Assembly: GCA_019633985.1 (NCBI GenBank)
Contig: JAHQWE010000005.1
Span: forward strand, 11,331-75,330
Origin: Acidiferrobacterales bacterium
Lineage (GTDB): Bacteria; Pseudomonadota; Gammaproteobacteria; Arenicellales; Poriferihabitantaceae
Reading direction: 5' to 3'
Length of the DNA: 64,000 nucleotides
The notes under the pieces were generated by a model. The model was not told the DNA's origin and did no database searches. It was given only the letters and a program-made list of their open reading frames with translations. Each line of letters starts with the position of its first letter. The first letter of the stretch is position 1. Positions 1 through 64,000 of this stretch are shown here, one piece after another. The translations under genes were made by a program, and so were the position numbers.

Positions 1-69
1 TATTTCCCAATCCATCAGCTTATGCGAGGATGATTCTTGTCCCTACCGGACTTTATAATGTTTAAATTT

Positions 70-840
70 TCACCTAACTGTATTGCTATCCGAGAGAAAC
101 TGCATCTTCCACTTTACACTCTCACTATCAGACATTTTCGCCGTCATTGGTTTAGCTATCTCTGCAGCAGAAGGGTCAAGGTTTAGAGCGTAAAGAATTT
201 TTTCCAGTGTGGGTTGAGGGTTCTCAGAGAGCTCTTCGTAGGTAACAGTGACAGGATGGATTCCCTGTTGTGCAAACCAATCTATCCACATGCTGTCTTG
301 CTGTTCAAGCAATTTAAAATACCGTGACAGAGCTTTAAAACCATAAACAGGGGCATCGCCTTTCTTGAGTCGTTCCCGTTCTGAACCATCGGGATTTCTA
401 TGCCAGAGCCCTGTCTGTTCTGCTTTGCACAGCGAAACTGCTTGCGCGATTTTGTCGTCCCGAGACAAATGAATATAGTGAGTAGCTTCGAATACACTGT
501 AGAAAACTTCTCTATCATTTGCATTGGATGAAAACAGGCTTCGAAGTCTGGATGCCAGTGCGTTGAGACTTTCCCATTGCAAACGCATTCCGAACACGCC
601 TGTATCTCCTACCCCTTCTTCCAGTACCGCTTCAAGATAAGGTAGATTAAATTGGTTACTTGATCGCCAACAATCGACGTCGATATTGAAGTAAGCCCCC
701 CAATCTGTGTAAAACGTATCCATAAAAAACGAATCGGGACGTCCGGCAATTTGCGTAGATTTGAGTAAATCACAGAGTAGGGTACTTCCACTTCTGGGAG
801 TCGAGCAGATGATATATGAGATATTGTTGTGCAATGTCAT
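70..840 (-). CDS. Stf0-family sulfotransferase
   Basis: PAPS-binding motif TPRSGSTLL, plus GRPDSFF, IHLSRDDKIAQAVS, TGLWH and VTYEEL, all typical of Stf0 enzymes. Start placed at ATG 840; the ORF extends to 906. Confidence 0.85.
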   Translation of the reverse strand: MTLHNNISYIICSTPRSGSTLLCDLLKSTQIAGRPDSFFMDTFYTDWGAYFNIDVDCWRSSNQFNLPYLEAVLEEGVGDTGVFGMRLQWESLNALASRLRSLFSSNANDREVFYSVFEATHYIHLSRDDKIAQAVSLCKAEQTGLWHRNPDGSERERLKKGDAPVYGFKALSRYFKLLEQQDSMWIDWFAQQGIHPVTVTYEELSENPQPTLEKILYALNLDPSAAEIAKPMTAKMSDSESVKWKMQFLSDSNTVR

Positions 841-1450
841 ATGTTTGGGGTGATGCCATTGGCAAGAGCCGTTTCGGAGCATGAGATGCGGAAACCGAAA
901 TCGCATTCTCCGTCCGACTATGTTTACTTCCCACTACCTGGGTCGCACGATCATGTAATCTACTTTAGCTAGCCATTGATCTTCTGCTCGCTAGCATCCC
1001 ATCCGCTTAAGCCCGCAATCACTCGCTTACAATCTTTGCAATGGATCTTTACCACTTTGGTATAGAAGTCTTCACCCTATTGAGTTGACCAGTAGCGAAA
1101 TATCCAAGAATCTGCGCCATCCCGTAGGGTTTGTATTGAGCACTTCTTTACCAGAGATTATAGCGTTCTGGATAAACGCGAATTGTTTTCAATGCGCATC
1201 GTGCCAGCTCGGATTGATTGTTCGCAGCAAAATAAAGAATAAACCACTGTTCCGCTAACAGTTCGCAATTAACCCTCCTTGCCAACCGAAAGAAGTCTTT
1301 TCGAAGCATCTTTGATAGGACATGAGCCTGTTAATCTTAAGACGATTCGAGGTCAAATGGTTTATTGTTCACAGTTGTTGTTAACAAACTAGGTGTCATG
1401 CTTGTCAACCGAAATTTTACACGTCCCAGCTAAAACAGAACTGATTGCGA

Positions 1451-2539
1451 TTAGACTTGACTAGTCAGCAATCTCCTTCGTTTATCTCGCTCAATACGTG
1501 CCAGATCCCTTATTTTATTTATAAACTCAGAAAGATCACTATCGCTGTTTTCATAGAGTTTTAGAAAATCTGGTACCAATTGATAGTAGGTTGAAATGGT
1601 GAGCAAATCGGCATTATCGAGTGGGCGCGAAAACCACCAGTCATAATATCGAGTGCCCTTCCCTTGTTGTTTTAACTCTTGGTATTTTTGTTTTAATTCG
1701 CTAAATATGCGGGGTTTGTCTTTTTCTGGACTTGAGCCGGAATACGCTGCCCGTAAATGTTCTCGATATTGCAAAACTAGTTCTGTAATTCTGTTTTGCT
1801 TCTTTTGTTGCAGAGCGCGCGCGTGGATAACACTCTGATTACCTTGCAAATTGAGCCACTTTTCAAGAAGAATGGTTTCTACGGCGGTGGCAAAGGCCTC
1901 GTTGAAATCAGAATCATCTTTGACATACACAACCTGGTGGGCAAGTTCGTGAAAGATAAGTGCAGCGAGATCATTCTCCTGATAGTTTATGAAAGTGTTG
2001 AGAAGTGGATCTGCGAACCAACCAAGGGTGGAATAAGCAGATACGCCATAGAGCAGCGTATCTTTACCTTCAGATAGAAGCTTCTTCTCAAATTTCTCAG
2101 CATCCGATTTTTTGAAATAACCCTTGTATGAGACGCAACCAGCGATAGGAAAGCACCATGTCTCGGGAGTGAGCGAATATGCTGGCGCTGCCACCACATT
2201 CCAGGTGACGTAAGGTCGACCGATATCGGCGTAGGAAGTGAAACCCGAATTGTTCTCTAATTGAAGTTGTTTCAGCGCGAATTGACGCATACGATCAGCA
2301 AGTAGTAAGCGCTGGCGCAAATCTTCGGGAGTACCTGGGTTTTGTACTAACTGTTTGACAGGAACACGTTTGTTAAGAAGAGACAACTGTCCTTTCGCTG
2401 CCTGGTAGTAGTAACTGGTTCGACTGCAGCCACTGATTGCTATGGTGCAAAGAAGAAAGAATATAATCAGAATGCGGGACAAAATACTTGATGAACTCAA
2501 TAACGTGATATTCCGAATGATACCTTGTCTACCAAACAA
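1451..2539 (-). CDS. Predicted zinc aminopeptidase lipoprotein (DUF2265-like)
   Basis: Lipobox-like ISGC, WCFPIAGCVSYKGYF, AYSTLGWFADPL, zinc motif HELAH and FNEAFA. True start may be ~2482. Confidence 0.85.
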   Translation of the reverse strand: MFGRQGIIRNITLLSSSSILSRILIIFFLLCTIAISGCSRTSYYYQAAKGQLSLLNKRVPVKQLVQNPGTPEDLRQRLLLADRMRQFALKQLQLENNSGFTSYADIGRPYVTWNVVAAPAYSLTPETWCFPIAGCVSYKGYFKKSDAEKFEKKLLSEGKDTLLYGVSAYSTLGWFADPLLNTFINYQENDLAALIFHELAHQVVYVKDDSDFNEAFATAVETILLEKWLNLQGNQSVIHARALQQKKQNRITELVLQYREHLRAAYSGSSPEKDKPRIFSELKQKYQELKQQGKGTRYYDWWFSRPLDNADLLTISTYYQLVPDFLKLYENSDSDLSEFINKIRDLARIERDKRRRLLTSQV

Positions 2540-2563
2540 GAGTTAAGCATACAAGTTGTACTA

Positions 2564-3835
2564 ATGAACGAAAAACTCAAATCTGATCAATACCTAGAAG
2601 GCCTTAGTGTCCACTTAGTGGGAGGTGCTGTGCGCGATCGGTTACTCGGTTTGGAACAGGGAGATCGCGACTGGGTAGTTACTGGTTCAACACCCAAAGA
2701 AATGTTGAATCGTGGATTTCGCCAGGTCGGTAAGGATTTCCCGGTATTTCTCCATCCAATCACTGCAGAAGAATATGCACTGGCAAGAAAGGAGAGGAAA
2801 GTTGGGTTGGGGTATCATGGTTTTGAATTTGATAGCGATTCCACGGTGACGTTGGAAGAAGATCTATCAAGGAGAGATTTGACCATTAACGCAATAGCAA
2901 TGGATGGTGAGGGGCGTTTGATTGATCCTTGGGGTGGACAATCTGATCTACAAAATCGTCAACTGCGTCACGTTTCAGAAGCTTTTGCTGAAGATCCGGT
3001 TCGCATATTAAGAGTTGCTCGATTTGCAGCCCGATTTGAACAACAGGGTTTTGAGGTGAGTTCTGAAACACAGTCGTTAATGCAGCAAATGGTTTCGGCG
3101 GGAGAGGTGGATGCACTGGTTGCAGAACGAGTTTGGCAGGAAATGGAAAAGTCATTGAGTCATCGAGGATTCTATCGTTTCATCGAAGTACTTCGTTCTT
3201 GTGGCGCCTTATCGGTTTTGCTTCCAGAAGTCGACAGGTTGTTCGGGGTACCGCAGTTAAAACAGTATCACCCTGAAATCGATACAGGTACCCATACTTT
3301 AATGGCGCTTAAGTCTGCAGCTAAGGCAGGAAGTGCGCCTGAAATTGTGTTTGCCGTGTTGGTTCATGATCTCGGTAAGGGCGTTACGCCGAAAGAGGAG
3401 TTGCCATCACATCGCGGTCACGAAAAGACCGGCATGCCATTGGTAGAAGATGTCTGTGAGCGGTTTCGGGTGCCAAAGAGTTTTCGGCATCTAGCGCTAA
3501 AGGTCTGTGAGTTTCACTTACATCTTCATCGGGTCATTGAACTGAAACCAAAAACAGTGTTGAAGCTGATCGAACAGCTGGATGGGTTTCGAAACCCACA
3601 GCAAGTCGAGCGGTTTATTGCCGCCTGCACAGCTGACAAGCGGGGACGCCAGGGCATGGAGCAGAGCGCATATCCCCAGGCGTCCCTATTGCGCGAATAT
3701 GTTGAAGCCACCAATGGTGTCAACACAAGAGAGATTTCCGCGCTGGCAGCGGACAAAGGGAAAACAGGTCAGGAGATTGGCGAGGCTGTTAGGCGAGCCC
3801 GGTTAGATGCAATCAGAAAGGTACGCGCTGCCTAA
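2564..3835 (+). CDS. cca: Multifunctional CCA-adding enzyme
   Basis: LVGGAVRD..DRDWVV, RRDLTINA, EDPVRILR and HD domain VHDLGKG. Confidence 0.96.
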   Translation: MNEKLKSDQYLEGLSVHLVGGAVRDRLLGLEQGDRDWVVTGSTPKEMLNRGFRQVGKDFPVFLHPITAEEYALARKERKVGLGYHGFEFDSDSTVTLEEDLSRRDLTINAIAMDGEGRLIDPWGGQSDLQNRQLRHVSEAFAEDPVRILRVARFAARFEQQGFEVSSETQSLMQQMVSAGEVDALVAERVWQEMEKSLSHRGFYRFIEVLRSCGALSVLLPEVDRLFGVPQLKQYHPEIDTGTHTLMALKSAAKAGSAPEIVFAVLVHDLGKGVTPKEELPSHRGHEKTGMPLVEDVCERFRVPKSFRHLALKVCEFHLHLHRVIELKPKTVLKLIEQLDGFRNPQQVERFIAACTADKRGRQGMEQSAYPQASLLREYVEATNGVNTREISALAADKGKTGQEIGEAVRRARLDAIRKVRAA

Positions 3836-4011
3836 ACGAATCAGCGCGATTGGCAAAGATTTGCACTTACATGGTGAAAGAAGAACGCACCGTCTAAGTT
3901 CTGCGCCCTCTACACTTCAACTACGTTGGCAGCCAAACGAAAGGCTAGCACCCTTGTCTTTTACCCTCACATACGCCGGCGCTGAGGGTACTCGCCAATC
4001 TACTAAATCTA

Positions 4012-5997
4012 CTATCCTGCTGATTGTGAAACCGGCGCGGGATGAAGATTGATGACATTGCCAGGCATCTTGTTATTGCGTTCACCACACTCTGTCAGAC
4101 GCTGCATAAAGTGATCCATAGTAACTAGCCGCTCTTTCAGCTGCGTAGAGCGCTCCTTCATATCACTGATCTCATCCAGTACTTCGGTGTCTTTATTGTA
4201 AACGCGCTCCAAACGTTGATGGCGCTGCTTGATCTCAGTTGCACGTTCCTTTAACTCAAGCTCCAGAGGAACCAGCACGGTACGGCACCATCGATCGACG
4301 TCATCGCGAGTTTGTTTGTACAACTTGCGAATCTTGACCATGACTTCGCCATGGTAGCGATCCCGAAGAATATGTTGTTCCGTCATCACCATGCTGAAAC
4401 CTTTACTATGTTGCGAATGGCTTGACTGGAATTTTTTAAGAGAGTCTATATAGAGCTGAGGCTCAATCTTTCGCGGATTCAGGCCAGTTACGCCCAGGAC
4501 GCTTTCCACTTCCTTAAAAGTTTTAATGATCTTATTTTCCAAACGCACTACATAGGACATCGCCATTTGAAAACGATCTACCGCTACAGCGTGAAAATCA
4601 TTCATTTCGCGTTGTAGTCCTGGGGTGGTGAGCTGATTACTGATTTCGTAGCGATACGATGCAATCATTCGATCAAGGAACAACAAATCCAATCTGCGAA
4701 CAAACTGCGTATAACCTTCTCGCAGCTCGTTCTTGAGCTCAACAATATGTTCACGCGCTTTATTGTGTTTCTTGACATCCCGCTGCACTTTTTCAAGGCT
4801 GGTCTTAGCAACGTCAACCTGATTCTCGTGTAACGAAGAGAGCTCCTGTAAATGGGAGTCGGTATCTCTAATTCGGCGTTTTACCACATTGCGAATCGCT
4901 CCTAATGTCGGAGACAGCTCCCTCACGGCATGGCCGACTATGTGACGCTGATTGGTGTAGTTAATCGTATCCGCCAGCGCCTGTTCGTAACGCTGGATGT
5001 TGCTGGATCGCACCAGCTTTTGGTCGCCTTTCGCTCGACCTACCATTGCTTTCTGCGCCGCCACAGGAAACACTTGGTCATTGGCTATCTTCAAAACGCG
5101 CGCGACTTCTTTCACCTGCATATTGATGTCTTTCTCAATTTCCGAGCGCGTCTTAAGGTCATCCCAAAGTAGATCGATTTTGTTCAGTACGACGATAACG
5201 TTATCTGTGTTGCCATCGCGAACATGGTCCCGCCACAATGCCAGTTCAGAGCGGGTGATACCGGTGTCTGCTGACAAAACGAATACAATGGCATGCGCCG
5301 AGTCCAGAGCCTGAAGTGTTAGTTCCGGCTCAACACCGAGAGCATTGAGGCCCGGGGTATCAATAATACGCAGGCCTTGCTTTAGTAGTGAATGGGGGTA
5401 GTTTATTAGTGCATGACGCCACTTAGGTATGGGTACCATGCCATTGACGATTCCGATGTCATCCAAGCCATCCTCGCTTTCGTCTTCAACAAACCCGAGA
5501 GATTTGGCGTCTTCTACTGAAACATGTTCGGATTCGGCGATTTGCTTAAACGCTTCTTTTACCCCAGCCTTATCATTTAACGAAAACAGCGTATGTTGCC
5601 AAACGGAATCATCTTCAAGCAGCATGGCAATAGGGCGCTTTTGAATATTCTGGCTAGCAACAGTAGGCAAAAGACGGATAGAAGGTAGCTCATCATCGTT
5701 GTGTTGCAATATGGTTGTACAGCGAGTAGTTCTTCCTGGTGACGAAGGCAAGTACCTCGCACCGGCCTCGCCAAATATGGTAGCGTTAATCAGTTCCGTT
5801 TTGCCACGAGAAAACTCTGCCAGAAAAAGCACATTGCGACGATGGTCTGAGAGGCTCGCTTTGACCTGCTCAAATCGTTCGATGGTTCTTTGGCTATGAT
5901 AGCCATTTTTTTCCATCCAACCATAAATGCTATCGATCAATTGCCCAAGTTCGGCCAGGCTCTGATCTGCATTTAATTGTTCTTCAAAATAGTTCAC
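4012..5997 (-). CDS. Bacterial dynamin-like GTPase
   Basis: G1 AEFSRGKT, G2 GRTT, G3 DTPG, G4 NKID, then a long helical/coiled-coil C-terminus. AAGGAG RBS before the GTG start. Confidence 0.85.
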   Translation of the reverse strand: MNYFEEQLNADQSLAELGQLIDSIYGWMEKNGYHSQRTIERFEQVKASLSDHRRNVLFLAEFSRGKTELINATIFGEAGARYLPSSPGRTTRCTTILQHNDDELPSIRLLPTVASQNIQKRPIAMLLEDDSVWQHTLFSLNDKAGVKEAFKQIAESEHVSVEDAKSLGFVEDESEDGLDDIGIVNGMVPIPKWRHALINYPHSLLKQGLRIIDTPGLNALGVEPELTLQALDSAHAIVFVLSADTGITRSELALWRDHVRDGNTDNVIVVLNKIDLLWDDLKTRSEIEKDINMQVKEVARVLKIANDQVFPVAAQKAMVGRAKGDQKLVRSSNIQRYEQALADTINYTNQRHIVGHAVRELSPTLGAIRNVVKRRIRDTDSHLQELSSLHENQVDVAKTSLEKVQRDVKKHNKAREHIVELKNELREGYTQFVRRLDLLFLDRMIASYRYEISNQLTTPGLQREMNDFHAVAVDRFQMAMSYVVRLENKIIKTFKEVESVLGVTGLNPRKIEPQLYIDSLKKFQSSHSQHSKGFSMVMTEQHILRDRYHGEVMVKIRKLYKQTRDDVDRWCRTVLVPLELELKERATEIKQRHQRLERVYNKDTEVLDEISDMKERSTQLKERLVTMDHFMQRLTECGERNNKMPGNVINLHPAPVSQSAG

Positions 5998-6429
5998 TTT
6001 GACAACAGCTCCTTCAATTTTTTGTTTTCGTTTGTTTTTAGTCTATTTCGTTTTGGCGCTTGAAAATGCCTGCTCGTATTCGAGCATCGCTCAAAAAACT
6101 GCACATTTCTTGCGGATGACTTGATTGCGCTTTCCCCAGTTTACAGACCAATTGCGAAGATTGATCTTTTGTTCGTCTCAGGATAGAGCCTTCTGGTGTT
6201 ACCCCGGATTTTCCCTGCTCCGTCCTAATAACGTGCATTCTAATACAAATAATCGTTAATTAATAAGTACTTGTCGCTAAAACTGTTGAATAACTCTGTA
6301 CAAAAGAGCTTATCTGGCTGGAAAATCTGATGAAAGGCGAAAAAAGACTGCTAAACGGTGGCTAGATTAAATTTGCGCGATTTTGCCGTTAAAACCTTAT
6401 TACCATCCCAAACTGTCCAATTACATTCC

Positions 6430-6876
6430 ATGAATTTTGAAGAAATATCCGCCGATGAATTTGGCCGCTCACTCAATGGCTTTGGCTTAAATTTGTTGGT
6501 GAAGGAAACAGCCTCCACAATCCAGTTTTTGCAAGCAGTTTTTGGCTTCCAGGTATTGCGGCAATCTGAAGACTACGCCATTCTGAAACTCGATTCGGCC
6601 AACGACGGCAATGAAGGTTTGCTTTTGCAGCTGCACGCTGATCAAACCTATAGCAGCAATCCGCTTCCCTCGTTGTTGCCAGAAAATGGGGCCAGAGGCG
6701 GGGGGATCGAGCTCAGGTTGTACGACATCGATCCGGACGAGGCTGAAGCCAGAGCGAGGAAACACGATTATCTGGTGTTGCAGGAATCTACAGATAAACC
6801 ACATGGGTTGCGCGAGTGTTTTATTCTCGACCCCAACGGATATTGTTGGGTACCGTCGCGGCCGCTTGCCGCCTGA
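6430..6876 (+). CDS. VOC/glyoxalase family protein
   Basis: GLNLLV...FLQAVFGF and DKPHGLRECFILDPNGY pattern. Confidence 0.8.
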   Translation: MNFEEISADEFGRSLNGFGLNLLVKETASTIQFLQAVFGFQVLRQSEDYAILKLDSANDGNEGLLLQLHADQTYSSNPLPSLLPENGARGGGIELRLYDIDPDEAEARARKHDYLVLQESTDKPHGLRECFILDPNGYCWVPSRPLAA

Positions 6877-6890
6877 ATAAAGAGTAATCT

Positions 6891-7607
6891 ATGAAACTGA
6901 AAGGCATTTTATTCGATAAGGATGGCACTTTACTGGATTTTAACGGTACCTGGTTGGCAGCCTACCGTGCAGCATCAGAAATCATCGCTGACTACAGCGG
7001 TGGAAAGCTGTCGGCAGAGGAGATTTTGATTCACGGTGGTTATGTGCCTGAAGAAAACCAGTGGAAGCCTGAATCTGTCCTTGCCGCTGGCAGCAGCCGG
7101 GAAATTCTTGCTAGCTGGAACAGCCTGCTCGACATACCGCTCGACCCGCCGGTTCTTAAGCGGATCGGTGAAGCGTTCCATATCGGTGCCAGTGGTCTTG
7201 TACCCGCGGTCGACCCCCTTTTCCCCTGTATGGCGCAGTTGAGAGAATCCGGTTTCGTACTAGGCATTGCGACCATGGATTCAGAGAAGGGCGCAATCCG
7301 TATGGCGGAGTCGATGGGGATTGCAAATCAATTTGATTTCATTTGTGGGGCAGATAGTGGTTTTGGAGAAAAACCAGACCCGGGTATGGTGCAAGCATTT
7401 GTTTCAGCAACCGGCATAGAGGCGGCTGCGGTGGTGATGGTTGGGGACAGCCCAAGAGATATTATGATGGGTATCAATGCTCGTGTAGGAATGTCCGTGG
7501 GTGTAACCAGTGGAGCCCATAGTCGCGAAGAGCTTCTTACACATACCGACCACGTACTTGATCATATTGGTTATTTGCACGATTATCTGCTGGGATTACA
7601 GGCGTAA
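6891..7607 (+). CDS. HAD-family hydrolase (phosphoglycolate phosphatase-like)
   Basis: Motif I FDKDGTL, KPDP, motif IV MVGDSPRD. Confidence 0.88.
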   Translation: MKLKGILFDKDGTLLDFNGTWLAAYRAASEIIADYSGGKLSAEEILIHGGYVPEENQWKPESVLAAGSSREILASWNSLLDIPLDPPVLKRIGEAFHIGASGLVPAVDPLFPCMAQLRESGFVLGIATMDSEKGAIRMAESMGIANQFDFICGADSGFGEKPDPGMVQAFVSATGIEAAAVVMVGDSPRDIMMGINARVGMSVGVTSGAHSREELLTHTDHVLDHIGYLHDYLLGLQA

Positions 7608-7673
7608 AGCCACTATAGGGGAACTTTGAATCGACAAACAGAATCCCAAAATGGCAACCAATGGCATAAATCA

Positions 7674-8135
7674 ATGACAGAAAAACCACGCTACTCGCGA
7701 CCTGATGACGCGATGATCCGGCAGATGCTGGATGACAATCAATTTCACGTTACCCAGAGAGAAGGAACGGAGCGACCGTTCGATAACGCGTATAATGACG
7801 AAAAAAGAGATGGTCTATTTGTCGATATCGTCAGCGGTGAACCTTTATTTAGTTCTCTGGACAAATTTGATTCCGGTACGGGTTGGCCGAGTTTCACCCA
7901 ACCGGTTGATCCGCAATACATTAAAACCAAAACAGATTTTAAGTTAATCCTTCCACGAACTGAGGTCAGAAGTGCCGTCGCGGATTCGCATCTGGGCCAT
8001 GTATTCAAGGATGGACCAGCACCCACGGGGTTACGATATTGCATGAACTCTGCGGCGATGCGTTTTATTCCGAAAGACGAGTTAGAAACTGAGGGCTATG
8101 GAGAGTATCTCTCCTTGTTTGAGCAGAAAAACTGA
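7674..8135 (+). CDS. msrB: Peptide-methionine (R)-S-oxide reductase
   Basis: [32 protein letters not shown]. Confidence 0.96.
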
Positions 8136-8193
8136 GCCGGAACTAAAACTGGGTAGATACAGTCGGAATAAAAAATGACTCTACTTATGACCC

Positions 8194-8988
8194 ATGATTT
8201 CCAGTCTTTTCAGCGGTACTAACCGCTTTTCGATTCTCCCAGCAGCAGCGCTCTTCATCGCTGCTAATTTCACTTATGCAGGGGAGGTAAAGGTAACCAG
8301 CGCACCGACTATCACACCGGTTGTTGAGCTCTACACCTCGGAAGGCTGTAGTAGCTGTCCCCCTGCGGATAAGTGGGTATCCAAGCTCGGCGACACCATC
8401 AACGCAGATTTCCATGCGGTACCATTGGCATTCCACGTCGACTATTGGAATCGGCTTGGTTGGCCAGACCCCTTCTCTAAAAAAGCCTATACCGAACGCC
8501 AAAAACAACTTGCGATCCAAAATCGCCAAAGCTCTATTTATACCCCCGAGTTTTTGGTGAGTGGAGAAGAAACCCGAGGCACCAATCGGGTCGTCAGAGC
8601 AATTGCCGAGGCGAATGAAGAACTGGCTCAGGTGATGATTACCTATGGTGTGCGCTCAGAGGACAACAGGTTGGTGGCAGAGATGCTGATAAATAACCCG
8701 GTTAAAGACGCGCCGCTTTTCCTGGTGATTTACGAAAACAATATTGTTCGAGAGATTGGAGCTGGCGAAAACAAAGGCAGAACTTTGCATCATGATTTCG
8801 TTGTCAGACACTGGCAACAGGTAGATACCCTGCCGGTAGGAAGCTATGAAAAGGAGCATCTAATCGAAGTGGGGGACGACTGGAATCAAGAAAACCTTGG
8901 TTTCGCTGTTGTGGTACTTGACCCGAAAAATGGTGCCACCCTGCAGGCGCTGCGAACGCCTTTGGAATCCGTATTCACGAAAAGCTAG
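8194..8988 (+). CDS. DUF1223 thioredoxin-like secreted protein
   Basis: Signal peptide, VVELYTSEGCSSCPPAD, FHVDYWN, GENKG. Confidence 0.88.
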   Translation: MISSLFSGTNRFSILPAAALFIAANFTYAGEVKVTSAPTITPVVELYTSEGCSSCPPADKWVSKLGDTINADFHAVPLAFHVDYWNRLGWPDPFSKKAYTERQKQLAIQNRQSSIYTPEFLVSGEETRGTNRVVRAIAEANEELAQVMITYGVRSEDNRLVAEMLINNPVKDAPLFLVIYENNIVREIGAGENKGRTLHHDFVVRHWQQVDTLPVGSYEKEHLIEVGDDWNQENLGFAVVVLDPKNGATLQALRTPLESVFTKS

Positions 8989-10154
8989 TCTCGCCTCAAC
9001 CGGTCGTTTAAAGCAATCGGGGTTGGATATTTCAGCACGATATACCAGGCGGAAAAAATGAAGCTGATAAATGTTGCGAGCTGAATCAAAGTAGCAGCTT
9101 GATCCGAGATCAAGCTGTGACTGATCGCAACGAATACGATCAATAGTGAGAATTCACTTAGCTGCCCAAGCCTTACTCCTGTTTCCCAGGCGAGCTGATT
9201 GCTTTCTGATTGACCTACCAGTGCATATCGAAAGACCACGGGTTTTAATATGAGTAACCCGGCTCCCAGTATGATTGCTGGGAAAATGACTTCGGGGGCG
9301 GCGCTGATATCGAAACCAGCTCCCAATCCGAAGAAAAACATTACCAGGAAGAAATCCCTCAGCGGTTTTAGACTTTCGGCAATGAATAGAGCCATCGGGC
9401 TTGTAGCGATGGTAATTCCCGCAATAAAAGCGCCGATTTCATAAGATAGTCCTAGAGATACCGCGAGCTGGGCAATTCCAAGACACCATCCGATAGATAG
9501 AAGAAATACATACTCTTGAATGCGATCGAATCGACGGAAAAGGGGCAGCAATACCCACCGTTGTCCAAACCAGGCAGCGGCACAAACCACAGGCAGACTT
9601 ACCAACAACAAAATAACTTCGAATAGGGGCAAGCCTTCTTTACCCAGACCCTGCAAGACAAGAAGTGTGACAATGGCGATTAAATCCTGCAGCAGCAAAA
9701 CGCTGATAATCACTTCTCCAGTATGTTTATGGTGCAGCACGGTGGTTGGCAATAGCTTGAGACCAACAATGGTGCTTGAAAAGGAACAGGCGATGCCAAT
9801 GAGTAAAATATCTGACCAGGAAAACCCGAATGCCCACGCCAGTAAACCTGCTGCACTGCTAAATACCAGGGAACAAAAAACAGTGACCAGGGTCGTTTCT
9901 TTCAATAAATGCAGCAGTTTTTGTGGGGACAAATTCAAACCCAGCAAAAATAGAAGAAAAATAATCCCAATTTCTGCAATATCCTGTATCAATGCTGCAT
10001 CGGTGACCAGTTTTAATCCCCAAGGTCCCAGCAAAACACCGAGAACAAGATAAGCGATGAGCATCGCTTGCCGCATGTATAACGCCAGCGTCGCCAGTAG
10101 CGCGGCACCCGAAAAAATCAAGAATATCGAAAAAACAACGGAGTGATCTTGCAT
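8985..10154 (-). CDS. Cation:proton antiporter (CPA2, no KTN domain)
   Basis: About 12 hydrophobic segments, FSSTIV, LLLQD, GQLSEF. Confidence 0.88.
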   Translation of the reverse strand: MQDHSVVFSIFLIFSGAALLATLALYMRQAMLIAYLVLGVLLGPWGLKLVTDAALIQDIAEIGIIFLLFLLGLNLSPQKLLHLLKETTLVTVFCSLVFSSAAGLLAWAFGFSWSDILLIGIACSFSSTIVGLKLLPTTVLHHKHTGEVIISVLLLQDLIAIVTLLVLQGLGKEGLPLFEVILLLVSLPVVCAAAWFGQRWVLLPLFRRFDRIQEYVFLLSIGWCLGIAQLAVSLGLSYEIGAFIAGITIATSPMALFIAESLKPLRDFFLVMFFFGLGAGFDISAAPEVIFPAIILGAGLLILKPVVFRYALVGQSESNQLAWETGVRLGQLSEFSLLIVFVAISHSLISDQAATLIQLATFISFIFSAWYIVLKYPTPIALNDRLRRD

Positions 10155-10258
10155 CAATAAAACATTATATCTAGGCGAAAGTGTTTTGACTGCCAAAAGG
10201 TGACAAGCGATGAACGTGGCTTACAATATCATGCTCTTAACACTGGTTCGACAAACCG

Positions 10259-10747
10259 ATGGCTGACGCAAACAACTTGACCCACTTCGACGAAAAGGGT
10301 CATGTACATATGGTAGATGTGGGAGAAAAAACAGTTACCCGCCGACGCGCGGTGACGGAAGGCTGGATTGTGATGCAACCGGAAACGCTGGCAATGATCA
10401 AACAGGGCGATCATAAAAAAGGGGATGTTCTCTCGGTCGCGCGAATCGCCGGTATCATGGCCGCCAAAAAAACCGCAGAACTCATACCGCTCTGCCACCC
10501 TTTGATGTTGACTCGCGTTACTGTCGACATGGAAATTGAAGAGGCAACCAATTCGATTCGTTGCGAGGTTTCTGCAGAAACCGCGGAAAGAACAGGAGTA
10601 GAAATGGAAGCATTGACCGGGCTACAGGTGGCGTTGTTGACGATCTACGATATGTGTAAAGCCGTAGATCGGGGGATGGAAATTAAAGATGTACGCTTGA
10701 TACACAAATCAGGGGGTAAATCAGGCGAATGGAACCGTGAAACCTGA
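10259..10747 (+). CDS. moaC: Cyclic pyranopterin monophosphate synthase
   Basis: LTHFD...[26 protein letters not shown]. Confidence 0.97.
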
Positions 10748-10759
10748 TCGGAGAGAAAC

Positions 10760-12025
10760 ATGAGTAAGAGTGCCGCCAATACCCAAGACATCAGTTGTGA
10801 CTTCGATCCTGGGTCAATTTCAGCCGATGAGGCATTGCGCAGGATACTGGCCGATATCACCCCGATTCATCAAACTGAATCGATCTCGCTTCGCACTGCT
10901 TTAGGCAGGGTAACTGCGATTGATGTCAAAAGCCGGGTTAACGTGCCTAACCATACCAATTCTGCAATGGATGGTTATGCGCTAAAAGGAGATGCCCTGC
11001 CTTCTGAGGACACAGCGACATTTAAGGTAGCGGGAATCTCTTTTGCAGGCAAACCTTTCCGCGGTGGTGTCAGAAGTGGCGAATGTATTCGTATCATGAC
11101 CGGCGCGGTGATGCCCGAGGGTTGCGATACGGTGGTTACTCAAGAAAGAGTTTCCAGAGAGGGCGATTCGGTCACAATCTCTGAGGGAGAATCGGCGGGT
11201 GCCAACGTTCGTCAGGCCGGTGAAGATCTTGCTCCGGGTGATGTGGCGATTGCGGCAGGGACACGAATTGGTCCGGCTCATCTCGGGCTGGCGGCATCTC
11301 TGGGGTTCTCTGAACTGCCCGTTCTTCGCCGGCCTCGCGTTGCCTTCTTCTCCACTGGTGACGAGCTGCGATCGGTTGGTGAAGTGCTTGAAACCGGCGA
11401 CCTCTATGATTCCAATCGATACACTCTGTTCGGCATGCTGAGCGAAGACAATGTGGAATTGGTCGATCTCGGTATTGTGCGAGACGACCCCAATGCTATT
11501 CGACAAGGTTTCGAAGATGCCGCGGATTGCGCGGATGTGGTGATCACGTCGGCGGGAGCATCTGTGGGAGATGCGGACTATGTCAAACAGACGTTGGACG
11601 CCATAGGCGCAGTCAACTTTTGGAAAGTCGCCATTAAGCCAGGACGACCTCTGTCTTTTGGAAATGTGAAAGGAAGTCTATTCTTTGGATTACCCGGTAA
11701 CCCGGTATCCGTCATGGTGACATATCAAATCTTTGTACGCGAAGCGATTCGGAGGTTGTCAGGAGAGCGTGATGCACCGGTTTTAAAGCTGCAGGTGCCG
11801 TTAGCTTCCAACTTGCGAAAACGACCGGGCCGAGTGGAATACCAGCGCGGTGTTTTGAGTAAAGATGATGCGGGGAATACGGTGGTCAGTTCGACGGGCG
11901 AACAGGGCTCTGGAATTTTGCATTCGATGAGTGTGGCGAACTGCTTTATCATTTTGCCAGCGGAGAGCGATGGTGCTCAACCGGGTGAGTTGGTGCAGGT
12001 GCAACCATTTAGTCAGTTTACCTAG
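10760..12025 (+). CDS. moeA: Molybdopterin molybdotransferase
   Basis: SAMDGYA, IMTGA, STGDEL, KPGRP, GLPGNP. Confidence 0.96.
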   Translation: MSKSAANTQDISCDFDPGSISADEALRRILADITPIHQTESISLRTALGRVTAIDVKSRVNVPNHTNSAMDGYALKGDALPSEDTATFKVAGISFAGKPFRGGVRSGECIRIMTGAVMPEGCDTVVTQERVSREGDSVTISEGESAGANVRQAGEDLAPGDVAIAAGTRIGPAHLGLAASLGFSELPVLRRPRVAFFSTGDELRSVGEVLETGDLYDSNRYTLFGMLSEDNVELVDLGIVRDDPNAIRQGFEDAADCADVVITSAGASVGDADYVKQTLDAIGAVNFWKVAIKPGRPLSFGNVKGSLFFGLPGNPVSVMVTYQIFVREAIRRLSGERDAPVLKLQVPLASNLRKRPGRVEYQRGVLSKDDAGNTVVSSTGEQGSGILHSMSVANCFIILPAESDGAQPGELVQVQPFSQFT

Positions 12026-12152
12026 GATTTGATTTGTCCGTGATTGGTCCGCAAACCACTATTTACAACGATGTGCGCGCCGCTGGGGTAACGAGCTATT
12101 GCCATGATCTGTTTCTATTCGACCAACTGATTTGGTTATTAGAGCCTTTGTA

Positions 12153-12755
12153 ATGAATTCTGACATTGAGCGCTGGAACGAGCGTTATGCAAATGGGGAT
12201 GGCGTGGTTGAAGCGAAGCCTGAGCCAGAATGGCTATCGCAGCCAGCGGAATCGATCTTTCGCAACCTAGCTAGACGCCAACATTCCGTCGGTTTGGATA
12301 TTGCCTGCGGCAAAGGCGCCGCTAGCCTGTATCTCGCTTCTCTTGGCTATTACATGGTGGCGGTAGATGGCGCCATTGAGGGGCTGCGAATTTGTCAGGC
12401 TGAGTCAAGATCGCAATCGCTCCCTGTGCATTCGGTCGTAATGGATCTGGAACGGGCAACGTTTAAACAGGGCGCATTTGATCTCATCACAGTGGTGCGA
12501 TACCTCAATCGTTCCCTATACCCCAATATGGTCGAGGCTTTGGCGCCGGGAGGTTTTCTGTTTTATAAAACATTTAATGTTGATCACCTGAAGACAAAAC
12601 CTGGTTTCAATCCGGACTATGTTCTTCAGCCTGGGGAACTAGAAAGCGCGTTTTCCGGATTGAAGATTGTGGAATCCGGGGGCGTCAATGGATGCAGTTT
12701 TATCCTCGCTAAAAGCGTTAAGTTCGATTCTGTCCTTGAGAGCGCTAATCGCTGA
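12153..12755 (+). CDS. Class I SAM-dependent methyltransferase (TehB-like)
   Basis: WNERY, LDIACGKG, FDLI, LAPGG. Confidence 0.82.
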   Translation: MNSDIERWNERYANGDGVVEAKPEPEWLSQPAESIFRNLARRQHSVGLDIACGKGAASLYLASLGYYMVAVDGAIEGLRICQAESRSQSLPVHSVVMDLERATFKQGAFDLITVVRYLNRSLYPNMVEALAPGGFLFYKTFNVDHLKTKPGFNPDYVLQPGELESAFSGLKIVESGGVNGCSFILAKSVKFDSVLESANR

Positions 12756-13197
12756 TGCTTTTGTCCGAAACAGGGGCTTCTGAATCCCCCCCTTTCACAA
12801 CGTTGGAGATAACCGCCCCTGCTTTCGCGGCTTTTTCACCAGTAAACTCCACAGCCGTCTTGGTCGCCTTTTTGGTTGCATCCCAGGCTTTTGAGGATTC
12901 TTTAGTCACCACTTCTGCACCTTTTGCGACGCCGGTTTTGCTGGCTTCCAGGATCTTGCTCCCCTGCACCTTAGAGTACTCCGCTGCACTGCTTGCTGCT
13001 TCACCGGTTTTCTTTTTGGTTTCTTGCCATAAGGTAGAAGCATCTTTTTCACCAGCTGGTTTCGAAACTTCAATTTCTTCAACCTGAACCTTGGGGGTCT
13101 CATCACTAAAAGCTTGTGTGGACAACGCGCTGGTGAGAATCACCAATAGCGCGCAGGATAATCTTGTGATTCGAGAATGAATGCTGAAATGAATCAT
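12745..13197 (-). CDS. Secreted Ala/Lys/Glu-rich helical-repeat protein (LEA/apolipoprotein-like)
   Basis: Sec signal (TQA-FS) followed by amphipathic repeats WQETKKKT / WDATKKAT. Confidence 0.65.
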   Translation of the reverse strand: MIHFSIHSRITRLSCALLVILTSALSTQAFSDETPKVQVEEIEVSKPAGEKDASTLWQETKKKTGEAASSAAEYSKVQGSKILEASKTGVAKGAEVVTKESSKAWDATKKATKTAVEFTGEKAAKAGAVISNVVKGGDSEAPVSDKSISD

Positions 13198-13265
13198 TGA
13201 AATCGGAATGTGTAGGGTGAGCAGGAAAGTATAAACTGCAGGTGTGAATGAATAATGAACGATAG

Positions 13266-14039
13266 ATGAACGAAATAAACTGTAGGTTGGTAGAGAATCC
13301 AGTGCTGATAGTAACTGGAGGCGGTCGTGGGATTGGCGCTTCCGTTTGTAGAATGGCAATAGCCCGGGGATACACGGTGGTTTTCAGTTATCTGCATAAT
13401 AAGGAAGCCGCCAGTGAACTGGAGCAGGTGTTACAAGCCGAAGGGGGAGAATGTCTCGCGATACGGAGCGACGTGGCAGTTGAAAAAGACGTAGTCAACT
13501 TGTTTGAAATCGCGGAGAGTACTTTCGGTCCAGTTCGGGCATTGGTCAATAATGCCGGTGTGCTGGAAACACAAATGCCTCTAGTTGAAATGACAGCAGA
13601 GCGGATTGATCGGGTAATAGCCACCAACGTTCGCGGCAGTCTCTTGTGTGCCAGGGAAGCGGTCAGACGAATGGCAGTAAGCCGCGGTGGATCTGGCGGG
13701 AGCATCGTCAATCTTTCTTCGAGGGCAGCGGTGTTGGGCGCTGCGAATGAATACATTGATTACGCTGTTTCCAAAGGGGCTATCGATACGCTGACGATTG
13801 GGCTTTCCCGTGAGGTTGGAAGCGAGGGAATTCGGGTAAACGCAGTGAGACCCGGTTTAATCGATACGGACATTCACACTTCCGGGGGCGAACCCGGACG
13901 AGTAGCGAGACTATGTGCTTCCGTACCGATGGGTCGTGGTGGTAGTGCGGAAGAAGTAGCGGAAACCATCATGTGGTTGTTGTCTGAACAGTCGTCTTAC
14001 TGCAATGGAGCGTTATTAGACGTGAGCGGAGGCCGCTGA
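13266..14039 (+). CDS. Short-chain dehydrogenase/reductase
   Basis: TGGGRGIG, NNAG, YAVSK. Start may be TTG 13287. Confidence 0.93.
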   Translation: MNEINCRLVENPVLIVTGGGRGIGASVCRMAIARGYTVVFSYLHNKEAASELEQVLQAEGGECLAIRSDVAVEKDVVNLFEIAESTFGPVRALVNNAGVLETQMPLVEMTAERIDRVIATNVRGSLLCAREAVRRMAVSRGGSGGSIVNLSSRAAVLGAANEYIDYAVSKGAIDTLTIGLSREVGSEGIRVNAVRPGLIDTDIHTSGGEPGRVARLCASVPMGRGGSAEEVAETIMWLLSEQSSYCNGALLDVSGGR

Positions 14040-14125
14040 ATTTGTTATAGTACGGGTTTGCCGGGTAGGGACGGTAAAGCTGGTAATCGATAAAACCAAA
14101 AATCATACTGACCAAATTCACAAAT

Positions 14126-14959
14126 ATGGGGTTGAAGATGGAGTCAACGAAAAACGAAATGCCTACGCTTTATTATGCACATGACCCTATGTGCAGTTGG
14201 TGCTGGGGGTTTTCACCCGCATGGCATCTACTCAAAAAATCGGTGCTGCATAAGTACGCATCGAGACTGGAGGTAGTTGAGCTGCTAGGCGGGCTTGCCC
14301 CTGATACTGATGCGCCCATGCCGGCGTCTATGCGCCAACACCTGAGAGATACCTGGTTGGAAATAAAAAAACGAATACCAGGAACAGAATTTAATTTTGA
14401 TTTCTGGACGGTCTGTGAACCCAAGCGTTCGACCTGGCCCGCGTGTCGCGCTGTCATTGCTGCCCGCGGACAAGGTACCGATCGCGCTGATGCCGAGCAG
14501 AAGCAGGATGCCATGACAAAGGCGATCCAAAAGGCCTACTATCTGGATGCACGCAACCCATCCAGCATTCTCACACTGGTGGCTATTGCCGAAGAGATTG
14601 GTCTGGATAAGGATCGGTTTACGATGGAGTTACAGAGTGACGCACTCCGTCAAATCCATCAGGAAGAAATGATGAAAGTCCGGCAGTTAGGCGTTCAGGG
14701 TTTTCCGAGCCTGGTGATGGTAATTGATCAGGTCGCACATCGAGTATTGCTGGATTACTCCGGATTGGAAAAGACGCTGCATCACATTGAGCGATTGATG
14801 AAAACCACAGAACCAGCGGGAGAATGGAACGAGGATGTCGATAAAGAGAATAAAGTGAATAAGCAGCCCGAGTCAGCGGATCCAGTCGCCCTCGAAAAGG
14901 AGGATAATTCCACTACTTCATCCGCAGCCGCCTCAACAGCTGTCGCAATGAATGGTTGA
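14126..14959 (+). CDS. DsbA-family protein (putative disulfide isomerase)
   Basis: DPMCSWCWGF and GVQGFPSL, with a low-complexity C-terminal tail. Confidence 0.88.
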   Translation: MGLKMESTKNEMPTLYYAHDPMCSWCWGFSPAWHLLKKSVLHKYASRLEVVELLGGLAPDTDAPMPASMRQHLRDTWLEIKKRIPGTEFNFDFWTVCEPKRSTWPACRAVIAARGQGTDRADAEQKQDAMTKAIQKAYYLDARNPSSILTLVAIAEEIGLDKDRFTMELQSDALRQIHQEEMMKVRQLGVQGFPSLVMVIDQVAHRVLLDYSGLEKTLHHIERLMKTTEPAGEWNEDVDKENKVNKQPESADPVALEKEDNSTTSSAAASTAVAMNG

Positions 14960-15029
14960 CGACTCCCTGGCACTGACCTTCTGGCACTCGACGAGCAGGT
15001 AGGTAGTACGAGGATTTCTCTAGAGCGTC

Positions 15030-16361
15030 TTAGATCGTCCGGGACATCACTTCCCTGGAGGTAGCGAACTCTTTGACCTCAGGCCATTTTTCTCTCAGTG
15101 CTACAGCGCTCTCACGAAAGCCCGGCGGTGTACGGCCGTTGTAAGGGCCGTTTTGCAGGCAGGGCACGTGAATCGCGAGTACTTTACCCGCCGCCGCCCT
15201 TACCTGAATTGCCAAGTCGACACCGTGAAGATGATCACCGATTTTTGGATCCACCCGACGGGCAGTATTCGCTGGCATGATAATAATTTCGTCATCCAGA
15301 AAATCGACTTCTTTGATCATATTTTGCTCGGGATAGTGCGTTTGTTCGGGCGTCAATGTTGACCCATGGACAACAAACTGCCCTTCCAGATTGCGCTGGA
15401 CACCAGATGATCCTGCTACCCAGTTACTTCCGTATCGGGATTCAATGTCCCTGATTTGGTCGGACAACCTTAAATCCCACTGATCAGGCAAATACATATG
15501 CTCCCGGACAAGCACCACGTACTCATGCTTGGCTTTGCCGATACCATCGTTCCAGGCATCTGCAAGCTTCATCGGACGACGATAGATACTGATTTGGTGC
15601 GGGTGATCGGTCTTTATAACGGGTGATGAATAAAAATTATCCTTCAAAACACCAGTGTACCGACTGTGCACAATAAAACTGACAGGCGTTCGATTGCGTG
15701 ACTTGGGATCGATTTGTTGGCAGGAGATGTTTAGGTACTGAAAGCTTTCCATATCCTGTAACGTCGACTCAGAAATTTCTAGCTTCTCAAGCAAAGGCTT
15801 CATTTGATGAGCGAGCTGATCATCTTTCTGAAAAATTCGACTATGCAATTTGGGCATCATCCCTGCATCCAGCATTAGTTTGGATATATTCGCCAAACAG
15901 TAAAATCGCACATGCGTGGCGTCAAGCAATCCCACATTCCTGTATTGAAAATCACCTTTCAACAATCTGCGAAAAATGGAGAAATGTTGAATATTGGGAA
16001 TGGAGGTGTATAACTCACCACCCTCGGAGAGTAATGCCCTTGCCTTTTTGAGTGCTGCGAGGGGGTTAAAAAGATGTTCGACCACATCGCCAAGAATGAT
16101 GGCATCGTATTTACCTTCAAGATGCCCCAGGTCATCATGTTCGACATTGAGAACATGGACTTCGTCCAGTTTTTCCCTGGCGAGAGCTGCCATGCTATCG
16201 TTAATTTCAATTCCGCAGACGACCCTTGATGGATCCTGCTTTTTTAACTCATGACCCAGCAGGCCGGTATCACAACCGATATCGAGGATGCGCTTTGCCC
16301 CGAGTGGAATAATGTCGAACAGATACTTATTAAAACTGTTGTAACGGAGTTTATCCGACAT
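15030..16361 (-). CDS. SAM methyltransferase fused to a GT2-like domain
   Basis: LDIGCDTG, GDVVEHL, GLLDATHVRF in the N-terminal half. The C-terminal half (AWNDG..AKHEYVV, VAGSSG, HGVDLAIQ) resembles Glyco_tranf_2_5. Confidence 0.75.
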   Translation of the reverse strand: MSDKLRYNSFNKYLFDIIPLGAKRILDIGCDTGLLGHELKKQDPSRVVCGIEINDSMAALAREKLDEVHVLNVEHDDLGHLEGKYDAIILGDVVEHLFNPLAALKKARALLSEGGELYTSIPNIQHFSIFRRLLKGDFQYRNVGLLDATHVRFYCLANISKLMLDAGMMPKLHSRIFQKDDQLAHQMKPLLEKLEISESTLQDMESFQYLNISCQQIDPKSRNRTPVSFIVHSRYTGVLKDNFYSSPVIKTDHPHQISIYRRPMKLADAWNDGIGKAKHEYVVLVREHMYLPDQWDLRLSDQIRDIESRYGSNWVAGSSGVQRNLEGQFVVHGSTLTPEQTHYPEQNMIKEVDFLDDEIIIMPANTARRVDPKIGDHLHGVDLAIQVRAAAGKVLAIHVPCLQNGPYNGRTPPGFRESAVALREKWPEVKEFATSREVMSRTI

Positions 16362-16378
16362 TCTCTTAAGCCGAAGGT

Positions 16379-16993
16379 CTACTCAGGCCGTGTGGCTGAC
16401 AGAATATCGCCAAACGTGGCGTATTCGCCCGCCCCCAATCTGGCAAGGGGTTCGATATTTTTGGCACTGATTTTAAGTCTGCCTTTTTCATTCATTTCGG
16501 CACAGCTGTCATCAATCCAGATCGACTGTACTTCACCAAATACTAGGGCCTGATTGTTGTTGCCGATGGTTTTAAGTTCGTAGGTGGTGCAGCACATCGC
16601 TAATTTGCATTGAGCAACCCGCGGCAGCGTAAACCCGTCTATCTTTGCTGTGTGTATGGAGTTAGTCTCTATCTCAGAAGTGCCATAAGGCAGTGTTGCT
16701 GAGGTTTGATTGAGATCAGGAAGCTGTTGAACGCTTGCAATGTTAACAACAAAGTGGTTCCGCTCCTCAATATTTATCAAGGTGTCTTTTTGGGTTCCAT
16801 CCGGCTGTAAACCGATAGAAAACATAATCAGAGGCGGGTCGCTGGCCACCGCATTGAAATACGAAAAAGGTGCAAGGTTCAGACTTCTATCCTGATTTTC
16901 AGAAAGAACCCAGGCGATCGGTCGAGGAATGACTGTTTGGGTCATCGTGAAATAAGCATCGGCCGCTTTCAATTCAGCCATGTTGATTTGCAT
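16379..16993 (-). CDS. Flavin reductase family protein
   Basis: VIPRPIAWV, NLAPFSYFN, KDT..NI, LARLG. Confidence 0.9.
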   Translation of the reverse strand: MQINMAELKAADAYFTMTQTVIPRPIAWVLSENQDRSLNLAPFSYFNAVASDPPLIMFSIGLQPDGTQKDTLINIEERNHFVVNIASVQQLPDLNQTSATLPYGTSEIETNSIHTAKIDGFTLPRVAQCKLAMCCTTYELKTIGNNNQALVFGEVQSIWIDDSCAEMNEKGRLKISAKNIEPLARLGAGEYATFGDILSATRPE

Positions 16994-18074
16994 GATTTGT
17001 TATCGAATCAGTTAAAGGTTAAGGGGAAGCGTGGTTTTTTATTGGTGCGTTGAGACACGAGAATACATTGTCAGAGAATGGTTCAGTATGCAACGTCTTG
17101 TATACGATTCAGCCAAGTATTCTACTTATATTATTCAGTCACGTCGGTTCGAACCGCATCGGGCAATCGACTCGGGTTGGAGACAAATTTCTAATCCAGA
17201 TTTAACATTTTTAGGCTCCACATCAGTTGCATGACCCGAAGATCGAAACCGGCTTTCATTATCAAGTTAGATGAAGTGAGGATATTCGATGGCGCGGTTC
17301 TTTGAGGTTGTGCAGTGATTGGCATAACATAAGAAATAATAGTTGCCGGTGGCGTAAAGTCCGGATCAACACTGACAAAGTATCCAACCAATATTTTCGC
17401 AGCAGGATTTCCATCGCTCGTACCAGAATCGGATCACCTGAAATGCTTCAGCGCTTTAAAATACTGGGTTAGCTCGTTCGCAATACACTGCTTGGGGCCA
17501 GCACCCGTTGTTTTATCAATCGTTCGGTAGGGAAGTGAGTGGGTGCTGACACAGGGCGTCACTTTGTACAGTTGTGAGTGCTGATCCAGTTTCTTCAGCG
17601 ACGCCAGATCTTTTTTTAAAAAGGCAATAGACGAGGGCACCAGACTAGATGTATGACATCTGGCTAGTCGGTATCAATAGTTGATATGTCTGCTGTTGCC
17701 GAAATTGGCTTCGAGGGATAAAAACTCGGACAGATACTTATGGCTAAGTGACGCGACACTCAGACAATGGATCGGATCGGGATTTCATCGCTCGATTTCG
17801 GAGACTTTAGACTGAAAATGAAAGTCTTGATTATCCGCAAGGGGCTGCAAATATTGAGCAAGCAGTTTAAATGCAGTGGGATCTGAGGCAGGGTTGTAGT
17901 CGAGAACGCCGGATGAAATATCCAATATTCTTCTGAATTCGGGAATAATTCCTGGAAAGCTTCGTATGGAAAAACTGGATACGCAGGCAAAGAACCGAAT
18001 GCGTGCAGCCTGGGGGTGGACTGAGCCTATTCGTTTTCTGTTGCCAGATTTTGGCTTGGAAAGCCGGTAGGAGT

Positions 18075-18114
18075 AAACAAAACGCCTGGCTGTAGTTCGA
18101 GGCTACAGCCAGGC
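18075..18114 (-). terminator. Rho-independent terminator of the csp gene
   Basis: Perfect 12-bp stem GCCTGGCTGTAG/CTACAGCCAGGC, followed on the minus strand by GTTTTGTTT. Confidence 0.85.
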
Positions 18115-18123
18115 TGAACTGGA

Positions 18124-18336
18124 CTAAAGTCCGGTGACGTTTTCCGCCTGTGGTCCTTTTGGGCTCTCGGTCACTTCAAAAGTCACCTGCTGCCCATCTC
18201 GCAAAGTCTTGCGACCCTGACCATTGATAGCGCGGTAGTGAACAAACACATCTGCGCCGCCTTCTCTTTCGATGAATCCGAAGCCCTTGGAGTCGTTGAA
18301 CCATTTAACGGTTCCGTTGATCAACTCACCTGACAT
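18124..18336 (-). CDS. Cold-shock domain protein
   Basis: GTVKWFN, KGFGFI (RNP1), VFVHY (RNP2), GPQAENV. Confidence 0.96.
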
Positions 18337-18497
18337 ACTTTTTACCTCTTGTTGCAAAAACACCCCTTAATAAAGCGTTTTACCGCCTTACCGGAGCTAA
18401 ACTGGATGAAACGAATAACAATGCAAATCTTGAAAACCGACACCGCTAGAAACGTCTTTCCGCGAAAACAGCTAGATAGTCCTCACTGTTATTCGCG

Positions 18498-18506
18498 AAT
18501 ATACCA
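18498..18506 (-). promoter_or_regulatory. Extended -10 promoter element for the csp gene
   Basis: TGGTATATT on the minus strand, ~160 nt upstream of the csp start. No good -35. Confidence 0.4.
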
Positions 18507-18574
18507 CCTTTTTTTTACAGCAATATCACTAAATTGGGACTCTTTTGAAAAGTATTTGACGCAAATGCGATTGA

Positions 18575-20293
18575 TTATCCGGCGTCATGAATGGCGCTGA
18601 GCACTGAAACGAGCTCGTCGATCGGGATTTCCTGCTCATCTCCCGTCGCCCGATTCCGGTATTCCACAACCCCTTTCTCAAGACTTCGGTCACCAATCAC
18701 CAGCCGATGGGGTATGCCGATCAGTTCCATATCAGCAAACATGACTCCAGGACGTTCATTACGATCATCCAGTAGCACTTCCATCCCGGCTGCCTCGAGC
18801 TGATCATGAAGATGGTCAGCCGTTGTGCGCACAGAATCGGATTTCTGATAGCCAACTGGCACGATAGCGACATCCCAGGGGGTGAGTGAGGAAGGCCAAA
18901 TAATGCCCTTGTCGTCGTGGTTTTGTTCGATTGCCGCTGCGATAACGCGTGTGACACCAATACCGTAACAACCCATATACACAGGGACGCCTTTACCGTT
19001 TTCGTCAAGCACAGTAGCACCAATTGCTTCACTGTAAGTCGTACCCAGCTGGAAGATATGCCCTACCTCGATACCACGAGCAATGGTCAACCTGCCTTTG
19101 CCGTCCGGACTTGGATCACCTTCGACTACATTACGAATATCGGCCACATTCTCCAATGGCAGATCCCTTCCCCAATTAATTCCAAAATAGTGCTTGTCTT
19201 CAATGTTGGCCCCTGCGCCAAAATCGGCCATCGCAGCGACCTCAAAATCCACAATAAAAGGGATGGGAAGATTTACCGGTCCGAGGGAACCCGGTCCCGC
19301 ACCAATTGCATCACGTATCTCGGCCTCATCCGCCATTTTCAGCGGTTTGGCAATCAGTGATTGGTTTTCAGCTTTGACCGCATTTAGCTCATGATCACCT
19401 CTGACAAGCAATGCAACAAGCTTGTGGTCGCTGTCTTCTGCGGCATGCACCACCAGTGTTTTTATTGTCTTCTCGATTGGTAGCCCGAAGCCTTCAACCA
19501 ATGCTTTGATTGTTTTGGTATTCGGTGTATCCACCAGACGCATTTCTTCACTCGCTTTTGCGCGTTCTGTGCTCGGGATCGATACTGCTTTTTCGAGATT
19601 CGCCGCGTATTCGCTGGTATCGGAAAACACGATTGCATCTTCTCCTGAATCTGCGAGAACATGAAACTCGTGAGATCCCTCCCCGCCGATACTGCCGTTG
19701 TCAGCGACTACTGCGCGGTAGTTTAGTTTCAGCCGATCAAATATTGCGACATAGGTGTCATACATCACCTGGTAAGACTCAATTAATGAGGCTTCATCGA
19801 TATTGAATGAATAGGCATCTTTCATAATGAACTCCCGGCCTCGCATAATGCCAAAGCGTGGTCGAATTTCATCTCGAAATTTGGTTTGGATCTGGTAGAA
19901 GTTCAAAGGTAGTTGACGGTAGCTCCTCACTTCATTTTTGACGAGCTGTGTGATCACTTCCTCATGGGTTGGACTGAGACAGAAATCTCGCTGGTGGCGA
20001 TCTTTAATTCTCAACAACTCTGGACCATATTTTTCCCAACGTCCCGACTGCTGCCAAAGCTCTGCTGGGTGTACTCCGGGCAGTAATACTTCCTGTGCAC
20101 CAGAACGATCCATTTCCTCTCGCACGATGTTCTGAACTTTGTGTAATACCCGCATTCCCGTGGGTAACCAATTGTAAACGCCCGCGGCCAGACGTCTGAT
20201 CAAGCCGGCGCGCAGCATCAGTTGGTGGCTGATGATCTCGGCATCGGCAGGTACTTCTTTGAGCGTGGCTAGGAGGTTTTGAGATGTGCGCAT
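18575..20293 (-). CDS. proS: Proline--tRNA ligase with INS editing domain
   Basis: [39 protein letters not shown]. Confidence 0.98.
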
Positions 20294-20520
20294 TCGGAGT
20301 ATTGACTAGAGCGGGGTGGGCTAGTCTACGCGCTTTCAGGGTCGGTTTAAACCGTCCGTCTTGACGGCAATTTCAAGCCAAATAAGAAGAAGAAAATGAA
20401 AGCTTTGCATCGGTTTGCCGGGCTGTCGCAGGATCGTTATCTAACGATTCGAGATAAGATAAAAAAAGAAAGAGATTACGAAGTGATTGTTGGAGCGTAT
20501 TGCATTTGATATGGGAGAGA

Positions 20521-20808
20521 ACACCCAGCCAGTATCGCAAAACAATCCTAGTGACTCAGAATCAACTACAGTGAATTGAAATCGAAAACACCGAAAGTTT
20601 TACTTTATTAGGCGGGGCGTTCCGAATAGGTTACTTCCACACTTTCGGGCCGTCAGATGACGATTAACTCTCGCCAGGAAAGGGCTATGTTAGCTATATT
20701 GGATATCCAGATTTTCGGGATGAGTTGAAGTACTTCATCGCTCATCCTAGAGAGACAATTGAGATCGCGCACCATGGATTGAATATCTATCAGAGGACGC
20801 TAAACTAA
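20521..20808 (+). pseudogene. Decayed CgeB-like (Glyco_trans_1_2) glycosyltransferase fragment
   Basis: One frame reads KTILVTQNQLQ*IEIENTESFTLLGGAF...*LSPGKGYVSY...ELKYFIAHPRETIEIAHHG, with two internal stops. Confidence 0.45.
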
Positions 20809-20979
20809 TGGAGTTAAGTTTTCTAAATTGGGCTGCCGGGGTTAAAACGAGTGATAGTGATTGCCGATGCAAGCGAATTCTCACTAGCATCAAGTACGTC
20901 GGTAGCGTAAAACGGTCTGTTCGTTCTTTAATGCTTCCCGCCGCGCTCGTTTCCGAAATAACCTTAAAAATCTGACATC

Positions 20980-21999
20980 ATGAAAGCAACCGCATTTTCC
21001 AATCCTATTCTGGCAAACGTCGTACGGGGTTCCGAAGTGGAATCGGTGCATCGTGGTAGCGCGGTGGTCGTGGATAGCGAGGGCAAGGTGGTTGATCAGA
21101 TCGGCGAAATAGATCGGTTGATCTACCCGCGTTCCGCGTTGAAACTCTTACAGGCTATTCCACTTGTGGAATCGGAAGCAGCCGACGCGTTTGGGTTGTC
21201 AGAAAGAGAGCTTTCGCTCGCATGTGCGTCGCACAATGCTGAACCTTTCCATGTTGAAGCCGTCACAGAATGGCTCGATAAGCTTGGTCTGGTTGGAGAA
21301 GATCTGGAGTGTGGTCCAACCTTGCCACTACAGGAACAAGCCGCACATACCTTGATTGCTGACCACATTACTCCTGGCAGAGTGCATCAAAACTGTTCCG
21401 GGAAACATACCGGGATGCTGACGCTGTGCAAACACAAGGGATGGCCAACCAAAGGGTATAGCGAATACGAACACCCGGCCCAACAGACCTGGATGAAGAC
21501 AATGGGCGAGGTGATGGAGCTCGATATATTTTCCCTTCCATGGGAAAGAGATGGTTGTGGGTTGCCTGCCGTGCAGATGCCGCTAGCCAAACTAGCGTTG
21601 GGACTGGCGCGTTTTACCGATGATAAAACCATCCCCCCAAATCGGGCGACAGCAATGCGCCGTATACTTGCTGCGGTCACAAAGTATCCGGAAATGATTG
21701 CGGGCACTGATCGATGTTGTACCGCTGTCATCGCGGAAACGGCCGGAAATGTGGTGGTGAAAACCGGCGCTGAAGCGGTGTTCGCGGGATGTGTTCCAGG
21801 GTCTGGTCTCGGCTTTGCGCTAAAAGTGGATGATGGTTCTACCAGGGGGAGCGAAGTGGCTCTGGGTGCACTTTTGCAGCGTCTTGGAGTGCTGGATGTG
21901 GTGGCAAAAGAACGACTATCACAATGGTTCCAACCTTCTATTATCAATAGTCAGGGCAAGCGCACCGGGGAAGTTGTTGCCTCTGAAGTTTGGACTTAG
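20980..21999 (+). CDS. L-asparaginase II (rhizobial-type asparaginase)
   Basis: ESVHRG, PRSALK, CASH, NCSGKH, DGCG, KTGAEA, KVDDG. Confidence 0.92.
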   Translation: MKATAFSNPILANVVRGSEVESVHRGSAVVVDSEGKVVDQIGEIDRLIYPRSALKLLQAIPLVESEAADAFGLSERELSLACASHNAEPFHVEAVTEWLDKLGLVGEDLECGPTLPLQEQAAHTLIADHITPGRVHQNCSGKHTGMLTLCKHKGWPTKGYSEYEHPAQQTWMKTMGEVMELDIFSLPWERDGCGLPAVQMPLAKLALGLARFTDDKTIPPNRATAMRRILAAVTKYPEMIAGTDRCCTAVIAETAGNVVVKTGAEAVFAGCVPGSGLGFALKVDDGSTRGSEVALGALLQRLGVLDVVAKERLSQWFQPSIINSQGKRTGEVVASEVWT

Positions 22000-22272
22000 G
22001 CTGCATTGTTGCTGAATGGAAAACAGGCGGGTAACGCCAAACGCCACAATTCGCGTTCAACGACGCAAGGCCTCGCTGGGGGACAAATATACAACGATAG
22101 TTGCTCTGGTTGTAGGGCAAGGCTGATGACATGGCTTTAAACGTTTCTACTGTGGTAACACTCTGTAATGCTTCGCCGGGTTGTCATGCAACCTGTAGAA
22201 CCAGACATTCCACCCGCTCTAGAAGTATATAAAGCGTTTAAGCTACAGCCGATTTTGCGCGGGGCTTACGCA

Positions 22273-23298
22273 CTATTTGTTTTCGAAATAAGAACGAATG
22301 ATGTCAGCTGCCTGAACAATATCCGCTTCCGTGATATGTCGATGGATGACCAGTCGTGCAGGATTGCGGCCGCCGAATTTGAGCCCTCTTTCGGCGCACC
22401 ACTGATGAAACGCAGCGCCATCGTCATCGCTGGCTGAGAGATACACCATATTAGTGTTAGACTGATTTCCGTGCACGATTAGGCCGTCAACATCGAGCAA
22501 TCTTTCTGCGAGCTGAGCGGCCAGTTTATGGTCTTCGAGCAATCTGTCAACGTTGTTTTCAATGGCGTACAAGCCGGCGCCGGCCAGCATGCCTATTTGC
22601 CGCATGCCCCCTCCCACCATTTTTCTCCAGCGCTTGGCCTGGTGGATAAACTCTTCATTCCCTAAAAGCACGGAACCGACCGGTGCACCTAGCCCTTTGG
22701 ACAGGCAAATGGAAACAGAGTCAAATGGTTGAGTTACTTTTTCCAGTGAAACGCCGAGACCGACAGCAGCATTAAAAGCACGAGCGCCATCGAGATGAAA
22801 TCGCATTCCATGTTGCCGGGTCAATTCTTTGGCTTCAGCAACATAGGATAGCGGAATGATTTTACCGGCGGTTGTATTTTCCAGAGCAAGTAAGCGTGTG
22901 CGTGCGAAATGAAAGTCGTCAGCCTTGATCGCTTTTTTGATCTTGGCGAGAGGCATGGTGCCGTCTGCATCCAGCTCAATCGGTTGTGGTTGAATACTCC
23001 CCAAAACGGCAGCACCTCCCGCTTCGTATTTATAAGTATGGGCTTCTTGACCAACGATATATTCCTCACCACGCTGGCAGTGAGTGAGCAATGCAACCAG
23101 ATTGCTCTGGGTGCCTGTTGGAAAGAATAACCCTGTCTCATGCCCTGCCATTTGCGACAGGGTTCGCTCCAGCGATTTGGCGGTCGGATCTTCCTCGTAA
23201 ACGTCGTCTCCAATAGGCGAGCTCGCCATTGCTTCGCGCATCGCGTCATCAGGGAGGGTGACGGTGTCGCTTCTCAGGTCGATGATATTTGAGTCCAT
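22273..23298 (-). CDS. ltaE: Low-specificity L-threonine aldolase
   Basis: DLRSDTVT, GDDVY.EDP, HLDGAR, CLSKGLGAPVGS. Confidence 0.95.
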   Translation of the reverse strand: MDSNIIDLRSDTVTLPDDAMREAMASSPIGDDVYEEDPTAKSLERTLSQMAGHETGLFFPTGTQSNLVALLTHCQRGEEYIVGQEAHTYKYEAGGAAVLGSIQPQPIELDADGTMPLAKIKKAIKADDFHFARTRLLALENTTAGKIIPLSYVAEAKELTRQHGMRFHLDGARAFNAAVGLGVSLEKVTQPFDSVSICLSKGLGAPVGSVLLGNEEFIHQAKRWRKMVGGGMRQIGMLAGAGLYAIENNVDRLLEDHKLAAQLAERLLDVDGLIVHGNQSNTNMVYLSASDDDGAAFHQWCAERGLKFGGRNPARLVIHRHITEADIVQAADIIRSYFENK

Positions 23299-23394
23299 GG
23301 ATGATGAGACGAGGGCTGATGTGCCGAATATTGTGAAGGCCTGTAAGTGTGGCACAATGTGCTAAAGCGCTCCATTACTTCTTGTCCTCTTAGC

Positions 23395-23988
23395 TTGAAC
23401 ACCCCTGCACATATTGTTTTCAGTTTAGCCGCATTGGGGCCTGGCAGAGCTGCGACTTATCCATTGGCGATCGCTACGGGCGCAGTATTGCCAGATCTGG
23501 CTATGATGTTTTTTTATGCATGGCACAAACTGATTGGCACTGCCGAAGACATGATCTGGTCACATCACTATTATCAGGAAAGCTGGCAAGGGGTCTTTGA
23601 TTTTTGGAACTCGATACCGTTAGTGGCAGCCGCTATGTTTTTCTTTTACTGGCGCGAGAGAACTGCACTGGCTTGTTTATTCGCAAGCATGCTGACGCAC
23701 TGTGTGCTGGATTTTTTTGTGCATAACGATGATGCACATCGGCACTTCTATCCGTTTTCGAACTGGAAACTTCAAAGTCCGATTTCCTATTGGGACCCGT
23801 CGCACTACGGTGATATTGTGGGTAAGATTGAGGTCGCGGCGGTGTTGGTGTTGTCTATCTGGTTATGGCGTGCAACGCGTGCTAATCCCCTGATGGTCGA
23901 TCGATCAGCCAGGCTTTATTCCTTATTGGTTTTGACAAATTTGATCTACCTCGGTTTTTTTTATTACGTGGTGCAGACATGGGCATAA
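23395..23988 (+). CDS. Membrane-bound putative metal-dependent hydrolase
   Basis: MNTPAH, GAVLPD, H..LDFFVHNDDAH.HF, SPISYWD and several TM segments. TTG start inferred. Confidence 0.7.
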   Translation: MNTPAHIVFSLAALGPGRAATYPLAIATGAVLPDLAMMFFYAWHKLIGTAEDMIWSHHYYQESWQGVFDFWNSIPLVAAAMFFFYWRERTALACLFASMLTHCVLDFFVHNDDAHRHFYPFSNWKLQSPISYWDPSHYGDIVGKIEVAAVLVLSIWLWRATRANPLMVDRSARLYSLLVLTNLIYLGFFYYVVQTWA

Positions 23989-25127
23989 ACTTGGAAAATA
24001 TCTCAAAGCAACTGGAGAGGGTTCGACCACCGGTTGCCTCTGCAGCTACATTGCCTCCGCTTTGCTATACCGAGGAAGCCTGGGCAAAAAAAGAGTACGA
24101 AAGGATATTTGCGCATGCCTGGATTTCGATTGGTCGCAGGGAGCGATGGAAGTCTCCGGGAGACTTTATCTGTGTCGAACTCGCTGGTACACCATTAATC
24201 ATTACCCAGGATGAAGATAGTCATTTACATGCGCTCGCTAACACCTGCAGTCACAGAGGGATGAAGCTTAAATCTGGTTCAGGTAACTGTCGGCAGCTGG
24301 TTTGTCCGTTTCACGCGTGGACCTATGCATTGGATGGCAAGCTGATTTCCGCTCCAAGAATGGAGCACTGCACTCTGTCCGGCAGCGAGTTTGTTAACCA
24401 CGACTTCGACCTGACAACCGTAAGAGTGGAAGAGTCTTCGGGCTTCGTCTTCTTATGTCTTGATGCAGAGCAACAGTCCCTCGAGGATTGGCTGGCCGAT
24501 TTCGGTGAATTGCATGCGCCCTGGAAACTGAAGGATTTGGTGACTACGCGTGTATCTGAGTTCGATGTGAGGTGTAACTGGAAATCTTTTATCGAAGTTT
24601 TCAACGAGTACTATCACTTACCCTACGTTCATCCGAACTCTCTCAGCGGTTTATATCAGGAGCCCGATGCAGCAGATATTGTGATGGGTGAATACACCAC
24701 GCAATTTGGTATTACGGAGGGCACAGCCGCGTTGCTGGAAGAATCGCAGACCCATGCGTTGCCGTCGATACCGACTTTGCGGGGGAGAGAGCGAGAAGGA
24801 ACACGCTACACATGGATATACCCCAATTTGACGTTTGCGGCCTGCTCCGACTCGCTCTGGATGTACCATGTTTTTCCATCAGCAGTGAACCGATGTCATG
24901 TGGTGCAAACGGTTTGCTTTCCTAGTAGCAGCGTTTCTCTGCCTGATTTTGAAGTGCGCGCGCAACGTTACTACGACCGCATAGATGAAGCGATCGCAGA
25001 AGACTTGCCTTTTTTAGAATTGCAGCAAGAAGGTCTCGCCTCACCACTGGCGAAACAGGGGCGGTTTTCTACTCTTGAACCCTCAGTGGGCAATTTCGCA
25101 TGCTGGTATGCTAACCAGATGCGATAA
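23979..25127 (+). CDS. Rieske non-heme iron oxygenase alpha subunit (choline monooxygenase-like)
   Basis: Rieske motifs CSHRG / CPFHAW. Mononuclear Fe site NWK...EYYHLPYVH...ED. Confidence 0.9.
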   Translation: MGINLENISKQLERVRPPVASAATLPPLCYTEEAWAKKEYERIFAHAWISIGRRERWKSPGDFICVELAGTPLIITQDEDSHLHALANTCSHRGMKLKSGSGNCRQLVCPFHAWTYALDGKLISAPRMEHCTLSGSEFVNHDFDLTTVRVEESSGFVFLCLDAEQQSLEDWLADFGELHAPWKLKDLVTTRVSEFDVRCNWKSFIEVFNEYYHLPYVHPNSLSGLYQEPDAADIVMGEYTTQFGITEGTAALLEESQTHALPSIPTLRGREREGTRYTWIYPNLTFAACSDSLWMYHVFPSAVNRCHVVQTVCFPSSSVSLPDFEVRAQRYYDRIDEAIAEDLPFLELQQEGLASPLAKQGRFSTLEPSVGNFACWYANQMR

Positions 25128-25133
25128 CACGGC

Positions 25134-25766
25134 TCAGCGACAACTGACGCCAGTACCTTTTAAACCGCAGTATCCACCGGGGTTTTTCGCCAGGTATTGC
25201 TGATGGTCTTCTTCAGCAAAGAAGAAATTGTCGATCGGTTTGAGCTCCGTTGTGATCTGTCCAAAACCCTGTTGGGTTAATTTTTCCTGATAACTATCCA
25301 TGGCTATTCTGGCCTCTTCCAACTGTTGGTCAGAGGTCGTGTAGATAGCGGAGCGATACTGGCTTCCGTGATCGTTTCCCTGGGCCATTCCCTGGGTTGG
25401 ATCATGCGCTTCAAAGAATAAAGTAAGCAGATCACGGTAGCTAATTGTATTGGGGTCGTAAACGACCAGTACTGCCTCAGTATGTCCCGTCATGCCTGAA
25501 CAAACCTCGCGATAGGTGGCGTTTAAGGTATGGCCACCGGCATAACCTACCGCCGAAGTAAATACGCCATCCCGTTCCCAGAATCGGCGCTCGGCGCCCC
25601 AGAAACAGCCCATGCCAAAATAGGCGACTTCTAGTCCTTCAGGATAAGGTGCTTTGAGAGTGTTGCCATTGACATGATGGCGGTTTGATAGTGGCATTTC
25701 TTCATTGCGCCCGGGCAATGCTTCTTCTGCAGTAGGGATTGCCGCGGGTTTTCGACCAAATAACAT
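25134..25766 (-). CDS. msrA: Peptide-methionine (S)-S-oxide reductase
   Basis: GCFWG, TGHTE, HDPT, QYRS, HQQYL. Confidence 0.96.
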
Positions 25767-25876
25767 AGTGAGTACTCCTTTCGTTCTTTCGTTTGTAACC
25801 GCTCTATCAGACAGGTTCGCCAAAGCGAAGGTTCCTGTCCAGGTGCGTCAAATGTACAGTTGGCATAGCGATCGTG

Positions 25877-26215
25877 CTACCGGGATTCGCGCTTTTCAGC
25901 GCATTGGATACAAAGTGTGGTGCATAAGTCGATTTCCAACCGCTTCGGGTTGATTTCCTCTCCACATTCAAAGCATTCACCAAATTCGTTGTTCTTCACT
26001 CTCTCAAGAGCGTGACTAAGCGCCACGATTTCACGCTGGCGTCGTCGCATAAGCTCCAGCTCCATCTGCTGCATCTGCATGGCATCCATTCTAGACAGAC
26101 GCCCGACTCGGGTCTGATCCAATTCCACTGATTGTGCTTCCTTGTTAACGTTTGCATGTTCTATCTCTTCCAGTCTCTGGTGAATCAGCATTTTGAATTG
26201 ATCGAGATGCACCAT
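25877..26215 (-). CDS. TraR/DksA-family C4 zinc-finger protein
   Basis: GRLSRMDAMQ coiled-coil tip, CFECGEEI and CIQC. Confidence 0.88.
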   Translation of the reverse strand: MVHLDQFKMLIHQRLEEIEHANVNKEAQSVELDQTRVGRLSRMDAMQMQQMELELMRRRQREIVALSHALERVKNNEFGECFECGEEINPKRLEIDLCTTLCIQCAEKRESR

Positions 26216-26216
26216 T

Positions 26217-27170
26217 TCAGTATCCCCTATCCAGGTCTGCGAGATGTGTAAGGGAAAGGCCGTCTAGATGACGTCGAATATTTTGTGCAACATGGTCTGC
26301 ACTGTCCGAAGGATGGGTCATACTGGCGATGTGAGGAGTAATAATAACGTTTTCCATTTCCCAGTATTCGCTTTTATCGTCTAAGGGTTCGTCATTGACA
26401 ACATCAAGTGCAGCACCGGCGATATGCCCTGATCGTATCGCTGCAATCAAATCATCGTCTACCACCGCGCTACCCCGCCCGGCATTGATGATAAAAGCAC
26501 CGCTGGGTAAGGCGGAGAGAGTATCGCGGTTGATGAGCCCTTCTGTTTGCGGCGTATTCGGTAATAAACAGACCAGATAGTTTGTGGCGGCCAAGAAATC
26601 GGGCAACTGGGCGTCGCCGTGAAACGATTTGACCCCTGGTACTGATTTTGGTGATCGGCTCCATCCCGCTAAATGAAAACCAAACTGTTTCAACGCTTTA
26701 GCAGCCGCGGACCCCAATACGCCCAGGCCTAAAATTCCCACAGTACGTTCGGCTGGCATTGGATAAGGTATCGGGCTCCACCTTTTTGCCCTCTGGTCAT
26801 GGATGTAGCGATGCATATTCCGGTGAAATCCGAGGACCTGAAAAACCACATATTCCACCATGCCCGCGGTCAGTGAATCCTGCACCATCCGCACTACGGG
26901 CACCCCTTCTGGAACGATATTTTCTCCCTTCAGATGATCGACTCCAGCGCCAATAGAAAAAATTACCTCAAGCGCCGGCATATCCGCTAATGCGCCAGCT
27001 TCTGGTTGCCAAACCAGGGCATAACGCAGTCGCTCCAGGTGTTGGTGTCGCTGACGCCAGTCCACAATGTCGATATCACGTTCTTTAAACGCTTGCTGCC
27101 ACTCAACAAATCGGTCGAAATCGGACTTAACGGCGATCAGCGGCCGACTGGAATCAGTGTTATTTTGCAT
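26217..27170 (-). CDS. ghrA: Glyoxylate/hydroxypyruvate reductase A
   Basis: GAGVDHL, GLGVLG, INAGRG, ITPHIAS. Confidence 0.88.
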   Translation of the reverse strand: MQNNTDSSRPLIAVKSDFDRFVEWQQAFKERDIDIVDWRQRHQHLERLRYALVWQPEAGALADMPALEVIFSIGAGVDHLKGENIVPEGVPVVRMVQDSLTAGMVEYVVFQVLGFHRNMHRYIHDQRAKRWSPIPYPMPAERTVGILGLGVLGSAAAKALKQFGFHLAGWSRSPKSVPGVKSFHGDAQLPDFLAATNYLVCLLPNTPQTEGLINRDTLSALPSGAFIINAGRGSAVVDDDLIAAIRSGHIAGAALDVVNDEPLDDKSEYWEMENVIITPHIASMTHPSDSADHVAQNIRRHLDGLSLTHLADLDRGY

Positions 27171-27335
27171 TGAACGGTGAGAGGGAGAGAGGAAGTCATT
27201 GTATTACCGGCGAGCAGGAGACTCAATTTGCTAAACTCGAAACCAGTGCTCCGAAATGGCGCAAACTGCGTCCTTGATTTGTTACACTCCGCGCCCGAAT
27301 TCTGCTTGTTGAGGCGCTTATTCCCTGGTAGAGCG

Positions 27336-27821
27336 ATGGCCCTAGAAACGACAGAATTTACGATCAGACCTAACGCATCGTTCCCTCGACCAGGTTGGCC
27401 TTGGTTTCTGGGGTTGTTAGTGTTTGTGAGCCTGCTGATTGCGCTGCGTTTTGCGTGGTTAGGTTTTTGGATGATTCTGCCGTTTACGCTATTGGAGCTC
27501 GCCTTCCTGATGGCCATGGTCTGGTTGGTGAAAAATAGGGCTAACTTCGTCGAAAAGGTGTCTATTTCCAGAGAACAGGTAATCATTGAGCATTTGCAGA
27601 AAAACAAGGATGCGCAATGGTCGTTCCCGCTATATTGGTCTCGTGTGGAATTGCGAAAACCGGGTCATCGCTGGTATCCCCATCGATTATTGATAGGAAC
27701 ATCTGGGAAGTGGGTGGAAATAGGCCAATGTTTGAATGAGGAAGAACGTGCCGGCTTGGCCGACGCGATCCGCACTGAAATTAACCGACAGAAAACTGTC
27801 GAGGTAACGAGAAATGCTTGA
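27336..27821 (+). CDS. DUF2244 membrane protein
   Basis: RPNAS, G.WMILPF..LE, EIGQCLNEEER. Typical neighbour of cox clusters. Confidence 0.8.
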   Translation: MALETTEFTIRPNASFPRPGWPWFLGLLVFVSLLIALRFAWLGFWMILPFTLLELAFLMAMVWLVKNRANFVEKVSISREQVIIEHLQKNKDAQWSFPLYWSRVELRKPGHRWYPHRLLIGTSGKWVEIGQCLNEEERAGLADAIRTEINRQKTVEVTRNA

Positions 27822-28725
27822 GGTCACTACAGCGAGTACGTTGAACTGGCGAGACTATTTTGAGCTTTGTAAGCCCAAGGTCGTGGCGCTGATCGTGTTT
27901 ACTGCAGCAGTAGGCATGTTTCTCTCTACCGAGAGCTGGATACCTTTTAACGCCTGGTTTTGGGGGCTCATTGGCATTGGTATGGCGGCGTCAGCCGGCG
28001 CTGCGATTAATCATTGGGTGGATCAGGAAATCGATGCCCGGATGGACAGAACCAGCGGCAGACCACTACCCCAGGGCAATATAGCGGGCAACAGCGCTTT
28101 GGTTTTTGCCCTGAGCCTCGCTGCTATTTCCATGGTGATTTTGCTGAGCTTCGTCAACATATTGACTGCTGCCTTAACCTTGGCATCGATGGTTGGCTAT
28201 GCAGTGATTTATACGATGTTCCTGAAGCGCTCGACACCACAGAATATCGTGCTTGGCGGCGCGGCTGGTGCAGCACCTCCGGTACTTGGCTGGACCGCAG
28301 TGACGGGAGAACTCCATAGCGAGGCATTATTGTTGTTTCTGATAATTTTCGTGTGGACGCCGCCGCACTTCTGGGCTTTGGCGATCAAGCGCCGCGATGA
28401 CTATGCAAGAGCGGGGGTGCCGATGTTGCCGGTGACACACGGCATCGCATTTACCAAACTGCATGTTTTGCTCTACACGATTTTGCTGGTGATCATCACC
28501 ATCATGCCTTTTTTGGTCCAAATGAGCGGGACGCTCTATCTCGCAGGAGCCATATCACTAGGGATAGGTTTTGTTTACTATGCGCTCAAGCTATACCATG
28601 CTGAAGGTGATGCGTTTGCGATGAAGACATTTGGCTATTCGATATTTTATCTCAGTGCCCTGTTCGGCTTTTTCCTCGTCGATCACTACGCCCGTATTGC
28701 GATTCGGGCCTGGTTTTTGAACTAA
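27814..28725 (+). CDS. cyoE: Heme O synthase (protoheme IX farnesyltransferase)
   Basis: KPKV, D..MDRT..RPLP, YT..LKR, WTPPHFWAL. Confidence 0.95.
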   Translation: MLEVTTASTLNWRDYFELCKPKVVALIVFTAAVGMFLSTESWIPFNAWFWGLIGIGMAASAGAAINHWVDQEIDARMDRTSGRPLPQGNIAGNSALVFALSLAAISMVILLSFVNILTAALTLASMVGYAVIYTMFLKRSTPQNIVLGGAAGAAPPVLGWTAVTGELHSEALLLFLIIFVWTPPHFWALAIKRRDDYARAGVPMLPVTHGIAFTKLHVLLYTILLVIITIMPFLVQMSGTLYLAGAISLGIGFVYYALKLYHAEGDAFAMKTFGYSIFYLSALFGFFLVDHYARIAIRAWFLN

Positions 28726-28778
28726 CTGAATTTTACATTGTGCGTGACGCTGCATACTCAAGGATATCGCTAAGTTAA

Positions 28779-29033
28779 ATGGACCAAAACAGCACCAGTA
28801 CTAAGCAAGCGGCGCAACGTGATTCGGAGGAAGTTGGCGCACTCGATATTATAAAAAGTGTCTTCGCCGCATTTTTTGGTGTTCAAAGTGATAGGAATCG
28901 GGAACGGGACTTTGCCAGCGGAAAGTTTTGGCATTTTTTCGTTGCCGGGGTGATATTTGTTTTGCTGTTTATGGCCGCTGTGTATGGAGTAGTTCAGTAT
29001 CTGTTGGCGACGACTCCAACCGGCGGCGTGTAA
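28779..29033 (+). CDS. DUF2970 membrane protein
   Basis: SVFAAFFGVQS..NRERDF signature. Confidence 0.85.
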   Translation: MDQNSTSTKQAAQRDSEEVGALDIIKSVFAAFFGVQSDRNRERDFASGKFWHFFVAGVIFVLLFMAAVYGVVQYLLATTPTGGV

Positions 29034-29344
29034 ACGCCGCTGGCGGCCCGAAATAATCCAAGTTACTGAATGCAGAATGCGACACAAAGAGAGTCGAATG
29101 AGGCACTTACACTGACAATTTTATGTAATGTTGCGGGTGACTTGGCTATAATCCGCTGAGGTGCCAGTGCCAGCCGCAGATTCGATATCGCCTGGCGTGA
29201 CCATCGCGAGATCTTTGGCTCCTGCAATACTGCATGGGCTTAGATAGCGTGAATGGAACGGTACCCGCAAAAGAATTGATACAGAGCTCCGATCTGACGG
29301 GGCGCGAAAATTTTACTATTTAGATTTTAAGGTTTGGATTTCCA

Positions 29345-30175
29345 ATGAGATTAGTGATCAAAGCGTTGGCATCAATAATGGTGCTGAGTGCGGCCCTGCT
29401 GTCGCCAGTTGTGATGGCGGATTGGGCAGTCAATATGCCGAAAGGCGTCACAGACATCAGTCACAAGGTCTATGACATGCACATGCTAGCGTTCTGGATA
29501 ATGTGTGTGGTGGCATTTGGCGTGTTTGGTGCGATGACTTACAGCATCATAAAACACCGAAAGTCTAAAGGAGTCACGCCCGCGACTTTCCATGAAAGTA
29601 CTGCCGTAGAGGTGGTCTGGACCATAATTCCATTCATCATTCTAATTGTGCTGGCATTGCCTGCTGCAAGAACGCTAATTGCCCAGGAAGACGACAGCAA
29701 TTCTGAATTGACGATTAAGATCACTGGATATCAATGGAAATGGCAGTACGAATATCCTGATTCTGGCGTGAGTTTTTTCAGCGCCCTCGCTGAAGAAAGC
29801 CGTCAGGCGCGGGTGATGGGCTCAGGAATTGATGTGAACGATGTAGAACACTATTTACTTGACGTCGATAAGCCACTGGTGATTCCGGTGGACACCAAAG
29901 TACGCTTCTTGCTGACCGCGAACGATGTCATTCATTCGTGGTGGGTACCAGATTTCGCCATCAAAAAAGATGCGATTCCCGGCTTTATCAACACGATGTG
30001 GACCCATGTAAATGAGACCGGCACGTACCGAGGCCAGTGTACCGAATTGTGCGGTCGAGACCATGGCTTTATGCCAGTGGTTGTTGAGGTGGTGGAGAAG
30101 TCGGAATTCAACCAGTGGCTTGCGAGTCAGGTTGAAGCCAAGGAGTCGGGCCAGCAGCTCGCTGCCACCAATTAA
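29345..30175 (+). CDS. coxB: Cytochrome c oxidase subunit II
   Basis: QWKW.YEY, DVIHSW and CuA motif CTELCGRDHGFM. Confidence 0.97.
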   Translation: MRLVIKALASIMVLSAALLSPVVMADWAVNMPKGVTDISHKVYDMHMLAFWIMCVVAFGVFGAMTYSIIKHRKSKGVTPATFHESTAVEVVWTIIPFIILIVLALPAARTLIAQEDDSNSELTIKITGYQWKWQYEYPDSGVSFFSALAEESRQARVMGSGIDVNDVEHYLLDVDKPLVIPVDTKVRFLLTANDVIHSWWVPDFAIKKDAIPGFINTMWTHVNETGTYRGQCTELCGRDHGFMPVVVEVVEKSEFNQWLASQVEAKESGQQLAATN

Positions 30176-30208
30176 AAGTAAAGTTATACAAGTTTTGAGG
30201 ATTGACAG

Positions 30209-31795
30209 ATGAATGCAGCACTGACTGATACAGATCATCACGACGACCATCATCATGGGCCTGCACCGGGTCTGATGCGCTGGGTAACCACAACCAACCA
30301 CAAAGATATTGGGACACTCTATCTCTGGTTTTCGCTGCTGATGTTTTTCATCGGTGGCTTTATGGCGCTGATAATCCGCACAGAGTTGTTCCAGCCTGGA
30401 TTACAGGTAGTGGATCCGCACTTCTTCAATCAAATGACCACCATGCATGCCCTGATCATGATTTTTGGTGTGGTTATGCCGGCGTTCGTTGGTTTGGCCA
30501 ACTGGATGGTGCCGATAATGATTGGTGCGCCAGACATGGCGTTACCCAGAATGAATAACTGGAGCTTTTGGATCCTGCCATTCGGCTTCACCATGATGTT
30601 ATCGACCCTGTTTATGGATGGCGGCGGGCCAGCAGGTGGTTGGACGCTGTATCCCCCGCTGTCGCTGCAAGGTGGTGATGGCTTTCCATTTCTGATTTTC
30701 TCCATTCACATTTTAGGTATTTCCTCGATTATGGGGGCGATCAATATTGTTGCCACCATCATGAACCTGCGTGCGCCGGGCATGACCTTCATGAAAATGC
30801 CTCTGTTCGTATGGACCTGGTTCATTACCGCGTATCTATTGATTGCAGTCATGCCTGTGCTGGCCGGTGCTGTAACAATGCTGCTGACAGACAAGTTTTT
30901 TGGCACCGCCTTTTTTACAGCAGCGGGCGGCGGCGATCCGGTCATGTTCCAGCACATTTTCTGGTTCTTTGGTCACCCGGAAGTGTATATCTTGATTCTG
31001 CCCTCTTTCGGAATCGTGTCAGAAATTATTCCGACTTTCTCGCGTAAGAGATTGTTTGGTTATGCATCAATGGTTTACGCCACCTCTTCGATTGCGTTGC
31101 TGTCGTTTATTGTTTGGGCACACCACATGTTCACCGTGGGCATGCCGTTGTCGGGCGAGTTGTTTTTTATGTTTGCGACCATGTTGATAGCAGTGCCAAC
31201 AGGCGTCAAGGTATTCAACTGGGTGGCAACAATGTGGCGAGGTGCAATGACCTTTGAAACACCGATGCTGTTCGCTCTGGGGTTTGTCATTATGTTTACC
31301 ATTGGTGGCTTTTCCGGCGTGATGCTTGCTCTGGCGCCCGTGGATTTTCAGTATCACGACACTTATTTTGTTGTGGCGCACTTCCACTATGTGCTTGTTC
31401 CTGGCGCCATCTTCGGCATTATTGCAGCGGTTTACTACTGGATACCCAAGTGGACAGGCAATATGTATGACGAAAAGCTCGGAAAGATTCACTTCTGGGT
31501 TTCAACTATTTTCGTCAATCTCTTGTTCTTTCCGATGCACTTCGTAGGACTAGCTGGTATGCCAAGGCGTATTCCTGACTATGCCGTGCAGTTTGCAGAC
31601 TTTAATGCGATTGCAACGATAGGTGCTTTTGGATTTGGTTTCTCGCAAATTATTTTTGTTGTGGTGCTTCTGAAATGTGTGAAGGGCGGTGAAAAAGCCA
31701 CTGACCAGGTTTGGGAAGGTGCAGAAGGTCTGGAGTGGACACTTCCCTCTCCCGCTCCTTATCACTCATTTACCGATCAACCAGAAGTTAAGTGA
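30209..31795 (+). CDS. ctaD: Cytochrome c oxidase subunit I (A1 type)
   Basis: NHKDIG, GHPEVY, WAHH, VAHFH, PRR. Confidence 0.98.
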   Translation: MNAALTDTDHHDDHHHGPAPGLMRWVTTTNHKDIGTLYLWFSLLMFFIGGFMALIIRTELFQPGLQVVDPHFFNQMTTMHALIMIFGVVMPAFVGLANWMVPIMIGAPDMALPRMNNWSFWILPFGFTMMLSTLFMDGGGPAGGWTLYPPLSLQGGDGFPFLIFSIHILGISSIMGAINIVATIMNLRAPGMTFMKMPLFVWTWFITAYLLIAVMPVLAGAVTMLLTDKFFGTAFFTAAGGGDPVMFQHIFWFFGHPEVYILILPSFGIVSEIIPTFSRKRLFGYASMVYATSSIALLSFIVWAHHMFTVGMPLSGELFFMFATMLIAVPTGVKVFNWVATMWRGAMTFETPMLFALGFVIMFTIGGFSGVMLALAPVDFQYHDTYFVVAHFHYVLVPGAIFGIIAAVYYWIPKWTGNMYDEKLGKIHFWVSTIFVNLLFFPMHFVGLAGMPRRIPDYAVQFADFNAIATIGAFGFGFSQIIFVVVLLKCVKGGEKATDQVWEGAEGLEWTLPSPAPYHSFTDQPEVK

Positions 31796-31819
31796 TCGAT
31801 TCATCACGATAGCGAAGAC

Positions 31820-31858
31820 AGGTTCGACCCGGTTGTTAGGGTCGAACCTTTATAGTTT
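31820..31858 (+). terminator. Intra-operon hairpin / weak terminator after ctaD
   Basis: Perfect 11-bp stem AGGTTCGACCC/GGGTCGAACCT followed by TTATAGTTT. Confidence 0.55.
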
Positions 31859-31916
31859 AAGAGCTGCATATCAGTTTGTGTTCTCCCAAGAGCTGATCCG
31901 AACGACGATTTGATTC

Positions 31917-32036
31917 GTGAATATTGCTGGAAATAGTTTGAAAAAGAGCGTCAAAATCACCGTAGCTATTTTATTTGCTGTGGCGATTGGCATTTATTTT
32001 GGATTTTTGTACTTGATGACATCGGCTGCCATCTGA
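31917..32036 (+). CDS. 39-aa single-TM protein (putative oxidase small assembly factor)
   Basis: MNIAGNSLKKSVKITVAILFAVAIGIYFGFLYLMTSAAI. Lies between ctaD and ctaG. Alternative TTG start at 31938. Confidence 0.6.
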   Translation: MNIAGNSLKKSVKITVAILFAVAIGIYFGFLYLMTSAAI

Positions 32037-32074
32037 GCGTGTGACGCTGCACCGGCCGTAAGTCCTGCTTCAAT

Positions 32075-32650
32075 ATGAAATCAACCCACATACAAATGAG
32101 AAGATTGAGCCCCCGAAAACGCGAAAAAGCGGCGGGTAAAGCAAATCTTCCAGTATTGTTCTTGATACCTGTTCTTATGTTTGGATTCGGTTACCTGATG
32201 GTGCCGATATATAACGTCCTTTGTGACATCACCGGTTTGAATGGAAAGACGGGAACAATCAGTGTAGCTGAGGCTTCCAGTATCGAAGTGGATAAAAACC
32301 GTCTGATCAAAGTCGAATTCAGCGGTAGCTTGAACGAATATGCGCCATGGGAATTTAAGCCGACCGTTACCAGTATGATGGTGAATCCCGGCAAACAGTA
32401 CAAAACCAGTTACACCGCAACAAATAAATTACAGAAACAGTTGGTAGGACAGGCGGTTCCCAGCGTTTCCCCTGGCCGCGCAGCCAGTCACTTCAACAAA
32501 ACAGAATGCTTTTGTTTTGTTGAGCAAACATTTGAAGCTGGTCAGACAATGGATATGCCATTAGTGTTTATTGTTGATCCTGATCTACCTGCTGACGTTG
32601 ATACTGTGACGTTGTCCTATACGTTTTTTGATGTCACTAAGAAAATTTAA
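32075..32650 (+). CDS. ctaG: Cytochrome c oxidase assembly protein CtaG/Cox11
   Basis: MFGFGY..VP.Y..LC.ITG and FNKTECFCF. Confidence 0.95.
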   Translation: MKSTHIQMRRLSPRKREKAAGKANLPVLFLIPVLMFGFGYLMVPIYNVLCDITGLNGKTGTISVAEASSIEVDKNRLIKVEFSGSLNEYAPWEFKPTVTSMMVNPGKQYKTSYTATNKLQKQLVGQAVPSVSPGRAASHFNKTECFCFVEQTFEAGQTMDMPLVFIVDPDLPADVDTVTLSYTFFDVTKKI

Positions 32651-32680
32651 TTTGAAATACGAGAGTCGAGGTTTATAAAA

Positions 32681-33547
32681 ATGGCAAGCACTGCTGAAAA
32701 CCACTATTACGTGCCCGAAGGCGCTTACTGGCCACTTGTAGGGTCAGTTGGTTTGGCAACAACTACTGGTGGTCTCGCTGCCTGGTTGAATGAGAGTTCG
32801 CTTGGACAACCGATATTTTATGTCGGTATGGCAATTCTGGTTATTATGATGTTTGGCTGGTTCGGTACCGTGATTCGCGAGAGTGAGTCAGGGCAATACC
32901 GCCCTTGGGAGGACAAGTCTTTCCGCCTTGGGATGAGCTGGTTCATCTTCTCAGAAGTCATGTTCTTCGCGGCGTTCTTTGGCGCACTGTTTTATGCCCG
33001 CGTCTACTCTGTGCCATGGATACTGGGTGAAGGTGCCGGTGCGAATACTCATGAGTGGCTTTGGAGCTCGTTCACTGAAATCTGGCCAACCAATGGTCCC
33101 GCGGATATGGGAGGAAGTGACTTTCATATGGGTTGGTGGCCGCTGCCGTTTCTTAATACCGCTATCCTGTTGACCTCAGGTGTGACGGTCACGATTGCGC
33201 ATCATGCCGTTATCAAAAATGATCGAACTCGGTTTATTCTAGGCCTTGCAGCGACCGTTGCCCTGGGTTTTATCTTTGTATACTTTCAGATGGTGGAGTA
33301 TCAGGAGGCGTATCACGAGGGGATGACTCTGCAAAGTGGTATCTATGGCTCGACTTTCTTTATGCTGACGGGGTTTCATGGATTTCATGTCTCGATGGGT
33401 GCGATCATTCTGCTAGTTGTTCTCATTCGTGCGATTCGTGGCCACTTTACTCCAACGCGCCATTTTGCGTTTGAAGCAGCAGCCTGGTACTGGCACTTCG
33501 TAGATGTGGTCTGGCTGGGATTGTTTATATTCGTGTATATCTTGTAG
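32681..33547 (+). CDS. coxC: Cytochrome c oxidase subunit III
   Basis: FIFSEVMFF, LTGFHGFHV, WYWHFVDVVW. Confidence 0.97.
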   Translation: MASTAENHYYVPEGAYWPLVGSVGLATTTGGLAAWLNESSLGQPIFYVGMAILVIMMFGWFGTVIRESESGQYRPWEDKSFRLGMSWFIFSEVMFFAAFFGALFYARVYSVPWILGEGAGANTHEWLWSSFTEIWPTNGPADMGGSDFHMGWWPLPFLNTAILLTSGVTVTIAHHAVIKNDRTRFILGLAATVALGFIFVYFQMVEYQEAYHEGMTLQSGIYGSTFFMLTGFHGFHVSMGAIILLVVLIRAIRGHFTPTRHFAFEAAAWYWHFVDVVWLGLFIFVYIL

Positions 33548-33574
33548 TCGTTAGTTTCGAACGATCTTGATCGC

Positions 33575-33603
33575 AAAAAACGCTGCCAATGGCAGCGTTT
33601 TTT
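33575..33603. terminator. Bidirectional Rho-independent terminator
   Basis: AAAAAA-CGCTGCC-AAT-GGCAGCG-TTTTTT between convergent genes. Confidence 0.85.
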
Positions 33604-33629
33604 CTTTATGTTATTAAAGAGTAGCCCGA

Positions 33630-33842
33630 TTACTCTCCGAAACCATGGGGCATGATAACGCCGAATTTGGCGCCGACAAATATCAACAAGAGTAAAAACA
33701 AAGACAAGCCAATTCGGATTGTCAGAGACTTTGCTACCGATGCTGCGTTGTCTGGGCTCTTCACCATGTAGTAGAGCGCGGTAAATAGACTGACTAAAAT
33801 AAATATTAGCAGGATTACGATAATTAGTTTGAACAACAGCAT
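33630..33842 (-). CDS. Twin transmembrane helix small protein (DUF2909)
   Basis: SL..ALYYM, SLTIRIGLS, G.I.PH. Usual antisense position in cox clusters. Confidence 0.85.
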   Translation of the reverse strand: MLLFKLIIVILLIFILVSLFTALYYMVKSPDNAASVAKSLTIRIGLSLFLLLLIFVGAKFGVIMPHGFGE

Positions 33843-33902
33843 GAAGCATTTCCGGGATAAAAGCAGAGGCCAAGGGGAGAGTAGACAAACAGGCCTGACG
33901 CA

Positions 33903-34628
33903 ATGATTATAAGTGCAAAGGTAGCGATCGCCTATTTGTTGTTTTTTATTGGCCTGGCAATATTGTTCACTCTGGGATGGTGGCAACTAACCAGGGGGTT
34001 AGAAAAAGCTTCGATAGAGTCGCTCAGCGAAACGGGGAAAACGAATCCCATTGTTCAGGTAGACAAAAATCAGGAATGGGAACAACTATCTTATCGAACT
34101 GTTGAATTAGAAGGTCGATGGCAATTTCGTGAAACCATGTTGTTGGAGAACCGTCTTTACGAGGGACGACCCGGATACGAGGTGTTGGTACCTTATGAGT
34201 TGGTCACTGATAAGAGCTGGATTCTGGTGAATCGCGGTTGGATTAAACAGCAATCAATACAGCCGGGTGGAAGTCATGCAGATCTGCTAGACAAGAATTT
34301 GTCTGTTGCACCCCGCGGGCAACTATATCTGCCTGAACTTGGTTTTACTTTGGGGGAAACACTGATTCAGCCACTCACCAAACCGATCCGGTTCTTGTAC
34401 TATGATTTTTCGACGCTATCTGGTGTCTTAGAACATGACCTTGTTCCCGCCGTTCTTGTGCTTGATTCTGATCATCCCGCGAGCTTTCAGCAAATATGGA
34501 AGCCTGGCGCAATTTCTTCAGAACGTCACTATGCGTATGTCGCACAATGGTGGGGGTTGGCACTGACGCTTTTTATCTTTGGCTTAATCTGGCGAAAACG
34601 CCATCTGAAATCTATTCTCCATGACTGA
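33903..34628 (+). CDS. SURF1-family protein
   Basis: LGWWQL.R, VNRGW, H.AY..QWW. Confidence 0.92.
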   Translation: MIISAKVAIAYLLFFIGLAILFTLGWWQLTRGLEKASIESLSETGKTNPIVQVDKNQEWEQLSYRTVELEGRWQFRETMLLENRLYEGRPGYEVLVPYELVTDKSWILVNRGWIKQQSIQPGGSHADLLDKNLSVAPRGQLYLPELGFTLGETLIQPLTKPIRFLYYDFSTLSGVLEHDLVPAVLVLDSDHPASFQQIWKPGAISSERHYAYVAQWWGLALTLFIFGLIWRKRHLKSILHD

Positions 34629-35250
34629 ATCTTCAAACCAACCTGATCGAATTTCGGCAAGTGATATCAAACGTAGCCGATTCAAATTTCTGGCGGTGCT
34701 TGGTTTCTTTTTCGTCCCTTTTTTCCTCGCCATTGTCGGCTATTTTTTCTTTCCGCATTTGCTTTATTCAGGAGGGCGGGTCAACAATGCACCGCTAGTG
34801 GAGCCAGTTGTCACGCTGGAGCCGTTCACCAATTTGCAGCTAAATCAGCAGCAGCTCACACTGGAGAGTTTGCAGAAGAAATGGACCGTGGTGCATCGAC
34901 TGGACCAGCAATGCGACGAAAGCTGCGAGGTGTCTCTGTACAATACGCGCCAGATACGAATAGCGTTGGGAAAAGATACCAACAGGGTACAAAGAGTCCT
35001 TCTTGGAAGTGACGTGGGCTTACTGGAAGCTGCCGGAAATGACCATCCGGATATTAAACTGGTTTTGCGTATCAGTGAGGGGTTGGATTCGCAGCTCTCA
35101 ACAATCGTTGCTCGAGAAAAACTCGGACCTAACGATGCGCTCTTAATTGATCCTCTGGGCAACGTCATGATGGCGATACCGTCGGATCTCAATCCGACTA
35201 AGTTGCTCAAAGATCTCAAGAAATTGCTCAAGCTTTCAAAAATCGGCTAG
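34621..35250 (+). CDS. Thioredoxin-like membrane protein associated with oxidase assembly
   Basis: N-terminal TM, CDESC...LY..RQ, IDPLGNVMM, KDLKKLLK.S.IG. Confidence 0.75.
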   Translation: MTESSNQPDRISASDIKRSRFKFLAVLGFFFVPFFLAIVGYFFFPHLLYSGGRVNNAPLVEPVVTLEPFTNLQLNQQQLTLESLQKKWTVVHRLDQQCDESCEVSLYNTRQIRIALGKDTNRVQRVLLGSDVGLLEAAGNDHPDIKLVLRISEGLDSQLSTIVAREKLGPNDALLIDPLGNVMMAIPSDLNPTKLLKDLKKLLKLSKIG

Positions 35251-35261
35251 TACAATGTGTT

Positions 35262-36095
35262 GTGGTTGACTCTAACGCTCGCCTTAGTGCTCTGATAGAT
35301 AGCAAGAGCAGCATCCTTGTACTGACAGGAGCAGGCATCAGTGTTGACTCCGGTATCCCTCCTTATCGTGATCATACTGGCACCTGGTTGGGCAGTGAAC
35401 CGATACAACACCAGGAGTTCATTGATCACGAGTCTCGTCGAAAACGCTACTGGGCCCGCAGTGCAGTAGGATGGCCAGCAGTTGCCAAAGCGAAACCCAA
35501 TGACTCTCATCGAGTTTTGGCGAGCATGGAACGCGCCGGCATCATTTCTCTTTTGGTGACGCAAAATGTAGATCGACTGCACCAAAAGGCGGGACATCAA
35601 AAAGTCATTGATTTGCACGGACGGCTAGATCAGGCAAGATGTTTGTCATGCGAGAATCAGGTTGAGCGATCGGCACTGCAACAGGAGATATTGTCGATGA
35701 ATCCCTTTCTAGCTGATTTGGAAGCGTCGCTTGCTCCAGACGGAGATGCTACGGTAGAAAATGATCTCATCGATATGGTTTCAGTACCTCATTGTCAGCG
35801 GTGTGGTGGCGTTCTTATGCCTAGTGTGGTGTTTTTTGGCGGTGCGGTTCCAACCTCACGTGTTACTGCAGTGACCGCTGCTTTAGAGCAATGCGATGCT
35901 CTACTCGTGATTGGTACCTCGCTGATGGTTTATTCAGGTTTTCGATTTTGCCGCCAGGCCCATGCAATGGGAATTCCCATCATTGCGATCAATCAGGGGG
36001 AAACACGTGCCGACGCGATGCTGAGCGCCAGAATAATCAAGGACTGCAAAGAAACTCTTGTGGCGTTCGCCGCGGATATCAAGATTGACTTCTGA
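35262..36095 (+). CDS. NAD-dependent protein deacylase (class II sirtuin)
   Basis: GAGIS..SGIP.YR, RYWARS, TQNVD.LH, LHG, two CxxC, GTSL.VYSG.RF. Confidence 0.92.
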   Translation: MVDSNARLSALIDSKSSILVLTGAGISVDSGIPPYRDHTGTWLGSEPIQHQEFIDHESRRKRYWARSAVGWPAVAKAKPNDSHRVLASMERAGIISLLVTQNVDRLHQKAGHQKVIDLHGRLDQARCLSCENQVERSALQQEILSMNPFLADLEASLAPDGDATVENDLIDMVSVPHCQRCGGVLMPSVVFFGGAVPTSRVTAVTAALEQCDALLVIGTSLMVYSGFRFCRQAHAMGIPIIAINQGETRADAMLSARIIKDCKETLVAFAADIKIDF

Positions 36096-36286
36096 TGGAT
36101 GCCCGCGGAATTGAAAAGCACGATGTTAAACCATCGCTCGGCTTTGATTCACTATCTGCGATCTCGATCTGAAAAGTCAGTCGATATATCGATATAATCA
36201 TCGTTCATGTTGCAATTCCGGGGAATTAATACGCTGCTGGCGTGTCCGATGGTTTCGCTTCACTATCCAATTTTGCCCCGATACTC

Positions 36287-36559
36287 ATGACATCTGACAA
36301 ACCTGATCTCACCCTATATGTCCGCGACTACTGTATGTACTGTAATCGCGTATTACGCACCGCCGACGAACTCGGAATTAGGCTGGAAGTTCGGAATATC
36401 TGGCAGGAACCAGAATTTGAGAAGGAATTAGTTGGCGCAACGGGTCGATCGACGGTGCCGGTGCTCAGAATTGATCAAACTGATGGGACGGAACGATGGA
36501 TGCCAGAATCTTCAGATATCGTTCGTTATCTACAAACCGAAATTAGCTCGACCGCCTAG
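36287..36559 (+). CDS. Glutaredoxin-family protein
   Basis: CMYC, TVPVL, WMPESSDI. Confidence 0.88.
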   Translation: MTSDKPDLTLYVRDYCMYCNRVLRTADELGIRLEVRNIWQEPEFEKELVGATGRSTVPVLRIDQTDGTERWMPESSDIVRYLQTEISSTA

Positions 36560-36689
36560 ACTACAATCATTGTCACAGGTGTTAGGAAAACCCTAGGCCC
36601 TGAGAGTTAAGGTAAAAACCCAAAACGATATATCTGTGGTTTATCAGTGAGGTTTGGGTTCAACCTGCTAAGATTACTGCAAAGGGGGT

Positions 36690-37421
36690 TTAATCTAATC
36701 CGCGGTTTTTGAGCCACGCCCTAATGGTTGGAGTTTGTCGCCTGCTTATTTCAATCGTGTCTTCTATGCCACGAAAGAACACACACCATTGACCATCTTC
36801 ATTTTTTTCTAATCCTTCAAGATGCTCTGTGGAAATTAACGCATTGCGATGCACCCTTAGAAAGTTTTCCCCAAGCTCAGATTCAAGATTATTCAACGTG
36901 TCGTTCATTAAATATTCTTCTTTCAGGGTTTTCACCATGACATATTTGTTTTCCGCTTTGAGGTAACAAATATTTTGAATCGGAACCAGCTTGATCTTTC
37001 CCTTCTGACTGATTGAAATATGCATACTGCGTGAAGTTTTACGCAGTGACTCCGTCTGGGTTTCACTGATTGGATTGGCTTTTTGCAGCGCTCTTTTCAG
37101 ACGATCTATCTGCACTGGCTTAAGTAGATAGTCGATTGCATTGGCGTCAAATGCCTCCAGCGCGTATTCGCTGTATGCCGTCGTGAAAATTACGGCAGGC
37201 GTCTTTTCCAGTGCAGAAAAATGGTAAACCAATTCGATTCCACTAATGCCAGGCATTCGAATATCCACTAACGCTGTGTCTGGCTCGTGTTTTTCACAGA
37301 AATCGATGGCCTGTTGACCGTTTTCGGCTTCAAAGACTTCCGCGCTTGGATCGATGCGCAGCAGCAATTCCTTGAGTCGCGCACGAGCGAGAAACTCATC
37401 ATCAATTACCAGATACTTCAT
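36690..37421 (-). CDS. algR: LytTR response regulator (AlgR-like)
   Basis: IDDE.LAR, DIRMP, AIDYLLKP and LytTR RVHRNAL. Adjacent to algZ and argH. Confidence 0.85.
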   Translation of the reverse strand: MKYLVIDDEFLARARLKELLLRIDPSAEVFEAENGQQAIDFCEKHEPDTALVDIRMPGISGIELVYHFSALEKTPAVIFTTAYSEYALEAFDANAIDYLLKPVQIDRLKRALQKANPISETQTESLRKTSRSMHISISQKGKIKLVPIQNICYLKAENKYVMVKTLKEEYLMNDTLNNLESELGENFLRVHRNALISTEHLEGLEKNEDGQWCVFFRGIEDTIEISRRQTPTIRAWLKNRGLD

Positions 37422-37578
37422 TCTTTCATCTTCTTGTATATACGTCCTGCATTTGCTCGCGTCGATAACTTCGTTGGCTAAAGATCGCTCGCAATCAATT
37501 TCTCGTTGATAATTCTTCGGCACGAGAATATCGATATATAACAGTCCCCCCTCACAGGGTGCGTTTGGTTGTGCATAG

Positions 37579-38628
37579 CTAGAGTGGTAGCCTGATGGTC
37601 ACTGTGTATCGCTCATCCGCTTCGTGGGCGTCAAATGTCCCTCGGCTTCCGAAGGTTCGATAAATACGATCTCTCAGGTTTTCTTGGGCTACTTTGTTTC
37701 CGCTACTGCGTTTAATACTTCCTTCCGGTAGTGGATTGGCGATTTGGATAATGAGCTGCTTGTCGATAATTTGCACACTCATATTGATCCTGCCACCTTT
37801 AAATCTGGTTTCAATTCCGTGATAAACCGCGTTTTCTAGAAGCGGCTGTAACAGCAATACGGGAACCATGACTCCCAAAGAATCTGGATCAATCTTGCTG
37901 GCCACCTGGAGCCTCTCCCCCAACCGGGTTTTCTCCAGAAAAAGGTACTTGTCAGCGAGCTCAAGCTCGGCCTTCAAAGGCACAAGCTCTCGTTTGTCAG
38001 CCATCACGACCCGGAACACATCAGCGAGATTATATAATGCTTTTTCCGCCCGTGCCGGGTGCAAACTAATTAGGTGTGCAACGCTGTTGAGCGTATTGAA
38101 AAGAAAATGGGGTCGGATTCGGAAGCCAAGATTGGAATACTGGCTGGATTCGGAGGATTGCACCAGTGCCCTCACAGAGTGGACCTCCTTCTCGGTCCAA
38201 AAAAATGGAAATCCTAGAATCAGGGCCATGAGTAACAAAATACTGGTGGACTGCAGGTGGATAAAGCGGAAGATAGGGAGATTAGAGCTGGACTCGAATC
38301 GACCGACAATTAGGTATGTCACGACATAAATTGCAGCCGCGACAACCACCACTAAAAGCCAGGCCAGGCAAACACCAATAAGCGGCTTCATTTGAGCAAT
38401 GGTGTCGTTAAAAAAACGCAGTAACAAAAGTGACAGGAGAACGAACAACGATGTCATCACGATTTGACCAATGACTTGCTCAAAGGAAATCGCCGCTTGC
38501 CAATTGGCGCTCCAGTGGATTGCCCAACACACCAACAGCCCCAAGACTACCGCAACCGCAAACCTCAAGGGAAACTTGCCATTGTCGAAATCCAGCTGGA
38601 AATGATCGTTGACCAACATGTTGTGCAA
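37579..38628 (-). CDS. algZ: Sensor histidine kinase (AlgZ/FimS-like)
   Basis: About 4 TM segments, RIRPHFLFNTLN, LQPLLENAVYHG. Confidence 0.85.
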   Translation of the reverse strand: MHNMLVNDHFQLDFDNGKFPLRFAVAVVLGLLVCWAIHWSANWQAAISFEQVIGQIVMTSLFVLLSLLLLRFFNDTIAQMKPLIGVCLAWLLVVVVAAAIYVVTYLIVGRFESSSNLPIFRFIHLQSTSILLLMALILGFPFFWTEKEVHSVRALVQSSESSQYSNLGFRIRPHFLFNTLNSVAHLISLHPARAEKALYNLADVFRVVMADKRELVPLKAELELADKYLFLEKTRLGERLQVASKIDPDSLGVMVPVLLLQPLLENAVYHGIETRFKGGRINMSVQIIDKQLIIQIANPLPEGSIKRSSGNKVAQENLRDRIYRTFGSRGTFDAHEADERYTVTIRLPL

Positions 38629-38860
38629 ATAGGGTGGTAAATTAAACTGGTGCCGAACTGGTTGCAGCTACACCTATTTTTCTTCTCTCCTCGGCGGTGA
38701 AAATACCATATTCTCAGACTAGAAAGACAGATTGTGTGTTTAAACACACGATATAAGCCGAATTAGTGTAATTTGATTGGCATCAATCGAAGGACAGAAT
38801 ATCATCCCACGGGTAGTGGTTTTGTCATGAAACGGGTTGCTTCAGCTTTTCTGTCCGGCC

Positions 38861-38889
38861 AAAAAAAACTCCCCTGCAAGCAGGGGAGT
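38861..38889 (-). terminator. Rho-independent terminator of the candidate sRNA
   Basis: ACTCCCCTG-CTTG-CAGGGGAGT plus a T8 tract on the minus strand. No credible CDS ends here. Confidence 0.85.
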
Positions 38890-38976
38890 AGAATTATTTG
38901 ATCGGGTCAAACAGAATGGGGGTTCTGCTGAAGGGGGTAAAGACCCGACTAGCGGGTGGTTCGACCGACCCGCAAG
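38861..38976 (-). ncRNA. Candidate small regulatory RNA with C-rich loops
   Basis: Three consecutive helical domains, two single-stranded CCCCC tracts, an intrinsic terminator, and a TAGTCT -10-like box just upstream. Confidence 0.6.
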
Positions 38977-39105
38977 CCAAGTAGACTACGTTAAATTTCG
39001 TTTTTCAAATCTTTCCGACAAAAGGTACTTTTTTGCCGTTGAGCAGTCGTTTGCTTCCGCTCTGGTTCAAAAACACCTGAATTTTTTACTTAAAATAGTA
39101 GTTCA

Positions 39106-40506
39106 ATGCCGCAATCTAACAACCTAAAAAAACTGTGGGGCGGTCGCTTTAGTGGCTCTACCGACAGCCTGATGGAAGCCTTTTCCGCGTCCGTGAATTT
39201 TGACTGGCGTCTTTATCGACAAGATATTCGAGGCTCTCTGGCACATGCACGAATGCTGACCGCTGTTGGTGTTCTCAGCGAAGAGGAAATGCACCAAATT
39301 GACAATGGCCTCAGACAAATCGAGAGTGAAATAGACGCGGGGGACTTCCAATGGTCTTCGGCATTAGAAGATGTGCATATGAATATAGAGGCAGCACTGA
39401 CGGAGCGAATCGGAGAGGCAGGTAAGAAACTGCATACTGGACGCTCTCGGAACGATCAAGTGGCGACGGATATGCGGCTTTATTTACGCGAAGGTGTTGA
39501 TGACGTTTGCGATGTTCTCACTCGATTGCAGCGAGCATTGATTGAATTGGCAGAGCAGCACGCTGAAGACATTATGCCAGGCTTCACTCATATGCAAAGT
39601 GCGCAGCCTGTCACACTTGGTCATCATCTACTTGCCTGGAACCAGATGTTGCAAAGAGATTATGAGAGGTTTAAGGATTGTCGGAAGCGCATCAATATCA
39701 GCCCGCTGGGTTGTGCGGCCCTGGCAGGTACAAGCTACCCTATTGATCGAACTATGACTGCAGAAGCTCTCGGTTTTGACTCTGTAGCAACAAATAGTTT
39801 AGATGCGGTGGCAGATCGAGACTTTGTAATTGAATTCAATGCTCATGCAGCCCTGTTGGCAGTACATTTGTCACGAATTGCCGAGGAGTTGGTGCTTTGG
39901 TCAAGCGGGAATTTTGATTTTGTGGATCTGGGTGATGGGTTTTGCACGGGCTCCAGCATTATGCCGCAAAAGAAAAACCCGGATGTGGCGGAACTGATTC
40001 GGGGTAAAGCAGGTCGGGTAAACGGAAATTTGATGGCTCTATTGATGCTAATGAAAGGTCAGCCATTTACCTACAACCGTGACAATCAGGAAGATAAAGA
40101 ACCGATGTTTGACACGTTGGACACCTGTCTCATCTCGCTGGAAGTGCTTGCCGCTATGTTTCCCCAGGTGAGATTCAAAACAAATGTAATGCATAAAGAA
40201 GCGGCAGACGGCTATGCTACAGCGACTGACCTGGCTGATTATCTGGTTCGCAAGGGGCTGGCATTCAGAGACGCGCATGAGGTTGTTGGCAAGGTAGTAG
40301 GAATGGCAATTCTCGATAAAGTTTCACTTGATCAAATACCCCTTTCTCAATTTCAACACCACTGTGACGCGATCGAATCGGATGTTTATGAGGTGCTCAC
40401 TGTGGAAGGTTCTGTCAAAGCCAGAAATCATATTGGTGGAACGGCACCGGAGCAGGTTAAAATCGCGGTACAGGATGCGAAGTCGTTACTGGCGAGTCGC
40501 AGCTGA
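39106..40506 (+). CDS. argH: Argininosuccinate lyase
   Basis: [27 protein letters not shown]. Confidence 0.98.
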
Positions 40507-40587
40507 TATCGCTAAAGAGAACACGAATCCAACCCCTGAACGGTGGAACAACTTTCGCGCCGAACGACTTACTGGAAGAATAGAGAG

Positions 40588-40731
40588 ATGATGAAAAACT
40601 GGTTTAAATCAATACTGATAGTGGTGGCATTCGGGTTTTTCCTTGGAGCATGCGGTCAGAAGGGAGATCTTTATCTGCCGGAAAGTGAGACTGCGACCGA
40701 GGAAGAAGAGCAAGGCGAAAACACGGAATAA
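40588..40731 (+). CDS. lptM: Small lipoprotein LptM (YifL/LppL)
   Basis: Lipobox LGAC followed by GQKGDLYLP, upstream of lysA. Confidence 0.88.
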   Translation: MMKNWFKSILIVVAFGFFLGACGQKGDLYLPESETATEEEEQGENTE

Positions 40732-40878
40732 CTTAACTTCCCTCAATCAGTCGATTGGCATTTGCCGCTGGCGCTCCTCTTCACTCCAGGAGATTCCTAC
40801 CCCCGAAGTTTGTCCGTGAAGGGGACAGCGTTTTTTTAGCACGCTTTATATTTACCCATACAACCCGATCAGTGCTCG

Positions 40879-42135
40879 ATGGACCATTTTGAATATCAGG
40901 CTGGCGAATTGTACGCTGAAGCCGTTTCTCTCAGCGAAATAGCCGCGGAAGTCGCAACACCTTGTTATGTTTATTCCCGTGCTACCCTGGAGCGCCATTG
41001 GCGTGCTTTTGATAGTGCGATTGGGGAATACCCCCATCTGGTTTGCTATGCGGTAAAAGCAAATAGCAATCTGGCGGTAATCAATGTCCTTGCCAAGCTT
41101 GGTTCGGGCTTTGATATCGTCTCTGGCGGTGAGCTGAAGCGGGTGATTGAAGGCGGTGGAGATCCCGCCAAGACGGTGTTTTCCGGCGTTTGCAAACAGA
41201 GATGGGAAATGCGGGATGCCTTGGAGGCTGGGGTCAGATGTTTCAATTTAGAGTCAGAGGGCGAGCTTGAAACCCTCAGTGCTGTTGCAGCGGAGCTTGG
41301 AAAAATTGCACCAGTGTCCGTCCGGATTAACCCCGACGTAGACGCCCAGACACACCCGTACATTTCTACCGGGTTACACAATAACAAATTTGGGTTACCG
41401 GTCAGCAAAGCGTTACCGGTGTATAGACAAGCACAGCAAGATCCGAACATCCTGGTAAGCGGTGTTGCCTGTCATATCGGGTCGCAATTGACAGAACTCG
41501 GTCCCTACAACGAGGCGTTGGGCAAGGTGCTCGACTTTATCGAACAGCTTGCCGGGTAAGGGATACCCATCCAGCACATTGATTTTGGTGGCGGTCTCGG
41601 AATTCGCTATCACGACGAAACACCGCCAAGTCCTGCAGACTACTGGAACATTCTTCACAGCCAGTTAAAAGCAAGAGAAATCACAATGCCGATCACGATC
41701 GAACCCGGTAGAGCGATTGTTGGCAACGCAGGTGTATTATTAACCGAGGTGAATTTTCTCAAATCCACTGAGAGCACCCATTTTTGCATCGTCGATGCGG
41801 GAATGAACGATCTTATTCGTCCGGCGTTGTACGGCGCGTATCAGGAAATAGTTCAGGTAAAGCAAATCAGTGAACTCCCTTCCAAAAGTTATAACGTTGT
41901 TGGGCCAATCTGCGAGAGCGGTGACTTTTTAGGGAAGAGCCGGACACTGTCGGTACAGAGTGGTGACCTCCTGGCAGTGCGATCAGCGGGTGCTTATAGT
42001 GCAGTCATGTCATCCAACTACAACGCACGACCTCGCCCTGCAGAGGTAATGGTTGACGGAGAGGAGTTCTATATCGTGAAGGAGCGTGAGACCTTAGAGA
42101 AGTTATATGAGGGAGAAAAGGTTTTACCTTCATAA
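40879..42135 (+). pseudogene. lysA: Diaminopimelate decarboxylase interrupted by an in-frame TAA
   Basis: YAVKAN and HIGSQ, then AG*GIPIQHIDFGGGLG, EPGR, GPICESGD in the same frame. Stop at 41557-41559. Confidence 0.88.
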
Positions 42136-42322
42136 GTTTTTAGATCTGGTTAGCAGTGGTTGAATTATTTCTCGTTTAATCATTCTTTTTATCGGCGAGG
42201 GTAACAGACAAGTTTTGAACGCTTGGCTGCTTTATCGGGTTGGAAACTGGTGCGACTTTAAACTATCCCTTTTCTTGTCGGCTTCTATTCCAAAAGTAGG
42301 TCAGTAAGACAACCCACCTTAT

Positions 42323-43216
42323 CTACTTATTCCTAACGCCATTCGGCACATGTCCCGTAGGTACAAATTGTCGAGCTGAATCACAATGACCACTTTGATC
42401 ATCGAAAAAGATATCGGCATCGAAAGTCTGAAGGAACCGCCCTTTATCCATACCGCCAAGGAAGTAGCTTTCGTCGATACGAATGTCCCATGCCCGCAAA
42501 GTACGTATGACGCGCTCGTGGGCAGGTGCAGAACGCGCGGTAATTAGCGCGGTTCTGACCGGTGAGGAATCGGAGCCAAAATGTTGCTGGATATCATGCA
42601 AGGCGGAGAGCACTGGTTTGAATGGACCGCCAGGTAAGGGGTCATTAGCGGCTTGTTTTTCCGTAGCAGAAAAGACCTCCAGGCCATGGTTTTGATATAT
42701 TTGTTCGGCGACATCTGAAAACAGAACGGCGTCGCCATCAAAAGCAATTTTCAATTTGTCGTGATTAGCACGATCATTTCTCGATGGCAAAATGGTAGCG
42801 GCGGCGATACCCGATTGCAGAGCTTGACGCACATCTTCCGGGTCTGCTGATAAGAACAATGTAGCACCAAAAGGAGAAACGTAACGGTAGGGAGACTCAC
42901 CTCCCGTAAACGCAGCTCGGCTAATGCCGAGGTCATAGTGCTCTATCGAATTGAATACCCTGAGACCGGTGTCGGCACTGTTGCGCGAAATTAAAACAAT
43001 CTCAACCATTTGTTCTGCCGATTGATTCAGCGCGAGAAATTTTTTCACCATGGAAAACGCGACACCAGGTGCAAGAGGTTCGTTTTCATGGGCTATTTGA
43101 TAATGACAATAGGCCTCAATGCCTTGCTCGACAAACACTTGATGACTTTCTTCCAGATCAAACAAAGCGCGAGATGAAATCGCGATGACCAGTTTGGTGT
43201 TTTTCAGTTTATTCAT
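42323..43216 (-). CDS. 5'-nucleotidase (PF06189-type)
   Basis: AISSRALF, IAFDGDAVLF, TARSAP, FFDDQ. Confidence 0.92.
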   Translation of the reverse strand: MNKLKNTKLVIAISSRALFDLEESHQVFVEQGIEAYCHYQIAHENEPLAPGVAFSMVKKFLALNQSAEQMVEIVLISRNSADTGLRVFNSIEHYDLGISRAAFTGGESPYRYVSPFGATLFLSADPEDVRQALQSGIAAATILPSRNDRANHDKLKIAFDGDAVLFSDVAEQIYQNHGLEVFSATEKQAANDPLPGGPFKPVLSALHDIQQHFGSDSSPVRTALITARSAPAHERVIRTLRAWDIRIDESYFLGGMDKGRFLQTFDADIFFDDQSGHCDSARQFVPTGHVPNGVRNK

Positions 43217-43229
43217 CGAGTTGGTGTCG

Positions 43230-44084
43230 CTATTGCTTGCGAAGAGAAGCAATCACACTGCTGGTATCGGGTAGAACGGATTGCCAGACTCTGAACGCCT
43301 CGGCGGCTTGTTCGACTAGCATGCCTAAACCATCAACGGCCATTGCTGCACCCTGATCAAGAGCCCATTTCATAAATGGTGTAGGTTCAGTGGCGTACAT
43401 CATGTCGTAGATCATGGACTCTGCGTGTATGTTCTCAGCCAGGATTCCGGGAAGCTGGCCGCTCAAGCTGGATGCGGTGGCATTGATGATCAAATCAAAC
43501 GCTGATGCATCACTTTCCAGACTACCACCAGTGATGGTGCCCATCGATTGAAAGTTTGCTGCAAGCTGACTGGCTTTTTGAGGCGTACGGTTGACGATAT
43601 GTAGTTTCGATGGTGATGATTGCAGTAGTGGCCCGATTGCGCCTCGAGAAGCGCCTCCGGCACCAATTAACAAAATGCTTTTATCTGAGATCTGGAAGCG
43701 AATATTGTTTTCGATATCTCTGACCAAACCAATGCCATCAGTATTGTCACCAGACACAGATCCATCGTGATGGAATTGGAGGGTGTTCACTGACTCGGCC
43801 ATTGCTGCTCTTTCTGACAATTTGTTTCCGTTACGTTGGCACATTTGCCAGGCTTCTACTTTGAACGGCACAGTAACGTTCAATCCGGCGCCGCCATGGG
43901 CTGCAAAGTGACTGACTGCCTGGTCAAAACCTCCGATATCTACTTGGATCAGGTCGTATTCGATCTCTTTGCTACACTGCAAGGCAAACGACTTGTGGAT
44001 GACCGGCGATTTGCTATGGGAAACCGGATTCCCCATCAGTGCGAAGTTTTTCTTGGGCGCTTTAAAATCAAACAGATCGGTCAT
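43230..44084 (-). CDS. aroE: Shikimate dehydrogenase
   Basis: GNPVSHSKSP.IH, NVTVPFK, NTDG.G, GAGGA, DGLGMLVEQA. Confidence 0.95.
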   Translation of the reverse strand: MTDLFDFKAPKKNFALMGNPVSHSKSPVIHKSFALQCSKEIEYDLIQVDIGGFDQAVSHFAAHGGAGLNVTVPFKVEAWQMCQRNGNKLSERAAMAESVNTLQFHHDGSVSGDNTDGIGLVRDIENNIRFQISDKSILLIGAGGASRGAIGPLLQSSPSKLHIVNRTPQKASQLAANFQSMGTITGGSLESDASAFDLIINATASSLSGQLPGILAENIHAESMIYDMMYATEPTPFMKWALDQGAAMAVDGLGMLVEQAAEAFRVWQSVLPDTSSVIASLRKQ

Positions 44085-44739
44085 CGGTTTTACCTGATGT
44101 GGGCTCGCTGATATTTTCGGAGAGTAGAAAGATGGGGTTGTTTGTATAAATTGAAATCGTACCGCTGCCGATATTACTGAGCCCAAAAGAAGACAGAGGT
44201 AATACATTCTGTGCAGGAGTGATGGCATATTTGCAGTTGCCCTTCATTTCTACTTTCGCGGTTTCTACCGCCATTAAGCTAAATAGGCCGTGCAATTCAA
44301 ACAGCCAGTGTCCCGCACTGACGGCAACCACTTCAGAATCAAATCGAACAAATTTTGGGATATTACCTTTCCCTAAAAATTGAGAGACCTCCCCGAAATT
44401 AAAGAGCTCATGGTCTCTCCTCCCACCCAAAAATCCCTCAAGCACCACTTCAATAGCAGTCTTTGGCAGCAGACCGAGCGCAAATGACAGATCCGAGAAA
44501 TCTTTTTCAGGATTCAAAGTGATATCCATGGCAATGTGAGATGAGTCTCCGTCGCCGACGGTCACCCCTTTCAGGCCTTCACGTGCGATTGACCCGCCAT
44601 CGACAAAGATGACGGGATCATCAAAGACTTTGTTGCTAGATACCAAAGGGCCAACCAAAGTGAATCGAGATTGTTCCTGAAATTTTTGGAAGTATTCCGA
44701 ATGCCGCTTCGAATCTTCAGTTTGGGTGTGAGAGCTCAT
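44068..44739 (-). CDS. Divergent thiamine pyrophosphokinase-like protein
   Basis: VDGG, GDGDS, EKDFSD, GGRRDH, GLSN appear in the same order as ThiN motifs. Confidence 0.7.
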   Translation of the reverse strand: MSSHTQTEDSKRHSEYFQKFQEQSRFTLVGPLVSSNKVFDDPVIFVDGGSIAREGLKGVTVGDGDSSHIAMDITLNPEKDFSDLSFALGLLPKTAIEVVLEGFLGGRRDHELFNFGEVSQFLGKGNIPKFVRFDSEVVAVSAGHWLFELHGLFSLMAVETAKVEMKGNCKYAITPAQNVLPLSSFGLSNIGSGTISIYTNNPIFLLSENISEPTSGKTDDRSV

Positions 44740-44862
44740 TTCCGAATCGTTTTGTTTAGGAAGTACTTTTGTAAAAGTTTGTAAAGTCAGCTTTTTCGCT
44801 CCATGCGAAACCTTATAATGATGTCCGTACACTAACAACACCAGTCTTTCATTTTTTCGCGC

Positions 44863-46107
44863 ATGAAGCGTTTCCTTAAGTTCCTTTTACCACTCCTGAT
44901 ACTCGCAGCGGGGATTGGTGGATATCTCTATCTGAAGCAAACCAAACCTGAGATTGAGTCTGTCGCCTCGAAAGCGACTCTGCCTGTTGTCGCCGCCCAG
45001 CGTATTGCCAAGTCAGCGATTGCTCCGGGATTGACTCTATTTGGCCAAATAGAAGCACCCAGAAACACCGTGTTAACCGCCGGAATAGCAGCCGATGTAC
45101 TCGCCGTAAACGTTTTGGAGGGGGACATAGCGGTCAAAGACCAGCCTCTGGTCCTCCTGGATCAAGCAGATATCAACCTAGACATTTTGCAGAGACAAGC
45201 AGAAGTAGTGGAAATTGAGGCCCAGTTGGAAAGTGATCGAAGCCGGTTTGAAGCGGATAAGGAAGCGCTTAAACGAGAGAAGCAGCTGGTTGCTCTCAGC
45301 AATAAAGCCGTTGAGCGAGCCAGCACTCTGGCCCGTAGCAGCGCAGGCACCGAAGCGACGCTGGATGATGCCTTGCAACAGGTACAGCAACTTTTACTTG
45401 CAGTGACCCAGCGAGAGTTGGCAATCGCCGATTTTGAGTCGAGGCAAAAACTTTGGCGGGCTAGACTGGAGAAAGCGAAAGCGGTATTGGCTCGTTCGAA
45501 ACGTGACCTTGAACGCACAGCAGTAAGGGCACCCTTCGATGGCAGAGTGATTGACGTCATGGTTTCTCCAGGAGATCGAGCTGGATCCACGACCCAGTTG
45601 GTCAGGATATATGACGATACGGCGCTGGAAATTCGTGCTCAGGTACCGAGCAGGTATGTGCCGGTGCTGAGGAATGCCATCGCGGACAAACAATCTGTCA
45701 AGGCAGTCATGATTGACAACGCGAGAGAGATACCGCTCACTCTGGTTCGCCTGGCTGCAAGCGTTGTTCAAGGGCAGGGGGGGGTTGATGCGTTTTTTCG
45801 CGCGGCGCCAGGATCGCTTCCTGCACTGGGAAAAACGGTAGAACTCCAACTTGAGTTACCAGCAATAGCGAACGCGGTGGCTTTGTCACCCGAAGCTTTA
45901 TATGGCTCAAATTTAGTCTATAGAATTATTGATGGTGCACTGAAAGCACAATCTGTAGAGAGATTGGGACAAACGCTTGGCGGGCCGAACGGGGGGCGAA
46001 TGCTGGTTCGCGGTGATGTTTTCGATACAGGTGATCTGGTGTTGGACTCTCGTTTGCCACAGGCCATTGATGGATTGCGCGTAACCATAGAAGGGGAACC
46101 AGAGTAA
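44863..46107 (+). CDS. RND efflux periplasmic adaptor (MFP)
   Basis: N-terminal anchor, long coiled coil, VRAPFDG lipoyl half-motif. Confidence 0.9.
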   Translation: MKRFLKFLLPLLILAAGIGGYLYLKQTKPEIESVASKATLPVVAAQRIAKSAIAPGLTLFGQIEAPRNTVLTAGIAADVLAVNVLEGDIAVKDQPLVLLDQADINLDILQRQAEVVEIEAQLESDRSRFEADKEALKREKQLVALSNKAVERASTLARSSAGTEATLDDALQQVQQLLLAVTQRELAIADFESRQKLWRARLEKAKAVLARSKRDLERTAVRAPFDGRVIDVMVSPGDRAGSTTQLVRIYDDTALEIRAQVPSRYVPVLRNAIADKQSVKAVMIDNAREIPLTLVRLAASVVQGQGGVDAFFRAAPGSLPALGKTVELQLELPAIANAVALSPEALYGSNLVYRIIDGALKAQSVERLGQTLGGPNGGRMLVRGDVFDTGDLVLDSRLPQAIDGLRVTIEGEPE

Positions 46108-49100
46108 TGGCTGTCAGAGGGGCAGCGTCATCGATGCCGGGCCTGGACGCTCGCGGTGGTCTGATCGGTATCTTTTCCAATCATCCGGTTGCCGCAAATC
46201 TTCTGATGGTGATGATGTTGCTCGCAGGTTTCTGGGGAGTGAGGCAGCTTAACACCCAGTTTTTTCCGACATTTGCCATCGACTATGCCAGCGTGAGGGT
46301 AGTGTGGAGTGGGGCAAGTGCAGAAGATGTAGAGGAACTTATTACGACTTCGCTCGAACAGTCTTTGAGGGAGGTGGATTTCGTCAAACAGATTACATCG
46401 ACCTCATCGGAAGGTGTGGCATCAGTGTCTCTTGAGTTTCTTGAAGGCACAGACATGGCGAAGGCGGTTGATCAGGTTAAACAACAGGTCGATCAGGTTC
46501 AAAACCTGCCCGCTGACGCTGAAGAGCCGGTGGTTAGTCAGGTCATTCGCTATGAGACAGTGGCGCGGTTGATGATTACCGGGGGTCAGAACGTTGCAGA
46601 ATTAAGACCCCTGGTAAATCGATTCGAGGCGGAGCTGTTGAATCGTGGCATTGCCAAGATTTTTATACGCGGACTCCCTGATGAGCAAATAGCGATTGAG
46701 GTACCGGCGCGCAATTTGCGCGAATTAGGCCTGTCGCTGGACGATGTGGGGCAGCGAGTTGCAGCCTGGTCGAGGGACGTACCGGTCGGCATTATCGGAA
46801 GAGGAGAAATATCACGCCAGCTAAGATTCAGTGAACGGCGGGAGAGCGAGTTAGAGTTCGAGAGTATTCCTGTTGTTGCCGAGCAAAACGGCCGAAGGGT
46901 GGCGCTGGGCGACGTTGCCGAAATTACCCGCAAGCCCCGAGATGGACAGGTATCCATCACTTTTAAAGGTCAGCCTGCGGTAGAACTCAGACTTAGCCGC
47001 ACCGAAAACAGCGATAGTCTGGAAGCTGCCAACATTTTGCACACCTGGCTCGAAGATACTCGACCGACGTTACCTCCGGGTGTGGAAGTGGTCACCTACA
47101 ACGAGCGCTGGAAGGCACTACAGGGGCGAATCGGGTTGTTGGTTAAAAACGGTGTTGGTGGCCTGGCGCTGGTGCTCATCATTCTATTTCTATTTATGAA
47201 TGGCCGAGTGGCATTTTGGGTTGCGGTAGGTATTCCTGTTTCCTTTATGGCATCTCTTGCCGTTCTTTATGCAGTGGGTGGTTCGATCAATATGCTCAGC
47301 CTATTCGGATTAATAATGGCCCTGGGTATTATTGTTGACGATGCCATCGTGGTCGGTGAAGAGGCCATGAGTCAATATCAGCAGGGACAAAATCGTGCAC
47401 AGGCTGCAGAGAATGCTGCGCGAAGAATGTTAGGGCCGGTATTTTCTTCGTCTCTTACTAGTATCGCTGCGTTTATGCCGTTACTTTTGGTCGGAGGGAT
47501 TATTGGTTCAATCATGCAAGCCATACCGGTGGTGGTAATTTGTGTCATTATCGCGTCGCTGGTGGAGTGTTTTTTAATCATGCCAGGTCATCTTACACAC
47601 TCGTTCCGAAAGCTGGGAAACCGACCAGACACTAGAATTCGTAAACGGTTAAATGCCGCATTTGATCGTTTTAGGGACTTGCGGTTTCGACCATTCGTGA
47701 GCGCGGCGGTGGATCATCGCTGGACTACGCTCTCTGTTGCGATTGCCTTGCTCACAGTGACAGTTGGTTGGTCTGCGTCTGGCAGAATCGGCTTTCAGTT
47801 TTTTCCCACAGCAGAAGCAGATCGCATTTTTGCAAATGTTGGTTTCGTTTCAGGAACACCCTCAAGGGTTGTACAGAAGTATCTGGATGAAATGGAGTCC
47901 GCATTGAGAGAGACCGAAGAAGAGCTGGGCTCTGAGTTTGTCTCTCTGGTGGTAAGCCGTCATGGAGAGCTGGATGGCGCAAGTGGTCGCGGAGATCACT
48001 TTGGCAGCGTCCGCGCCGAGCTTGTCGACCCTGACAGGCGAGAGGTACGCAATCGCGACATTATTAAAGCATGGAGAGACCGATTACCGCCTATCCCAGG
48101 ACGTGAGTTTATGAGTATCGTAGAACCACGCGCTGGACCACCCGGCAGCGATCTGGATATACGCATTGTTGGTGGCAGTATTCAGCAGGTCAAGGCAGTA
48201 GCCGAAGAAATTACCGGCACACTCAGGCAAATCCCAGGTGTTTCTGGTATCGGCGATGACGCGCCGTATGGCCGGGAACAAATGGTATTGAAGCTCACCC
48301 CGGTGGCGGAAGCTCTGGGATTAAGTATTGATTCGATTTCGAGACAGCTTCGAGCGGCGTATGACGGGGTGAAAATTCAGGAGCTCTCAGATGGCTTCGA
48401 TGATATCGAGGTTCGCTTAATGCTCCCAGAAAGCGAGCGGGATTCGGTTGCCAGTTTGTCAGAACTTGATATCGTGTTGCCGAATGGCAATCTAGAGCCA
48501 ATCGGAAATCTGGCAACCGTCGAATTGTCCCGCGGTTTCGAAACCATCAGGCATTCGGATGGCAGATTAGCAGTGACAGTCACCGGGAGCGTTGATCCAA
48601 CGGTGGGGAATGCCAATCAGATTCGCAAAGACCTTGAGGCTGAGTTATTGCCTTCCCTTGCCAATCAGTACGGCGTGACTTTTGGGTTTGGTGGGCGCCA
48701 GCAGGACCAAAAAGAGACGTTAAGTGATATGAAAGTGGGTCTGGTTCTAGCCTTGAGCATGATCTACCTGGTTCTTTCCTGGGTATTCGGTTCCTACGGC
48801 TGGCCGCTCATTGTGATGTTTATCATTCCTTTTGGCGCTGTCGGCGCTATTTGGGGGCACGTTGCGATGGGAATCGACCTTACCGTCCTGTCTCTTTTCG
48901 GCTTGTTTGGGTTGTCAGGGATTGTAGTGAACGACTCCATTATTCTTGTGGTGTTTTATCGAGATTTGCGCATAAAAGGTATGCGAGCGCGAGACGCTGT
49001 GATCGAGGCAGCTTGCCAGAGACTACGCGCCGTACTGCTAACTTCCCTTACGACAGTGGCAGGTCTGACCCCATTGCTGTTTGAGACATCACTGCAGGCC

Positions 49101-49250
49101 CAGTTTCTCATTCCGATGGCGACCAGTCTGGCGTTTGGGCTCGCATTCGCGACTCTCTTAGTGCTATTTTTGGTGCCTTCTCTGCTGCTCATTTACGAGA
49201 ATGCAGCAAATCGCTTGAAACCCAAGGAGCCAATTGCGGTAACGATCTAA
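46107..49250 (+). CDS. RND efflux permease (AcrB/D/F family)
   Basis: 1047 aa with GIIVDDAIVV, GIVVNDSI, RLRAVLLTSLTT. Confidence 0.95.
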   Translation: MAVRGAASSMPGLDARGGLIGIFSNHPVAANLLMVMMLLAGFWGVRQLNTQFFPTFAIDYASVRVVWSGASAEDVEELITTSLEQSLREVDFVKQITSTSSEGVASVSLEFLEGTDMAKAVDQVKQQVDQVQNLPADAEEPVVSQVIRYETVARLMITGGQNVAELRPLVNRFEAELLNRGIAKIFIRGLPDEQIAIEVPARNLRELGLSLDDVGQRVAAWSRDVPVGIIGRGEISRQLRFSERRESELEFESIPVVAEQNGRRVALGDVAEITRKPRDGQVSITFKGQPAVELRLSRTENSDSLEAANILHTWLEDTRPTLPPGVEVVTYNERWKALQGRIGLLVKNGVGGLALVLIILFLFMNGRVAFWVAVGIPVSFMASLAVLYAVGGSINMLSLFGLIMALGIIVDDAIVVGEEAMSQYQQGQNRAQAAENAARRMLGPVFSSSLTSIAAFMPLLLVGGIIGSIMQAIPVVVICVIIASLVECFLIMPGHLTHSFRKLGNRPDTRIRKRLNAAFDRFRDLRFRPFVSAAVDHRWTTLSVAIALLTVTVGWSASGRIGFQFFPTAEADRIFANVGFVSGTPSRVVQKYLDEMESALRETEEELGSEFVSLVVSRHGELDGASGRGDHFGSVRAELVDPDRREVRNRDIIKAWRDRLPPIPGREFMSIVEPRAGPPGSDLDIRIVGGSIQQVKAVAEEITGTLRQIPGVSGIGDDAPYGREQMVLKLTPVAEALGLSIDSISRQLRAAYDGVKIQELSDGFDDIEVRLMLPESERDSVASLSELDIVLPNGNLEPIGNLATVELSRGFETIRHSDGRLAVTVTGSVDPTVGNANQIRKDLEAELLPSLANQYGVTFGFGGRQQDQKETLSDMKVGLVLALSMIYLVLSWVFGSYGWPLIVMFIIPFGAVGAIWGHVAMGIDLTVLSLFGLFGLSGIVVNDSIILVVFYRDLRIKGMRARDAVIEAACQRLRAVLLTSLTTVAGLTPLLFETSLQAQFLIPMATSLAFGLAFATLLVLFLVPSLLLIYENAANRLKPKEPIAVTI

Positions 49251-49333
49251 AAGCAGCGATCTTCATGCAGACGACAGAATATCCGTCTACAATTGTGTTC
49301 AATCAATACGTGAATACAGGAGGATCCTGAAAA

Positions 49334-50776
49334 ATGATAATAGAGATACCACGCCCTGGTAAAAGGGGGGGGAATAGTTTGACTTCGTGCAAGAGCATGC
49401 TGAAATTGGCGGCCGTTAGTCTTGCCTCTTGCGGCTTGTTGAGCTCACCTGCTCTGGCGATTGAATCCTTCACTGATTCCATTTCTCCCACCGGTTACCT
49501 CGCATTTGATAGCAAGAGTCAGGCTCATACAGGTGGATTATGGTACCAGCTGGAAGAAAGCGATTCCCGGGACTGGTTAACGCGATATACCGAACCTGGC
49601 GAGACTCTGGTGCGATCGACCTTGTCGCTGGACCAGCAGTTCACCAACCACCGGTTGCATTTTGGGCGGGCGGAAGCCAGTGACCAACAGTTCAATCAAT
49701 TTGGCGTTTCCTTGGGTAAAACCACAGTGCTCGGGTTTAGTGGTGAAGGCAACACCACCAGCAGTATTGCGCACAGATACAATCACGTTGATCCGTTTCA
49801 TTTTCACGGTGGCTTGCGTCAAAACTATCGCTACGATGGTGCACACTTCGCCTATCAGTTGAATGCCAACAATCAAATTGGGTTTACCCAGACCGTGATC
49901 ACCGCTCCTGACTTATTTGATCGCACCGTAACCGGATTTGATTGGCAGGGCCGAAGAGCCAGCATGTCGCTGATGCAAGTTTCGGTAGGTGATGAGGATG
50001 CAGGTGTCGCCGCCAGTGGAGTCATGCGGTTTGGCCGCTTGAACGTTGCCGCGGACTACCTGCGAGCCGAAAATGATGCAACGTTTGCCAGTCTGGCGTT
50101 TCAAACTTACTCTCAAGATGGCAAGCGCTTTGGGCTACGTGCAGAGCAACGTCGAAATCCGCTTTTTTCAGACGCCAACGAAAATCGGGTAACTTTTAGT
50201 TTGGCTTTTGATATTCAGTCTGTGCCGCGTTTTAACGCTGAGGAAACAGAAACAACTGAAGACGAAACAGTTCAAAAAGGAAAAGGCGCAGGTCTATTAA
50301 TTGGAGCTGGCGTAGTTGGAGCTGGTGTGGCAATCAGTTCAGGTGGAGGTGGCGGATCCGATGGCCGAGCGCGATTTAGCACGCAACAAGAATCCGCTTT
50401 TAACGTGCTGAATAGCATTAACCCTACTTCGGTTCGGCAAAATAGAGAGCATGGCGGATACGTTTATCGCAATGCCGATGGAAGCTTTTCTTCAACCGTA
50501 CCGATTCAGGGCGAATTAGCCAGCGTGTCGTTACCCGCCCCGCAGTCTGTTGCGCCTCCAGGAGGCCAAACCACGGCAAGCTATCATACTCACGGGGGGT
50601 TTGATCCACGATTTGATAACGAAAACTTCTCTCCTCAGGATATTATTTCTGACATTGTATTTGGTCTAGATGGTTATCTTGGCACACCGGCGGGTCAGTT
50701 TAAGTATCACAACCTTCGCGCCAACACGATAGTAACTCTAGGCGGCCCCGGAACCCTGGCGACGGGATCACTCTAA
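49334..50776 (+). CDS. Secreted beta-rich protein with C-terminal DUF4329 (JAB-like) domain
   Basis: Signal peptide (PALA-I), amphipathic strands, Gly-rich hydrophobic helix, then NREHGG...YHTHG...FSPQD...DGYLGTPAG. GGAGG RBS upstream. Confidence 0.75.
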   Translation: MIIEIPRPGKRGGNSLTSCKSMLKLAAVSLASCGLLSSPALAIESFTDSISPTGYLAFDSKSQAHTGGLWYQLEESDSRDWLTRYTEPGETLVRSTLSLDQQFTNHRLHFGRAEASDQQFNQFGVSLGKTTVLGFSGEGNTTSSIAHRYNHVDPFHFHGGLRQNYRYDGAHFAYQLNANNQIGFTQTVITAPDLFDRTVTGFDWQGRRASMSLMQVSVGDEDAGVAASGVMRFGRLNVAADYLRAENDATFASLAFQTYSQDGKRFGLRAEQRRNPLFSDANENRVTFSLAFDIQSVPRFNAEETETTEDETVQKGKGAGLLIGAGVVGAGVAISSGGGGGSDGRARFSTQQESAFNVLNSINPTSVRQNREHGGYVYRNADGSFSSTVPIQGELASVSLPAPQSVAPPGGQTTASYHTHGGFDPRFDNENFSPQDIISDIVFGLDGYLGTPAGQFKYHNLRANTIVTLGGPGTLATGSL

Positions 50777-50791
50777 GTCGGGTTTGGGGTA

Positions 50792-51274
50792 ATGAAAAAA
50801 CGGTTTGCCAGCCTTTTGGGCCCTAGAGCAGCGGCATTGCTGCTGTTCTGGTCCAGTTGTGTACTGGCTACGCAGGACGCAGCAGTATCAGAAGCCAGGG
50901 AATTTGTGCAGAGAGCCCATCTATGCGGGCTTGATCATGGGTACCAGTGTTCTGAGCCGGTGGAGAGCGATTTTATAGGTCTGGACGCCGATAGAGCGAT
51001 GGTACCAGGCAGCTATCTGGCTGCCTGGCAAGTTGCACTAGAAGCATTTCGATCGATTGAGGATTTATCATCTGGAGAAAAACAACTGCAGCACTACAAG
51101 ATTGGTTTTAGTGAAAACGAAACCCAGTACGTTGTGCATTTTCAGGCGCTGTTGTTACCTTCGATGAGCGAAGGTGAGCCCAGCGGAATCATGCGAGGTA
51201 CTTTTGGTCGAACGACCCGCTATTGGATTAATAAAGATTCAATGAAAGTAGAAAAGAGGTTGTACTACAAGTAG
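50792..51274 (+). CDS. Secreted hypothetical protein, putative immunity partner
   Basis: Signal peptide, 160 aa, starts 15 nt after the DUF4329 gene. Confidence 0.65.
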   Translation: MKKRFASLLGPRAAALLLFWSSCVLATQDAAVSEAREFVQRAHLCGLDHGYQCSEPVESDFIGLDADRAMVPGSYLAAWQVALEAFRSIEDLSSGEKQLQHYKIGFSENETQYVVHFQALLLPSMSEGEPSGIMRGTFGRTTRYWINKDSMKVEKRLYYK

Positions 51275-51302
51275 TAAATTATCGGGCTAGCGCTGAATCA
51301 CT

Positions 51303-52316
51303 CTACACAACGATTGCATTGCGAAGCTTCGTAATTTCGTCTACCTCCGTTGGTATATCTTTCCCTCGCATCCTCTGTAGTCGCGGCTGGTTTACCGCTT
51401 GGTTTTCTCCAAGATCGCTGGCGACACTGCGCGCGGAGTCTGGGTCATTACAAATCAACACCATGTCGCAACCCGCAGCCAACGCTTTGTTTGCTCTCTG
51501 CGTTGGTGAACCCGCAACTTCTGCACCTTTCATCGTTAAGTCATCGCTAAAAACCAAACCATTAAAACCCAACGACTGTCTCAAGACTTTCTGTATCCAA
51601 AAAGAAGAGAATGTTGGAAGGTCTTGGTCGATATTGGGAAAAGCGATATGGGCGGTCATTACCGCTGCGAGTTGATTACCCAATTGCCGATAGGGCTTGA
51701 GATCAGAACGCAGAATTTCCTCAAAAGACCGTTGGTCGCTGGGCGTCTCTAGATGGGAATCTTCTACCACCCCACCGTGTCCGGGAAAGTGTTTTCCTGT
51801 GGCCTGCATTCCAGCGCTCATCATCCCGTCTATGTAGGCGGAAGCTAACTGAGTGATGCAATCAGGATGTTCATGGAATCCGCGGTCTCCGATGATTTGA
51901 CTCTTCGGGTTGGCGATATCCAGAACCGGAGCAAAACTGAAATCAATTCCAAACTTACGAAGCTCCAAAGCCATAAGCCTAGCGGCGCTGTAGGCTCGTT
52001 GCACAGCATTTTCCGGATCTGCTCGAATATCCGTTCCCAGGGACAGGAGTGGCGGCAATGCCACGAAGTGTTCACGGAAGCGTTGAACCCTGCCCCCTTC
52101 CTGATCTACGGCAATGAGTAACGATGGAGAGCGCAGTTGCTTGATTTCGTTGATCAGATTCCTTAATTGCGCAGGGGATTCAAAGTTTCGGCTGAATAGA
52201 ATCACCGCGCCCAGTGCAGGCTGTTGTAAAAAGCGGCGCTCCTCAGTGGTAAGAGACAGTCCGGAGACATCCGCCATTAAGGGGCCGAGCGGTAAATTTA
52301 CGATGCTATTCATCAA
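51303..52316 (-). CDS. nagZ: Beta-N-acetylhexosaminidase
   Basis: VDQEGGRVQR, KHFPGHG...DSH, FSDDL.M. Confidence 0.95.
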   Translation of the reverse strand: MMNSIVNLPLGPLMADVSGLSLTTEERRFLQQPALGAVILFSRNFESPAQLRNLINEIKQLRSPSLLIAVDQEGGRVQRFREHFVALPPLLSLGTDIRADPENAVQRAYSAARLMALELRKFGIDFSFAPVLDIANPKSQIIGDRGFHEHPDCITQLASAYIDGMMSAGMQATGKHFPGHGGVVEDSHLETPSDQRSFEEILRSDLKPYRQLGNQLAAVMTAHIAFPNIDQDLPTFSSFWIQKVLRQSLGFNGLVFSDDLTMKGAEVAGSPTQRANKALAAGCDMVLICNDPDSARSVASDLGENQAVNQPRLQRMRGKDIPTEVDEITKLRNAIVV

Positions 52317-52806
52317 TCAATACCGGTGTTCCCACCTTGAGCAAATCGAACAGAAAAATCACTTCCTGGTTACGCATACGGATGCACCCGTGGGAACCAG
52401 GTACGCCCATTTCTACTTCGTCCGGTGTGCCATGTATGTAGACATAGCGACGCATGGTATCGACCGAACCCAGCCGATTCCTGCCGGGTTCACAGCCGCT
52501 CAACCAAAGAATTCGAGTAAGAATCCAGTCTCGATCGGGATATTTTTGGCGTAACTCCGGATGATAGATTTCACCGCTCGGACGTCGGCCAATAAAAACA
52601 GTGTTTGCGGGGGCATCATGGCCGATTTTAGCGCGAATGATGTGCATGCCTCGGGGCGTGCAGAAACTGCCGTTTTCCTCACCGGCGCCATTGCCAGCGG
52701 TGGATACGGAAAAAATGTGTGTGGTCTCACAATTTTCGACAACAGCAAGTGTTTGCGAGGCGATATTAATCTCAACCTGAGTGGCCGGCCCGTCGTGTTC
52801 TCTCAT
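52306..52806 (-). CDS. L,D-transpeptidase (YkuD family)
   Basis: TPRG, YIHGT, SHGCIRM. Confidence 0.9.
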   Translation of the reverse strand: MREHDGPATQVEINIASQTLAVVENCETTHIFSVSTAGNGAGEENGSFCTPRGMHIIRAKIGHDAPANTVFIGRRPSGEIYHPELRQKYPDRDWILTRILWLSGCEPGRNRLGSVDTMRRYVYIHGTPDEVEMGVPGSHGCIRMRNQEVIFLFDLLKVGTPVLIDE

Positions 52807-52815
52807 TATCGGCTG

Positions 52816-53313
52816 CTATGTATTTACCGAAGGCTTACCGCGAATAGCAGAGAGTAAACCACTACAGGCAGATTCAAGTAGATCAAGGACATGATCAAAT
52901 CCATTCTCACCACCGTAATATGGGTCGGGCACTTCTTTCAGATCGGTCGTGCTGGAAAATGAAAGCATGAGCTGAATTTTTTTTGCTGCATCGGGTTCGA
53001 TTGAATCGGCTGCGAGTGCCCGGAGGTCTGATTGGTTGGAGAGATCCATAGCAATAATGTGATCAAAGTGCGAGAAATCTTCAACGGCGATTTGACGCGC
53101 TCTCAGCTGATCGATCTGGTAGCCTCGCCGTGACGCGGCAGCCTGGGCACGGGTATCCGGCGGATTCCCGATATGCCAGTTACCGGTGCCAGCGGAATCT
53201 ATCATGATCTGGTCAGACAGGGCAGCGCGCTGGACCTGGTCTCTAAAAACCCCCTCTGCGGACGGCGAGCGACAGATATTTCCCAAGCAGACAAAGAGGA
53301 CAGAAGTGGACAA
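52816..53313 (-). CDS. Low-molecular-weight protein-tyrosine phosphatase
   Basis: VCLGNICRS, DSAGT, VPDPYY. Confidence 0.94.
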   Translation of the reverse strand: MSTSVLFVCLGNICRSPSAEGVFRDQVQRAALSDQIMIDSAGTGNWHIGNPPDTRAQAAASRRGYQIDQLRARQIAVEDFSHFDHIIAMDLSNQSDLRALAADSIEPDAAKKIQLMLSFSSTTDLKEVPDPYYGGENGFDHVLDLLESACSGLLSAIRGKPSVNT

Positions 53314-53317
53314 GCTC

Positions 53318-55528
53318 TTAGCGACTGCGTTGCAGTTTGATGACCGATTTGTCGAGGTGAAGTTCTCGCATGATTTCAGCGAGATGGTTTCGATTCAATA
53401 CTTCTATTACAAACAGCATACGTGAAACATTACCGGCCTGCTCTTCGACAGTGAGTTTATTGATATTGGCATCATGGGAAGCGATGATATTGGTCAGCTC
53501 TGATAATACTCCCGGTTGATTGCGGGCGGTCAGCGTCAGTAACACCTCAAAATTACCCTTGGTATTTTCTGACCAGTTCAAATGAAAAAATTGATCCGGA
53601 TGCTTCATTACACTGCGTGTATTGGCACAACGAAGGCGATGGATCACCAGACCCTTGTCAGAAGTGGTGGTGCCAATGATTCGGTCATCGGGGATGGGGT
53701 AGCAGCACTTTGCGTAGTTCACCAGTAAACCCTCGGTGCCTTCAATGGTCATTTTTCCGTAGTTGGTTTTATTGTTGCTTTTGGGTTTTGCTCGGGTCTT
53801 TTTTTCGGGCAGCATTACCTCAGCCAAAAACTGCTTCGCCACCAGCGGCGCCAGCCTTTTACCAAAACCAATATCCGCCAGCAGTTCTGGCCAGTCCTTC
53901 AGATCAAGCGCGTTCAGCAGCGCGATTTTATGGTTACTGGGAATACGTATACGTCGGTAGCCTTGATCCCAAAGTGCTTTCTTGAACAGCTTTTGTCCCA
54001 ACTTTACCGACTGCCTGGTTTTTTGTTTGTTCAGGTAATGGCGTATGGTCGAGCGCGCTTTCGAGGTTACCGCATAATTCAACCAACCCGGCTCGGGTCG
54101 CGAACGATTCGATGTGATAATTTCGATATGGTTGCCATTGCGTAAATTCTCATACAGTGGCACCGCCCGGTTATCGACCCTCGCTCCGACGCAGCGATTG
54201 CCAATGTCAGTGTGCACCGAGTATGCGAAATCCAGGGCAGTGGCGCCTCGTGGCAGGCGCTTGATGTCTCCCTTAGGTGTAAACACATAGACTTCGTCCG
54301 GATAAAGATCAGCCTTGAGGTGTTCGATAAACTCGCCGGAATCTGACGACATCTGCTGAGATTCCAAAAAGCTGCTTAACCATTTTTGTGCGAGCTGCTG
54401 TGGAGCAGATTCATCGGTGGTGTCGGTTTTGTATCGCCAGTGTGAAGCGACTCCTGATTCCGCAATTCGGTGCATCGCGCGACTACGAATTTGGACTTCC
54501 ACCGGTTGACCATAGGGGCCGAATACCGACGTGTGTAAGGACTGATATCCATTTGCTTTCGGGATCGCGATGTAGTCCTTAAAACTGGCGGGCCTCGGCT
54601 TATAGAGAGTATGAATAATGCCGAGCACCAAGTAACACTGGTTGCGATTGTCGGTAATCACCCGTAACGCATTGATGTCGGCGATATCACGCAGGTCAAT
54701 TTTGAGCTGCTTCTTCGCTTTACGATAAATACTATAAATGGTTTTTTCGCGGCCACCAACTTCAGCGATAATGTTGTGACGTCCGAGTGCCTCGTTAATT
54801 TTCAGGCAGGCCTCGTCAACGATTGATTTTCTTCCTCTGCTGTTGCTGTCGAGCATTTTCTTTATTGCTCGATAGCGCTTTGGGTGCAAATTTTGAAGCG
54901 ATAAATCTTCGAGAGTGGTGGAGAGCTCTCTCATGCCGATGCGGTTAGCGATCGGGGCATAGATATCCAGGGTTTGCTTGGCAATACGTTGGCGCTTCTC
55001 TTCCTTGAGCGAACCGAGGGTTCGCATATTGTGCAGTCGGTCGCAGAGTTTGATGATAATGACGCGAATATCCTGCGCCATGGCCATGAACATCTTTCGA
55101 AATGAGGCGGTTTCAGCGCTTTCCGGATTCTGTCTGGAGTCGAGTTCCAGCTGGCTTACTTTACTGACACCATCAACGAGCAGCGCCACGTCTTCGCCGA
55201 ATTTTTCCGATAGCTCGGCCAGGGTAACGGGAGTATCTTCAACCACATCATGCAGAATCGCAGCGACGATAGTGCGGCTGTCCATGCGCATCTCTCCCAA
55301 TATGCCGGCGACGGCAACCGGGTGAGAGATATAGGCTTCCCCACTTTGGCGGGTTTGCCCTTCATGGGCTTGAGCGCCAAATTCGCAGGCGAGATCGATC
55401 TCGGCAAGGGACGCGGTGTCCATGTACTCGCCGAGTTTATTGAGTAATGCTTTTACCAGCGGTCGATGGGATTCATCGACCCTGGATTCGGGTCTGGAAC
55501 GGAAGAGTTTTGCTTCAGGAAGCGGCAT
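53318..55528 (-). CDS. spoT: Bifunctional (p)ppGpp synthetase/hydrolase
   Basis: HD motif LHDVVED, YQSLHT, EVQIR, TGS and ACT domains. Follows rpoZ. Confidence 0.95.
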   Translation of the reverse strand: MPLPEAKLFRSRPESRVDESHRPLVKALLNKLGEYMDTASLAEIDLACEFGAQAHEGQTRQSGEAYISHPVAVAGILGEMRMDSRTIVAAILHDVVEDTPVTLAELSEKFGEDVALLVDGVSKVSQLELDSRQNPESAETASFRKMFMAMAQDIRVIIIKLCDRLHNMRTLGSLKEEKRQRIAKQTLDIYAPIANRIGMRELSTTLEDLSLQNLHPKRYRAIKKMLDSNSRGRKSIVDEACLKINEALGRHNIIAEVGGREKTIYSIYRKAKKQLKIDLRDIADINALRVITDNRNQCYLVLGIIHTLYKPRPASFKDYIAIPKANGYQSLHTSVFGPYGQPVEVQIRSRAMHRIAESGVASHWRYKTDTTDESAPQQLAQKWLSSFLESQQMSSDSGEFIEHLKADLYPDEVYVFTPKGDIKRLPRGATALDFAYSVHTDIGNRCVGARVDNRAVPLYENLRNGNHIEIITSNRSRPEPGWLNYAVTSKARSTIRHYLNKQKTRQSVKLGQKLFKKALWDQGYRRIRIPSNHKIALLNALDLKDWPELLADIGFGKRLAPLVAKQFLAEVMLPEKKTRAKPKSNNKTNYGKMTIEGTEGLLVNYAKCCYPIPDDRIIGTTTSDKGLVIHRLRCANTRSVMKHPDQFFHLNWSENTKGNFEVLLTLTARNQPGVLSELTNIIASHDANINKLTVEEQAGNVSRMLFVIEVLNRNHLAEIMRELHLDKSVIKLQRSR

Positions 55529-55563
55529 TCATTCCCAGGTGATCACCCTATACAGGCAACTAA

Positions 55564-55884
55564 CTAATTGCCAGCCAGTTGCGCGGCTAGCGCAGCGTCC
55601 AGATCGCTGGTTAAGGAATCTTCACCTTCCACAGTCAATTCTTCCCCTTCTTCGCCTTCAGAGAAATTGAGCTCAGGAATTGAGGTTTCTTCTTCCAAGA
55701 TGGAGGGTCCGATAAAACCTTCTGCGATTTCACGCAGAGCGATGACGGTGGGTTTGTCATTCTCTACAGGAACATGGGGTTCTGCGCCCAAAATCAGCTG
55801 GCGGGCACGTTTCGTGGCAACCAGAACAAGCTGGAAGCGATTGTCTACATGCTCCAGGCAATCAGTTACGGTAATTCTTGCCAT
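55564..55884 (-). CDS. rpoZ: RNA polymerase omega subunit
   Basis: [31 protein letters not shown]. Confidence 0.97.
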
Positions 55885-56018
55885 TTCTCTATCCTCTTAA
55901 ATTCAATGCAATCTTAACAAAAAAGCGGTGCCACCCTAAATGAGACTAAAACCAGTAATTACAATGGTTTGGGTGCACACCCGTTATGGCCGCAGTTTCT
56001 ACTGCAGCCGGAAATTCT

Positions 56019-56573
56019 TTACAGTCCGTCAACCGCCGCGATGAGTTGCGCTAGGGCGTTATCAAAATCATCATTGACGATAATTTTATCGAATTCATCG
56101 CTATGACTGATCTCGTTGCGTGCTTCCAGCATACGGTGAGCAATCACTTCCTCACTATCCTGGCCTCTATCTCGTAAGCGTTGTTCGAGCGCTTCGAGCG
56201 AAGGCGGCATTACGAACACGGACACCGCTCTGGGAAATGCTTCTCTGACTCTTCTTGCGCCTTGCCAGTCGATTTCCAGAATCGCATGTTTACCTTCGTT
56301 CAATCGATCTTCGATCGCCTGGACGGATGTGCCATAGCGGTTTCCAAACACAACGGCATGTTCCACAAACAATCCATCTCCAACCATCTCCGCAAACTGC
56401 GCATGATCAACAAAATGATAATGCACCCCGTTTTCTTCACCAGGTCGAATGGACCGGGTAGTATGGGATACGGTTAACCCCACGTCCTGCCGAGAATCTA
56501 CCAGCGCGCGGGTCAAACTGGTTTTGCCAGCACCAGACGGCGCAGAAACAATAAGAACACCAGGAGAGTCCAT
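56019..56573 (-). CDS. gmk: Guanylate kinase
   Basis: SAPSGAGKTS, SHTTR..RPGE, YGT, EIDWQGA. Confidence 0.96.
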   Translation of the reverse strand: MDSPGVLIVSAPSGAGKTSLTRALVDSRQDVGLTVSHTTRSIRPGEENGVHYHFVDHAQFAEMVGDGLFVEHAVVFGNRYGTSVQAIEDRLNEGKHAILEIDWQGARRVREAFPRAVSVFVMPPSLEALEQRLRDRGQDSEEVIAHRMLEARNEISHSDEFDKIIVNDDFDNALAQLIAAVDGL

Positions 56574-56677
56574 CACGACCAAAACAATTCAACGGGCAGA
56601 TTACGGTAAAGGCGCAGGATTGCGCTCACTCGCGTAAAAACCGCTTGTCGAGGCCGGTTCAGCGCGGGGCGCGTATT

Positions 56678-57544
56678 CTATTCGATATTCTGCACTTGTT
56701 CACGCATCTGATCGATCAAAACCTTCAATTCTACCGATGCGTTCGTATTTCGAAGGTCCACCGCCTTCGATCCCAGCGTATTGGCTTCACGATTGAGTTC
56801 TTGCATCAGAAAATCGAGGCGCCTTCCTGCCGGTTTCTTTTGCCCAATCACACGTTGTACTTCATCAAAGTGCGTTTCTAGCCGATCCAGCTCTTCGCTG
56901 ACGTCGCTTCGAGTCAGTAATATTGCCAACTCCTGTGACAGTCTTGCCGGATCTATTTCGTCTCCTAGCTCTTCCAGTCGGCGATTCCAACGCTGTTTGA
57001 GCCCGAGTTCTATATCAGGCAGCGCATCCCGCAGCGAAGATACAATCACCCTAGAGTCGTCAATTCTGTCCAGAATCATCTGTGCCAGCCTCTCCCCCTC
57101 CCGATTGCGAGCGATGACCAGGCCATCCAGCGCTTCGCTCAATCCATCCTGCGCCGCCTTCGTCAGCGCATCCTCGTTGGCCTCGGGCTGTTTCAAGATT
57201 CCTTGCCAGCGCAGGACATCCAGTGAATGGGGAGAGGTCACGTTGGGCATGCGCGACTCCACGCTCTGCAGGGCGGAAGCAAGCGCCTCCAGTGCCCCGT
57301 CATTGATTTCCATTTCCAGAGTTTCACCCTTGCCCGCTTCATATTTTAGAAGGGCATCAATTCGCCCTCGGTTAACGCGCTCGTTGATGAGGGTCCGACA
57401 GCGGGTTTCTATCACTTTAAGCTCGTCGGGGAGTTTGAGATGCGCGTCGAGATAACGATGATTGACGCTTCGAACCTCCCAAATCAGACTGCGTCCCTGG
57501 AATTCAGTTTGCGTTCGGCAAAAGGCCGTCATACTCGCGGTCAT
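56678..57544 (-). CDS. yicC: YicC/YloC-family endoribonuclease
   Basis: SMTAF, RSVNHRYL, GRRLDFLMQELNREANT, MREQVQNIE. Confidence 0.95.
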   Translation of the reverse strand: MTASMTAFCRTQTEFQGRSLIWEVRSVNHRYLDAHLKLPDELKVIETRCRTLINERVNRGRIDALLKYEAGKGETLEMEINDGALEALASALQSVESRMPNVTSPHSLDVLRWQGILKQPEANEDALTKAAQDGLSEALDGLVIARNREGERLAQMILDRIDDSRVIVSSLRDALPDIELGLKQRWNRRLEELGDEIDPARLSQELAILLTRSDVSEELDRLETHFDEVQRVIGQKKPAGRRLDFLMQELNREANTLGSKAVDLRNTNASVELKVLIDQMREQVQNIE

Positions 57545-57921
57545 CGCATTGCTCCGGGTGATTTTTTTTCTCGGCGGGCTTCGGATCATATCAAAACCAG
57601 TCCCTGGACTGCAGGTAAATCCCTGCTCAGAGCGGTGCTTTTGCAACATATTCCGAAATATCTTTTCAGGAAATCAATGAGATACTTCGCTATGGGAAAA
57701 GCAGGTGATCTGATACTATCTCGCCTCAGTGTTGCTGCTCGATCTGTAGCGATTTAGCGTAAACAGGGTCGCCTCGGAAATTCTCACGACACGGTGCTGG
57801 GTATATTCTTGATAGACCTTCAACCTGGGTTTTACCCGCAATTCATCGACAACATAAAACTGGATATCTGGAGGCTACGCTGCTCAACCACCAAATTGGA
57901 TAGCGAAGTGAACAATCGTTA

Positions 57922-58911
57922 ATGGGAATTTTTACTAAAAAGCCAGCCAAGGAACCTGAAGAACAGGCTCCTGCTGAGACAAACAGCGAGCAAACACGTC
58001 GCTATCCTATTAAATCGGGAGAGTCGATAGAAAACTATTTGGTAGAAGGGGTCATTGGCGGTGGTGGCTTTAGTATTGTTTATCGCGCCTTCGATGCAAC
58101 ACTCGGAGAGAGTGTTGTACTCAAAGAATACTTCCCCAACCTGCTCGCTATTCGCGGCAGTGGCAATGATATCAAACCGATCACTCCGAAAAAGAAATCG
58201 GCATTTGATGTTGGGATGCAGCAATTCTTCGCGGAAGCGCATGCGCTGTCGAAAGTGAGCCATCCAAATGTGATTAACATCATTAACGTATTTCGCAGTA
58301 ATAACACCGCTTACATGGTATCCAAACTGCAGCCAGGGAAAGATTTACGATGGATGATCAAACGCTGTCAGGGGGATCTTGATCAAGGATTTATTCAAAA
58401 GGTAATGCCCCCGGTGATTTCCGGCGTCGACTCTTTGCATCGAGCAGGAATACTGCATCTGGATATCAAACCGGCCAATATCTTACTGCGGACAGTTGGT
58501 GGGCCATTGCTGCTGGATTTTGGCGCGAGCAAAACCATGAGTCGTCAGGAGAGATTTAGCAGCTTCCAGACCCTGACGCCCGGCTTTGCTCCCCCGGAAC
58601 AGCATCACAAAGCGGAACTTGGCCCGGGCTCTGATATCTATGCCATTGGCGCGACCATCTACGCCTGTGTCACTGGTCGACCACCACCGACTTCTTTGAA
58701 ACGGGAGCAGAAGGAGCGAGAGTTGAAACTGAAGGGTGCAGAGAAGAATGTATCGAATAGTGTAATTGAAGCACTTAAATGGGCGCTGGAGTTAGAAATG
58801 AACAAGCGTCCGCAAAATGTTCGAGAATTTGCCAACCTTTTGATGCAGGATTCGGAGTGGGGTTCTTATGACCTGTTTCAGGAAGATCTGATGCGGAACT
58901 TCGGGCGCTAA
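57922..58911 (+). CDS. Soluble Hanks-type Ser/Thr protein kinase
   Basis: GGGGFSIVY, VLKEY, HLDIKPANI, DFG, APPE, SDIY. Confidence 0.93.
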   Translation: MGIFTKKPAKEPEEQAPAETNSEQTRRYPIKSGESIENYLVEGVIGGGGFSIVYRAFDATLGESVVLKEYFPNLLAIRGSGNDIKPITPKKKSAFDVGMQQFFAEAHALSKVSHPNVINIINVFRSNNTAYMVSKLQPGKDLRWMIKRCQGDLDQGFIQKVMPPVISGVDSLHRAGILHLDIKPANILLRTVGGPLLLDFGASKTMSRQERFSSFQTLTPGFAPPEQHHKAELGPGSDIYAIGATIYACVTGRPPPTSLKREQKERELKLKGAEKNVSNSVIEALKWALELEMNKRPQNVREFANLLMQDSEWGSYDLFQEDLMRNFGR

Positions 58912-58969
58912 TCCCCCCTTTCCAAGTGCAGCAGCTGCAGAGGACGCAGTGCTTATTCAATATGTCTCC

Positions 58970-59776
58970 TTATTCCTCCTGCGGTGGTGTTGCCGTTAGC
59001 TGCAGTTTCCTATAGTTGAACCCCGTTTCTATTGTTGGCTTCACAACTTGAAAGAAAGGGGAGACGTCAAAATCCCGCGGCGTAAACAGGCTGTGGTGTC
59101 GAATGTGGAGAATCTCCTGTTCGATAAACCATTGCTTGGAGTGATAGGGATGTCCTGAACCGCTTGCATCCTTCGGTTTTATAGTCGGCAAAATGGGATA
59201 GTGGATAGACTGAAAGGTTTCGGCAATCAATGTCGAACAGATTGCCCGAGAGGGATCTCCGCTACCCAACGCAATCATGCGCCGCCGAAATCTTGCGGGA
59301 ATAGGCGGTGTGGGTAAGAGATAGCGCATCAGGTCGATAATATGTTTGAGATCGTAGTCTTTACCGATCGCAGCGACCATTTTGCTCACAAGTATTTTGC
59401 GGTCTTCCGGCGACAGGCCGATCGGGCGACATATCCGCGTATTGATATGGTGGTATCGGGATAATGGCGAAGCAATCACACCCTTCCCAAGCTCAGCCTC
59501 TACCAGGGTGCAGCGCTCACCGCTCTCAGTATATTGCTCGGTCGCCCCCCCAGCAAAAAATGCGGCATGGGACCAGGTTGATTGCGTGAGATACTTTATT
59601 ACGTTACTGATTCTGGTGTCGCCCTCCACCAACAAAATATCCCCCGGTTGCAAATGCCGGTGTAATCCAGGGGATTCATGGCTGGAGAAGCTCGTGTAGT
59701 TCTTAATATTTCTCGTGAGATAGGAGGCGAGCGCCTTCCCGATTTTTTCCCGAGCTCGATTGACTAACAACGACAT
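58970..59776 (-). CDS. YiiX/YebB-like permuted NlpC/P60 cysteine hydrolase
   Basis: PGDILL and WSHAA (His) precede ICSTLIA (Cys). Confidence 0.85.
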   Translation of the reverse strand: MSLLVNRAREKIGKALASYLTRNIKNYTSFSSHESPGLHRHLQPGDILLVEGDTRISNVIKYLTQSTWSHAAFFAGGATEQYTESGERCTLVEAELGKGVIASPLSRYHHINTRICRPIGLSPEDRKILVSKMVAAIGKDYDLKHIIDLMRYLLPTPPIPARFRRRMIALGSGDPSRAICSTLIAETFQSIHYPILPTIKPKDASGSGHPYHSKQWFIEQEILHIRHHSLFTPRDFDVSPFFQVVKPTIETGFNYRKLQLTATPPQEE

Positions 59777-59854
59777 TCAGAACTGTAGAGAAAGCAGGCT
59801 ATCGAGGCTATTTCCGATTCGATTGGCATTCGTTTGCTTCATAGAATAGTGAAT

Positions 59855-59977
59855 TTAACTGGACACCGCATTCTTGCGGACTCGTTCTCGAACCCCTCTG
59901 GCAATCCAGCCAAAACAAAACCCGGCCAGAGAAGCGACCAGTAACCCAATAGCGATTTCACCTAATAAATAAGCCAT
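59855..59977 (-). CDS. 40-aa single-TM protein (ArfB-like)
   Basis: MAYLLGEIAIGLLVASLAGFCFGWIARGVRERVRKNAVSS. Lies directly after the multi-BON gene. Confidence 0.65.
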   Translation of the reverse strand: MAYLLGEIAIGLLVASLAGFCFGWIARGVRERVRKNAVSS

Positions 59978-60046
59978 AGCTGTGATTTGATATCTAAATG
60001 AGTATTCTCAAGATGGACAGTTTTCCCGCTCTGCGGACTGGTTTTG

Positions 60047-61420
60047 TTATTCATTCCCCACCGTCATCCAGTTAATGATACGCATATCGGGAAACATGGT
60101 GTGAAGAGAATTCGCTACCGCGAAATGCGCCGCTTTGTTTTTAGCGTCACCGCTTACCATCACCGCATTGTCCGCTACTGTTAATCCAAACGCGCTATCG
60201 GGAATAGCCGGTGTTAAAACCGACCATCGATCAAGCCATTCACTAAACGCCACATTTGGCTCAACACTAATGAATGCTTCCAGCTCGGTCACACCGAGTT
60301 GTTCTTTCAAAGTCTCGATCAAGTTGGCCCGTGCTCGAATCCCCGGCATTCGGCCACTTACGATAGCTCTGCTACTGTCGCGGAATAATGAAATTTCTGG
60401 CTTCCTCGTGGCTGGATCAACAAACAACTGGTTGTCTACCAGGGACGCTAGCTCCGCACGCTCGATGGCGATCATCACTTCTCCCAGTTGTTCACTACTG
60501 TCGACCCGACCCCATAGCACTAGCCCGTTACCGCTTGTTTCCAGTCTGAGGTCATGTACCTCGCTCAAGGCTGGTAGTACTTTTGCAACTCTTCGAATCA
60601 GCCTGGGGCTGGACAGAGTGGTGTTGTACTGAAGGTCACTGGTGACCGCATCTTCCTCATCGACATCGGCAAGGGCAACTAGCCCGCGCAGCAGCTGTTT
60701 ACCGGTTTTAGGATCTGGAATTTGCCCGCGAAGAGCGGCGCCGTTCCAGCCCGCTATCAGAGAGATAGAAGCACTGTTTTGATCTTCCGCCACACGAACC
60801 TGATAGTTAACCTTGATGTCTTTTCCAAGTCGAGCAGACAGTGCATATCGCAAGCGATTTTTCTCGTCAGCATCGGCGGCAACACCAGTCACCATGAGAA
60901 CATCGCGCCAGCCATAAAGCGTAAACTGCTCTAGACCGATCAATGTTTCCAACGCAGGTTGAGCAGCGTTGATCCAAAATGGTGTGCCAAGCCGGTCGTC
61001 GATTCGAATGCGATCACGTATTCCCGCTTCCGGAAATGCACGCTTAACCGCCTGTACCACAAGGTCCAGGTCGTTGCCGGCAAGCTGGCCTTCCAAACTT
61101 ATTTTGTGTTGTGTTCGGGAAACTTGTAGTTCGGCGGAGGGTTTTGGTTTTTGTTCTACCTGCTTCATCACTCGTCTAACTGAAGGTAGCGCATATGCTT
61201 TCTCCACCAGCTGACCGAGGTTTCGTCCAGGTTCGATTGTGCCGCGAAAAATTACCGTTTGGCCATCGACGGAGGTGAGAGGAGTTGCCCAAGTATGGTC
61301 TAACAACAACGATTCCACATCTGTTTCCACACCATTCGCAATTTTGCTCTGTAGAGTAATACAGAGTGTCACTAGCAGTATCGACATGATGATTACACCC
61401 CAATACACCACGCGCTGCAT
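60047..61420 (-). CDS. Membrane-anchored multi-BON-like protein
   Basis: N-terminal TM followed by about 7 repeats of strand-(L/V)xG-helix-strand. No OmpA domain. Start uncertain (61420-61492). Confidence 0.7.
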   Translation of the reverse strand: MQRVVYWGVIIMSILLVTLCITLQSKIANGVETDVESLLLDHTWATPLTSVDGQTVIFRGTIEPGRNLGQLVEKAYALPSVRRVMKQVEQKPKPSAELQVSRTQHKISLEGQLAGNDLDLVVQAVKRAFPEAGIRDRIRIDDRLGTPFWINAAQPALETLIGLEQFTLYGWRDVLMVTGVAADADEKNRLRYALSARLGKDIKVNYQVRVAEDQNSASISLIAGWNGAALRGQIPDPKTGKQLLRGLVALADVDEEDAVTSDLQYNTTLSSPRLIRRVAKVLPALSEVHDLRLETSGNGLVLWGRVDSSEQLGEVMIAIERAELASLVDNQLFVDPATRKPEISLFRDSSRAIVSGRMPGIRARANLIETLKEQLGVTELEAFISVEPNVAFSEWLDRWSVLTPAIPDSAFGLTVADNAVMVSGDAKNKAAHFAVANSLHTMFPDMRIINWMTVGNE

Positions 61421-61485
61421 TGCTTGATGCGCGGGCATACGCTCGAGCTCTTCAAATGTTGATATCAGCGCCGCGAGAGAACGAC

Positions 61486-62628
61486 CTAACATACTGTGTT
61501 CGTCTGATAGGGGGAGTGTTTTTCAACGGCCCGTATGTAGCCGCGAACTCCGGACTGTTCGCGCTCAACGAAGTCGGCGATGGCTTCCCGGAACGGTTGC
61601 CCGGCAATCCAGTGAAGCGAACGCGTTTGTGTGGGGATAAACCCGCGCGCAATCTTGTGTTCGCCTTGAGCGCCTGGGTCAAAACGTTGCAAGCCTCTCT
61701 CGATACAATACTCAATGCCCTGGTAATAACACACCTCGAAATGCAGGCTGTCCAGATAACCACGGCACCCCCAGTGTCGTCCATACAAGGTGTGCTCGTC
61801 CGCGTACATCAGCGCACCGGCGATACACACGTCCTGTGCATAGACCAGCACCAGCAATACATGGTCAGGGAGTTCGCTGGCTACCTGCTTGAAAAACCCT
61901 ACATTGAAGGCAGGTGATCCATATTTGCGATCATAGATAGCCCGATACATGCTCGTAAATTCGGCCCAGTCATGATCGGTTGCAGTATGCCCATCCAGAC
62001 GTTTAATCTGAACCCCGGATTCAGCTACCTTGCGTCGCTCCTGCCGTATGTTCTTTCGTTTTTTCGATTTTAGAGTTAAAAGAAACTCGTCGAAACTACG
62101 ATAGCCACGGTTGTGCCAATGAAATTGGCAGTCAATCCGCATTAACGGCTCATGCTGTTGCAGAGCGGAAAAGTCGGCCTCTCTGACAAAGAGTGAATGC
62201 GCACCACTGAAGTGATGTTGGTGCATGAACTGTCTGAGCCCTGCAATCAATTTCTCACTGATTTCAACTATCCTGTCGGCAGGCGCTAAAACTCTTTGCC
62301 CGGTAGCAGGCGTAAACGGAATGGCGTTAACTAACTTGGGATAATACTCCATTCCAGCGCGGTGATAGGCATCTGCCCAAGCGTGGTCAAAGACAAACTC
62401 TCCCCAGGAGTTGTGTTTCTCATATAAAGGCATTGCTCCGAGCAGATTATCTCCGTCATCGTAGCAAGTGAGATGGCGAGGAATCCAGCCTGCATGTTCT
62501 CCAACACAGCGGTGCTGTTCCATCGCCGCGAGGAATTCGTGGCGCAAGAAAGGGTAGTCATTATCAACCATTGCATTCCATTGATGCGGGTCGATATCTG
62601 CGATGCGTGAATACAGTTTGATTTGCAC
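61486..62628 (-). CDS. GNAT/FemAB-like N-acetyltransferase (DUF482 type)
   Basis: SWGEFVFDHAWA, PFTPATG, LYGRHWG, LHFEVCYYQ, GAQGEHK..RG. Confidence 0.9.
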   Translation of the reverse strand: MQIKLYSRIADIDPHQWNAMVDNDYPFLRHEFLAAMEQHRCVGEHAGWIPRHLTCYDDGDNLLGAMPLYEKHNSWGEFVFDHAWADAYHRAGMEYYPKLVNAIPFTPATGQRVLAPADRIVEISEKLIAGLRQFMHQHHFSGAHSLFVREADFSALQQHEPLMRIDCQFHWHNRGYRSFDEFLLTLKSKKRKNIRQERRKVAESGVQIKRLDGHTATDHDWAEFTSMYRAIYDRKYGSPAFNVGFFKQVASELPDHVLLVLVYAQDVCIAGALMYADEHTLYGRHWGCRGYLDSLHFEVCYYQGIEYCIERGLQRFDPGAQGEHKIARGFIPTQTRSLHWIAGQPFREAIADFVEREQSGVRGYIRAVEKHSPYQTNTVC

Positions 62629-62698
62629 CCCTTGATTTTAATCCACCACCGCAACAGTCACCACCTACAATGCGGCTCTGGCAGGCGAGTTAGTGCAA

Positions 62699-62727
62699 CT
62701 GACAGGTCCAGCCCAACATCCTATAAT
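62699..62727 (+). promoter_or_regulatory. Sigma70 promoter of the M48 protease gene
   Basis: CTGACA-17 nt-TATAAT, 33 nt upstream of the ATG. Confidence 0.6.
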
Positions 62728-62760
62728 CTGTGATCAGTTAACTCATCTCTATAGAGTGTG

Positions 62761-64000
62761 ATGGATCAAATAACACGATTCTGCGGTGTATTGCTGCTAC
62801 TAACCACTTTGGCAGGATGTGCCACCAATCCCGTAACCGGGTCTCCCAACCTGGTGTTAATGAGTGAAGAGCAAGAAATTGCCCTGGGGCTGAAGACCCA
62901 TAAAGAGGTATTAAAACAATATCAGGTGTACGATGATCCCGAGCTACAACGCATGGTAGATCGTCTTGGCCAGGAACTTGCCGCGCGAAGCCACCGTAGT
63001 CATCTTGACTTCACCTTCACTGTTTTGGATTCCCCACAGGTAAACGCATTTGCCACACCTGGGGGGTATATCTATATCACTAGAGGCATCATGGCATATA
63101 TGAATAATGAGGAGGAGCTCGCTGGTGTCCTGGGGCATGAAATCGGGCATGTTACTGCCCGCCATAGCGTACGGCAGCACAGCGCTCAGACAGTGGCTGG
63201 TCTCGGTTCTCTGGGTATGGCAATCCTATTTGGTGATCGCGCCGCTGCTCAAATGAGCTCGCAACTCGGGAGGGCGCTAGTCAGTGGTTACGGTCGAAAT
63301 CATGAGTTGGAAGCGGATCGACTGGGGGCGGAATATCTGGCAGAAATAGGATATGACCCCGAGATGATGCTAGGGGTGGTTGGTATTTTGAAGGATCAGG
63401 AAGAATTTGAGAAGCAACGGGCGGCAGACGAAAATCGTCAGCCTCGCACTTATCACGGTGTTTATGCGACACACCCCCGAAACGATCAGAGATTAAAAGA
63501 GGTGATACGAGCTGCCGAGAGATTTAAAAATCCAGATGCTCGCTACAGCGATCCGAAAGATTTTTTAAGAAAAATAGAAGGTATTACATTTGGAGACAGT
63601 GAGTCTCAGGGTGTGCTGCGAGGCAACAATTTCTATCACAAACCGTTGGATCTCCATATTCGGTTCCCCAAGAACTGGCGTGTAGAAAACCAACCCACTC
63701 AATTGATTTCACTAGGGCCAAACCGTCAAGATGCGATGCTGGTTAAGCTTGGAAAGCAGGATGGCGCAACAACACCGGAACAGTTTTTACGCAAGAATTT
63801 TCGAAACTTGAGAAACGGCCAATCACTGAATGATGGAAGCTACACCGGGATTACCGAAGGTAAAACACCTTTTGGTCAACGGCCCGTTCGCGTCGCGGCA
63901 AAATTCCACGGCAATCAGGTTCTTGTGTTTAACGGGTTTTCAAAAGGAAACCTCAACACCCAGACGTTTTTCAATACAGTTTCCAGCGTACGTACACTGA
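62761..64000 (+). CDS. M48-family metalloprotease lipoprotein (truncated by window end)
   Basis: Lipobox LAGC-ATNPVTG, NAFA.PGG, HEIGH, ELEAD, THP. The frame stays open to the end of the window. Confidence 0.92.
   Translation, partial: MDQITRFCGVLLLLTTLAGCATNPVTGSPNLVLMSEEQEIALGLKTHKEVLKQYQVYDDPELQRMVDRLGQELAARSHRSHLDFTFTVLDSPQVNAFATPGGYIYITRGIMAYMNNEEELAGVLGHEIGHVTARHSVRQHSAQTVAGLGSLGMAILFGDRAAAQMSSQLGRALVSGYGRNHELEADRLGAEYLAEIGYDPEMMLGVVGILKDQEEFEKQRAADENRQPRTYHGVYATHPRNDQRLKEVIRAAERFKNPDARYSDPKDFLRKIEGITFGDSESQGVLRGNNFYHKPLDLHIRFPKNWRVENQPTQLISLGPNRQDAMLVKLGKQDGATTPEQFLRKNFRNLRNGQSLNDGSYTGITEGKTPFGQRPVRVAAKFHGNQVLVFNGFSKGNLNTQTFFNTVSSVRTL

Follow-up and report, generated by a model that had tools for sequence, protein, structure and literature searches.

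A conserved two-gene module of marine gammaproteobacteria joins a predicted outer-membrane barrel–DUF4329 fusion protein to a dedicated secreted partner

Within a 64,000-nucleotide stretch of DNA from an Acidiferrobacterales bacterium (positions 11,331 to 75,330 of contig JAHQWE010000005.1, assembly GCA_019633985.1; here called the window), we found a two-gene module that is conserved among marine gammaproteobacteria and has so far gone unstudied. Its first gene encodes a predicted outer-membrane (OM) beta-barrel fused to a JAB-type domain of the DUF4329 (Tox-JAB-2) family, and its second gene encodes a small secreted protein that is dedicated to the barrel gene and that is predicted, from a model of the complex, to cover the catalytic residues of the JAB domain (Table 1). 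The explanation that we favor, with about even confidence, is a JAB metallohydrolase that is anchored in the OM in an OmpA-like way, works in the periplasm, and is gated by a cap protein of the same compartment. DUF4329 is a widespread toxin-type domain for which the literature searched reports no activity; here, it is hard-wired to a predicted OM barrel and paired with a dedicated secreted protein predicted to bind it. Being compact, the pair lends itself to tests of what the family acts on, of how a "toxin" domain becomes domesticated or gated, and of what the barrel and the cap, both from unannotated families, do. The literature searched holds no description of a barrel-JAB architecture, in agreement with the initial annotation of this DNA, which had not recognized it as a described class.

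Table 1. Coordinates in the window of the two genes and of the parts of the fusion protein.
Feature	Position (nt)	Strand	Basis
Gene for the 480-aa barrel-JAB fusion	49334..50776, stop codon included	+	ORF; Shine-Dalgarno; relatives with PF14220
Signal peptide, residues 1-42	49334..49459	+	Read from the translation
Predicted 14-15-stranded outer-membrane beta-barrel, residues 53-292	49490..50209	+	AlphaFold2 strands, Foldseek, alternating hydrophobicity
Acidic variable linker, residues 293-317, with EETETTEDE (303-311)	50210..50284	+	Low pLDDT, low identity
Gly-zipper-like apolar helix GAGLLIGAGVVGAGVAISS (318-336), then Gly/Ser/Asp hinge	50285..50383	+	Model helix, conservation
DUF4329 / Tox-JAB-2 domain, residues 351-470	50384..50743	+	Pfam, invariant residues, JAB-fold matches
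Partner gene, encoding a 160-aa secreted protein (candidate cap/inhibitor)	50792..51274	+	ORF 15 nt after the barrel gene

The reading frame and every motif listed by the initial annotation were found at their positions in the translation of the first gene. An AGGAGG Shine-Dalgarno sequence lies 11 nt 5' of its ATG, while an alternative start, M22 (49397), has a weaker one. The Sec-type signal that had been proposed is recognizable as a long basic n-region, the core LKLAAVSLAS.GLL, and a cleavage-like site between PALA and I (SSPALA followed by IESF, the leader occupying residues ~22-42), and a hydrophobic leader also opens the homologues in the alignment. The mature protein lacks Cys in 41 of 42 relatives. 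Scans of both the fusion protein and its partner against NCBIfam, PADLOC, and PHROGs returned no match, and a PDB sequence search with the profile of the barrel-JAB family gave none at E<=1.

The C-terminal region, at residues 353-468, matches Pfam DUF4329 (PF14220) at E 2.3e-28 and 98.9 bits, the curated cut-off being 28.6, and the same profile is matched by 42 of 42 aligned relatives. The catalytic-type residues E372, H418, H420, S433, and D436 are invariant in these 42 sequences; they belong to E372-HGG, YHTHG (417-421, nt 50582-50596), and FSPQD (432-436), which are followed by GYLGTP (447-452). More broadly, HTH-x12-S..D is kept in 78 of 80 loci. When the whole-protein model was compared with solved structures by Foldseek, the JAB match in the PDB was 6fnn_A, an Rpn11 homologue from a ubiquitin:Rpn11-homologue complex (probability 1.00, TM 0.44), and matches to viral models reached TM 0.63 at an rmsd of 3.1 Å and also included RadC, a deubiquitination hydrolase, and Xanthomonas phage p25. 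Profile, invariant residues, and predicted fold all agree with the DUF4329/JAB domain with an E...HxH...S..D pattern that had been proposed from the letters alone. The same genome also encodes a 181-aa secreted stand-alone DUF4329 protein. Zhang et al. (2012, PMC3482391) describe Tox-JAB-2 as a toxin domain at the C-terminus of polymorphic toxins, Rhs proteins among them, list E, H[ST]H, S, and D as its conserved residues, and guess a nuclease by analogy with RadC; a 2024 preprint states the activity and substrate of DUF4329 as unknown, and the literature otherwise ties the family to Rhs/T6SS toxins.

The association of barrel and JAB domain is fixed across the family. We collected 145 relatives at E<=1e-3, and, among the matches listed, all 120 full-length ones carry PF14220. 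A search of 1.84 billion representatives with the N-terminal 315 residues found 46 proteins, of which 13 were known DUF4329 carriers and 33 were new and scanned, one spurious match being omitted; DUF4329 was present in 27 of the 33. Six of the 33 are 98-389 aa long and lack both C-terminal motifs, so that they are probably the six without DUF4329 and probably fragments. A search for shorter forms of the C-terminal part gave 27 matches, almost all of which lie on contigs no longer than a few kb; they are probably fragments too and are uninformative on architecture. A 5330-aa match (P0152, E 6.2e-4) aligned in five short stretches and was left out of the alignment as a likely spurious beta-rich repeat match. 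The JAB domain, with a mean identity of 64% compared with 31% for the barrel, is the best-conserved part of the protein. The initial annotation had called it a polymorphic-toxin tip and had proposed that homologues be collected to see whether it varies, with an invariant domain counting against the idea; the domain proved invariant across the family. The module resembles a regulated enzyme of the envelope more closely than it does an exchangeable toxin.

We modeled the protein by AlphaFold2 from the 42-row alignment. The model has 15 strands between residues 53 and 292, with pLDDT mostly about 85-95, and the N-terminal strands are long, amphipathic, and connected by hairpins. The best 46 PDB fold matches of the whole-protein model are all membrane beta-barrels with probability about 1.0, led by the Rhodobacter blastica porin (E 6.6e-5; TM-score only moderate, 0.46 normalized to the porin, with an rmsd of about 8 Å) and followed by OmpG and OMPLA. 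Hydrophobicity alternates along the strands, lumen-facing positions are strongly polar, and the last strand, NRVTFSLAF (residues 284-292), is aromatic-ended. These predictions, with 14-15 strands and OM barrels as the nearest solved folds, support the barrel-like region that had been suggested for structure prediction and Foldseek. No Pfam family is matched by the N-terminal part in any of the 42 family members, and in the ESM Atlas, every score for residues 45-340 is below 0.9 (porin-like 0.87, IAT_beta cluster 0.84, DUF4329 cluster 0.84), so these are leads only. The best-conserved barrel elements are DPFHFHGG in a long loop, in which F157, H158, and G160 are invariant, and NPL...NE.R, in which N275 is invariant; both are predicted on the outer or lumenal side. 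Counting 14 strands (65-292), the connections measure 18, 23, 6, and 8 residues on one side and are turns of 2-5 residues on the opposite side. OM proteins usually have their long loops outside and their short turns in the periplasm, and this rule, applied to the 14-strand count, suggests that both ends of the barrel are periplasmic.

Beyond the barrel, pLDDT falls below 50 for residues 296-320, and mean identity in the linker is 26%. It rises to 56% in the helix/hinge region, where GAGLLIGAGVVGAGVAISS plus GGGGG occupies residues 318-341 (nt 50285-50356), the modeled helix spans 323-334, and S335, S336, G338, and R347 are invariant. The hydrophobic Gly-zipper helix noticed at the outset is a conserved feature, an apolar run ending in SS being found in 77 of 80 loci.

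In 48 of 80 loci, the partner gene is the next gene downstream of the barrel gene and has the same orientation, and its product is the only neighbor common to more than 16 of the 80. In 18 loci, its first possible start codon overlaps the stop of the barrel gene by 4 nt, although these starts are putative. The protein starts with a signal peptide, and two further features are conserved, the Cys pair C45/C53 and the basic nature of the C-terminus. The pair is present in 31 of 34 partners, the other 3 having lost both Cys together, and all 34 have K or R in the final column of the alignment, with one extra residue beyond it in 3. A loose lipobox pattern matched 14 of the 34 leaders, some at implausible places. 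None of the 34 members matched Pfam, immunity families included, at E<=0.05, and nothing relevant appeared at E<=10 for 8 members. The AlphaFold2 model of the partner (pLDDT 90.7) is a compact, confidently folded sheet with the C-terminus as part of a beta-strand, and its fold matches to cystatin/NTF2-like proteins are weak (best E 2.5e-2). The modeled complex of the JAB domain and the partner scored an ipSAE of 0.78 against 0.01 for the best control; this score is a measure of model confidence, and 58 of 80 solved complexes reach the mark of 0.78, as do 2 of 110 mismatched pairs. Contacts agreed across runs at 97% or more, with a partner pLDDT of at least 91. The modeled interface comprises E372, H420, and S433-D436 together with partner residues 156-160; these residues and the C-terminal strand of the partner face residues 424-428 and 433-435 beside the metal site. 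Among the predicted contacts are 427/428 with partner residues 158/159, and 434 with 116/118/141. Predicted interface positions have an entropy of 1.77 in partner-less lineages versus 1.43 in the others, while noninterface positions have 1.27 versus 1.31 (Mann-Whitney p = 0.003, not corrected for phylogeny); partner-less loci L014, L041, L060, and L063 were omitted as having too little downstream DNA. Adjacency, the complex model, and the absence of the partner gene wherever the enzyme gene is missing agree in making the downstream gene functionally linked, as the initial annotation had supposed.

We then considered the distribution and genomic context of the module. The enzyme gene is present in 59 of 121 genomes of the order and the partner in 36, all 36 of which also carry the enzyme gene, and the partner was found in none of the 62 enzyme-negative genomes. 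Conversely, 23 of the 59 enzyme-carrying genomes have no partner, the catalytic motif being intact in the partner-less loci, and in 4 of 5 partner-less genomes, no partner was found anywhere in the genome. Locus L077, recorded as Spiribacter salilacus, is one such case without a partner. To our knowledge, polymorphic toxins always come with their immunity gene, and orphan immunity genes are common. Partner-less enzymes and the lack of orphan partners are the reverse of this toxin-immunity logic. The module is accessory and patchily distributed: the 266 genome loci found come from gammaproteobacteria of marine, sponge-associated, and saline origin, some genomes hold two diverged copies, and only 1 of 19 other genomes of the window's own family has the enzyme gene. 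Flanking aroE-like, TPK-like, RND pair, NagZ, YkuD, PTP, and SpoT genes are kept down to 34% identity (for example, in L024), and GC content is flat across the locus. A link to the upstream RND efflux pair, at a site typical of an outer-membrane factor gene, was considered and rejected, as only 8 of 80 loci, each from a close relative, have MFP and RND homologues nearby. NagZ and the YkuD L,D-transpeptidase had seemed a functional hint; they are present in only 12 of 80 loci and are thus treated as local synteny and not as support.

The partner, by its location, speaks for a JAB enzyme that works in the cell envelope, where no JAB/MPN enzyme is known to act. In the favored explanation, the product of gene 1 would be exported by Sec and assembled in the OM as a 14-stranded (possibly 15-stranded) barrel, the last strand of which would end on the periplasmic side. 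The acidic flexible linker, the apolar Gly-zipper helix, and the Gly/Ser hinge would then tether an active zinc hydrolase domain of the JAB/MPN type under the OM, the helix probably lying in or against the inner leaflet or serving as an oligomerization element. The product of gene 2 would be a small periplasmic protein with a disulfide bond that covers the catalytic cleft of the JAB domain. Its C-terminal strand and its basic C-terminus, both conserved, would pack against the H-x-H/S-x-x-D loop, and from this position, the protein may act as a cap or inhibitor gating the enzyme. The enzyme would act on an envelope substrate, and not on a cytoplasmic target of rival cells; our guess for the substrate is a peptide/isopeptide-type bond, either in peptidoglycan or in a protein linked to the wall or membrane. 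Of this picture, the order of parts, their conservation, the linkage of the two genes, and their distribution are observed; the barrel, the JAB fold, and the capping interface are model predictions, and the periplasmic orientation, the inhibition, and the kind of substrate are inferred.

Known systems offer partial precedents for such an arrangement. OmpA-type proteins consist of an N-terminal 8-strand barrel, a hinge, and a periplasmic peptidoglycan-binding OmpA_C domain. The barrel-JAB protein has the same order of parts (signal peptide, barrel, flexible hinge, globular C-terminal domain) and the same periplasmic exit of the last strand, as predicted; it differs in its 14-15 predicted strands, its JAB hydrolase C-terminus, the extra apolar Gly-zipper helix, and the dedicated partner gene. 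As the protein matches neither the OmpA nor the OmpA_C profile, the likeness is one of architecture and not of membership. T6SS amidase effectors with periplasmic immunity proteins and lysozyme with Ivy-type inhibitors are hydrolases with secreted cognate inhibitors; the module is similar in that a hydrolase-type domain is paired with a secreted disulfide-bonded protein predicted over the active site, with adjacent genes, but those enzymes are injected or soluble, whereas an OM barrel of its own would anchor the one described here, and both fold families differ. Some observations speak against the favored explanation: the conserved outer or lumenal elements of the barrel would also fit a linker threaded through it, a cap over the active site is exactly how an immunity protein acts, the mature protein contains no Cys in 41 of 42 relatives, a usual trait of autotransporter passengers, the module is accessory, and the domain family is otherwise tied to toxins.

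The same observations would suit an autonomous antibacterial effector, in which the barrel displays the JAB domain in the manner of an inverse autotransporter, or OM vesicles shed the barrel-anchored enzyme, with the partner as an immunity protein; we regard this as unlikely. The Gly-zipper helix would aid insertion into the target membrane, and the periplasmic partner would shield the producer's own envelope. It is consistent with a DUF4329 domain that is itself a known toxin domain, Tox-JAB-2 (Zhang et al. 2012), with a partner that is predicted to mask the catalytic residues and is adjacent and possibly translationally coupled, with the secretion of both proteins, and with the patchy distribution and the doubled copies. 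According to that paper (PMC3482391), the cognate immunity protein of Tox-JAB-2 toxins is Imm-NTF2-2, and here a small alpha+beta partner with weak cystatin/NTF2-like fold matches is encoded directly downstream of a domain with the same Pfam family, E/H[ST]H/S/D signature, and JAB fold. In contrast to these toxins, however, the carrier is a predicted OM barrel and not Rhs, PAAR, WXG, or TcdB, the tip is never exchanged, the partner has a signal peptide and a disulfide and matches no Pfam family, and the enzyme is often partner-less with its motif intact. The locus is a stable syntenic chromosomal site with no sign of mobile elements or GC shift. No Rhs or CdiB gene had been seen in the window, and this extends further: neither an RHS repeat nor the T6SS sheath gene (VipB) was found in the whole 88%-complete assembly, its two ShlB/TpsB-type genes lie on other contigs, and no dedicated delivery-system gene (T5b/CdiB, T6SS, T7SS, Tc) is among the recurrent neighbors of the loci.

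The initial annotation had also likened the topology to that of inverse autotransporters (type Ve; intimin/invasin), with which the protein shares the order of N-terminal barrel, linker, and C-terminal functional domain, and a Cys-free C-terminal part. The barrel itself points elsewhere. IAT_beta (PF11924) is not matched at E<=0.1, nor by any protein of the window's own genome, while an E. coli control was positive; hhalign against an alignment of 8 IAT_beta barrels gave a probability of 0.05%, and the top 50 fold matches of the whole-protein model include no intimin/invasin barrel. The intimin barrel has 12 strands, fewer than predicted here. There is no Ig-like or lectin passenger and no LysM, and the polar barrel lumen would be a poor home for the apolar helix. 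Of the toxin reading as first proposed, the DUF4329/JAB tip and the linked partner stand, whereas the varying tip, the inverse-autotransporter barrel, and the toxin-immunity pattern do not.

Two bolder readings can be formulated, which we hold to be improbable. In the first, the module would be a self-sufficient OM toxin-delivery module of an undescribed kind: the 14-strand barrel would pass the linker with the Gly-zipper and the JAB domain through itself to the surface, or carry them into OM vesicles, so that the enzyme would reach the envelope of other bacteria while the periplasmic cap would protect the producer, partner-less lineages having been retargeted or disarmed. In the second, the enzyme would be a JAB/MPN isopeptidase of the periplasm, the first of its kind, and would cut cross-links within peptidoglycan or between peptidoglycan and protein, with the cap protein in control.

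The periplasmic topology might also be kept with a different role for the partner, as substrate, product mimic, or specificity subunit instead of inhibitor. Its C-terminus would then be processed or de-conjugated, like ubiquitin-like tails by JAMM enzymes, or it would position the substrate as a noncatalytic subunit. The strict dependence of the partner on the presence of the enzyme is consistent with this, as are the placement of residues 156-160 and the C-terminal strand beside the metal site in the complex model, the invariably basic last column, and the ubiquitin:Rpn11-homologue complex as PDB match. We nevertheless consider it decidedly improbable: the partner C-terminus is held in a strand of the sheet and is not a free tail, it lacks a Gly-Gly end, and toxin-type JAB clades are without the ubiquitin-tail tunnel residues, according to Zhang et al. 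(2012, PMC3482391). Moreover, partner-less lineages keep the catalytic motif, so that the partner cannot be the sole substrate.

Finally, that the N-terminal part is a soluble beta-rich periplasmic or secreted domain, which would make the protein simply a secreted DUF4329 enzyme with a binding domain, is scarcely credible; the missing sequence-family match, the moderate TM-scores, and the 181-aa secreted stand-alone DUF4329 protein of the same genome would fit it, but all 46 best PDB matches are membrane barrels, and the 14-15 long hairpin-connected strands at high pLDDT, their dyad hydrophobicity, and the aromatic-ended last strand point to a membrane barrel.

Translation of the barrel-JAB ORF, which has an AGGAGG 11 nt 5' of its ATG, recovered every motif quoted in the initial annotation, each at the position reported there. 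The catalytic-type domain belongs to a known family, DUF4329/Tox-JAB-2 (Pfam match at residues 353-468; E 2.3e-28, bit score 98.9, cut-off 28.6). The first 350 residues matched no Pfam family, and the protein had no NCBIfam match.

Parts of the barrel-JAB module and neighbouring genes (residues of the barrel-JAB protein; nucleotides of the window)
Feature	Residues	Nucleotides	Strand	Remarks
Membrane-fusion protein (HlyD_3) and AcrB-type RND pump		44863-49250	+	operon-like pair, 5' of barrel-JAB gene
Barrel-JAB ORF		49334-50776	+	480 aa
Signal-like leader				ends in PALA, followed by IESF
Strand-rich part				mean identity to query 31%
Last predicted strand, NRVTFSLAF	284-292
Disordered stretch	296-320			AlphaFold2
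Acidic stretch EETETTEDE	303-311
Acidic linker				mean identity to query 26%
Apolar GAGLLIGAGVVGAGVAISS + GGGGG	318-341	50285-50356
Apolar helix				mean identity to query 56%
Helix	323-334			AlphaFold2
Disordered stretch	337-346			AlphaFold2
Alpha/beta domain	351-470			AlphaFold2
DUF4329 domain				mean identity to query 64%
E372-HGG motif				in C-terminal domain
YHTHG	417-421	50582-50596
FSPQD	432-436
GYLGTP	447-452
Partner ORF		50792-51274	+	160 aa, own signal peptide, starts 15 nt after barrel-JAB gene
NagZ-like glycoside hydrolase, YkuD-type L,D-transpeptidase-like and low-molecular-weight phosphatase-like ORFs, RelA/SpoT homologue		51303-55528	-	convergent cluster, partly named by translation reading

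Zhang et al. (2012, PMC3482391) gave DUF4329 the name Tox-JAB-2 and placed it in the JAB superfamily, as a clade marked by E, H[ST]H, S and D that occurs on Rhs and other polymorphic toxins and also in secreted phage and large DNA virus proteins; these authors guessed a nuclease activity from the analogy with RadC and named Imm-NTF2-2 as its immunity protein. In our model the domain matched 6fnn_A, a ubiquitin-bound Rpn11 homologue, in the PDB (probability 1.00). A 155-aa model was matched in a viral model library (TM 0.63, rmsd 3.1 A), with RadC proteins, a deubiquitination hydrolase and Xanthomonas phage Xop411 p25 as further matches. These matches confirm the assignment to the JAB fold. No reported activity for DUF4329/Tox-JAB-2 was found in the literature searched; a 2024 preprint states that activity and substrate are unknown, and the Salmonella and Xanthomonas surveys are bioinformatic.

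An AlphaFold2 model built on a 42-row alignment (mean pLDDT 77.1, pTM 0.62) has 15 predicted strands, each 5-13 residues long, in the region 53-292, most of them with pLDDT 85-95. When the whole model was compared with the PDB by Foldseek, the first 46 matches were all membrane beta-barrels, suggesting that the N-terminal part is indeed barrel-like, with a closed barrel and a strand number that are predictions. The barrel matches included Rhodobacter blastica porin (E 6.6e-5, target-normalised TM 0.46), OmpG, OMPLA, OmpU, LptD, VDAC and FimD. In alignment averages, most strands show alternating hydrophobicity, with strongly polar residues at the positions that face inward. For the 14 strands predicted with confidence (65-292), the long connections, of 18, 23, 6 and 8 residues, share one side of the barrel, and those of 2-5 residues occupy the opposite side. 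In outer-membrane proteins the long-loop side is generally external, and by this rule both barrel ends would be periplasmic. The 23-residue loop, bearing an invariant DPFHFHGG and a short helix, resembles the constriction loop of porins. The proposed kinship with inverse autotransporters did not hold: at E<=0.1 the protein matched no IAT_beta profile in Pfam, PF11924 run over the whole of the window's own genome found none (the E. coli control was positive), and no intimin or invasin barrel was among the top 50 PDB fold matches. Aligned by hhalign with 8 IAT_beta barrels, drawn from 12 matched loci and 7 of them mutually related by phmmer, the barrel columns gave a probability of 0.05%.

Relatives were sought in 5.8 billion clustered proteins (E<=1e-3). 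At least 120 of the 145 found carry PF14220, namely all 120 among the matches listed, which measure 293-506 aa with a query coverage of 60-100%. In an alignment of 42 diverse family members, E372, H418, H420, S433 and D436 are invariant. The same holds for four N-terminal residues (F157, H158, G160 and N275) and for four near the apolar helix (S335, S336, G338 and R347). A phmmer search with residues 1-315 against 1.84 billion representatives matched 46 proteins, nearly all of 434-503 aa. DUF4329 was present in 27 of the 33 newly found matches scanned (one 5330-aa protein, P0152, was left out as a spurious repeat match). Six of the 33, probably those with no DUF4329 match, are short (98-389 aa) and without both C-terminal motifs; truncation or a frameshifted call is the probable cause. 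As far as HMMER can reach, the N-terminal domain is found only together with DUF4329. The C-terminal domain does not vary within the family, which speaks against the polymorphic-toxin tip initially proposed. As for the claim that the architecture is not a described class, no Gly-zipper-helix fusion of DUF4329 to a predicted barrel, and no dedicated secreted partner family, was found in the literature searched, the supplement of Zhang et al. 2012 aside, whose 'T2SS' signal-peptide class may list such fusions.

On contigs that represent one genome per species, 266 relatives were confirmed; gene linkage was scored in 80 of these loci, and 77 of the 80 have the apolar Gly-zipper helix. The 160-aa downstream protein is a dedicated partner of the barrel-JAB protein: a profile found it in 48 of the 80 loci, always on the same strand and directly 3' (single-sequence tblastn found 47), and it is the sole neighbour common to more than 16. 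A simple scan for terminator-like sites found none in the intergenic gap or 3' of the pair. In 18 loci (including L002-L006, L018, L020 and L024) the first possible start of the partner overlaps the barrel-JAB stop by 4 nt, suggesting translational coupling. The partner family, scored in 34 aligned sequences, has a signal peptide, a Cys pair in 31 (both Cys are missing together in the other three) and K/R in the last alignment column of all 34, this being the very last residue in 31. Its model (pLDDT 90.7) shows helices and then a six-stranded curved sheet; there was no PDB fold match at E<=1e-3 and no Pfam match, and the weak fold matches were cystatin- or NTF2-like (chemerin, 2.5e-2; the RsgI9 NTF2 domain; SnoaL-type cyclases). 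A conserved G-Y-x-C in the partner family can be compared with the YxC motif of Imm65, a lipoprotein partner of Tox-JAB-1 (Zhang et al. 2012, PMC3482391). A small residue and Cys end the signal peptide of some partners (LSAC in L057, IVSC in L012 and WSSC in the window, in the family alignment A3), and a loose lipobox-like pattern occurs in 14 of the 34 leaders, not all plausible; judging from these leaders, some partners may be lipoproteins.

Barrel-JAB residues 345-480 and partner residues 27-160 were modelled together on our own alignments. The complex scored 0.78 in model confidence, and the highest of three controls 0.01; 58 of 80 solved complexes attain the mark of this pair, as do 2 of 110 mismatched pairs, counts that hold only approximately with own alignments. 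Across runs, at least 97% of contacts agree and partner pLDDT is at least 91. The predicted interface sets E372, H420 and S433-D436 against the partner's sheet and last five residues, which would place the partner over the catalytic cleft. Residue variation provides an independent check that points in the same direction: the 22 interface positions outside the catalytic residues have a column entropy of 1.43 in the 48 partner-carrying loci versus 1.77 in 28 partner-less ones, and 93 non-interface positions have 1.31 versus 1.27 (Mann-Whitney p = 0.003, uncorrected for relatedness; four loci whose downstream DNA was too short were left out). Positions 397, 429, 434, 435 and 439 relax most.

We then compared by hand the gene lists of 121 genomes of the order, which are not phylogenetically independent. 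The barrel-JAB gene is present in 59, with the partner in 36 and without it in 23; in the 62 lacking it, the partner is likewise absent from all. In one family, 18 of 20 genomes have the barrel-JAB gene and 1 of 20 the partner. Of five partner-less genomes searched in full, four gave no partner at any location, and the fifth holds the partner of a second copy. The motifs HTH-x12-S..D and N.E.GG are kept in partner-less loci (each in 78 of 80 loci overall). The module is accessory: of 19 other genomes in the window's family 1 has it, whereas most genomes of several other families do. An enzyme tolerated without its binder, and a binder never seen without the enzyme, fit better a cap or regulator of a resident enzyme, and this argues against an antidote to a self-lethal toxin. 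Two diverged barrel-JAB copies occur together in several genomes (L045/L050, L046/L055, L039/L080, L049/L051, L063/L064); in two genomes only one of the copies is accompanied by a partner, so a single partner may serve both. An orphan partner fragment is hinted at once only, by a partial second match (profile positions 60-155) in another sampled genome, G047, at contig C13 229609-229896, with no second barrel-JAB gene reported.

We propose that the barrel would serve as an outer-membrane anchor, its C-terminal end facing the periplasm. Beneath the membrane, an active zinc hydrolase would be tethered by the acidic linker, apolar Gly-zipper helix and Gly/Ser hinge. The helix, being all-apolar, is unlikely to sit inside the polar lumen; it may be embedded in the inner leaflet or promote oligomerisation. 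A disulfide-bonded periplasmic partner would cap the JAB active site. With the cap in the periplasm, an activity needing gating would most simply be periplasmic; our guess at the substrate is therefore a peptide/isopeptide-type bond, of the wall itself or of proteins linked to wall or membrane, rather than nucleic acid. An antibacterial toxin, displayed at the surface through the barrel or delivered on vesicles, would be in keeping with DUF4329 being a toxin family, with the cap's resemblance to an immunity protein, with a mature protein free of Cys in 41 of 42 relatives and with the position of the best conserved barrel loops on the predicted outer/lumenal side; it is unlikely given the one-sided occurrence of the two genes. 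Less probable again is that the partner placed over the cleft serves as a substrate or specificity subunit. That the N-terminal part is a soluble beta domain is very improbable beside its membrane-barrel fold matches, even with none of the 42 family members matching an outer-membrane Pfam family.

GC content is flat across the region. The HlyD_3/RND pair has no recognisable outer-membrane factor gene, and the barrel-JAB gene lies in a position that could be expected to hold one; such a pair lies near the barrel-JAB gene in only 8 of 80 loci. The chromosomal context (aroE-like, TPK-like, RND pair, NagZ, YkuD, PTP, SpoT) is stable down to 34% identity, and 12 of 80 loci, three of them with a different arrangement, have NagZ and a YkuD-like gene no more than ~6 kb from the module. 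The window's assembly (88% complete) contains no RHS repeat or T6SS sheath gene, and two ShlB-type transporters, both on other contigs. Directly 3' of the barrel-JAB gene, a partner-less clade (L058-L076, Acidiferrobacteraceae-type and related MAGs) has a ~436-aa ORF whose sequence looks like an FAD-dependent oxidoreductase, and another partner-less group has, by translation reading, a ~293-aa multi-pass membrane ORF in the same place. The window's own genome (G000) also encodes a second, stand-alone DUF4329 protein of 181 aa (contig C13; L082 1471-2016 (-)), without barrel, Gly-zipper or partner homologue, the genome having a single partner match. Its frame carries a signal-like leader and the motifs WHTHG, FSPQD and DGYLGTP, and adjoins a 453-aa caspase-like ORF.
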